A stretch of DNA of 63,025 bases, counting the filler, from Octopus bimaculoides (Eukaryota): assembly GCF_001194135.2 (NCBI RefSeq). It is 5 parts of 5 records of this genome, joined end to end, with 100 filler letters (N's around TTAATTAATTAA, not from the genome) between each part and the next. Parts side by side here need not be neighbours in the genome. Positions count along the whole stretch, not along the records: positions 48,021 to 54,912 come from NC_069000.1; 4 more parts are not named here. One strand, written 5' to 3'. The notes below the pieces were generated by a model. That model was given only the letters and a program-made list of their open reading frames with translations. It had not been told where the DNA came from and did not search any database. Positions 1 to 63,025 of the stretch are shown here, one piece after another. Position 1 is the stretch's first letter. Every line of letters begins with the position of its first letter. The translations under genes were made by a program, and so were the position numbers.

Positions 1-1025
1 GTAGAAACGAATATTATTATTTATTTATTTATTCATTTTCGTCCCTGATTTCTATTCCTTAATTTTTTTTCTTCGACAATTTTATTTTCCATTTTATTCT
101 ATCTTCGCATTTCTCACCACCCCCCTCCGCTCATTTTTATGCTTCTTTATTTATTGTCTCCATACAATATCACATTTATTATTTTTTTTATTATTATCTT
201 TTGTTCTTATCTCTTATTTATTTAGATTTTCATCACGATATTTCTTAAACATTTATTCATGAATTTCTCGTTATCTTTTATTCATTTTTCTTTATGCTTT
301 ACTCCCTGAACCTTTTTTTTTTCTTAGTCATTTAATCATTTATTAATTCTTCTGGTATTCATTTATTATCTTCCTTTATCACTCTTTAACTTTTCTTGTC
401 CCACTCCTTTCTTCCCTCCTACCTAAGTTTTACTCCGTCTAACTATCTCTCACTCTCTCCCTCTCTCTGTCTCTGTCTGTCTTTCTCTCTCTCACACACA
501 CACTCTCTCTGTCTCTCTCTCCAGCTCTTCTCAAATACGTTACATATATATGACTATGTGTCAGTATAGGGTGTTGTACGTACACACACACATATATACT
601 TGCAAGCATATACATGCCCAACTGACCCTACTATACTGTGTAGTCAACAAAATCAAAAACAAACAATGCACGAAATTAAAAATATAAAATGGCGTCCATT
701 TACTCATCGTACCCTGTGTATGTTTATATGCGCGCGCGCGCGCGTGTGTGTGTTTGTGCGTGTGTGTAAATTATATGTATGCGTTTATGTATAGGTATGT
801 GTATGTGTGTGTATATATGTTATATACAAGCAGCAGGAACACAGAAATCACACATATATACACTGATATGTCCGTGTATACGCTGTAGAAAATTTTTCTG
901 TAAATAAACATGTCACCATTGTAGGGGAACGTGTGCTGTGATTGACGTCATAGCTATGACCTAACGCAGTGTACAATTTCCCTAATTAAACCACTGATAA
1001 ATACATATCTGTTTCTTCCGAACAG

Positions 1026-1123
1026 ACATACAGTCCGGCCATGACGAGCAAGGAGTGCGGGGTTTCACTGCTGCTCACCGAAAGCCACCAACACCACCGC
1101 TGCTGCCACCTAGCAATAAATAA
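1026..1123 (+). CDS. Candidate terminal coding exon, product unknown
   Basis: Acceptor GTTTCTTCCGAACAG|. GC-rich segment reading IQSGHDEQGVRGFTAAHRKPPTPPLLPPSNK-stop, with AATAAA motifs at and after the stop. No family recognised. Confidence 0.2.
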
Positions 1124-1353
1124 CGAAAATAAAATAAGAAACGTAGTTCGGACTGTCATGTAAGAAATAGAAAGAAAGAAACAAGCAAGAAAGAAATAAT
1201 GAAAGAAGAAGCGAAAGAAAGAGAGGGAAGGATAGAACGAAATAAGTAAACGTTTAAATTTTATCACACGTGACCGCTTTCATAAAACACTGTTTCTTAC
1301 TGTTTGATGGCGGTTTGTTAGCGCGAAGATTAACTGATATTGTCCATGTTTGT

Positions 1354-1412
<59 letters not shown>

Positions 1413-1729
1413 TTTATAGGTCTATTCGTGTATTGATGTATGTATGGACGCATGAATACGTATGTATGTAAGTATATATTTGTGTGAAAAATGTACGTGA
1501 GAATACGCGTATACGTTGTGTATATGCATGTGTTCTTCTCTCTTTCTGTTTGTCTGTATACACCCACCCGCATTAAGACACATAGGTAGATAAACAGATA
1601 AATAAATAGAGAAAGAGAGAGAGAGAGAGGTAGATAGATAGATAGATAAATAGATTGATAGATAGAGAGAGAGAGAGACAGGCATACAGAGACAGACAGA
1701 CAAACAGACAGACAGACAGTCACACAGGC

Positions 1730-1785
<56 letters not shown>

Positions 1786-2365
1786 CTTTCTCTGTTTCTC
1801 ACCCTCTTTCTCTCTCACATACACACACACACACACGCATGTCCATTTCATATATCTTTCAATTTCTACTCTCTGCAAATAAAATTTTTACGGATACAAC
1901 TGCTTACAAAAATTGGGATTAATGTATAATTTCTTTCTTTGTTCATAATTAAATAAATATTTTAATGATTTCACAGAATGTCCAATAGAATAGCTCTCAG
2001 AAACAGACTACGTACAAATTCATTCTTCACAACTCCTGAAGCCATTTTCTGACAGGGGGTGATGAAATCTTCATACAGCTAGAGGCTCCAATCGAAACAG
2101 GGGACCCGAATTGATAAAGTTGAGAAACGCTGTTATAGATTATGCCTAACCGAAAACGATCACAGCCACATCATCCAAACAGGCCAGATGAAACTGGGTT
2201 TAGCTGCTAGTACTATATAAAGGTGTGTGTGTATGTGTGTGCATGTGCGTGTGTGTGTACGTGTGTGTATGTGTGTTTGTATGTGTGTGTATGTGTGTTC
2301 GTGTGCGTACGTTTCTGTGTGTGCGTGCGTGTAAAACATTATGCATCATTCTGTTATTCGCTTAT

Positions 2366-2751
2366 TCTTTTACTTCTTTCATTTATTTTGGACTGCGGCC
2401 ATGCTGGAGCGCCACCTTAAAGTGTTTTAGTCGAAGAGATCGACTCCATGAGTCATTCTTTGTAAGCCTAGTACTTATTCTGTCTGCACAGTTTACGGGG
2501 ACATAAACATATCAACATCGGTTGTCAAGCGATGACGTGAGTGACAAACACAGACACAAAGACACACACATAGTTATATACACATACATATATACGAAGG
2601 CTACTTTCAGTTTCCGTCTAACAAATCCTCTCACAAGGCTTTGGTCAGCCCGAGGCTGTAGTAGAAGACACTTGCCCGAGGTACCATGCAGTGGGACTGA
2701 ACACGGAACCATGTGGTTTGGAAGCAAGCTTCTCTCTACACAGCCACGCCT
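2366..2751 (-). mobile_element. SINE family 1
   Basis: Reverse complement of the 46851-47240 family. Confidence 0.85.
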
Positions 2752-3560
2752 ATATATCATATTTTATAAGGAAGCACTCCAGTTTGGCAACACAGAAACA
2801 AGATGCATTTCACGCTAAAGACGTAGAGCGGAAGTGAGTGTGTTTGAGAGAGCGGAAGTAACTATAAGAGAAATACAAAGACGTATTTTTTAAAAGTGAA
2901 AGTGAAAGTGCTAGAGGGAATGATACTTGGCATAAGAGGTATTACAAGTACGCATTATTCGAGTACGCATTATTTGAGTATTCTAGTACGCATTATTAAA
3001 TCGAATGGAAAACGCAGATGTTTAAGTGGCGTACAATAAAACGATATCTGTATGAAACTCGCAAATTTACTATGGATATTGTGCTGTAAAATCTTATATA
3101 ATAACGACAAGTATATGTAAATCTAAAACATTTTGCAAATAATAGCGTAATATTTACATATATATGCTTGTATGTGTGTGTGTGTGTATTTATGTATGTA
3201 TGTATGTATGTATGAATGTATAGCACTATTAGTTTAAATGTAATTATTATATGAACCATTAAACCGTTCAGTGGACCAGTAAATTATATTTTGAGAAGAG
3301 GACAAAGTTGCTGTTGTTTTGACGAGGCAAGTGTCTGGGATGTTCATACACCATGTCACACTATCGCTTCCGACGGGGTAGGGCAGAGAGATTAGCATAT
3401 TTACTGTTTATAAACTACTGCTTATATTTTATTAGTAAGTACAAAGAAAAGGCGTAAATTTCAATTAAGAATTTATCAATGATTTTTAGCCGTCATTTTA
3501 AATGGATGCACTATTAATTATAATTGATAAAACAGCGGTTAATAAGACATATATTTAAAT

Positions 3561-3587
<27 letters not shown>

Positions 3588-3592
<5 letters not shown>

Positions 3593-3777
3593 ATGTAAAC
3601 GCACCAGCATCGGTTGTCAAGCGATGTTGGGGGGGACAAACACAGACACACAAATATATACACGCACATACATACATACATATATATACGACGAGCTTCT
3701 TTCTGTTTCCGTCTACTAAATCCATTCACAAGGCTTTGGTCGGCTCGAGGCTGTAGTAGAAGACACTTGCACAAGGT
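3588..3777 (-). mobile_element. SINE family 1, partial (cut by gap)
   Basis: Body match CAGCATCGGTTGTCAAGCGATGTTGGGGGGACAAAC. Confidence 0.8.
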
Positions 3778-4348
3778 NNNNNNNNNNNNNNNNNNNNNNN
3801 NNNNNNNNNNNNNNNNNNNNNNNNNNNNNNNNNNNNNNNNNNNNNNNNNNNNNNNNNNNNNNNNNNNNNNNNNNNNNNNNNNNNNNNNNNNNNNNNNNNN
3901 NNNNNNNNNNNNNNNNNNNNNNNNNNNNNNNNNNNNNNNNNNNNNNNNNNNNNNNNNNNNNNNNNNNNNNNNNNNNNNNNNNNNNNNNNNNNNNNNNNNN
4001 NNNNNNNNNNNNNNNNNNNNNNNNNNNNNNNNNNNNNNNNNNNNNNNNNNNNNNNNNNNNNNNNNNNNNNNNNNNNNNNNNNNNNNNNNNNNNNNNNNNN
4101 NNNNNNNNNNNNNNNNNNNNNNNNNNNNNNNNNNNNNNNNNNNNNNNNNNNNNNNNNNNNNNNNNNNNNNNNNNNNNNNNNNNNNNNNNNNNNNNNNNNN
4201 NNNNNNNNNNNNNNNNNNNNNNNNNNNNNNNNNNNNNNNNNNNNNNNNNNNNNNNNNNNNNNNNNNNNNNNNNNNNNNNNNNNNNNNNNNNNNNNNNNNN
4301 NNNNNNNNNNNNNNNNNNNNNNNNNNNNNNNNNNNNNNNNNNNNNNNN

Positions 4349-4382
<34 letters not shown>

Positions 4383-5676
4383 GCATATCAATAGTTATAT
4401 AGTTATATCTATAGTTATAATTGTATAGATATACATATATACAAACACACATATATGAGTATATATATATTTCTCTCCTTGTCTATCTTCTCTCTATATA
4501 CATATGTGTGCCTGTATCTTTGGATCTCACTCTCTCTCTCTCTCTCACTCTCTCTTCCTGTTTTTCTCTCCCCCAACATATATATATATTCCATACATAT
4601 ATATGTATACATATATATACACACATATGCATACATATATATGCATATGTATACGTATATTTGTATACATACACATGTATATATATAAGTGTATATATAT
4701 ATATATATATATATACATACATATACTTATATATATANNNNNNNNNNNNNNNNNNNNNNNNNNNNNNNNNNNNNNNNNNNNNNNNNNNNNNNNNNNNNNN
4801 NNNNNNNNNNNNNNNNNNNNNNNNNNNNNNNNNNNNNNNNNNNNNNNNNNNNNNNNNNNNNNNNNNNNNNNNNNNNNNNNNNNNNNNNNNNNNNNNNNNN
4901 NNNNNNNNNNNNNNNNNNNNNNNNNNNNNNNNNNNNNNNNNNNNNNNNNNNNNNNNNNNNNNNNNNNNNNNNNNNNNNNNNNNNNNNNNNNNNNNNNNNN
5001 NNNNNNNNNNNNNNNNNNNNNNNNNNNNNNNNNNNNNNNNNNNNNNNNNNNNNNNNNNNNNNNNNNNNNNNNNNNNNNNNNNNNNNNNNNNNNNNNNNNN
5101 NNNNNNNNNNNNNNNNNNNNNNNNNNNNNNNNNNNNNNNNNNNNNNNNNNNNNNNNNNNNNNNNNNNNNNNNNNNNNNNNNNNNNNNNNNNNNNNNNNNN
5201 NNNNNNNNNNNNNNNNNNNNNNNNNNNNNNNNNNNNNNNNNNNNNNNNNNNNNNNNNNNNNNNNNNNNNNNNNNNNNNNNNNNNNNNNNNNNNNNNNNNN
5301 NNNNNNNNNNNNNNNNNNNNNNNNNNNNNNNNNNNNNNNNNNNNNNNNNNNNNNNNNNNNNNNNNNNNNNNNNNNNNNNNNNNNNNNNNNNNNNNNNNNN
5401 NNNNNNNNNNNNNNNNNNNNNNNNNNNNNNNNNNNNNNNNNNNNNNNNNNNNNNNNNNNNNNNNNNNNNNNNNNNNNNNNNNNNNNNNNNNNNNNNNNNN
5501 NNNNNNNNNNNNNNNNNNNNNNNNNNNNNNNNNNNNNNNNNNNNNNNNNNNNNNNNNNNNNNNNNNNNNNNNNNNNNNNNNNNNNNNNNNNNNNNNNNNN
5601 NNNNNNNNNNNNNNNNNNNNNNNNNNNNNNNNNNTATCTATCTATCTATCTATCAATCTATCTTTCTCAATATATG

Positions 5677-5710
<34 letters not shown>

Positions 5711-5792
5711 TAGATAGATAGATAGATAGATAGATAAATGTGTGTGTATTTTTCTTTACATATGCACACTATATACATATGTATGTATATAC

Positions 5793-5832
<40 letters not shown>

Positions 5833-6292
5833 ATATGTGTGCTTATGTGTAAATGTATATAATCGTGTGTGCATGCATGAATGGATGTATGTGTATATAT
5901 GTATGTGTATATGTGTGTGTGTGTATGTATATATGTATGTATTATCTCGGCTATATTTGCATACTGGTGATTTCTTCGATTCTTGGTCACAAATAACTGG
6001 GTCCCTATGAGTGTTTGAGAAACTGCGCTGTATTGGACAGGGCTTGGAGTGCGTTTTGTGTATTAATTTCGCATTCATGGAAAAAATACTTTATGACGTT
6101 GCCCTCTTCAAACTGACGACCGCTTGAGAAGCAATGTCCTTGCACTCATAATAGGTTTTGCAATTCTAAGAAACACGCACGAACAATAATATACGTATCT
6201 GTATGTACACAATATACGTCTCTGTATGTACATATATATATATATATATATATATANNNNNNNNNNGCCTACGAACTTTTCAACTCACCCTC

Positions 6293-6333
<41 letters not shown>

Positions 6334-6789
6334 CTTCTATCTTTCTTATACACATGCACATACGAACTCACACACAATCTCACTTCCTCAAACTCATGGA
6401 AGAGTATCTATCCATACACGCACAAACATACAGACACACACATACACACACAGGGACACACAGACATACACATATGCAATCCACACACTCCTACGTATAC
6501 ACACATACACATAACCACACGATAGCGCATATCATTTCAGAAATGCACTTACTTACGCACTCGCAGACCCACATATATTCACGCTCTTCTGTTCACACGC
6601 ATCATCATACACACACACATACACACTTACATGCACACACACACATACACACATAAACATACACACACGTGTGCACAAACAAATATATGCACTCACTTTC
6701 ACAGTCAATTGACACATTAGCCCCCACCCCCCATACACCACCCCCACCCATGCCCTTCTACAGTCGTTAATATTTTCCTCGCTCTTTCT

Positions 6790-6937
6790 CCTCAGTAAGA
6801 AGAAGAAGAAAAAGAAGAAGAAAAAGAAGAAGATGATGATGATGATGAGGAGGAGGAGGAGGAGGGTAATAAGGAGGAGGGTAATAAAGAGGAGTAGGGT
6901 AATAAGGAGGAGGAGGAGGAGGAGGAGGAGGAGGAGG

Positions 6938-6968
<31 letters not shown>

Positions 6969-7524
6969 GATGTTGATGATGATGAATAAACGTAGAAAAA
7001 ATGAAGAAGGAGAAGAAGAAGAAGAATGGAAACAAGAACATGAAGACTTAGAGGAAGAAAGAAAAGAGAGAAGAGAAAGAAGAGAAGATGATGAGAACGC
7101 AAAGCAAAGACAGCAACAACGACAAGATTAAAAACAACGAATTACTTAATCATCCGATCATCCGGAATGAAAAGAAAGAAAGAAAGAAAGAAAGAATTAA
7201 GGAATAAATTCGGCAAAGGAATGAAGAGAGAAGAAGAAAGTAGAAAAAAATGAGAGTGAAATGTTCTGTGATGAAATGACACTTTGCGTTTGTATCCAAT
7301 TCTTCAAAATTCTTGAAAGATTAGTGACAAACGGCATCGGTTGAGAGGAGATAATCACAGAACTATCACACCTACACCTCCCAGGGATCCTGGAATTGTA
7401 ACAACAACAACAACAACAAGATCAACAACAAAATAACGAAAATTTAAAAAGAAATAATAATTTTAATAATAATAGTAATAGTAGTAGCAGCAGCAGCAGT
7501 ATTAGTAGTAGTAGTGGTAGTAGC

Positions 7525-7584
<60 letters not shown>

Positions 7585-8781
7585 TTGAACTCCAGCACAA
7601 AACACTACCAGCGTCATAGCTTATCATCATCATCATCATCATCATCATCGTCATCATTGACGTGGTCGTCGTCGTCGTAGTCTTGCAGCCATCTTTTGGT
7701 GTCAGCACTCCATTCCGTCATTTTGAACGTTATAGATGTCTATCTATCTATCAATCTTTCTATCTGTCTATCTATCTGTCTGTCTATCTATCTATCTATC
7801 TGTCTGTCTGTCTGTCTATTTATCTCGCTCTCTCTCTCTCCCTATATATATATANNNNNNNNNNNNNNNNNNNNNNNNNNNNNNNNNNNNNNNNNNNNNN
7901 NNNNNNNNNNNNNNNNNNNNNNNNNNNNNNNNNNNNNNNNNNNNNNNNNNNNNNNNNNNNNNNNNNNNNNNNNNNNNNNNNNNNNNNNNNNNNNNNNNNN
8001 NNNNNNNNNNNNNNNNNNNNNNNNNNNNNNNNNNNNNNNNNNNNNNNNNNNNNNNNNNNNNNNNNNNNNNNNNNNNNNNNNNNNNNNNNNNNNNNNNNNN
8101 NNNNNNNNNNNNNNNNNNNNNNNNNNNNNNNNNNNNNNNNNNNNNNNNNNNNNNNNNNNNNNNNNNNNNNNNNNNNNNNNNNNNNNNNNNNNNNNNNNNN
8201 NNNNNNNNNNNNNNNNNNNNNNNNNNNNNNNNNNNNNNNNNNNNNNNNNNNNNNNNNNNNNNNNNNNNNNNNNNNNNNNNNNNNNCATACATATACATTT
8301 ATATTTGTTTGTCTTTCTTTTGTATTGTTTTTTTTCTTTTCTTTCTTTTTTTTTACTTTACCGTGCATTTTTCTTTTTAATTTCCTTCGCCTTAAATCCG
8401 TGTTTATTTAAATCCGCGAAAATATCTACGATTTATGAAGATTTTTTTTTTTGCCGTAAACAATATTTAAATCATTTGTAGTTGAAGTGTGGTGAGAAGT
8501 CACGGTTGGAGAGGCAACAGGAAATGATGTTGATGGTGGTGGAGGGAGCGTGGTATGATGATGACGATGATGATGACGATGCGGATGACAGCGGTGACAA
8601 CAACGATGATTTTGACGATAAATATGAGGACAAAGATGATGATGAGGATGATGAGGATGATGAGGATGATGATAACACAGGTGATAGTGGTGGTGGTGGT
8701 GGTGATATAGAAGATGATGATGTCGACTACCACGACTATGAGGATGATGATGACTACGACGACCACCACGACGAAGATGTT

Positions 8782-8854
<73 letters not shown>

Positions 8855-8954
8855 CTACGACGACTAAAACGATGATGATGATAACGATGATGATGGTAAT
8901 GATAATGATGATGACGTTAATGATGATGATTACGACGACGACGACGACGACGAC

Positions 8955-8999
<45 letters not shown>

Positions 9000-9374
9000 G
9001 GTGATGATGATGAGGCGCACCACGATGGTGATGACATCGACGACGACGGTGATGACGATAATGATTACGATTATGATGGTGCAGCAACCATATAAATATG
9101 AAAATAATGTTTAAGCTAAACCATCAACTAAACCATCAAGCAAATACGCGACCGAAACGTCAAAATACAACACAACCAAACCAACCAACAATCGACAACT
9201 TCTCACAGATACACACACACACACACACACACACGGACATACACTCACACACACAAGCAACTACACGCAAACACTTACACACACAAGATCGCGCGCGCAC
9301 ACACACAAACATATATATATATACAAACAAACACAAACACATACACAGATATATATATACAACGATATACACAC

Positions 9375-9468
<94 letters not shown>

Positions 9469-9876
9469 TTATACAAACACATGCGCAAACATATATATAT
9501 ACAAACACATACACATACACACATACAAACAAACACACATACAAAAACACACATGCAAACAAAAATTCACATACAAACACACACACACTTGCACAGACTC
9601 ACACGCATAACTCACCTTCGCACCGCATAATCACATTGACATAAGCAACACAAAAGAAACACATCACATCAAACGCATAAACGCACGTCCGCACATTACA
9701 TATACACAAAATACTCCATACACACACACACACACACACATACACACATACACAAACAAGCTCTCCCCTCCCCCTCTCTCTCTCTCTAAAACAGAACAAA
9801 AACGACACAAATCGTATTTAATCAAACGTTCAACGATGAATAACAAATTGATTGTATTTCGGAAGTGATTTATCCT

Positions 9877-9908
<32 letters not shown>

Positions 9909-10088
9909 GCTTTTGTTTTTCGTTTTCCGTTTTTGTGTTTTTGTGTTGTTTTTGCTTTTGTTTTTATATTTCTTATCACTTTTGAGATAGAATTTGGTGA
10001 CGTACGAGAAATGCCTCTTCATTGATAAACCAACAAACAAGAAGTCGAATTCACTAAGAAAACAGTGAACAAACTGTCATAAACGTAA

Positions 10089-10120
<32 letters not shown>

Positions 10121-10356
10121 ATACATACATGAATACATACTATTATGCACATTATATATTATATATATATATGTTTATATATATATAGAGAGAGATACGT
10201 ACATATACATATGTATATATAAATTTATACATGCATGTATAAATACACATATATGTATATACATATATATATACACACACGTATAGATAGCGATATACGT
10301 ATGTATGTATGTATATATATATGTGTGTATGTGTGAGTGTGCGTATGCATTCATAC

Positions 10357-10406
<50 letters not shown>

Positions 10407-11272
10407 TTGCATATATATATATGTGTGTGTGTGTATGTGTGCGTGTATGTATATTCTGTATATATGTGAGAATCTATGTATATATACACGTATGTAGATA
10501 GGTATGTATGTATATATATGTCTCTGTATGTATGTATCTATGTATTACGTATGTATGTATGCAGATAAATCTTTTTGCGGATAGCAGAAATCTCCTGATC
10601 GGAATTAGTTTAATTCCTTATCGATTAAGTAAACTTGCATGGAAATTAGTTTCTTTCCTTTTAATTTGTTTCCAATTCTGAGTTATTGACGGAAACATTA
10701 AAGTGCGATGACTAAACTGACTTCCGTTGGTCGGTCACGTTTTTACATTCAAAGTTCAAATCTCACCTTCATTGATTTTGCCGATGTGTTTTTTTTTTTC
10801 CTATGGTCAATAAAATTAAAGGGCCTATCTAACTTTGGACTGGCGTTACATATTCCACTTATTTAAAATTTGACAACGGCAACACGAGTGCTAATCTGGT
10901 TTGATCCCTGTCTTTACCCTGGGTAACTTCGATGCTGTACTAAGGGGAAATTTGGTGCATGTGTTAACTACTGGGCCGACGTATAAAACAAACTTTTATC
11001 TAGCTGTCTATATACACAATCAATCTTAGAAAATTTCTAGAACCACCGATGTTATTACTGGCCTTTTTTAAGTATTCCATTTTTCTAGTCCTTGGAGTTT
11101 AAATTTCATTGACCCATTGTAACCAAATTCCAGAATTTTAAATCTATCTCTTGGATATATATTCTTCCCGGCACTTTTTGCTTCTTTTTTTTTTGTCTCT
11201 CGATGATGAAAATACGTATCTCCAAGAGTTTTCAAAGCCTTGTGCCTAGAGTAGAAATAACTATTATTATTA

Positions 11273-11344
<72 letters not shown>

Positions 11345-11416
11345 TATTACTACTAATACAACTACCAGTAACAAGCAATAACAGCAGCAGTAGCAGCAGC
11401 AAAGCAGGAAGTAGTG

Positions 11417-11454
<38 letters not shown>

Positions 11455-11634
11455 TCTTTAACTCTCAACCTACTTTGGTGACATTATCGATTGAGGAAGT
11501 ACGTGTTAATCCGTCGCCTTGAACATGTCACATGGCGCTCAGATTATATTTTACGAGATTAGTGATGGACGCTAGAGGTCGCTGGGGCGTACGACTGTAT
11601 GCGTATACGTGTGTGAGTGTTTGCATTCATATGT

Positions 11635-11671
<37 letters not shown>

Positions 11672-11930
11672 TTTATGCAGGCGGTGGTGATGGCGATGGT
11701 GGTGGTGGTCGTGGTGGTCGTCGTCGTGGTAGATGTGACAATTTGCGTTAACATAACTGTTGTTATTCTTCTGGTTGTTGTCGTGCACGAGCGTAACAAT
11801 TTTTTCTTTTGATTGTCACTGATTTTTGAAGTTCTTCTTCTTGTTGTTGTTGTTGTTGTTATTGGTATTTTTCAGTCGTTACTTTTATTACTATCGTTTC
11901 TACTATTTTGTCATTGCCGTTGTTATTGTC

Positions 11931-12003
<73 letters not shown>

Positions 12004-12098
12004 TGTTGCTGTTGTTGTTTTGTTGCTGTTGTTGTTGTTATTATTGTCGTTGTTGTTCTTATTATTATTATCATCATTATTATTATTATTATTATCAA

Positions 12099-12146
<48 letters not shown>

Positions 12147-12149
12147 CAA

Positions 12150-12197
<48 letters not shown>

Positions 12198-12217
12198 CAT
12201 CACTATTATTATTATTA

Positions 12218-12260
<43 letters not shown>

Positions 12261-13292
12261 CATNNNNNNNNNNNNNNNNNNNNNNNNNNNNNNNNNNNNN
12301 NNNNNNNNNNNNNNNNNNNNNNNNNNNNNNNNNNNNNNNNNNNNNNNNNNNNNNNNNNNNNNNNNNNNNNNNNNNNNNNNNNNNNNNNNNNNNNNNNNNN
12401 NNNNNNNNNNNNNNNNNNNNNNNNNNNNNNNNNNNNNNNTTATTAATATCATTATTATTATTCTTATCATTATTATTATTTTTATTATCATTATTATTAT
12501 TATTGTTATTATTATTATCATTATTATTATTCTTATCATTATTATTATTATTATCATTATTATTATTAGTGTTGTTATCATTATCATCATCATCATCAGC
12601 ATCATCATTAGTATCAATATTATTATCATTATTATTCATATTGCTATAGCTTCTGTCATTATTACCGCTGTCGTTGCTTGCTTGCTCGATGATATTGCTG
12701 TTGTTATTGTTAATATTATTCCTGTAAATACTATCGTTGTCACTGTTTTGTTAATACTGCTGTCATTTATATTGTTTTCTTTTCCATTATCTTTCTTATA
12801 TTTATTATGATTATTATTGTGACTATTTTAATAGTTATTTTTAATATCATTGTAATTCTTGTTAAAGCTGACATCGTTGTCCTTACAGCCGTTTCTATTG
12901 TTGTTGTTACTATTGTTAGTTGCTGTCATTGCTGTCATTGTTGTTGTTTTTGCTGTTGTTACTGTCGTCGTCGTCCTCCTTGTTGTTGCTGTTGTTGTTA
13001 CTTAAAATGTATTTCATTTTGAATTCCATTTTGAAGTCAACAGTGATCGCTGTTTTTTTTTTATTTTTGTGTACCGTTTGTGTTGTTGTTGTTGTTGTTG
13101 TTGCTGCTACTACTGCTGTGGAAGATGATTATGATGATGATGATGATGAAGAGAAATGAAAGGTAGGAGAGAGTGAGCATCAGGGTAATGGCATTGACGA
13201 CAACGATGGAAATGACAATGTGATTGTGAAAGAGAGATGGACGGCGATGACAGAGATGGAGATTATAACTGTGTTGATGTGGATGATGGTGA

Positions 13293-13328
<36 letters not shown>

Positions 13329-13397
13329 TGATGATGATGATGATGAGGAGGAGGAGGAGGAGGAGGAGGAGGAGGATGGTGGTGGTGATGATGATGG

Positions 13398-13428
<31 letters not shown>

Positions 13429-13476
13429 NNNNNNNNNNNNNNNNNNNNNNNNNNNNNNNNNNNNNNNNNNNNGTGA

Positions 13477-13512
<36 letters not shown>

Positions 13513-13581
13513 TGATGATGATGATGATGAGGAGGAGGAGGAGGAGGAGGAGGAGGAGGATGGTGGTGGTGATGATGATGG

Positions 13582-13614
<33 letters not shown>

Positions 13615-13873
13615 TGACGATGACGACGGTGAAATGATGATGACGACGTGATGATGATGAAGAGGAGGTGGAGGAGGAGGGGAGGACGAAGATGACAATG
13701 ACACCGAAGACGAGACGAGACGGCAGGCATTGTCGAACTAGGTGCGATTTGAACCCGAATAACAGAGGTCCGTGCAATATACATCGCAAAGAATTCTATA
13801 AAAGAATCGAACGCCTTTACCGATTTACCGCCTAAATATATATGTATAGTTCTGTATGTGTGTGGTGCATGTA

Positions 13874-13943
<70 letters not shown>

Positions 13944-13983
13944 TGCATACATACATACGTACATACATGCATACATACATACA

Positions 13984-14016
<33 letters not shown>

Positions 14017-14230
14017 GTACACACAGATTCATGCAAACGCTGAAATGTTGAAATGTATGGATACACATACATACTATGATTGGTATATAAATAAAAAATG
14101 CAGTTATGTATTTTTGTGTGTGCGTGAGAGTGTTTACGAATGTGTATGCGCGTATGATGCCAATATTCCAGTGTGTCCTATTTATCCTATATATATGTGC
14201 ATATAAACCCATGCCTATATATGTAACCAG

Positions 14231-14271
<41 letters not shown>

Positions 14272-14842
14272 CATACATACTATATATATATGTGTGTAAA
14301 CGTATAGATACATACATACATACATACATACATACATACATACATGCATGCATGCATACATACATATATTTATGTGTAGAGCGGACGAGAGAGCGCACTT
14401 AGACCATATTATAAATATATTCATTATAAGATGTCGTCAGATTCATTACAAGACGAAGCAATGAGCCGTGCAACAGCACAAGCTCTTGGTCAATAGTTAA
14501 TGAAACCGGAAGTGAGTGATAGCTGCTATCAATGTCAGCATTGCTATACCTTTTCCGGTGACAAGTCTCCAAGATGGCTACCGTAAAATATTCATAAACC
14601 AGTTGCTATTGTGGTTAACATGTTCCATTGTTCTTTTCTCTTATTCTTCGAACAACCTTCAATAGAGAGATAAAAAATATATACATATATACTATTTACT
14701 GAGGGAAGACTGGTCGAGTTTGTCACACAAGTTCTTTTATATAAATGTGTATGTGTATGTGTTATTTATATGTGTGTGTATATGCGTGTGTGTGTGTACA
14801 AATGTATTTATACATACATATATACACACATACAACCATATG

Positions 14843-14915
<73 letters not shown>

Positions 14916-15039
14916 GCACAAGAACATGGATAAATGACTATATATCTATAGTCGTAAATACATGTATAAATACATCCACAAATACGTATATATGCGTAAT
15001 TGTGTAGATGTATATACATGTAATCATTAGCATATGTAT

Positions 15040-15090
<51 letters not shown>

Positions 15091-15172
15091 TATCATCATA
15101 TCGTGCATGTGTTATACATTCGCAGCTACACATACACACACATACTCACTTATACACATATAAATGCGTATC

Positions 15173-15214
<42 letters not shown>

Positions 15215-15250
15215 CATGTGTGCGTGCGTGCGTGTGTGTCAGTGTGTGTG
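6790..15250. repeat. Dense field of di-, tri- and tetranucleotide microsatellites (GAA, GAG, TAG, GAT, ATT, GTT, TA, CA, CATA)
   Basis: Read directly. These repeats account for the homopolymeric ORFs in the track. Confidence 0.95.
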
Positions 15251-27183: not shown

Positions 27184-27481
27184 GGGAGAGTCATTATGCC
27201 AATATAATTAACATTCACATTGGCTCAATTCCACTCCTTTATTAAATATCCGATTGTAAAGGTTGTAAGAAGCAATGGAAGAGCTTTTATAAATTAAAAC
27301 CTCCATGCTTCCTGAAATTCGCCTACACTCCACCTGATATCCCCCCCCTCCATACGCATGCACACATGTATATCATGACTCATACACTGTTCACTTTCCT
27401 GACTTTTGTACATAATTCTATGCACTGTATATGCATCTTTGATGAGTTGTAGTGCACCTGAGCACTATACACAATAATTTC

Positions 27482-27514
<33 letters not shown>

Positions 27515-27595
27515 TTAAAACAATCGGATATTTAATAAATGAATGGAATTGAACCCATGTGTGTGTGTTAATTATATTGGCATAATGACTCTCCC
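27184..27595. repeat. Inverted repeat with arms of about 75 bp (27184-27257, 27520-27595)
   Basis: GGGAGAGTCATTATGCCAATATAATTAAC...TTTATTAAATATCCGATTGT versus its reverse complement, with a few mismatches. Confidence 0.85.
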
Positions 27596-27708
27596 TAGAC
27601 ACAAGATGTTTCAATACACAAATTCATTAAAGAATCTTGCAAACCAGACGCAAAAAACGAAGTAGATACAATTGTTAATCATAAAATAATATAGCAGTGT
27701 TGATTTAA

Positions 27709-27900
27709 CCCTTTAATATTTAAATGAACCATATCTGATCCAAATATCCAATCTGTTTTATGATCAAGATAGCCAGATCTGGCCTCTCATACTTACCCTA
27801 CAATGTCATTCCAAAACTAAACAATCACATCACTGAAATCTTGAAGCTATGAGATAATGCATAATCAATTCAAAACAATGTAGCCTGCTCTGCTTGATGG
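27709..27900. mobile_element. Truncated copy of the same piggyBac MITE family, opposite orientation
   Basis: TTAA|CCCTTTAATATTTAAATGAACCATATC... matches the reverse complement of the right part of 21532-21746. Confidence 0.65.
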
Positions 27901-27944
27901 GTAATTTCAGTGTACACACACAACTGTGTGTGAGTAATTAATTC

Positions 27945-28475
27945 AAGAGGAAAATTGGGTGTAAGAGGCATCAGATGTTGTGTGCAAGAGAAAAGACTCC
28001 ACTGGTTTTGTCGTGTGATGCATATGGATGAGGACAGTTGTGTAAAGAAGTGCCAAGCTCTGATTGTGGAGGGAACCTGTTGAATAGGTAGACCCAAAAA
28101 GACATAAGATGAAGTGGTGAGAAAAAATCTTCAGACACTGGGTCTCGTTAAGGAAATGACAAGGGATTGGGAGTTGCAGAGATTTGCTGTACTTTAGAAG
28201 ATGTGTCAAGCTAAGTAAAATCGCTGTTATCCATACACAGCAGGCTTGCCCTTTACAGGTGCTGTGACATGTAAAATGCACTTGTGCTGGTGCTATGTCA
28301 ATGCACCCATACCAGTGACATGTAAAAATTACCCAGCACACTCTGCCAAGTGGTTGGTGTGATGAAAGGCATCCAACCATAGAAACCATGCCACACAGAC
28401 AACTGGAGTCCAGACAGGTCCAGTCAGACCATCCAATCCATGTCAGCATGGAAGATAGACATTAAATGATGATGA
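27945..28475 (+). mobile_element. RTE LINE 3' end (ORF2 C-terminus, 3' UTR and GAT tail)
   Basis: RGIRCCVQEKRLHWFCRVMHMDEDSCVKKCQ...GRPKKT*DEVVRKNLQTLGL with stops, running into GAAAGGCATCCAAC...CATCCAATCCATGTCAGCATGGAAG...TAAAT(GAT)n. Confidence 0.85.
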
Positions 28476-28489
28476 CGACGATGATGATG

Positions 28490-28524
<35 letters not shown>

Positions 28525-28903
28525 AATGATGGTGATGATGATGATGATAATGATGATGATGATGATGATGGTGGTGATGATGTAAATAAATAATCATTGC
28601 AGTTGACAGGGTAATCTGATTGCTTAAGAGTTAATGCCCTGAAACTCTTTCCTATAAAAAAAAATTTACTGTGTGTCTGTGTAAAAATAACATACGTAAT
28701 TCCACGTTTTTTCTTAATCACTGTTTTTTCTATATCAGTAGAGGCTAAATTTGTCTTAGCATGTGGTTGCTAGTGGATACAGGCTACTAATGATGCTTGA
28801 AAAAGTAGAAAAATGTATTTAGCAATTCCACTGTCACTGCCAGACACTATTTGTCCACTAATGATACACTTCTGTGGTTTTTAACATTATACATAATCTT
28901 AGA

Positions 28904-29290
28904 GGCGCAGGCGTGACTGTGTGGTAAGAAGCTTGTTTCCCAACCACATGGTTCTGAGTTCAGTCCCACTGTGTGACACCTTGGGCAAGTGCCTTCTACT
29001 ATACGCCAGACTGACCAAAGCCTTGTAAGTGAATTTGGCAGACAGAAACTGAAAGAAGCCTGTCATGTGTGTGTGTGTGTGTGTTTTGACCCCACCACTG
29101 CTTGACAACCGATGTTGGTGTGTTTACGGCCCTGTAACTTTGCAGTTTGGCAAAAATGATCAATAAAATAAGTACCTGGCTTAAAAAGAAAATCAATAAG
29201 AACTGGGGTCGATGCATTTGACTAAAACTTCTTCCAGGCAGTGCCCCAGCATGGCTGCAGTCCAATGACTGAAACAAGTGAAAAGTAAAA
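28904..29290 (+). mobile_element. SINE family 1 with intact 5' end
   Basis: GGCGCAGGCGTGACTGTGTGGTAAGAAGCTTG...GAGTTCAGTCCCAC...tail. Confidence 0.85.
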
Positions 29291-29320
29291 GGTGCGTGTA
29301 TATGTGGGTGCATGTGTATG

Positions 29321-29369
<49 letters not shown>

Positions 29370-29799
29370 AACATGTATGCATGTGAGGGTGTATGTGTGT
29401 ATGTGTGCACATGTGAAATGTGTTATGTATGTGTATATGTTTAAGTGTATATGCGTAAGTGTTGGGTTGTGTGTGCGGGTGGGGGGGTGAAGGATTACCA
29501 TTAATAAAAAGATTAGTTAATCTAAAATATGAAGATTAAAGCAATTAATTAAATCCATGTAACGATATTGTTTAATTTTTTGTCACTTGAAGTTGATCCT
29601 CTTCAGCATCTCAAGCACCCCCATCCTCTTCTCCTCACACCATCCGTCCTATGAACTAGCAAAGCCATTAGGGAATCTCATAAAAATACCTTGTGGTATT
29701 TGTATTGGATGCCTCTCTACTCTTAAATTCAAATCCTGTCAAAGTCAATTTGCCTTTGATCATTTTCTAGGCTGAGAAATAAAATACTGGGCTGCATTC

Positions 29800-30250
29800 T
29801 TCTCTCTCTCTCTCTCTCCCTCTCTCTTTCCCTCTCTCTCTCTCTCTCCCTCTCTCTTTCTTTCTCTCTCTCCCTCTCTCTTTCTTTCTCTCTCTCCCTC
29901 TCTCTTTCTCNNNNNNNNNNTCTCTCTCCCTCTCTCTTTCTTTCTCTCTCTCCCTCTCTCTTTCCCTCTCTCTTTCTTTCTCTCTCTCCCTCTATCTTTC
30001 CCTCTCTCTCTCCCTCTCTCTTTCTTTCTCTCTCTCCCTCTCTCTTTCTCTCTCTCTCCCTCTCTCTTTCTTTCTCTCTCTCCCTCTCTCTTTCTTTCTC
30101 TCTCTCCCTCTCTCTTTCTCTCTCTCTCTCTATCTGTCTATCTATCTATCTATCTATCTCTGTCTCACACCCATTCCCTCTTCATTCCTCCCTCTCCCTC
30201 TTTCTTCCTCCTTCTCCCTCACACTTCTCTCTCTCTCTCTCTCTCTCCTC
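29800..30250. repeat. CT microsatellite with higher-order TCTCTCTCCCTCTCTCTTTCTT units
   Basis: Read directly. Confidence 0.9.
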
Positions 30251-30597
30251 AGCTTTCACATCTTGGATGTCCCACAGGTTTGATGGTGAAAGGGGAAGTG
30301 GGGAAGAGGGTGTCTATATCTATCTGTGTTTGCTGATGACTGCATGGAGACCTTTGACAATTAGCAAAACCATGGTACATGCTTCCAAACCATATTCATT
30401 AATAGGTGATGGCTGGCTCTACTTAAAAGATATCCCTCTGTATAGGAAAAAGATGGGAAGGTTATGACTGGACCACTTTTTAACATAAGTCTGCTTGATG
30501 AGAACTGACCTCAAGCTAAACAACAACAGCAGTAACAACATTAACTACCTCCATAACTTGAAGGTCTGAAACACTAGATAAGGTATAAGTTCTACAT

Positions 30598-30852
30598 CAA
30601 TGGTTCTCAACCAGGATCCACAGGGTCCCAGGGGGTCCAAATAAGATTTTGCTGTTCAAATTTATGTGCAATAAATTGATTATACTTCGAAAATACACAA
30701 AATATATTTTTTTTAATTTATATATAATTCCCAATAATAATTATAAAAATATAATAAGATTCCTTTAAAACATCAAATGGCCATGGGGATCCGTCTGAGT
30801 AAAATAGGAATCAAAGAAGCCCATTGATAAAAAAAATGGTGGAGAACCCCGG
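30598..30852. mobile_element. hAT-type MITE with 8-bp TSD
   Basis: Ends are CAATGGTTCTCAACC and GGTGGAGAACCCCGG. TTCTACAT is duplicated at 30590-97 and 30853-60. Confidence 0.85.
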
Positions 30853-30949
30853 TTCTACATGGTCAATTGATCTGCTAAAAATAGCAACCAAATCACCTTC
30901 AAATCATGCCCAACAATATTAAAGAAAGAAGTCTTAGTCTTAGTTCCTC

Positions 30950-31945
30950 CTATACAGTTGGGTAGCAAGACATTTCCAATAACCTTTGTTTCGAGCATAG
31001 TTACCTGCATTTTCTTAAAGTGATGCTAAGTTGCTACAAATCTTCTTTGAAGCTGGCACACCATATCTTCTTGGGTCTCCTTCTCTTTCTTCATCCTCCT
31101 GATAATTGTTGTTGTTGTTGGCACTCCGTCACTTACAACGTCGAGGGTTCCAGTTGATCCGATCAACGGAACAGCCTGCTCGTGAAATTAATGTGCAAGT
31201 GGCTGAGCACTCCACAGACACGTGTACCCTTAACGTAGTTCTCGGGGATATTCAGCGTGACACAGTGTGACAAGGCTGACCCTTTGAATTACAGGCACAA
31301 CAGAAGCAAAGAGTGAGAGAAAGTTGTGGTGAAAGAGTACAGCAGAGTTCACCTCCAGCCAGAACCTTGTGGACCTTTAGGTGTTTTCGCTCAATAAACA
31401 CTCACAACACCCGGTCTGGGAATCGAAACCGCGATCCTATGACCGCGAGTCCGCTGCCCTAACCACTGGGCCATTGCACCTCCACTAAAAAGATATCCCT
31501 CTGCATAATAATAACCATTGAATAAACATTTTAGGTATTCATTCTTCTAGCAGTCATAAAACATGACCTGCAAATTTTGCTCTCCCTTCCATTGCAAATT
31601 CTTGCAGGTTGTGCAAACTAGCTCTATTCAGGATTTCAGAGCTTGCAATTCTGTCCCTGTAGATGATTTTGAATATTCTGCATAAATATTATTGGTGGAA
31701 TGCATTCAACCTCTGAGTAATCTTGGCAGTCATTTTCAAAGTTTCTCCTGTGTTGGCAGGATAATATTCTGGTACAGCAAAACCTTCATACAGTCGCTAA
31801 TCCAAGTACTGGCCCAAAGAGTGTTCATTCTTCTGAACACAACTGTTATACATTTGATCTTTGCATTCATTTCCGAAGGTTTTCTGCGTAGAGCCGACCT
31901 GACCAAATTGTGTAGTATGTTGGGAAAGCAGATCTCTCTCTATTT
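30950..31945 (-). mobile_element. RTE LINE (second subfamily) RT C-terminal fragment, interrupted by a SINE at 31106-31485
   Basis: EMNAKIKC...FRRMNTLWAS; RLYEGF; KMTAKITQRLNAFHQ*YLCRIFKIIYRDRIASSEILNRA...AKFAGHV; then GG*RKRRRPKKIW...FKEDL at 31095-31000. Confidence 0.75.
31106..31485 (-). mobile_element. tRNA(Arg)-like SINE family 3
   Basis: Head GTGGAGGTGCAATGGCCCAGTGGTTAGGGCAGCGGACTCGCGGTC...GGTTTCGATTCC (A box, TCG anticodon-like loop, B box). Tail GATCGGATCAACTGGAACCCTCG...GACGGAGTGC(CAA)n. Confidence 0.85.
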
Positions 31946-32208
31946 GTCTATCAATTATGAAAATTCTCTCTATATATATAAATATCTATATATAGCCCAA
32001 AACCATTTGATCTGGTGATCCCATCATCTGCTAGAAGATGGTAGGAGTTCGTTCCCCTGCTTGCAATATATACTGGGTGCAGATTGCATTGATAACCAGC
32101 TGGAGGAGGCTCCTCCTGAGTTTAAAAATGGTAGTAACATCAAACAACCATATTGATATGGCGGTAAACATACACCTGCACACACACACACGCACACGCA
32201 CACGCACG

Positions 32209-32257
<49 letters not shown>

Positions 32258-32686
32258 CAGGCTTATTTATTTCAATTTTTGTGGGACTGAGCTTAGGACC
32301 ATGTGGTTGGGAATCAAACTTCTTATTACACAGCCACCACCACCACCACCACCACAATTATTCTAACAACCATAGCACCATAATTGCTATGACAACCACA
32401 GCACCACTACGACAACAGCAACAACATTACTACAACACCACCACTGCCATCGTCACCACCACCATCGACACCTCGACTGCCATCACCAAAATCTCCACCA
32501 TGACCACCACCCTTCTGTGAGTCAGTCAACCAGCGTTGGGGTCTTTCTAATTAATCTATTCAACATGTTAACAGGCGTATAATGCATTCAGGATGTGTGA
32601 GCAGTGTATACAGCATATTCCATTAAATAATATACGCCTACACACATATATGTAAATACATAAATCCACACGCACACCTATATATT

Positions 32687-32734
<48 letters not shown>

Positions 32735-33024
32735 TACACACATATACATACATATACATACATATACATGCATATATATATATGTGTGAGTGTGTGTATA
32801 TACATTTTCATACATATATACACACGCACATTTACATGCATAAATATACATATGCATGTATGTATAAATGTGTGTATATATACACATAGAAATATACTGT
32901 TTCATGTAATGTCTTGTAAAAGATATTTTGTTAGTAGTTCATATGTATGTAATTATCATTATTATTATTATCATTGTTAATATGAATGAGTATTGATGAC
33001 AAATAAATGCCATCATCATCATCA

Positions 33025-33070
<46 letters not shown>

Positions 33071-33077
33071 TATTATT

Positions 33078-33410
33078 AAGGTGGCAAGCTGGGTGAATCA
33101 TTAGCACGCAGGGCAAAATGCTTAGCTGTATTTTACCTGTCTTTTTGTTCTGAGTTCAAAATCCGCTGAGGTCGACTTTGCGTTTCGTCCTTTTGGGGTC
33201 AATGAATTAAGTACCAGTTTAAAACTGAGGTTGATGTAATCGACACATCCCCTCCCCCAAAATAGCTGCCCTTGTGGTAAAATTTGAACCATTATTATTA
33301 TTATTAAGGCGGTGAGCTGGCAGAAGCATTAGCACACCGGGAAAAGTGTTGAGCAGTATTTCATCCAATTTCTGCCATAATCAACTTTGCCTTTCATCTT
33401 TTCACCAATT
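33078..33410 (+). mobile_element. SINE family 2: a full copy (33078-33290) and a partial copy (33306-33410)
   Basis: Two successive AAGG.GG..AGCTGG heads. Confidence 0.75.
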
Positions 33411-33494
33411 GCCCTAAAGGCCAGGCTGATTGTAGTTTGTGTGGGGTTTTCACTAGCAGCCCTTGGAAGTCTCCCTTTTTTTGTCTATTTTAAT

Positions 33495-33637
33495 TGGTTG
33501 GTGTTAGGAAGGGCATCCAGCTCTAAAAACCCTGCCAAAACAAACACAGTAGCCTGGGGTAGTCTTCTACAAGGCTGGCTCCTGTCAAGCCATCCAACCC
33601 ATGCCTGCATGGAAGACAGACCTTAAACGATGATGAT
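33495..33637 (+). mobile_element. RTE LINE 3' UTR fragment
   Basis: GTTGGTGTTAGGAAGGGCATCCAGC...CATCCAACCCATGCCTGCATGGAAG...TTAAAC(GAT)n. Confidence 0.7.
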
Positions 33638-33825
33638 AATTCTTTATTTACATGTTCCAATCCCACTCTACATGTATTGTATTATCCTTTACCATCCCCA
33701 ATCTTTTTATATGAATCCTCAGTGGTTAATAAAGAAATGATTATTATTATTATTATGCTGTTTATTTTTTTCTTCTTTCTTCAAATTTTCTTCCATTTCT
33801 CGCCAAGTGTTTTCTGTACACCTAG

Positions 33826-33876
33826 GGCAGAGAAGCTCATTGTATGCATTCCCAGTTTACACACGCAAATTCACAG
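33826..33876 (+). CDS. Candidate 51-nt internal exon, product unknown
   Basis: Long pyrimidine tract then CCTAG|, donor CAG|GTAAAG. Length is a multiple of 3 and all three frames are open. Confidence 0.3.
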
Positions 33877-34005
33877 GTAAAGTATGTATTAAAAAAATTT
33901 AATAAATAAATAAATTCATGAATGAATGTTGCTTTCACAGCGATAATGCTCTTCTCAGTACATGAGTCGTTCCAGTTAGCACGATTTATTATTATTATTA
34001 TTATT

Positions 34006-34213
34006 AAGTTGGTGAGCTGGTCACAGCTCCAGACAAAATGCTTGGTGGCATTATGCCTGTCCGTACATTATGAGTTCAAATCCCACCATGGTTGATTGTC
34101 TTTGCCTTTCATTTTTTTGGGGTCGATGAAAAATGTACTGTCACACACTGGGGTTGATGTTATTAACCATCTCCCTACCCTAGTATTTCAGGCCCTGTTT
34201 CAACAGTAGAAAG
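34006..34213 (+). mobile_element. SINE family 2, diverged
   Basis: GGTGAGCTGG...GAGTTCAAATCCC...TTGCCTTTCAT...GGGGTCGAT. Confidence 0.7.
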
Positions 34214-34312
34214 AATCGTCATTATCATCATCATCGTCATCATTATCATCATCATGTGGGCACTGAATTCGCAGAATCATTAGAGCAATGGGAAAAATGT
34301 AATCCACTCAGA

Positions 34313-34474
34313 GGCACAGGTGTGGCTATGCGGTAAGAAGCTTGCTTCCCAACCACATGGTTCCAGGTTCAGTTCAACTGCCTGGCACCTAGGGCAGGTG
34401 TCTTCTACTATAGCCTTGGGCCAACCAAAGCCTTGTGAGTGGATTTGTTAAACAGAAACTGAAAGAAGACCATC
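34313..34474 (+). mobile_element. SINE family 1, 5' half
   Basis: Head and body up to the internal (TA)n, where an RTE tail is inserted. Confidence 0.8.
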
Positions 34475-34500
34475 GTGTATGTATATATATATATATATAT

Positions 34501-34741
34501 ATCATCATCATCATCATCATCGTTTAACGTCCGCTTTCCATGCTAGCATGGGTTGGACGATTTGACTGAGGACTGGTGAAACCGGATGGCAACACCAGCC
34601 TCCTATCTAAATTTGGCAGAGTTTCTACAGCTGGATGCCCTTCCTAACGCCAACCACTCAGAGAGTGTAGTAGGTGCTTTTACGTGTCACCCGCACGAAG
34701 GCCAGTCAGGCGATACTGGCAACGGCCACGCTCGAAATGGT
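34501..34741 (-). mobile_element. RTE LINE 3' UTR fragment inserted in the central microsatellite of a SINE
   Basis: Same tail family. Cut by the scaffold join at 34742. Confidence 0.8.
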
Positions 34742-34841
34742 NNNNNNNNNNNNNNNNNNNNNNNNNNNNNNNNNNNNNNNNNNNNTTAATTAATTAANNN
34801 NNNNNNNNNNNNNNNNNNNNNNNNNNNNNNNNNNNNNNNNN
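34742..34841. other. Artificial scaffold-join spacer
   Basis: 44 N + TTAATTAATTAA (34786-97) + 44 N. Confidence 0.95.
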
Positions 34842-35856
34842 ATATATATAAATGTGTGTATGTGTGTTTCTGGCCGAAGGGATGGGTGAATTTGTAAATA
34901 AATTTTCGAGAAACTTCTTACCAAATGTAACATGCAATCAAATCTTAATGTCTTTTATCAAGGCATTAAGATTTACTTGTGTGTTACGTTTTCAACAATT
35001 TCTTCTCTTTGTCTTCAAATACAATTAATATGCATACATGCATACGTACATACACACACACACATATACATACATACATACATACATGCATACATACATA
35101 CATTTTGTGCATTTTGTGCTAGTCCTGAGAGAAAATCATTCGTTCGCCTTCTGTTGTAGCAAACACCGTCCAAATCCCGATGCATTAATGTGTGCGTGTG
35201 ATTGCATATATNNNNNNNNNNNNNNNNNNNNNNNNNNNNNNNNNNNNNNNNNNNNNNNNNNNNNNNNNNNNNNNNNNNNNNNNNNNNNNNNNNNNNNNNN
35301 NNNNNNNNNNNNNNNNNNNNNNNNNNNNNNNNNNNNNNNNNNNNNNNNNNNNNNNNNNNNNNNNNNNNNNNNNNNNNNNNNNNNNNNNNNNNNNNNNNNN
35401 NNNNNNNNNNNNNNNNNNNNNNNNNNNNNNNNNNNNNNNNNNNNNNNNNNNNNNNNNNNNNNNNNNNNNNNNNNNNNNNNNNNNNNNNNNNNNNNNNNNN
35501 NNNNNNNNNNNNNNNNNNNNNNNNNNNNNNNNNNNNNNNNNNNNNNNNNNNNNNNNNNNNNNNNNNNNNNNNNNNNNNNNNNNNNNNNNNNNNNNNNNNN
35601 NNNNNNNNNNNNNNNNNNNNNNNNNNNNNNNNNNNNNNNNNNNNNNNNNNNNNNNNNNNNNNNNNNNNNNNNNNNNNNNNNNNNNNNNNNNNNNNNNNNN
35701 NNNNNNNNNNNNNNNNNNNNNNNNNNNNNNNNNNNNNNNNNNNNNNNNNNNNNNNNNNNNNNNNNNNNNNNNNNNNNNNNNNNNNNNNNNNNNNNNNNNN
35801 NNNNNNNNNNNNNNNNNNNNNNNNNNNNNNNNNNNNNNNNNNNNNNNNNNNNNNNN

Positions 35857-36009
35857 ATATTTCTCTCCCATACTCTAGCGGAACACATGACTGTAGGCTT
35901 TGCCTAACTGAAAAGTTTTACATCCTGAAACACCTTGCGACATCTCTTAGCCAAAAGCACAGAAGAACTGCAGATATGCTGTTTCCGTAGCAAATTTCTC
36001 CTGAAATAA
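35857..36009 (+). mobile_element. Penelope-like element, C-terminus of GIY-YIG endonuclease (Naiad-like ending)
   Basis: PYSSGTHDCRLCLTEKFYILKH, frameshift, KSTEELQICCFRSKFLLK-stop. Matches the PY..CxLCLxEK...C..R.KFLL pattern. Upstream part is in the N gap. Confidence 0.7.
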
Positions 36010-38214
36010 ATTCCACCCATCCGAAATCTTCAGTCTGGCTATAGCTCGATCCTGCAAGCTTCGTGGAGTAATTGCTGTCGACAGTGATGGCCATAGACTA
36101 AGTAGTTTCCTTCTACTCAACTGTAGGACAAGAACACTAACTCTGCTAGCTGTAAATCTCCGACAAATCGATCACATTACCAACCTCCACCTATAACCAC
36201 TGACTTTACAACATTCATATGACATAATACTTACCGCCAATTTTAATATCGTCTGAAACACTAAATGTATATACTTCGTGCGTACTTGAGCGTGTGCTTA
36301 TGTGTGTATGTGTTTGCTTGTGTGAGTGTGATGTATATACAATACATCTATGTGTATGTGCGTCTGTGTGTACTTTTTTGTATATGTGTCTGTGTACGTG
36401 TGTGTGTGCGTGTACGCGCGCGTGCGTGTGTCTAAAACTCTGAGTTACACTGGATTGAATGACTAGCATTTTCCAACAAATATACTCTACTTCCTGTACT
36501 AAGTTCTCTTTTCTTTCGCTTTTACACATAAATGTATGCGTGTGAGCATTTGCGTTTGTCGTTCAGCACTTGAAATCTCGTGTTGATTTGGTTACGTCCC
36601 CATAGCTTTGCGACTCCCCCACCATTTCAAATAAGTACTGGGGTCAAATTCATCGACTAAACTCATCATGGCGGTGCTCCAGCATGGCCGCAATAAAATG
36701 AATTAAGCAATAGGATAGAATAAGTGTTAATAAATATAATTTAAGACTACATCCCAAGACACCTGTGAAACAAATACTAAAACTACACACACATACACAC
36801 ACCCAAGACACACACACACACACACATACACACACCCAAGACACACACACACACACACATACACACACCCAAGACACACACACACATACATACACACACG
36901 TGTTTGTGTGCGCGTGCGTGTTTCTTAATGATACTTATGAAGTGTGTAGTGAATATTTAAGTGTGTGTTTGTGTGAGAGTGTACAGGAGTGCTTATTTGA
37001 GTGTGAGTGTGTGTGATGCATATGTACATATTTGCCTGTTTGTATCTGTGTGTATGTGAGCGTCGATGAGCGCGCTCGCGCGAGCGTCCGTGCGTGTTTG
37101 TACACGTACCTTTCTTTGACAAGCTCTCAACTTTCGTTAACAACCAAACCAGGTTTCTGAAAACCCGGTAGAAAGAACAGTTACCTGAGTGCTGGGTTCG
37201 TACATCAAGAGAATTGCTAAAGTTCATTAGATGGTTGCAGGAGAAATCTAATTTATTATGATTATCATCCCAAAGTCACTGGCGTTGATTATGAAAGCGG
37301 TTATTGGTGAAGAAAATGAATCGGGCGGGAGGGAAGAGAGAGAGGGAGCGGGAGAGTATATGTGGTAGAGAGAGAGACGGAGACAGAGAGACAGAGCGAC
37401 AGATGCAACTAAGAGAAGTTATTGAGAAGAAAGTAAAGACACAGAACAGATGAAATAAATTAGATAGGTGTGGATGTGAAATACTGGTTGGTGGGTGGAA
37501 GTTTTCCATGATGTAACCAAGCTATAAATTCCATTGAAATTTCATCATTTCTATGAACTGAATTAAGACAAGCAAGATGCACTAGATTTATTTCGTGGAT
37601 GTCATTGGGTGAAGGTCGTAAGATTCTGCAAGAGGATTAAATCAAAGTTATTTGGTTTTCTATTAAGCCCTGCCAAAGATATTGACATCTTTTTATTTTC
37701 GTTTTTCATTTTTTCTTTTTTCTTTTTTCTTTTTTTTTTTTCACTACTTTAAAGTAAATGAAATGATATTATTGTGCTAAGAATCTTCGCAGTGGGTTCC
37801 AAACTTCAAATACGCTCCTGGGACATGAGTTAAAAAAGCTTCTGGACTACAGGTCCAGAAGTTAACGTATTTCATGAATATCTGAAATACTGCAAGTCAG
37901 TTTTCTTGTCGGCAACTGCTGACGTATGAACTTCAGTCGTTTCCATAATTTCATCTCTGGGCCGAGAGATGCCTACAAACCGATTTCACGTTTAAATTCA
38001 GAGCTGCTCTCACAACTTCTGTATTTTATAGGTACATAACAGTCGGTCAGTGCCCTCTAAATGAAATAAGATACCTTTCACAGATTTCTTCTACTTGTTT
38101 CAGTCATATTTATTGCTGATATTTTTTTTCGTACTCTTATCTTGTAATAAATCAATAAAATTATTTACTACAAAATCAACTGGAAAATGATACTTTATTA
38201 ACGCATAGTAGAAA

Positions 38215-38405
38215 ACGGCGAGCTAGTAAAATTGTTACCACGCCGGACAAAATGCTTAGCAATATTGCTTCCGGCTATACGTCCTGAGTTCACCGAAGTA
38301 GAACTTTGCTTTTCATCCTTTCCGAAGTCAATAGATATAAGTACCAGCTGAGTACTGGGTTTGGTGTAACTGAGTCGCTCCCAGACACAAATTTCAGGTA
38401 GAAAT
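38215..38405 (+). mobile_element. SINE family 2, diverged
   Basis: GGCGAGCTAG...AAATGCTTAGC...TTTGCTTTTCATCC...AAGTACCAG. Confidence 0.7.
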
Positions 38406-38709
38406 AATTATTAAAGTATGTTAAATCGTAAAACCTAAAGTATAAAATTTTAGCAGTGAATTTGTAGGAAATTTTGGCATGAAGTCATTGACATAAGAGC
38501 TTAGACTTAAATTAAATCAGTTATCACCGGTGTCTGCACTCTGATCTGTTCATATGGTCAAGAAGTTCTTTTATCTAATTTATAGAATGATTCAATATGT
38601 ATTTGTAACAGAAAAATAAGAAACAGAACGACTTTTTCGATTATCGTTTGTAATCATTGGTTTTTGTTACTGAACAAATAAACTCGTGAAACCAACTTCT
38701 TTTTCCTAG

Positions 38710-38778
38710 TCATTGTATAATGCTGTTAGAGCAACATTTCGAACCGGTGTGATGTACAGTTGTTCAACTCATTTTAAG
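38710..38778 (+). CDS. Candidate 69-nt internal exon (SLYNAVRATFRTGVMYSCSTHFK), product unknown
   Basis: Branch-like TACTGAAC, acceptor TTCTTTTTCCTAG|, consensus donor AAG|GTAAGT. 23 codons, and only the phase-0 frame is open. Confidence 0.45.
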
Positions 38779-38869
38779 GTAAGTAATACCGAGTATCTCA
38801 TTCGGTGTTGTTGTCAGTAAGGTCCCTTTCTTTTCCAGGGTTTTTTTTTTCACATATTCTGGGTTACAC

Positions 38870-39460
38870 AACCTGATACATAATCTCAAATACTAGGATC
38901 CGTTTCCAGCCCTCAGAATGTCTGACACCTAATTGCAAGGTCTTGGTTAGTTTGCACAGAAAACCTTGTATCTTCTGTCAACATCTAGGTACCTGTATGC
39001 AGAAAAATCTGATATCTATAACCAAAAGTTAGGTACCATTCCCAACCCAGAAAAGTCTGGTACCTATTCTCAGTAGCTAAGTACTTTCCCAAAATGTTTG
39101 GTACCTAATGCCAAAAGCTAGGTACATTTCTCAGACCCGCAAAAAAACTGATACTTACTGGCAACAACTTGGTATCTTTCCTAGAAATGGTTGGTATTTA
39201 ATGCCAAAAGTGTGGTACATTTCGCAACCAAGAACAATCTGAAATTTGTTGCTAATATATCGGTACATTTGCACATTAGAGGTTTAGTAACTATTGCCAG
39301 CAGGTACCTTTGCACAGAAACGTCTGGTATCCATTGCCAACAGTTAGGTACCTTTCATAGAAAAGCTAATACGTAATGCCAGCCGCAAGGTATATTTGCA
39401 CAGAAAAATCTAGTATCTATTGCCAAAATCTAGGTACATTTTCTAGCCCAGAAAATTCTG
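38870..39460. repeat. Degenerate minisatellite, unit about 44 bp built from about 22-bp halves
   Basis: Recurrent GGTAC(C/A)TTT..CAGAAAA.TCTGGTATC.ATTGCCAA.A motif. Confidence 0.7.
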
Positions 39461-40890
39461 ATTCGCACTTCTGATAGTCCCTATTATCAGCAGTAAGAGG
39501 AGTAGAAACGATACTGAATAGAGTACTTCAGTGTTTTACCCCAAATCCTTATAAAACATTCTGGTTTGATTTTTTTTAAATAAACTATCCACTCCGATAT
39601 TTAGTTTCGATAACTTAAGATAAAGAAAAGACTTGAAATCTTTAGTATTTGATTCTTCTTATCTCGCTGAAGTCAACTTTACTTTTTATCCCTCCGGACT
39701 CAATAAGATAAAGTATCAGTTCTAAAAATAGGTAGTTCCGAACTCGCTTTCAATCTAACTTGCTCGGTAGTCCGCCTATCAGTGCGTCCTCTCTCATCTT
39801 TTCTAAATGTACAGGCTGAAGTTAGAATATTACAAACGAAGTTTAGGACTCTTGAATGGGTAGTGTCAACATGTGGATATGATGTCATCGTAATGATGTC
39901 GATACCATGGAAGTGGAGGTGATCGGCACTGTGTTAAAGGAATACGAAGCGTTGACAGAAATGAAGGCAAATCCGACAAGTCGGAGAGTTTGCAGCTTGG
40001 CACCTGGAGAAGTAAGTCTATGCTGCCAAACAATGCCGTAGGTGACTGGACAAACGAACAGATTAAACTGCTGGATGCCCAGCTTGGTTTGGCCCTCCAG
40101 ATGGACAGGAACTAAGACGAAGTAACGAATAGGGTGGCCAGCCTCACTCAGAAATAGGCTGCAGTGTCTTCAGATATCCCAAGACAGTGAGCAGGTGTGG
40201 GCGCCTTTTGTCAGGCACATCTTTCCACAACTCGTCTCCCTGACAGAGCTGCAATCCTAAGTCATACGAAAACCAAGACTCGACACTTAGCATCTGAAAT
40301 GTTTGTCAGGCGATTACCATCGTCTACCAGACGATCTTGGTGGAACTTTAGGAGTCGATATGAACCAATTGGTTGGTCTGTGCCGAGGAACTTTCGGCCC
40401 ATAAATCCTTTGTCTAGCAGTGCTGCCGGAGTCCGTGAGAGTATTTTCAGTTCGAGACAAACTTAACAGGCACGGGGCGGGGATGTCAGTTGACCCTGTT
40501 CGAGATGTACGGAAAGTAACGAAACCACACTGGACGCAGTCTTTCAGTGTCCCTGCATTACTGAATCATGTAGTTTTACGAACATTTATTATCGCAGATG
40601 GGAGGGATCCGTCTACCAACCATCGAGAGAATGTGGCCCACCAGCCTCGTTTCTTTCTTTCTTTTTCAGGAAGGATAAGCAGTGCTCTTCTTTCTGGTGG
40701 CTAAGGCAAAAGAGGTTGTATAGTGGATGAGACCAGATACCTTCCTCTTCGGTCAAGCTCTCTCAATATTTTTCAAGTCCCAATAGAAAAGGAAAGTGAG
40801 GGTGGGCGAAGAGAGAGGGGGGAGAAAGAGAGAGAGAGAAAGAGAGAGGCAGAAAGACAGACAGTCAGACAGACAGACAGTCAGACAGTC

Positions 40891-40936
<46 letters not shown>

Positions 40937-41158
40937 TCAGACAAACAGACAGCAGACAGACAGACAGCAGTGCTCACCCACTCCCTCTCATTAATTTTCT
41001 GAAAGGTGACTAAGAGTTGAGAAGATGATGTGTTTAAGGCGCTGATCTGAACGTGTTTCTGCTGGTAGGAAGACAAGCTGAGGAAAAGCACCTGCCCACG
41101 TTGTCAGATGATTCAGGTTTTGTGACGCTTTCTTCGAGTAATCTTCGGTCGTGTTTCT

Positions 41159-41247
<89 letters not shown>

Positions 41248-41296
41248 TGTAGTAGTAGTAGTANNNNNNNNNNTAGTAGTAGTAGTAGTAGTAGTT

Positions 41297-41343
<47 letters not shown>

Positions 41344-41344
41344 T

Positions 41345-41380
<36 letters not shown>

Positions 41381-41387
41381 CCATTAA

Positions 41388-41717
41388 TGCGGCGAGCTGA
41401 CAGAAACGTTAGCACGCGGGGCGAAATGCTTAGCGGTATTCATCTGCCCGTTACGTTCTGAGTTCAAATCCCGCCGAGGTCGACTTTGCCTTTCATCCTT
41501 TCGGGGTCGATTCGATTAAATAAGTACCAGTTACGCACTGGGGTCGATATAATCGACTTAATCCGTTTGTCTGTCCTTCTTTGTCCCCTCTGTGTGTAGC
41601 CCCTTATGGGCAGTAAAGAAATAAGAAACGTTAGCACGCCGGGCGAAATGCTTAGCGGTATTTCGTCTGCCGTTACGTTCTGAGTTCAAATTCCGCCGAG
41701 GTCGACTTTGCCTTTCA
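41388..41717 (+). mobile_element. tRNA-derived SINE family 2: full copy (41388-41625) plus head-to-tail second copy cut by gap
   Basis: GCGGCGAGCTG.CAGAA.CGTTAGCACGC.GGGCGAAATGCTTAGCGG...GAGTTCAAAT.CCGCCGAGGTCGACTTTGCCTTTCATCCTTTCGGGGTCGAT...TAAGTACCAG. Confidence 0.9.
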
Positions 41718-42490
41718 NNNNNNNNNNNNNNNNNNNNNNNNNNNNNNNNNNNNNNNNNNNNNNNNNNNNNNNNNNNNNNNNNNNNNNNNNNNNNNNNNNN
41801 NNNNNNNNNNNNNNNNNNNNNNNNNNNNNNNNNNNNNNNNNNNNNNNNNNNNNNNNNNNNNNNNNNNNNNNNNNNNNNNNNNNNNNNNNNNNNNNNNNNN
41901 NNNNNNNNNNNNNNNNNNNNNNNNNNNNNNNNNNNNNNNNNNNNNNNNNNNNNNNNNNNNNNNNNNNNNNNNNNNNNNNNNNNNNNNNNNNNNNNNNNNN
42001 NNNNNNNNNNNNNNNNNNNNNNNNNNNNNNNNNNNNNNNNNNNNNNNNNNNNNNNNNNNNNNNNNNNNNNNNNNNNNNNNNNNNNNNNNNNNNNNNNNNN
42101 NNNNNNNNNNNNNNNNNNNNNNNNNNNNNNNNNNNNNNNNNNNNNNNNNNNNNNNNNNNNNNNNNNNNNNNNNNNNNNNNNNNNNNNNNNNNNNNNNNNN
42201 NNNNNNNNNNNNNNNNNNNNNNNNNNNNNNNNNNNNNNNNNNNNNNNNNNNNNNNNNNNNNNNNNNNNNNNNNNNNNNNNNNNNNNNNNNNNNNNNNNNN
42301 NNNNNNNNNNNNNNNNNNNNNNNNNNNNNNNNNNNNNNNNNNNNNNNNNNNNNNNNNNNNNNNNNNNNNNNNNNNNNNNNNNNNNNNNNNNNNNNNNNNN
42401 NNNNNNNNNNNNNNNTTTTTTTTTTTTTTTTTTGTACATTCTCCCATATATATATATATATAATATTTATTCTTAGAATGAAGTCAATCG

Positions 42491-42674
42491 TTATTTAACA
42501 TTTTTTTTCAATGAAGAAAAAATTTTGCTCCTATTTTCTTTCTTCTTTTCTTTCTTAACTATTTGAACAATTTGTTGCTGGGTCATGTCGTAACTGTCAC
42601 CGTCATCATCATCTTTTTCTTCTCTGAATAACGGAGATTCCAAGCCTAAAACTAATCCAGTATCAGCTAAAGAA
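42491..42674 (-). CDS. Candidate terminal exon on the minus strand, product unknown
   Basis: Acceptor TTATCTTCCTTGCTTCAATAG|. Reads SLADTGLVLGLESPLFREEKDDDDGDSYDMTQQQIVQIVKKEKKKENRSKIFSSLKKNVK-stop, with AATAAA about 20 nt after the stop (42466-71). Confidence 0.25.
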
Positions 42675-43049
42675 CTATTGAAGCAAGGAAGATAACTCTT
42701 ACACATAAATAACGGGGTTATTTCCCTTGAAAATAAAATTCACTCATTTTGAAAATGAATGAGGATGTTGAATACATTTCAATTGAGAAACAAAACAGAA
42801 GATGTAAAACAACTGGAACGACAGAATAATAATTTCAATACAGTGACACTTCCTCCATTAATGCAAGGTATGTCATACATCCTAAGATATAAAAATGAAT
42901 GCAAATAATGAATGAGATTTAAATATGAATGAGAGGTGATGTTTATCTCCAATTAAACGTGGATATTCTATTACAACAAACTTTACTTATTGTTCTATTA
43001 CAAAAAAAAAAAAAAACATCCACATTTAAGTGGGGATAAATATTATCCC

Positions 43050-43372
43050 TCGGCGACCTGGCAGAATTTGAACTCAAAACATAAAGACGGACGAAATCTC
43101 GCTAAGCATTTCGCCCGGCGTGCTAACGATTCTGCCAGCTCGCCCCCTTAGTCATAATAATTATTTCTACTAAAGGCACAAGGCTTGAAATTTGGGGGAG
43201 GGGACTAACAGATTAAGTCGATTATATCGACTCCAGTGTTTCACTGGTATTTAATCTATCGACTCCGAAAGAATGAAAAGCAAAGTCAACCTCGGCGGAA
43301 TTTGAACTCAGAACGTAGCAACGGGCGAAATACTGCTAAGCATTTCATCCAGCGTGCTAACGATTCTGCCGA
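43050..43372 (-). mobile_element. SINE family 2, two copies (43050-43148, 43165-43372)
   Basis: Reverse complement head and core matches. Confidence 0.8.
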
Positions 43373-43580
43373 CCCACAGCCTTACTTTCAAGTAAATATT
43401 ATTGCTGAGTTAGAGTAGGTACAAGAGAGTGTCTGCATTAAATTAGCCTTAATGTTGTGCGTTAGGGATGACAGTAGCTTAAAGTGCATCTTATGGGCTA
43501 TCAAATGTGGTAATTATATCTTCACTTCTCCAAAAAGTTTTCTTTTCACTGTCAAGTATTTTAATATATTTAGATATCTT

Positions 43581-43785
43581 AAGGTGTCGAGCTGGCAGAA
43601 TCATTAGCACGCCGGGGAAAATGCTGAGCGGCATTTCGTCCGTCTTTACATTCTGAGTTCAAATTCTGCCAAAGACATTGCCTTTCATCCATTCGGGGTC
43701 GATAAAAATATGTGTCGGTTGAGTACTGGGATCAATGTAATCGTCTATCCTCATCTCCCGAAATTTCAGGCCTTGCGCATATAGT
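43581..43785 (+). mobile_element. SINE family 2
   Basis: Head and core match. Confidence 0.8.
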
Positions 43786-44189
43786 AGAAAGAAATATATT
43801 TAGGTATTTAATTTATCATATTTTTACGAGTTATATTTATGAACTTAAGGCATACATAAAAATCAATGTTCTGATGTATGTAATCCGTCTCTTTCTCCTC
43901 GTGATATCGATTAAATATCACTGAATGTCACTGAATAAATATAAATTTGCTATTGATAAAAGAAAGAAAAAAGCGTTAAGTTTCCAAAGCGGAAACTTTG
44001 TATCAAAATTTATATTTCAAACTTCTGAAAAATATATTTCTTTGAAAAGATTTTCATTGTTTCGGAGGTGTACATTGCCAGACAAATGATTTGATCTGAG
44101 ACTATGTGTTGAAACTAAAACTTTTAGAGCATGAAAGACACATACAAAGTGCATTCAAAAATACAATAGATGTTTAAGTGAAACTAACA

Positions 44190-44565
44190 ATATCTGTGTC
44201 TTTTTGAATGGCTAATATGAATCGTTCATAGGGTAGCGAGCTGGCGGAATCGTTAGCTCGCCGGACAAAATGCTTAGCGGCATTTCGATCGTCTTCACGT
44301 TCTGAGTTCAAATTCCGCTCCGGTTGATTTTTGCTTTTCATGTTTTTAGTCGATGCAATCGACTAATCCCTTCTAATCCCTTCCCCACGAACTTGCTGGC
44401 TTTGTGTCAAAACTTGAAACTAATATCTGTCTTCCACACTGTTTAACGCTTTATTAAAAATTCAAATCCAGAGTATCGCCCGTGTTTACGTTCTGAGTTC
44501 AAATTCCGTCGAGGTCGATTTTGTCTTTCATCCTTTCGGGGGTCGATGAAATAGATACCAGTTAC
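44190..44565 (+). mobile_element. SINE family 2, two copies (44190-44425, 44483-44565)
   Basis: Two GAGTTCAAATTCCG B-box segments with core sequence. Confidence 0.75.
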
Positions 44566-45260
44566 ACACTATCATAGATGCACTAGCGTGGCACTTTGGA
44601 TCTAATCTTTCTCATTCGCAAAATGAGCCCCGCTTAATTTTGCTCAGATTGCTTTCAATTTTGGTGTATCGATGCAACTCTGAATTTTGATTACGATCAT
44701 CCAATTACTTTATCGCGTAAATTAAAGAATCTGATGTTATTTGGAATTAAAGTTGGAAAATTTGGGTAATTTTAGCCACTCAACAGACAGCGTAGAATTA
44801 ATAGCTTGTTACCATGACAACCGCGCGTCGTGTTGTGATTCACTGGTGCCTGTGCCGCTGTTGTTTCACACTTAGTACTTTTACATATTTTTCATTTCAT
44901 ATATTTTGGGGACTCAATGACTCAGATAGCTGGATTTACGATTTCACTAGGATAATTCTATTCATAAACATTTAAATTAGGAGTATTTCTTAAACCGTTA
45001 GCTTCATATTTTATCAGCTTAACTGAAATTTAGCCCACGTAACAGGAACTGAGAGAGATATCGTGGAACTGAGAAACTGTGGCTGATACAGATTATTTGA
45101 CATTATTTTTGAATTCTGCACGCAAAAACATACAAGATACAAGTATTCTTATCTTTGGGACAAATTCTCTGTTGACCAGTGTTATTCTTATCGTAGTTTA
45201 GAAATCAGAGCATAAAAACGTTACTCAACTTTGGAATTTTGGAGACAGATGCCCCCTTTT

Positions 45261-45291
<31 letters not shown>

Positions 45292-46324
45292 ACACACACA
45301 CCTCACCACACCACACCACACCACATCACACACACTCACACACACAAACGCACGTATACACACACACACACTCACGCACGCGCGCACACACACACATGCA
45401 CTTATATATTAATGATCTACATAAATACATGGCAGTTATACATAATACTGAAGTACGCATAAAGTAAACACATGCAGACAAATATATTAATAAAACAATT
45501 TTTTTTAAATGATAATAGCATACAATCAATGAAGAGACAAAAGAAACAATAAGATGATACATGTTGATTTTATTAGGTATTTCTGTTTATTTAGGAATCT
45601 ACAATTAACAGGTAAGATGCTAAACTAAAAAAAATTCACAGGACACAACCTTAAAGTTGACACCACTCCGCTAAACGCAGAAAATTTTTGTCACGTTATT
45701 GACTAAAAATACCCAGTTTTTTCCGGTTTTTAAACCTCTGTAACTTATTTCTCCATTTTTTTTTTCACCACAACATCTACCTTCAAAGCAATGAGACTGG
45801 AAGGCTGCATTATTATAGCCGATTTTCAGATTTTTTTACTTCCTTTTAGAAAATGCATATTTTGCGAATGAAAAAGACTAGATCCGGCACTTTTAAAGGA
45901 GCACCACTTTTAGGTCTGCTGTAGGCAATGTGTTTTTTGTGGGATCGTGGTGGGGGGGGGGAGGGAAGGGCCTCCCCGGGCGGCACACACTCTGGCTACG
46001 CTAGGGAATAGATGTGATCGATTTACCACCATTCCCAAAATAGTAGAAACTATAGCAGAAACATTTAAAATCGAGAGTAAGATATATTTGTTACACTTTT
46101 TTCACTTTGATTTATATAAACGAATATATAATGATAAAACTGTCTTTATAATTTAAAATAGATCAAACTTTAACAAATATCCTCTTCTCCCTTTTTCAAG
46201 TTTATGGAGTAAAACCTCTCTGTAAGTATCTAGGTATGCTTTTACAAAAGTAATTGTGTGAAACTAAAAGATGCTGGTGCTATATAGATTTGAATCAATT
46301 AAAATTGCTGCATTTAGGCAAGTA

Positions 46325-46447
46325 CAGTTGTACCTCGGTTTTCGAACAGCTCTGATCGCGAATAAATCGTGCTTTATATATTATACACAGATAGATATAG
46401 ATATATTTATTCGTGATCAGAGGCATTCGTAAACTGAGGTACTACTG
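46325..46447. mobile_element. Tigger/pogo-type MITE with TA TSD
   Basis: TA|CAGTTGTACCTCGGTTTTCGAAC...GAATAA and TTATTCGTGATCAGAGG...GAGGTACTACTG|TA form imperfect TIRs of about 40 bp. Confidence 0.8.
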
Positions 46448-46591
46448 TATTAAATGAATATGAGAAAGACAGGAGATAAAGTACGTTTTATTCGTGATCA
46501 GAATTGTTCGAAAGCCGAGGTTCTATTTACTGCATATGGATCTTGTTAAATTCATTCCACAGCCACTTGAAGTATTTCAAATTTTCACCAG

Positions 46592-46699
46592 ATTATTTAT
46601 AGTTTTGCATGCAAATGACGAAAACTACATTCATTTTTTCTGGAAATTGATAATAAAGAAGTTACATCGCTGTAGAAAACTTGAAAAAAAAAATATCCG
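46592..46699 (+). CDS. Candidate 108-nt internal exon, product unknown
   Basis: TTTTCACCAG| acceptor and CG|GTGAGA donor. One open frame (phase 2 to 2). Confidence 0.2.
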
Positions 46700-46850
46700 G
46701 TGAGAATCTGAAGTCGTTGAAAGAATTTTTACAAGATCCAAGTAAATTTTCTCAAGTTTTCATTTAATATAATAAAAGATATTTCAAATGGCAATTTATG
46801 TCTACAGCTCTACAAATATGAACTGAATTGAAATTTTGGCGAGTTTTTTT

Positions 46851-47240
46851 TGGCTGTGTGGTAAGTAGCTTGCTTACCAACCACATGGTTCCGTGTTCAG
46901 TCTCACTGCGTGGCATCTTGGGCAAGTGTCTTCTACTATAGCCTCGGGCCGACCAAAGCCTTGTGAGTGGATTTGGTAGACGGAAACTGAAAGAAGCTCG
47001 TCGTATATATATGTATATATATATATATATGTATGTGTTTGTGTGTTTGTGTTTGTCCCCCCAACATCGCTTGACAACCGATGCTGGTATGTTTACGTCC
47101 CCGTAACTTAACGGTTCGGCAAAAGAGACCAATAGAATAAGTACTAGGCTTCCAAAGAATAAGTCCTAGGGTCGAGTTGCTCGACTAAAGGCGGTGCTCC
47201 AGCATGGCCACAGTCAAAAGACTGAAACAAGTAAAAGAGT
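46851..47240 (+). mobile_element. tRNA-derived SINE family 1, best full-length copy
   Basis: A-box-like TGGCTGTGTGG, B-box-like GTTCAGTCTC, body, internal (TA)n/(TG)n, tail ...GCGGTGCTCCAGCATGGCC...GACTGAAACAAGTAAAAGA. More than 12 copies in the window. Confidence 0.9.
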
Positions 47241-47671
47241 AAACATTCAATTTCTGCTTTTTATAAATAACAATTCAATTTCTGTTGAAAATGTCAAGTT
47301 TACATCGAAACGTTTGTGATTCTAAACAATTAAACAATATTCTAATCGATATGAGATACTTCATTAAAAACCACATATCGACTTTTGTTGTCATTTTTAT
47401 TGATGTTATGATTACTCGCTGCAACATATGCGTCTACAAATGTGAAACACAATCCGCGCGCGCGTGTGTGTGTTGATTTGAGATTTATTTGGACCTTAAA
47501 CCTTAAATTCTGAGAAAAGCCCCACTTACCCTATCTCCGCGAGTCCAACAGCAGTCTTGATTTGCCGTGAAAACAAGATTGTTTTCGGTGACCCTGCATA
47601 TGTGAGTATATATGTGCATGTATGTGTGAAGGTGTGTGCATGTGGCTGCATGTTTCCCCACCCCGTCGCAC

Positions 47672-47707
<36 letters not shown>

Positions 47708-47724
47708 ATGTGTGTGTGTGCATG

Positions 47725-47773
<49 letters not shown>

Positions 47774-47920
47774 GTATAAATATGTATGTATATATATGTA
47801 TATATATATATGTGTATGTATATATATATGTATGTATATATATATATATATATATATGTATATACATATGCATATATATGTATGTATGTATATATATAGA
47901 TATATATGTATATATATATA

Positions 47921-48020
47921 NNNNNNNNNNNNNNNNNNNNNNNNNNNNNNNNNNNNNNNNNNNNTTAATTAATTAANNNNNNNNNNNNNNNNNNNNNNNN
48001 NNNNNNNNNNNNNNNNNNNN
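47921..48020. other. Artificial scaffold-join spacer
   Basis: 44 N + TTAATTAATTAA (47965-76) + 44 N. Confidence 0.95.
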
Positions 48021-48148
48021 GGGGGGGGGGTCGATAAATCAAGTACCAGTTACGCACTGAGGTCGATGTAATCGACTTAATCCCTTTGACTGTCCTTGTT
48101 TGTCCCCCTCTCTATGTTTAGCCCCCTTGTGGGCAATAAAGAATTAAG
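48021..48148 (+). mobile_element. SINE family 2, 3' part
   Basis: GGTCGATAAATCAAGTACCAGTTACGCACTG...GCAATAAAGAA matches the tail of 41388-41625. Confidence 0.8.
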
Positions 48149-48359
48149 AAACTGTGCACTAGTCTGTTCTGCACACCACATACACACGCACGCACGCACG
48201 CACGCACGCACGCACACACGCGGGTGTATGAGTGTATGTGTGTATGTATGTACGTGCGTGTGCATGTGTCTTTGCGCGTGTGTACGTGATTAGTTCAGAC
48301 CAGTTAAAAGATGATACGTGATGAAGTGTGTGCGTTGTCTTGTGGTTGGCTTCTATAAA

Positions 48360-48368
48360 ATGGTAAGT
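48360..48368 (+). other. Candidate donor of an upstream non-coding exon of the beta-lactamase-like gene
   Basis: ATG|GTAAGT about 1.2 kb upstream of the 49585 acceptor, in the same assembly block. Confidence 0.3.
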
Positions 48369-49071
48369 ATGTCTGGAAGGATGAATGCGATTATGAATGC
48401 TTGTGTGTGGGTGGTTGTGCACATTACAGTCATTATTAAAATGTGTACATGAACGTTCGGGAGGCTAATTGTGCGTGTGTGTGTTTGTGTGTGTGTGTGT
48501 GTGTGCATATCGTGTTCGTGTTTCAGTAAAGTTTTGCGTGTGTGTATGTGTATAACATGCAAGTGTCTCTGTGTCTATATGTGCGTGCGTGTATATCTAT
48601 ATCTGTGTGAGTGTATGTTGTAAACTTATCAGTTTAAAACTTATCAGTATTCAAGTTTAAAAAAATAAAAAAAGTAAGGCAGGCGTCAATAGAGAAAGAA
48701 AGAGAGTGGGTGGAGAGAGAGAGAGAGAGAGAGTAAGGGGGAAAGGCAAAGGAAAAAAAGTGAAAGAAAGAAAAAAAGACATTGAGTCAGAGAGAGAAAA
48801 GACACAATTGGAGAAAATGCAGATGGAAAAAGAGGAAGAAAACAAAGGAAGAGAAAAATAAAGGGAAGAGACCAATAAAAGAAAGAAAGGAAGAAAGAAT
48901 TAAATGCAAACAAAAAGGAAAAATAGAGAAAGATAGAAAAAGAAAGGACGAAGGTGTTGAAATAGGAATAACTATTTAACTTATTTTTTTATTAATATTT
49001 TTTATTCTTTTACAAATATTTTGTTTAAATCAGATCCTGCCCAATATATTTTCACACACACAAACACTCAC

Positions 49072-49115
<44 letters not shown>

Positions 49116-49550
49116 GGAAGCACACCCGCACGCACACACACAAACATATGCATGCATATACACGCACGCACGCACAAATCCCCCCCCACACACACACACA
49201 CACGCATACATACATACACTCTCTCACTCCCTCCCTCACGTATATGCATACATGTAGGAAGGTTGTTTGTGGATTAACTGTAATCCCTCGCCTTGTATAT
49301 TACCGGTATTAGTTTATCATTTTAACCACTTCTCACATACCAGTCTTCGAAGCTTTTTTGGGAAGAGAAAAAAAAAACTTAAACACAAAAACAACAAAAC
49401 AAACAAACTTTAAACTCGCATTAAGAATCGATCTCACGACACCGAAAGTACTGAAACAGATATTATACACAAGGAAAGAGGGGGGGAAATTCATTAAATA
49501 TTACACTCCAATAATCTTTGTGGTCTCTCCCACCACCCTAGCACAAATAT

Positions 49551-49585
49551 TACTAACATTACGACGATTCTTCACATTACTTCAG
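49551..49585 (+). other. Branch point plus 3' splice site of an intron upstream of the beta-lactamase-like ATG (exon starts 49586, 87 nt of 5' UTR)
   Basis: Perfect TACTAAC at 49551-57, then a pyrimidine-rich tract and TTCAG| at 49585. Confidence 0.65.
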
Positions 49586-49672
49586 GTTACACATGCTTTA
49601 ACAACAAATATATAATTTATAACCCGAATTTAACTTATTCTTTGCTGCCTGTATGTATATAAGAATAGCAAC

Positions 49673-49974
49673 ATGGATTTTTTCTATAAGTTTATATTTC
49701 TTACTGTTACGTCTGGACTTAGCTGTTGGGGATTTCAACAGTTGACGGAAAGGGATCGCGTTAAGCTGGAAAAGTTTTTAGCCATGTCGGTCCAATGTTC
49801 TGGTGCTCACGCTGCCAGTGTGGCTCTTGTACGTAACACCACCGTACTTTACAGGAATGGTTACGGTCACGGAAGTCCGCCGATCGATAAGAACACAACT
49901 TTCTGTATTGGAGGTTTGACCAAGCTGTTCACAGCCGGCTTAGTATCACAACTTATCGATGCTCACAACAGCAG
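49673..49974 (+). CDS. First coding exon of a secreted beta-lactamase/PBP-fold (serine-hydrolase-like) protein; SxxK motif reads GGLTK
   Basis: Complex-sequence ORF MDFFYKFIFLTVTSGLSCWG-FQQ...LEKFLAMSVQC...SVALVRNTTVLYRNGYG...KNTTFCIGGLTKLFTAGLVSQLI. It has a hydrophobic signal-peptide-like start and follows the family pattern V-x-x-x-G-Y/F-G ... T-x-F-x-I-G-S-x-T-K-x-F-T. It ends at a phase-2 donor AG|GTAAGC (GT at 49975-76). Downstream exons were not identified. Confidence 0.85.
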
Positions 49975-50197
49975 GTAAGCAACGCATTGGCTTTTACACA
50001 CACACACACAGTGTGTGTCTCTCTTTCTTTCTTTCTTCTTTCTTTCTCTATCACAAGCACGCACACACTTGCTCTCTCTCGCTCGCTCTCTGTCTGCCTC
50101 TCTCTCTCTCTATCTCGTTCTCTATCTCTCTCTCGGTCCCCCCTTTCCAAGTATTCTAGCTTTCGTGTTAAATTTCTTACTATTTACCTATCACACT

Positions 50198-50243
<46 letters not shown>

Positions 50244-51093
50244 NNNNNNNNNNNNNNNNNNNNNNNNNNNNNNNNNNNNNNNNNNNNNNNNNNNNNNNNN
50301 NNNNNNNNNNNNNNNNNNNNNNNNNNNNNNNNNNNNNNNNNNNNNNNNNNNNNNNNNNNNNNNNNNNNNNNNNNNNNNNNNNNNNNNNNNNNNNNNNNNN
50401 NNNNNNNNNNNNNNNNNNNNNNNNNNNNNNNNNNNNNNNNNNNNNNNNNNNNNNNNNNNNNNNNNNNNNNNNNNNNNNNNNNNNNNNNNNNNNNNNNNNN
50501 NNNNNNNNNNNNNNNNNNNNNNNNNNNNNNNNNNNNNNNNNNNNNNNNNNNNNNNNNNNNNNNNNNNNNNNNNNNNNNNNNNNNNNNNNNNNNNNNNNNN
50601 NNNNNNNNNNNNNNNNNNNNNNNNNNNNNNNNNNNNNNNNNNNNNNNNNNNNNNNNNNNNNNNNNNNNNNNNNNNNNNNNNNNNNNNNNNNNNNNNNNNN
50701 NNNNNNNNNNNNNNNNNNNNNNNNNNNNNNNNNNNNNNNNNNNNNNNNNNNNNNNNNNNNNNNNNNNNNNNNNNNNNNNNNNNNNNNNNNNNNNNNNNNN
50801 NNNNNNNNNNNNNNNNNNNNNNNNNNNNNNNNNNNNNNNNNNNNNNNNNNNNNNNNNNNNNNNNNNNNNNNNNNNNNNNNNNNNNNNNNNNNNNNNNNNN
50901 NNNNNNNNNNNNNNNNNNNNNNNNNNNNNNNNNNNNNNNNNNNNNNNNNNNNNNNNNNNNNNNNNNNNNNNNNNNNNNNNNNNNNNNNNNNNNNNNNNNN
51001 NNNNNNNNNNNNNNNNNNNNNNNNNNNNNNNNNNNNNNNNNNNNNNNNNNNNNNNNNNNNNNNNNNNNNNNNNNNNNNNNNNNNNNNNNNNNN

Positions 51094-51161
<68 letters not shown>

Positions 51162-51570
51162 CATGCATGTGTATGTATATGTGTATGTGTGTGTGTGTGT
51201 ATGTGCGTGCGTGTATTCATATTGCATCTTGCTTTATAAATAGTATGAAAAGTAACAGAAAATATGTAGCACTCGATGCAGAGCTGTGGAAAATGTATTT
51301 GTACTTATAAAGCTATGCGAGTAAAGTTATCGTATAGATTACCATTGATTTTGCGGTCATGGTCTTCAAAGGTAATGTGTGTGTGTGTGTGTGTGTGTGT
51401 GTACACATACATACGTGCATACATACATATGCATGTGTATGGCTATGTATATTGCACAATGTTATTAGAAATCCAATGTGTATGTAATCTGTACAAGAAA
51501 GCAGTTCATGAGCTAACTTTTTTTAAAGTGAGAAAAAGAAACAAAATTAATGCATTAAGCTACGAATGAA

Positions 51571-51798
51571 AGAAAGATATCTAGACGTTTCGGTCAATTT
51601 GTCTTTCGTCAAGATAGAGCGATGAAGAAAAAGAGAAAGTTTTATTTTCTGATCAAAAGTGTGTTTGTGATTTTTGTTATATATAGAAAGATATCTAGAC
51701 GTTTCGGTCAATTTGTCTTTCGTCAAGATAGGGTGATGAAGAAAAAGAGAAAGTTTTATTTTCTAATCAAAAGTGTGTTTGTGAGTTTTGCTATATAT
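51571..51798. repeat. Two 114-bp tandem copies
   Basis: AGAAAGATATCTAGACGTTTCGG... starts at 51571 and 51685, with a few substitutions between copies. Confidence 0.9.
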
Positions 51799-52984
51799 GG
51801 TTCTAAGAAAATAGTTAAAATGGTTTTAAAACACGATTTTCATTATCCAATTATTTTTCCTCTTTTTTTTTTCTCTTCCTATCTAGCCCAAAGAAGACAT
51901 ATTGTCCAAAACATCNNNNNNNNNNNNNNNNNNNNNNNNNNNNNNNNNNNNNNNNNNNNNNNNNNNNNNNNNNNNNNNNNNNNNNNNNNNNNNNNNNNNN
52001 NNNNNNNNNNNNNNNNNNNNNNNNNNNNNNNNNNNNNNNNNNNNNNNNNNNNNNNNNNNNNNNNNNNNNNNNNNNNNNNNNNNNNNNNNNNNNNNNNNNN
52101 NNNNNNNNNNNNNNNNNNNNNNNNNNNNNNNNNNNNNNNNNNNNNNNNNNNNNNNNNNNNNNNNNNNNNNNNNNNNNNNNNNNNNNNNNNNNNNNNNNNN
52201 NNNNNNNNNNNNNNNNNNNNNNNNNNNNNNNNNNNNNNNNNNNNNNNNNNNNNNNNNNNNNNNNNNNNNNNNNNNNNNNNNNNNNNNNNNNNNNNNNNNN
52301 NNNNNNNNNNNNNNNNNNNNNNNNNNNNNNNNNNNNNNNNNNNNNNNNNNNNNNNNNNNNNNNNNNNNNNNCATAATTTCAATCACATAATGCGGATAAC
52401 TAAAAAAAAAATTCACCCGGATTGGATGTTAGCGTATTGCAGATACCTTCCCAGAAACTCAGTTCGCCCAAATTGTTAATCACCACGATTCACTAAACAC
52501 TTTGTCCAATCCAATGAAAACCCAACCCGATGGAAATCCCCTCTTCGCTCACGTTATTATTGTTGAAATAGGGCAGCTATTTTGAGCAGGTCAAGTCTAC
52601 ATGCGGTGACTTCATCCATGGTCAGCCCTGGTTTAACAGACCTATGATCAAAAATATTCCACCCGGGACCACCCAACAGATATCTGATTTTTTACACAGG
52701 ATTTTTTTGGCACTTTAAAGGAGAAGTGTTTGCTAGGGAAACTATCCTTCACCCTAGATCTAACCCTTCATTCTAGAGCTAGCCCTCATCATATATCTCA
52801 CGTTTTATCGTACTTTAACTTTTCTACCCCGAGCTAACCTTCAACCCTAGATCTAACTTTCCATTGTAGGTCAAACCTTTCATCTTACATGTAACCCTTC
52901 ACACAGCATTTACCCCTTCTAGAAATAATCCTTCAGCCGGAATCTCGACTCTAACCCAATGGGGAAGTCTCTATATTGTCACTT

Positions 52985-53125
52985 GACTAGCTAGAAATAG
53001 CAACTAAATCTTCCTCAAATCACACCCTACTGAATAAAAGTTGATGGTCATGACTGGAACGTCTTCAATCATGGGTCTACTCGATCAGAACTAACACGAA
53101 GCAAAACAACATCAACAACAACAAT
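52985..53125 (+). mobile_element. Fragment of a further interspersed repeat with a (CAA)n tail; related pieces at 30460-30540, 30861-30930 and 52600-52675 (-)
   Basis: GCTAGAAATAGCAAC.AAATC...CAAATCA and GACTGGA...ATCA..GGTCT...ATCAG.ACT.AC...AAACAAC recur at these sites. Confidence 0.5.
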
Positions 53126-53539
53126 AACCCTAACCTAAGTTAATATGTAGGAGATCGTTCGATCTGCCTGTCCAGTTATTTAAACAGTTAGCATACACAC
53201 AAATACGACGGTTCGATGTTGTGGCCTGTCTTAGTTGACAAGTTACAGACTCAGAGTAATTTATCGTTTTATGTTCTTTACGAATAGATAAAAGTTAAAA
53301 TTAACTCTGGCATGATTTAATCTCAAAATGTGAACTGAAAGAACTGAATATTGCAAACTCTTTTCCTCGATATCATAACGATTCTGACAATAGTTGTTAC
53401 CAAATTACTGGTGCGTTAACAGCGTTTCCTTTCAATATATTCTACTACACTACAGAATATATCTATAGGTTCTAGCCTGCACTGTATGTGTACACAGGTA
53501 TAAATACAATATTTTAATAGCCAACTGAACTAATTTCAG

Positions 53540-53601
53540 TCCTTAATCGGGATTTCTTTGGCGACAGAGATACTGACCACAAACTCACTGTTATTAAGGG
53601 T
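53540..53601 (+). CDS. Candidate 62-nt exon, product unknown
   Basis: CTAATTTCAG| acceptor and GGT|GTAAGT donor. It can read LNRDFFGDRDTDHKLTVIKG. It is not phase-compatible as the direct successor of 49673-49974. Confidence 0.25.
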
Positions 53602-53701
53602 GTAAGTAAATTGGATAACTCAATTGGCATGTGTGTGTGCTTATATATATGTATATATATATATATGCGCGTGTGTGTGTATGTATGCGAATGTATATAT
53701 G

Positions 53702-53760
<59 letters not shown>

Positions 53761-54317
53761 ACATATATATATGTACACATATATATATATATATACACAC
53801 ACATACATATATACACACATGTATATACACACATATATATAGATATAGATATATATGTATATATATGTATATGCATACACACACACACGGTCCTTAACAG
53901 TTCGATTAATCAAATTACCGGCGCGCTAAGCGCATTTAGTTTCAATGTTATCCTGCAGGAGTGTAGCGTGGACAGAGCAACTGACACGATTGTCCCAGGC
54001 GCAAAACTCTTTGGGGCGCAAAATTTCAAAACAAAAAATAAAATAGTAATGATTTAAAAAATACGTCATTGCTATGCTTTTATCTACAGATTTTAGCCAA
54101 TCCTGTACCTAAGGTTTTATATACAATATCTTCCTGGATAGAAAAAGGGAGATCCACCGTGTACAAAGATGCACAAATATATTATCACATTGCGATAATA
54201 TTGGAAAAACAAAAATCGAAAATATATTTTAAACAAAATGAAAAAATATTAGAGAAATTGAAGATATAAAAAGGTGAAACAAATCTTCTAATAAATGAAA
54301 ATATTGATTTCAAATTT

Positions 54318-54530
54318 TGGCTCAAGGCCGGAAATTTCGGGGTAGGGGGTAAGTATATGAATGGTACTTATTTTATCGACCTCAGTGCACAACTGGTACT
54401 TATTTTATCGACTCCGAAAGGATGAAAGGCAACGTCGACGTTGGCGGATGTTCAACGCAGAACGTAAAGACAGACGGAATGTCGCTAAGCATTTTGTCCG
54501 GCGTGTTAACGATTTTGCTAGCTCGCCGCT
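54318..54530 (-). mobile_element. SINE family 2
   Basis: Reverse complement head and core match. Confidence 0.8.
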
Positions 54531-54558
54531 TTAATAAACGAGGATATCAAAAAAGAGA

Positions 54559-54900
54559 CTTAAGATATTTCAGTATTTGAAGATATATAAAGCCCTGAAA
54601 ATATTCTGAAAAACTGGGTACATTAACACTGGGTACATTAACACTGGGTACATTAACACTGGGTACATTTGTTTGTTTTTATCATTAGATAAAAACAAAC
54701 AAACCGAAATAGTTTTTTAAAAGTAGGAAAAATAAAAAAAAAAGAAACTTAAGATATTTCAGTATTTGAAGATATATAAAGTCCTGAAAATATTTTGAAA
54801 AACTGGATACATTAACATTGGGTACATTTGTTTGTTTTTATCATTAGATAAAAACAAACAAACCAAAATAGTTTTTTTAAAGTAGAAATATAAAAAAAAA
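54559..54900. repeat. Tandem duplication (189 + about 155 bp) with internal 15-bp VNTR and a perfect 16-bp hairpin
   Basis: CTTAAGATATTTCAG at 54559 and 54748. ACTGGGTACATTAAC occurs about 4 times in copy 1 and about 2 times in copy 2. TTTGTTTGTTTTTATC-ATTA-GATAAAAACAAACAAA is in both copies. Confidence 0.9.
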
Positions 54901-54912
54901 GTTTTTTTAGAA

Positions 54913-55012
54913 NNNNNNNNNNNNNNNNNNNNNNNNNNNNNNNNNNNNNNNNNNNNTTAATTAATTAANNNNNNNNNNNNNNNNNNNNNNNNNNNNNNNN
55001 NNNNNNNNNNNN
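54913..55012. other. Artificial scaffold-join spacer
   Basis: 44 N + TTAATTAATTAA (54957-68) + 44 N. Confidence 0.95.
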
Positions 55013-55200
55013 CTACTTATTTATTTATCTATTTATTTATCTATTTATTTATTATATCTTTCTCCGTTTTCTTCCTCTGTTTAGACGAACTTTCCTACCT
55101 TTTCGGACAAAACCTTCGTCCTGTCTTTGTCCTTATATGTCTTTAATTGATATTAGCCCTTGTGGCCAATAAAACGAATTAATTATTATTATTATTATTA

Positions 55201-55234
<34 letters not shown>

Positions 55235-57625
55235 CCTCCTCCTCCTCCTCCTCCTCCTCATCATCATCATCGTCGTCATCATCATTATCATCATCGTCGT
55301 CATCATCATCATCATCATCATCATCATTATGATTATAATTATTATTGTTATTTGTACCACTCTCTTGACCTTAACATACTCCCTGCTTCACTTCTCAAGT
55401 TTCTCTGCTTTTCAATATGCCGATATTCTTGCTGATTATCATCTTGATGTCTTTGCTTCTCCTGGTCTTTACCCACACACTTCGTTTTTCAACTCTACCA
55501 TCGCTCTCACAGCTTTGACCTCTAGCGCCCTTGTGTTTCGCTTTATGATTTTCCCTCTTTTCATCTCTTTTTTTCGTCACCGTTTTCTTATGTTCTTCTT
55601 CCTTACCTTAACTATGATTCCCCCATCTCTGTCTAGTGAAGAAGGAGAGAGTGATATAAAGTAAAATACAAGATGATTATCGTTTAAAGCTGTTAGAACG
55701 GTGGTAAAATTTGATTAAGGGGGAATGGAGTGGGTAACGATCAGGAGAAAGGAAAATATTAAGATGATCAACAAGTAAAGCTGTAAATTTATTTGGTACC
55801 ATCAGATTACATCTCACACAGGCGAAGGATTCTGCTCGAAACGTTAGACTTTTCGTGGCAAACTAATTTATCCCACTTTTAAACTATTTACACTCAGTAA
55901 TTGCCAACACAGATCACTCCCAGTTTCCTCGGATCCTACAGTTTGCTTGTTAATTAGAATTTCTGCAAATTCTTACCACAACTGTGACTAAATGAGTCTA
56001 TACCATATGATGATAAGGTATCTTCTTTCTCTTTCGGCTGACATTGGTACTCTAACCCTGCGCTAATCACCTCTTACATTCACCCAAACCTGTTTTTGCA
56101 ATCACATATGTTTTCCCGGATACTGCTTCCGGTTCAACATGATCCCACGCTAGAACTTACTCTTCCTCATGGCAAATCAATTTATTTCACTTTTAAACTG
56201 TTCACACATACGCGCGCGCGCACACACACACATTCAGCGGACTAGCACACACAGACACACATATGTAAGGTATATTGCGTATAAGGGAAGGGGGTCTATG
56301 TTTGTGTATGTGTGCCTGTGTGCATACATACATTATATACACATACATTAATATGAATGTTTCCTATATAGAAAAAAACATACCCGCAAACAGACATTNN
56401 NNNNNNNNNNNNNNNNNNNNNNNNNNNNNNNNNNNNNNNNNNNNNNNNNNNNNNNNNNNNNNNNNNNNNNNNNNNNNNNNNNNNNNNNNNNNNNNNNNNN
56501 NNNNNNNNNNNNNNNNNNNNNNNNNNNNNNNNNNNNNNNNNNNNNNNNNNNNNNNNNNNNNNNNNNNNNNNNNNNNNNNNNNNNNNNNNNNNNNNNNNNN
56601 NNNNNNNNNNNNNNNNNNNNNNNNNNNNNNNNNNNNNNNNNNNNNNNNNNNNNNNNNNNNNNNNNNNNNNNNNNNNNNNNNNNNNNNNNNNNNNNNNNNN
56701 NNNNNNNNNNNNNNNNNNNNNNNNNNNNNNNNNNNNNNNNNNNNNNNNNNNNNNNNNNNNNNNNNNNNNNNNNNNNNNNNNNNNNNNNNNNNNNNNNNNN
56801 NNNNNNNNNNNNNNNNNNNNNNNNNNNNNNNNNNNNNNNNNNNNNNNNNNNNNNNNNNNNNNNNNNNNNNNNNNNNNNNNNNNNNNNNNNNNNNNNNNNN
56901 NNNNNNNNNNNNNNNNNNNNNNNNNNNNNNNNNNNNNNNNNNNNNNNNNNNNNNNNNNNNNNNNNNNNNNNNNNNNNNNNNNNNNNNNNNNNNNNNNNNN
57001 NNNNNNNNNNNNNNNNNNNNNNNNNNNNNNNNNNNNNNNNNNNNNNNNNNNNNNNNNNNNNNNNNNNNNNNNNNNNNNNNNNNNNNNNNNNNNNNNNNNN
57101 NNNNNNNNNNNNNNNNNNNNNNNNNNNNNNNNNNAGGAAGTCTAAGATGGCCACCGGAAGATAAGCTACTATTAATCAAGGCGGGTCACATGGAGTTGTT
57201 AAGAAATACCAGTTGCTCGGCGTCACCATTTCCTTTAGAAAAGGGAATTCTTTTGGTCGCTTGGCTGGACAGGAAGCTGGTGCCGCCCAAAATATCTGCG
57301 TATGCTTTTCCAGGAATACACTCACACGCACATCCATCCATCGACACACTCAAACGCATGCGTACTCACAACTACACTAACATACATCAAAACAGTACAC
57401 ATAAACACCACATCTGACACACTAGCACACCTGCAAACATAAATAATAAAAGCATATATGCGTACACACCCATTCACACACAAACGCACGCGCACCTATA
57501 CTCGCGCCCTGAATACGTTCGTGCGTGCACGCGTACGTAGTAGGCACTAACGCACATGCACTTACACACACCCATACACTCTATAACCAATACACATCAA
57601 CAACAACGCATTCATACACCTCGTG

Positions 57626-57667
<42 letters not shown>

Positions 57668-57698
57668 TAAAGATAACCATAAATACGGCCGGTCTATC

Positions 57699-57757
57699 GG
57701 GTTACCATGGGTTTCACGTCCATAAAGCGCTTAGATTTAAAGCGTTTCTTCAGACCC
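57699..57757 (-). ncRNA. Type I hammerhead ribozyme candidate in the PLE 3' flank
   Basis: Minus strand: GGGT-CTGAAGA-A-ACG..24 nt..CGT-GAAA-CC-CAT-GG-TA-ACCC. Stems I, II and III close, the core is intact, the cleavage triplet is GUA, and stem III contains palindromic CCATGG. Confidence 0.75.
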
Positions 57758-57861
57758 TAGGCCTATGGCGTTTCTAGCAAAAGGATTCTTTAGAAAATGG
57801 AGGAGGAAAAGATTTCCCCCTTTGACCGCCATTCGTAATTGACCCTGTTAGCGAGTTGATC

Positions 57862-58135
57862 CTAGGACGCCAGCAAGAATTTCCTGTAGAGCAAGCAGGA
57901 ACCGACGACTTCCGTCCTGGAGCTAAAGATGTTTCTCGGGTCGAAGGAGTCCTTTAATATGCACAGTTTACAATATTTGGTCCTATTTATGTAGGGGACT
58001 GGATTTTCTAGGATCTTCGCTGATATTACGTGTGCAGTTCCGTCGTCTTTCAGCCGCCATACATAGCTGGCCAAGGATGTAGCGTATCTCCTTTCCGAAA
58101 TCCTGATAGGGTATCTGTGGTTGGAAGTGGTGCTG
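57862..58135 (-). mobile_element. Penelope-like element endonuclease C-terminus (Naiad-like ending)
   Basis: NHRY...ERRYATSLASYVWRLKD...VISAKILEN..PYINRTKYCKLCILKD...PRNIFSSRTEVVGSC...RKFLLAS-stop. Confidence 0.8.
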
Positions 58136-58331
58136 CTTGAACGTATTACCGGAACATCCGATGTATCTTCGTGCGCGAGTGTTGGCGATATTGTTTTTGT
58201 AGACGTTGACGCTGCCGCTACCGCTGTTATTGGTGTTGGTGTTGGCATCATTAAAGCTAGTGTTGGTGTTGGTGCTGGCGCCGGTGCCTTTAATACTGGC
58301 GTAGGGGATATCATCGGTGGTGGCGCTCTAT

Positions 58332-58396
58332 ACGTAATATCATGGAAGATCCTAGAAAATACAGGCCTCTACATAAATGGGACCAAGCGTCAGTGT
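58332..58396 (+). mobile_element. Inverted second copy of part of the same PLE endonuclease segment
   Basis: YVISWKILENTGLYINGTKR. Reverse complement closely matches 57970-58031. Confidence 0.75.
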
Positions 58397-59051
58397 TAAT
58401 CAGTGTTAAGAAAAGTTTGATCCTTCTCAGTGAATCATAAGTCTAAGGAGTTTCTTAAATATTTTAACATGAACATATTCTGTCCTTTGTTTTTAAACAT
58501 TAATATCGCAATAATGAAAGTGTTTTCATGGTAACACGTGCTTTTATACCACAAGTAAAATTTTTGTTGATCTTTTGTTAAGTATGTCTCATTGTAAGTT
58601 TCATTCCCTTTCTTCTCACAAGCATAAAAGGTAAGATGAATTTATTCTAACTTTAATGCATTCCAAGCAAGTATCTAATTGAAAATTCTTCGAAGTTAAA
58701 TATCTAAGTTCTGTTTATCACACAACTACAATGACTTTCTCTTTCTTCTGTCTCTGTAAACATCACGGCCTCCATATAAATTTCCTCTTTCACTGAACAC
58801 TCTTAAAGTTAAATATTTCAATTCGTTTTAGCACATAACGATATCTCCTTTCCTTCTCTCACCCTTTCGTTACAGACTTTCTTTTTTTCCACGGCACACT
58901 TTATGGGTCTCTTGAATTATGTATCTCTCCTATGTTCGTAATCACTCTTATTCTTTCTCTGTCACTTCTCTTTTATAGAGCTCTATAAATTTGTTACAAG
59001 CCTACAATATAGATCTTGGATCTATTTCAAAACGGGGGCACCAGTTTTCAT

Positions 59052-59208
59052 TTATGTTTTATGTAGTGTTTTTGGTACCGAAAGACTTTCAAACTTCGTA
59101 TACTTATCTATTTTGTGGGAGGGGTATCCTCGATGCATGAACAGACGAGCAAGATACTGGGACTGGGTCTCGAAATCCTGGTCCAGGCTGCACAAACGTC
59201 GGAGGCGG
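59052..59208 (-). mobile_element. Penelope-like RT thumb fragment (Neptune-like motif)
   Basis: IPYSQFLRLRRLCS..QDFETQSQYLARLFMHRGYP. Upstream part is lost in the N gap. Confidence 0.8.
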
Positions 59209-59710
59209 AGGAACTGGGAGTAGGGGATNNNNNNNNNNNNNNNNNNNNNNNNNNNNNNNNNNNNNNNNNNNNNNNNNNNNNNNNNNNNNNNNNNNNNNNN
59301 NNNNNNNNNNNNNNNNNNNNNNNNNNNNNNNNNNNNNNNNNNNNNNNNNNNNNNNNNNNNNNNNNNNNNNNNNNNNNNNNNNNNNNNNNNNNNNNNNNNN
59401 NNNNNNNNNNNNNNNNNNNNNNNNNNNNNNNNNNNNNNNNNNNNNNNNNNNNNNNNNNNNNNNNNNNNNNNNNNNNNNNNNNNNNNNNNNNNNNNNNNNN
59501 NNNNNNNNNNNNNNNNNNNNNNNNNNNNNNNNNNNNNNNNNNNNNNNNNNNNNNNNNNNNNNNNNNNNNNNNNNNNNNNNNNNNNNNNNCACACACACAT
59601 GTATATATATATTTTACATACATATATATTTTTTCAAAATGTAACCACATGTGAATCGGCGATTTTTGCCCCTCCGTCTTCCTTTTCTATTGGACTTTCC
59701 TCTGTCTCTT

Positions 59711-59745
59711 GTTTCCGAAGAAGGGCTTTGCTCGAAACGTAAAAC
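59711..59745 (+). ncRNA. Minimal type I hammerhead-like motif (core variant CCGAAGA)
   Basis: GTTT-CCGAAGA-A-GGGC-TTT-GCTC-GAAAC-GTA-AAAC. Stem I is GTTT/AAAC, stem II is 4 bp with one G-U, and stem III is reduced to palindromic ACGT. Confidence 0.55.
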
Positions 59746-59944
59746 CACCTTTCTTTCCTTCCTTGAGCATCTGCTAATACTTTACATGTACCACGTCCTC
59801 GCGTTGTTGTTGTTTGTTCTTCGTGGAGGGCTCTTCATTGGGCCTCGAGCCCAAGAATGACACTTCATGCGTTGAGTACATATCAAATTTTATTAAACAT
59901 GACCAATATTTTTCAAGCAATGAACAATTTTCGTCAAAACAATA

Positions 59945-60518
59945 ATATAATTTGTCGACAGAGTGTTTGGGTGTCAATCTAAGGACAGTGCAGAGGATTT
60001 GGAAAGAGTTATATGAGTCTAATGGTGATTACGAAGGTACGGCAGTTCGGAAAACTCACCCTGATCGTTCTGATAAGAAAAGAACTCCTGAATTTGTTGA
60101 TGAAATCCAGGCCATGATTCATAACAATCCCTTCAAACCAATCGGGTCCATCGCCAGGGGCATGGGAGTATCTGAGTTTCTAATCAGCAGGTAGCGCATG
60201 AAGATATTCGGTATCCCTCATACAAGATGAGAAAGGGACAATTTTTATCCCAAGCCATTAAAGACAAGAGGAAAAACCGAGCTACGAAGCTTTTGAACAA
60301 ACTGAAGCATCCCTTCCAACCGAACATGCTTTGGTTTTTCTCAGACGAGAAAAATTTCTGCCAGGACCAGATAGTGAACATACAGAACCACCGCTGGCTT
60401 GCCGTGTCCCCAAATTATTGTACTGAGTGTGATGAAAATAAAACATCCAGTCAACATCATGGTGTTTGGAGTGATCACTAGTGATGACAACGTTATGCCT
60501 CCATTCATATTTCCACAT
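59945..60518 (+). mobile_element. Tc1/mariner-superfamily transposase fragment, motifs most like DD37D (maT)
   Basis: HTH VNLRTVQRI...SIARGMGVSE; FFSDEKNF..DQIVNIQNHRWLA; KHPVNIMVFGVITSD..VMPPFIFPH. Two frameshifts. Ends before the 2nd and 3rd Asp, so the class is inferred. Confidence 0.8.
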
Positions 60519-61088
60519 CAAAGCTTGGTTCAAACGCTCTAATTACTGACAGTAGACTTGAGCATTGATTGTTGCATTAGGTGGTAACAATTCAAAGTGA
60601 ATTACTCCTTTGCAATCCCACCAGATAGAGAGAAGAACCTTTTTCCATTGAAGTTTCCTTCTCGGTTGTGGTTGAGATTTTCCCCTTTTACCAAGCCACT
60701 GTTTACGACGTTTAACATTTCTATAGAAGATCCATTTTTCGTCACCAGTCACAAGTCTATCCAAAAAGGGTGAAATGAGTTTGCGAGAATGGAGAGAAGA
60801 GCAGATGTCAACTCGGGATTTACGGTTACTTTCGGACAATTCATGATGCACCTATTTTCCAAGTTTAGGAACCTTTCCAAGTTGTTGAAGATGACGATGA
60901 ACAGTTGTATGGTTTGAACTATGCTTTATTGCCAATTCTTTAACTGATAATGCAGGATTTCTTCAAGTAATGCCTCAAGGAGCTTATCATCAAATTCAAC
61001 TGGATGTCCTGTTCGATCTTCATCTTCAAGGCTGAAATCTCCACTTCTGAATTTTGCAAACCATCTTCTGCAAGTTCTTTCATTTTGG
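60519..61088 (-). mobile_element. Mariner (DD34D-type) transposase fragment
   Basis: RTCRRWFAKFRSGDFSLEDEDRTGHP...HTTVHRHLQQLGKV.KLGK*VHHEL...FLDRLVTGDEKWIFY...KKVLLSIWWDCKGVIHFELLP...YCQ*LERLNQAL. Confidence 0.9.
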
Positions 61089-62170
61089 GATTCTTCTCAT
61101 AAACCTTGTTCTTTACAACCCCACCCAAAGAAATCCATTGGTGTCAGGTTAGGTGAACGTGGTGGCCATTCGATGCTGCTCCGTCTTCCAAACCAACGCT
61201 GTGGAAAGGTTTGGTTAAAGTAGTTTCTTACTGTCAACGTGTAATGTGGAAGTGCTCCATCTTGCTGAAAGAACAGTTCATCAAAGTTAGCTTTGGTTCT
61301 GAGTTGTGGTACTACCCCGTAACGCAGCATTTCCAAGTAGTTCTCTCCATTTACAGTTGTATCAAAGAAAACGGGTCTGATAACACCTTCTCTTGAGAGT
61401 GCACTCCAAACTGTAACGCCAGGCTGGTTCGGTTGAGATTCTATGGTCCAATGGGGATTTTCATCAGCCCAGTAAAAGCAGTTATGCCTGTTTACATAAC
61501 CGGATAATTTGAAGCAATCCTCATCTGACCAGATGATCTTATCCAGATAATCTGGTTGTTCATTAGCAATTTGGTCACGCATCATTTCGCAGAATTGCAG
61601 CCAGTGATCTGGGTACTCCTCCAAAAGACCATGTACCAGTCGTGGACGGAAAGGTTTTAATTTCAGCTTATGCTTTAAGCGTTGCAATGATGTTCTTGGT
61701 ATGAATAGTTCTATAGAAGCACGTCGGGTGGACTTCTTTGGGCTATTTAGAAATATCATAGCCACTCACTTTTTTCAATCACAGAAGTCTTAGGGATTCC
61801 AGAATTTGGTGCATTACTCACTGAACCTGTGGTATCAAATTTATTTCTTATCCGATAAATTGTCTGGCGTGAAGGTGGAGGAATGTGAAAGGTTTCTTGC
61901 CATGCTGTGCACATCTGTTCGGTATTTTCAGACTTCCAATACGGCTTTAGTATCTACTTATTTTGCTCTTGATTTAAATTGTTTGCCATGGCTTACACTT
62001 TACAGTACCTGTAAAAAAAAAAGAACAATTACTGAAGAGGGAGCTTGGCAAATTTAACTAAATTAACATAGAATAATGGTTTCATTTTTTTAATAATTAA
62101 GATCTAAACTGTTAATGTATGAATACGAAAGAGATTGTTGAATAACTGTAGACATGCTTTTGGGCCACCT

Positions 62171-62172
<2 letters not shown>
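61089..62172 (-). mobile_element. DD41D (rosa-type) Tc1/mariner element: 5' TIR plus most of the transposase, decayed
   Basis: Minus strand begins TA|CAAGGTGGCCCAAAA at 62172. ATG at 61989 gives HTH (PPPSRQTIYRIRNKFDTTGSV), then IIWSDE...VNRHNC..W...QQDGALPH...WPPRSPNLTPMDFF. I count 41 residues between the 2nd and 3rd Asp. Stops and frameshifts present, and the 3' end is missing. Confidence 0.88.
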
Positions 62173-62206
<34 letters not shown>

Positions 62207-63025
62207 ACTTATATATATATATATATGGGTTGAGGTTGATGTTTTTTCAAGAACGTGGGGAGCTTTGTTTGAATAGTTTTCTTCTTTTTTTTTTCGTCAT
62301 ATTATCTAACGATAACAACGTACATCTTAAATGATACTTTCAACCTTTGCAAAGCGTTCGACTTTTTGTGGTCGTAAGTGCGGATGGTCGTAAGTCGCAT
62401 AGGCCATACTGGCCACCTATGACAAGGGTAGGGATTTCTGCCCTCTTTGTAACTTGGAGCTTTTTTATATCCTGTTCTCCAAGAATCGCCTAGTTAACCA
62501 AATAACTCAGAGGGCGTACCGCTGTCAGCACTTCAAGAAACATACCTTCTTTTATTACCGTTAGCTCCATCATTCTTACTAGGTTAGGTTTTAAGCATTA
62601 TTATTATTATAGTTATTATTATTATTACTATCTTTTTTTATTATTACTCCCCCTTTTCTTTTTCTTTTTTTTTTACTACATCCACCACAACTTGCCTTTT
62701 CCCCTTCTATAGTTGATTAATATTTTCCTTCCCAGTAATTACTGCTTGGGCTACTTTGTATCACTAGCTGCTTTGCCTTATATCTGACCTTCTCCTTAGT
62801 AGCATGTATATTGTTATTATTATTATTATTTCTCAACAAAACACCCTGTACTTCGTTTTTACATTGATTAGCGCTAACATAAGTATATTGATATATCACA
62901 GGGTAATGGTGTTTCATTTATCATGTTTATGTTCTTCGCTTCAAATCAGTATGTTATTAATCTTAATATTTTTTATCATCTTAAAACACATGTGTATGTA
63001 TATATATATATATGCATACGTGTGT

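What the first reader, a model, noticed from the sequence alone, without database searches (positions are those of the whole stretch)
49673..49974. Secreted beta-lactamase/PBP-fold protein with the catalytic serine replaced by glycine (probable pseudoenzyme)
Seen: a signal-peptide-like N-terminus, a spliceosomal gene structure (TACTAAC branch point and acceptor upstream, AG|GTAAGC donor) and the motif FCIG-G-LT-K-LFT. The nucleophile position is codon GGT (49913-15). Established: SxxK serine is the acylating nucleophile of beta-lactamase/PBP/DD-peptidase-fold enzymes, and molluscs carry secreted members of this bacterial-type fold, for example the oyster shell-matrix protein gigasin-6. Inference: this copy cannot acylate substrate and may be a binding, decoy or structural protein, for example a peptidoglycan or small-molecule binder in mucus or glands. 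GGT is one A-to-G transition from Ser AGT, the same change ADAR recoding would make, so paralogues or relatives might toggle activity by editing at this site. That last idea is speculative.
Basis: partly seen in the sequence, partly recalled or inferred. Interest (0 to 1): 0.7.

Follow-up and report, generated by a model that had tools for sequence, protein, structure and literature searches.

The report
Octopus dead beta-lactamase-fold protein, exon 1
This is the first coding exon of an octopus gene for a surface or secreted protein that keeps the bacterial penicillin-binding/beta-lactamase fold but has lost its catalytic serine and tyrosine. It is a conserved non-enzyme of the mollusc gigasin-6-like family, so it is real but belongs to a kind already known.

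Summary
Window 49673-49974 (+) is an ATG-started 302-nt exon ending at AG|GTAAGC. It encodes a signal-peptide-like N-terminus and FCIG-G-LTK-LFT, with GGT at 49913-15. The exon alone passes Pfam PF00144 (28.5 bits, cutoff 27). The full gene model (P0001, 352 aa) scores 99 bits and the Octopus sinensis orthologue LOC115221601 (589 aa, 88% identical) 110.6 bits.

Every alignment puts Gly81 on the SxxK serine. The YxN tyrosine is also lost (Lys175). Lys84 is kept, and so is His-Ser-Gly in the orthologue.

Gly is hard-wired, with different codons in different lineages: GGT (two Octopus), GGC (Argonauta), GGA (a 50%-identical cephalopod-clade transcript). The 6-exon ORF is intact although synonymous sites are saturated.

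The gene sits in a clade with 100% bootstrap support, together with Haliotis and Patella proteins that each lack at least two catalytic residues. Canonical SLTK/YSN/HSG paralogues lie outside it. Oyster gigasin-6, already called probably inactive in the literature, also reads Gly at this site.

The ADAR toggle idea fails for this gene. The protein also has a C-terminal hydrophobic tail, so it may be tethered rather than freely secreted.

Verdict: a correct reading and a new member of a known kind, of modest interest.

The parts
49673..49974 (+). Coding exon 1 (100 codons plus 2 nt, phase 2) of a 6-coding-exon beta-lactamase-related gene. It covers the signal peptide, helix alpha1, the first beta-strands and the start of the helix that normally carries SxxK.
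   Evidence: ORF. PF00144 hit. 100% match to gene model P0001 residues 1-100. Orthologous 302-nt exon 1 in O. sinensis (L001 10001-10302) and Argonauta (L006 3001-3302).
49673..49732 (+). Predicted signal peptide, residues 1 to about 20 (MDFFYKFIFLTVTSGLSCWG). The cleavage site is inferred, not predicted with a dedicated tool.
   Evidence: Hydrophobic core FIFLTVTSGLSC has mean Kyte-Doolittle 1.75, with small residues at -1/-3 (G20/C18). In the AlphaFold model it is a detached helix 2-16 followed by low pLDDT at 17-20. The same feature is present in the orthologues.
49913..49915 (+). Codon 81, GGT (Gly), at the position of the acylating serine of SxxK.
   Evidence: It aligns to the Ser of IGSITK (2qmi), IGSVSK (AmpC 2qz6) and IGSLSK (3wrt), and to the Ser of canonical mollusc and bacterial homologues.
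49922..49924 (+). Codon 84, AAG (Lys), the retained lysine of the SxxK motif.
   Evidence: Sequence GGAGGTTTGACCAAGCTG = GGLTKL. It is nearly invariant in alignment A2.
49975..49980 (+). 5' splice donor GTAAGC of intron 1.
   Evidence: It is identical (GTAAGCAACG) in O. sinensis. Exact exon boundaries were reconstructed.
49975..54912 (+). Start of intron 1. It is repeat-rich, has two assembly gaps, and runs off the piece.
   Evidence: Intron 1 is 56 kb in O. sinensis and 46 kb in Argonauta. The piece is collinear with O. sinensis L001 10303-13301. No lactamase-like frame was found downstream.
49552..49585 (+). Putative branch point (TACTAAC, 49552-49558), pyrimidine tract and AG acceptor. Its use is unverified.
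   Evidence: Conserved in O. sinensis as TACTAAT...CTTCAG. No transcript evidence.
49586..49672 (+). Putative 5' UTR part of the exon.
   Evidence: 86 of 87 bases are identical to O. sinensis, against 90.7% for 49400-49585 and 92.1% for the CDS.

Best explanation
The finding is exon 1 of a spliced octopus gene. The species is most likely Octopus bimaculoides (my own inference). The orthologue in O. sinensis is LOC115221601.

The gene encodes a protein of about 590 residues that enters the secretory pathway. It consists of a signal peptide, a PBP/beta-lactamase (MEROPS S12-type) domain, a beta-rich C-terminal domain and a terminal hydrophobic tail.

The fold is kept, but the acyl-enzyme machinery is broken at two of its key positions:
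- Ser to Gly81 in SxxK.
- Tyr to Lys175 in YxN.

The protein therefore cannot work as a serine hydrolase or transpeptidase. It is a conserved pseudoenzyme that acts, by inference, through binding or as a structural or surface component outside the cell.

Shown: the gene structure, family, fold, the substitutions, their age and conservation, and the intact ORF under long-term constraint. Inferred: signal-peptide cleavage, GPI or tail anchoring, lack of activity, and any ligand.
For: - Family: PF00144 scores 28.5 bits for the exon alone, 99 bits for P0001 and 110.6 bits for P0042.
- Fold: the best solved relative is Pab87 (2qmi), E 2.5e-16. That alignment pairs Gly81 with Ser, Lys175 with the YxN Tyr, and HSG with HSG. 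The AlphaFold model has pLDDT 81.4 and pTM 0.84, with helix 80-98 starting at the motif. Foldseek returns Pab87, IS11, SurE, FmtA-like, R61, LACTB and AmpC.
- Gly is old and selected: the codon is GGT (window), GGT (O. sinensis), GGC (Argonauta) and GGA (P0002).
- The ORF is maintained: six coding exons with GT-AG borders in O. sinensis and Argonauta translate exactly to the 589- and 618-aa proteins. Between them pS = 0.744 (saturated) and pN = 0.177, so omega is roughly 0.1 or less.
- Expression of a relative: P0002 occurs as intronless contigs of about 2.1 kb in four sequencing runs, which means spliced mRNA.
- Phylogeny: the clade of cephalopods, Haliotis P0058 and Patella P0008/59 has 100% bootstrap support and every member lacks at least 2 catalytic residues. 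Canonical SLTK/YSN/HSG paralogues, including a Patella one, lie outside it.
- Extracellular hallmarks: four conserved Cys, N-glycosylation sequons and a C-terminal hydrophobic tail.
- Precedent: oyster gigasin-6 is a shell-matrix glycoprotein and settlement cue that is described as probably an inactive lactamase relative. Its sequence in the supplement reads GG-ISA at the motif.
Against: - No transcript, protein or activity data exist for this gene in this species.
- The only model of it (P0001) is truncated after exon 4 and reads into the intron, so the third motif and the C-terminus are seen only in orthologues.
- Over the 100 codons available, window versus O. sinensis gives dN 0.079, dS 0.103 and omega 0.77. 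That allows relaxed constraint or fast adaptive change on the short term.
- Lys84 and His342-Ser-Gly are retained, so some non-canonical chemistry cannot be excluded.
- Signal peptide and GPI or tail anchor are read by eye and hydropathy, not by a dedicated predictor.
Confidence: 0.85

Rival explanations
1. The protein is still an enzyme. It would use another nucleophile or a water-based mechanism in the old pocket, for example via retained Lys84, His342 or Ser176, or the new Lys175.
For: Lys84, Asn177 and His342-Ser-Gly are retained in the octopods. The segment 57-88 around the motif is invariant between the two Octopus species.
Against: The residues at the former catalytic positions differ across the clade: G/D/S, K/Q, K/E/H/Y/Q, N/D and H/Q. 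That is not what a conserved alternative mechanism predicts. Even within cephalopods the Tyr position is K, E or H. I know of no S12-fold enzyme without the Ser nucleophile (own knowledge).
Confidence: 0.07
2. The copy is a decaying gene or unprocessed pseudogene in this species. The Gly would then be just one of many neutral changes.
For: Exon 1 shows omega of about 0.77 against O. sinensis, with 15 codons changing the amino acid and 4 silent. The only model for this species is truncated at 352 aa.
Against: Exon 1 is an intact ORF with a conserved start, donor and length. The Gly and the whole 6-exon ORF are kept in O. sinensis, Argonauta and P0002 across saturated synonymous divergence. The truncation of P0001 is a read-through into intron 4 in a gap-ridden assembly, not a lesion in a coding exon. 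The replacements avoid the structural core at residues 57-88.
Confidence: 0.05
3. The G at 49913 is a sequencing or assembly error, or catalytic activity is toggled by A-to-I editing at this codon.
For: GGT is one transition from AGT. The assembly around the exon is poor, with two N gaps.
Against: The same GGT is found in an independent O. sinensis assembly. Argonauta has GGC and P0002 transcripts have GGA, which is one step from Arg, not Ser. ADAR cannot turn a genomic G into A (established knowledge). The YxN Tyr is missing as well.
Confidence: 0.02

Closest known systems
Gigasin-6 (Crassostrea gigas shell-matrix glycoprotein; P86789, XP_011449647/8) and 'gigasin-6-like' mollusc proteins
   Same: It is a mollusc secretory-pathway protein of about 560-600 aa with a signal peptide and a PF00144 domain followed by a C-terminal extension. 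It has non-catalytic roles (shell matrix, larval settlement cue) and is described as probably an inactive lactamase relative. As read from the paper's supplement, its motif is LGLGG-ISA-LFA, so it also has Gly at the nucleophile. NCBI names the Haliotis member of the octopus clade 'gigasin-6-like'.
   Different: It is not the orthologue. In the NJ tree gigasin-6 is a separate long branch outside the 100%-supported cephalopod and gastropod clade. Gigasin-6 has also lost the Lys (Ala) and the HxG motif (T-A-D) but keeps the Tyr, whereas the octopus protein keeps Lys and HSG and loses the Tyr. Octopus has no external shell. The gigasin-6 sequence used here was machine-read from a PDF and has small errors.
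Pab87 / 'CubicO' peptidases (PDB 2qmi) and other two-domain S12 enzymes (IS11 esterase 7spn, SurE 6ksu, Lip3 9sn1)
   Same: It is the best sequence match (E 2.5e-16) and the best fold match (Foldseek E 1e-22). The layout is the same: a PBP/beta-lactamase domain followed by a beta-rich C-terminal domain. The nearest non-animal sequences carry PF00144 plus PF11954 (DUF3471).
   Different: Those proteins are active prokaryotic serine hydrolases with intact SxxK, YxN and HxG. They share only 15-19% identity with the octopus protein. They have no eukaryotic signal peptide or C-terminal hydrophobic tail.
Canonical mollusc 'protein flp-like' / beta-lactamase-related paralogues (Patella P0005/P0060, Dreissena P0036, Mya P0017/P0065)
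   Same: They share the overall architecture, the conserved Cys in FCIG and the C-terminal hydrophobic tail. They belong to the same animal clade (94% bootstrap). This corresponds to MolluscDB orthogroup OG0000159, with 167 proteins in 23 species.
   Different: They keep SLTK, Y(S/N)N and H(S/T)G and so look catalytically competent. They are 24-27% identical to the octopus protein, against 31-33% for the degenerate gastropod members.
LACTB (mitochondrial serine beta-lactamase-like protein of animals)
   Same: It is an animal protein with the same fold, and it appears among the Foldseek hits (7v21, 7ulw).
   Different: LACTB is an active, filament-forming mitochondrial protease with an intact catalytic Ser (own knowledge). 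It ranks below the bacterial two-domain enzymes. The octopus protein has a secretory signal, not a mitochondrial one.

Membership tests
Pfam PF00144 Beta-lactamase / MEROPS S12 fold (PBP, class C beta-lactamase, DD-peptidase, family VIII esterase) | Profile score above the curated threshold | tested here: met
   The exon alone scores 28.5 bits against a cutoff of 27. P0001 scores 99 bits, P0042 110.6 bits and P0068 102.7 bits.
Pfam PF00144 Beta-lactamase / MEROPS S12 fold | Three-dimensional fold | tested here: met
   The AlphaFold model of the orthologue has pLDDT 81.4 and pTM 0.84. Foldseek hits with probability 1.00 include 2qmi, 4gdn (TM 0.82-0.83 on the target), R61 1ikg/3pte, AmpC and LACTB. 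The model is of P0042, not of the window's own truncated product.
Catalytically competent S12 serine hydrolase | Acylating Ser of SxxK | tested here: not met
   Gly81 (GGT, 49913-15) aligns to the Ser.
Catalytically competent S12 serine hydrolase | Lys of SxxK | tested here: met
   Lys84 (AAG, 49922-24).
Catalytically competent S12 serine hydrolase | Tyr (and Asn) of YxN | tested here: not met
   KSN is present in P0001 and P0042, with Lys175 at the Tyr position. Argonauta has ESN and P0002 has HSD. This motif lies in exon 3, outside the piece, and is read from the gene model.
Catalytically competent S12 serine hydrolase | H/K-x-G motif on beta3 | tested here: inconclusive
   O. sinensis has H342-S-G, and Argonauta and P0002 have HGG. 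This species' model stops before the motif.
Gigasin-6 family (mollusc secreted beta-lactamase-related proteins) | Mollusc protein with an N-terminal signal peptide, a PF00144 domain and a C-terminal extension | tested here: met
   The sources name its relatives gigasin-6-like or GIGA6-like.
Gigasin-6 family (mollusc secreted beta-lactamase-related proteins) | Orthology to C. gigas gigasin-6 itself | tested here: not met
   In the NJ tree gigasin-6 falls outside the 100%-supported clade that holds the octopus gene. The gigasin-6 sequence is OCR-derived and the tree is a simple distance tree.
Gigasin-6 family (mollusc secreted beta-lactamase-related proteins) | Presence in shell or other extracellular matrix | not testable with these tools
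   This needs proteomics or in situ data.
GPI-anchored / tail-anchored surface protein | C-terminal hydrophobic segment with no cytoplasmic tail | tested here: inconclusive
   The tail FILLLVCVLISI... has mean Kyte-Doolittle 3.5 at the extreme C-terminus of P0042, and P0068 and P0002 are similar. No GPI predictor is available, and the C-terminus of this species' protein was not seen.

The most novel reading that the evidence does not exclude
The octopus gene may belong to an ancient clade of catalytically dead, surface-tethered PBP-fold proteins that predates the cephalopod-gastropod split. In this reading the D-peptide or peptidoglycan-binding cleft has been re-used as a receptor or decoy for bacterial cell-wall fragments or other small ligands. 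That would make it a mollusc pattern-recognition module, analogous to the non-catalytic PGRPs. The fast-evolving surface (short-term omega about 0.5-0.8) would reflect host-microbe conflict.
Probability: 0.1. Interest if true: 0.6.

Novelty: new member of a known kind. Interest (0 to 1): 0.3.

Why it matters
The finding shows that a bacterial-type penicillin-binding fold survives in cephalopods as a conserved non-enzyme. It also shows that the mollusc beta-lactamase-related family, which is large (167 proteins in 23 species in MolluscDB), has lost its catalytic residues more than once: in oyster gigasin-6 and in the cephalopod and gastropod clade described here.

This is useful for annotation, because these genes should not be called beta-lactamases or peptidases. 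It also gives a clean case for studying how pseudoenzymes evolve.

It does not open a new kind of biology. The gene is already annotated as uncharacterised in O. sinensis and Argonauta, and inactivity has already been suggested for gigasin-6.

Tried and rejected
- The word-indexed protein search with the exon alone found nothing. The exhaustive representative search was needed to find P0001 and its relatives.
- The profile search with alignment A1 was swamped by bacterial CubicO peptidases. It added only the Argonauta orthologue.
- I looked for further exons in the piece (six-frame segments) and found none. This is expected, because intron 1 is 56 kb in O. sinensis.
- Pfam scans of the longer open frames in the intron gave nothing. 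Rfam and tRNA scans of the piece were empty.
- Literature searches for a cephalopod beta-lactamase HGT, for a mollusc pseudoenzyme, and for the SRR accessions of the P0002 transcripts gave nothing relevant. The species and tissue of P0002 remain unknown.
- The first Biopython bootstrap run timed out and was replaced by a numpy distance/NJ bootstrap.
- The first exon-boundary script failed because a BLAST HSP ran into an intron. It was fixed.
- Rejected readings: sequencing error, ADAR toggle and dead pseudogene (see the rival explanations). A TATA-like TATATAAG lies 7-14 nt upstream of the ATG (49659-49666), which is too close to serve as this gene's core promoter.

Full report
**What is in the sequence**

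The piece (48021-54912) is AT-rich, microsatellite-laden eukaryotic DNA with two assembly gaps, 50244-51093 and 51916-52371. On the + strand an ORF starts with ATG at 49673 and runs for 100 codons plus two bases to 49974. There it meets AG|GTAAGC.

The peptide is MDFFYKFIFLTVTSGLSCWGFQQLTERDRVKLEKFLAMSVQCSGAHAASVALVRNTTVLYRNGYGHGSPPIDKNTTFCIGGLTKLFTAGLVSQLIDAHNS. Codon 81 is GGT at 49913-49915 and codon 84 (Lys) is AAG at 49922-49924. TACTAAC (49552-58) and cttcag|G (to 49585) lie upstream.

**Is it more than chance, and is it a real exon?**

- The 101-residue translation alone passes Pfam's curated threshold for PF00144 Beta-lactamase: 28.5 bits against 27, E 1.1e-6, profile positions 13-70.
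- Weak hits to solved structures (Pab87 2qmi, an AmpC 2qz6, 3wrt) all align IG-G-LTK with IG-S-xxK.
- An exhaustive search of 1.8 billion representative proteins found P0001. This is a 352-aa gene model (UniParc UPI00071E29DB) identical to the exon over residues 1-100, so it is this gene's own annotation.
- A search with P0001 found Octopus sinensis LOC115221601 (P0042, 589 aa, 88% identical). A profile search added the Argonauta hians orthologue (P0068, 618 aa, 69%).
- I fetched both genomic loci and reconstructed the exons exactly. Each has six coding exons with GT-AG borders that translate to the deposited proteins. Exon 1 is 302 nt in all three species.
- The donor GTAAGCAACG is identical in the window and in O. 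sinensis.
- Intron 1 is 56 kb in O. sinensis and 46 kb in Argonauta. That explains why the piece holds no further exon.
- P0001 ends in ...GLYRVYDMKKQKDQLLRFFTN, which is a read-through into intron 4. The model of this species is cut short by the fragmented assembly, not by a lesion in a coding exon.

**Family and fold**

Full-length proteins score 99-119 bits on PF00144. The best solved relative by sequence is the Pyrococcus Pab87 'PBP-related beta-lactamase' (2qmi, E 2.5e-16). It is followed by alkaline D-peptidase, the IS11 esterase and an FmtA-like protein.

An AlphaFold model of P0042, built on a 33-sequence alignment, has mean pLDDT 81.4 and pTM 0.84. Its features are:
- a detached N-terminal helix (2-16);
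- an alpha/beta domain in which helix 80-98 begins exactly at the motif;
- a beta-rich C-terminal domain (strands 445-545);
- a terminal helix.

Foldseek against the PDB returns the two-domain S12 proteins first (2qmi, 7spn, 9sn1, SurE). After them come FmtA-like, R61 DD-peptidase, LACTB, AmpC, ClbP and a family VIII esterase, all at probability 1.00.

**State of the catalytic centre**

| Protein | Motif 1 (SxxK) | Motif 2 (YxN) | Motif 3 (HxG) |
|---|---|---|---|
| Octopus (P0001 / P0042) | G-L-T-K | K-S-N | H-S-G (P0042 only; P0001 stops before it) |
| Argonauta (P0068) | G-L-T-K | E-S-N | H-G-G |
| P0002 | G-L-T-K | H-S-D | H-G-G |
| Haliotis P0058 | D-I-T-Q | Y-N-N | Q-D-G |
| Patella P0008/59 | S-G-T-Q | Q-S-D | Q-G-G |
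| Other mollusc paralogues (Patella P0005/60, Dreissena P0036, Mya P0017/65) and bacterial homologues | S-x-T-K | Y-(S/N)-N | H-x-G |

The table comes from the alignments. The phmmer alignment to 2qmi independently pairs Gly81 with Ser, Lys175 with Tyr, and HSG with HSG. The octopus protein therefore lacks both the nucleophile and the general-base tyrosine. By established knowledge of this fold, that removes acylation.

**Age and selection**

The Gly codon differs between lineages:

| Source | Gly codon |
|---|---|
| Window | GGT |
| O. sinensis | GGT |
| Argonauta | GGC |
| P0002 | GGA |
| P0029 (anonymous eukaryotic contig) | GGA |

This shows that Gly is kept at the protein level while the third codon position drifts.

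- Between O. sinensis and Argonauta, synonymous sites are saturated (pS 0.744) while pN is 0.177. Long-term omega is therefore roughly 0.1 or lower, and the figure is imprecise because of the saturation.
- Between the window and O. sinensis only exon 1 can be compared. Fifteen codons change the amino acid and four are silent, which gives dN 0.079, dS 0.103 and omega 0.77 on 100 codons. The replacements cluster at residues 13-56 and 89-98. Residues 57-88, which hold the strands and the motif helix start, are invariant.
- My reading is a constrained core with a fast-changing surface. Recent relaxation cannot be excluded on so few sites.
- P0002 (604 aa, 50% identical) occurs as intronless contigs of about 2.1 kb in four sequencing runs (SRR27666069/70/71/83). 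These are spliced mRNAs, so a Gly-bearing member is expressed. Its species is unknown.

**Phylogenetic placement**

I built a neighbour-joining tree with 200 bootstraps on about 540 columns.
- The cephalopod sequences group with Haliotis P0058 and Patella P0008/59 at 100%.
- The canonical-motif paralogues, including a Patella one, form a separate group (91%).
- All the animal sequences together have 94% support.

The duplication that produced this lineage therefore predates the cephalopod-gastropod split. Every sampled member has lost at least two catalytic residues, but different ones. That pattern fits early loss of catalysis followed by drift at the now unconstrained positions.

**Comparison with what is known**

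- NCBI names relatives 'gigasin-6-like', 'GIGA6-like' and 'protein flp-like'.
- Gigasin-6 of the Pacific oyster is a shell-matrix sialoglycoprotein of 63-64 kDa and a component of the larval settlement cue.
- Two papers state that it may be an inactive form of a lactamase-related protein (PMC5854119; supplement of PMC9456362).
- The gigasin-6 sequence printed in that supplement is machine-read and has small errors. It reads ...LGLGG-ISA-LFAN......FYYNELMY... and ...ETADDMHG.... That means Gly at the nucleophile, Ala at the Lys, Tyr kept and HxG lost.
- In my tree gigasin-6 is a separate long branch, so its Gly is probably an independent loss.
- MolluscDB lists a beta-lactamase-related orthogroup of 167 proteins in all 23 species among shell-matrix-related families.

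Dead members of this family are thus already a recognised idea. This octopus gene is a further member, and it is not the orthologue of gigasin-6.

**Location in the cell**

- The N-terminus has the n/h/c layout of a signal peptide.
- Four Cys are conserved among the cephalopod sequences, and N-glycosylation sequons are present.
- The full-length orthologues end in a strongly hydrophobic stretch of 17-20 residues with nothing after it. Most mollusc relatives do as well.
- That is the look of a GPI-attachment signal or a tail anchor. This is an inference only, and it means 'secreted' may really be 'surface-tethered'.

**The ADAR idea**

The idea does not apply here.
- The base is a genomic G, and ADAR changes A, not G.
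- The codon is GGA in P0002, which is one step from Arg, not Ser.
- The Tyr is missing as well.

I could not search octopus genomes for canonical paralogues, so editing of a Ser codon elsewhere in the family remains untested.

**Upstream structure**

The putative acceptor is conserved in O. sinensis, with TACTAAT in place of TACTAAC. The 87 bp between it and the ATG are 98.9% identical, against 90.7% for the 186 bp before it and 92.1% for the CDS. This fits an exon starting near 49586 with a constrained 5' UTR. Argonauta is not alignable there, and no transcript was available.

**Verdict**

The main interpretation, a secretory-pathway PBP-fold pseudoenzyme, is supported and extended by a second lost residue, by conservation across cephalopods and by a degenerate clade shared with gastropods. 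The editing speculation is not supported. The finding is a new member of a known kind. The function beyond 'non-catalytic' remains an inference.

Noticed in passing
window 48027-48150 (+) and 54370-54535 (opposite orientation): This is an interspersed repeat of about 120-165 bp. It has more than 20 copies at 80-91% identity, on both strands, in the 118-kb O. sinensis locus L001. It is probably a SINE-like element. No tRNA or Rfam match was found in the piece.
   Followed up: partly
window 51571-51798: A 114-bp unit is present in two tandem copies (95% match). The orthologous O. sinensis intron appears to have one copy, because both window copies map to L001 11629-11800.
   Followed up: partly
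window 51856-53238: About 1.4 kb of intron 1, including the N gap 51916-52371, has no counterpart in O. sinensis, where the flanks map to L001 11800 and 11804. It is a lineage-specific insertion or deletion. Its open frames have no Pfam match.
   Followed up: partly
window 54549-54900: There is a direct duplication of about 190 bp (54549-54741 and 54738-54900, 91-95% identical). It contains a perfect 15-bp minisatellite, ACTGGGTACATTAAC x3.8, at 54613-54669.
   Followed up: no
window 49586-49672: The 87 bp before the ATG are 98.9% identical to O. sinensis. That is more conserved than the coding exon (92.1%) or the sequence further upstream (90.7%), and it suggests a constrained 5' UTR or proximal regulatory element.
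   Followed up: partly
window 50201-50243 and 51094-51161: The first assembly gap is bounded by (TC)n on one side and (TA)n on the other. The gap probably sits in a long microsatellite tract that the assembler could not cross.
   Followed up: no
protein P0001 (gene model of this locus), residues 336-352: The public gene model for this species ends by reading into intron 4 (…GLYR|VYDMKKQKDQLLRFFTN). It lacks exons 5-6, which hold the HxG motif, the C-terminal domain and the hydrophobic tail. The annotation is truncated.
   Followed up: yes
L007 871-1137 (ENA ERZ26168041, contig ctg193118): An anonymous 42-kb eukaryotic contig in a metagenome assembly carries a similar first exon with FGIG-G-LTK (Gly codon GGA) and a GT donor. 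This is another Gly-bearing relative from an unidentified animal.
   Followed up: partly
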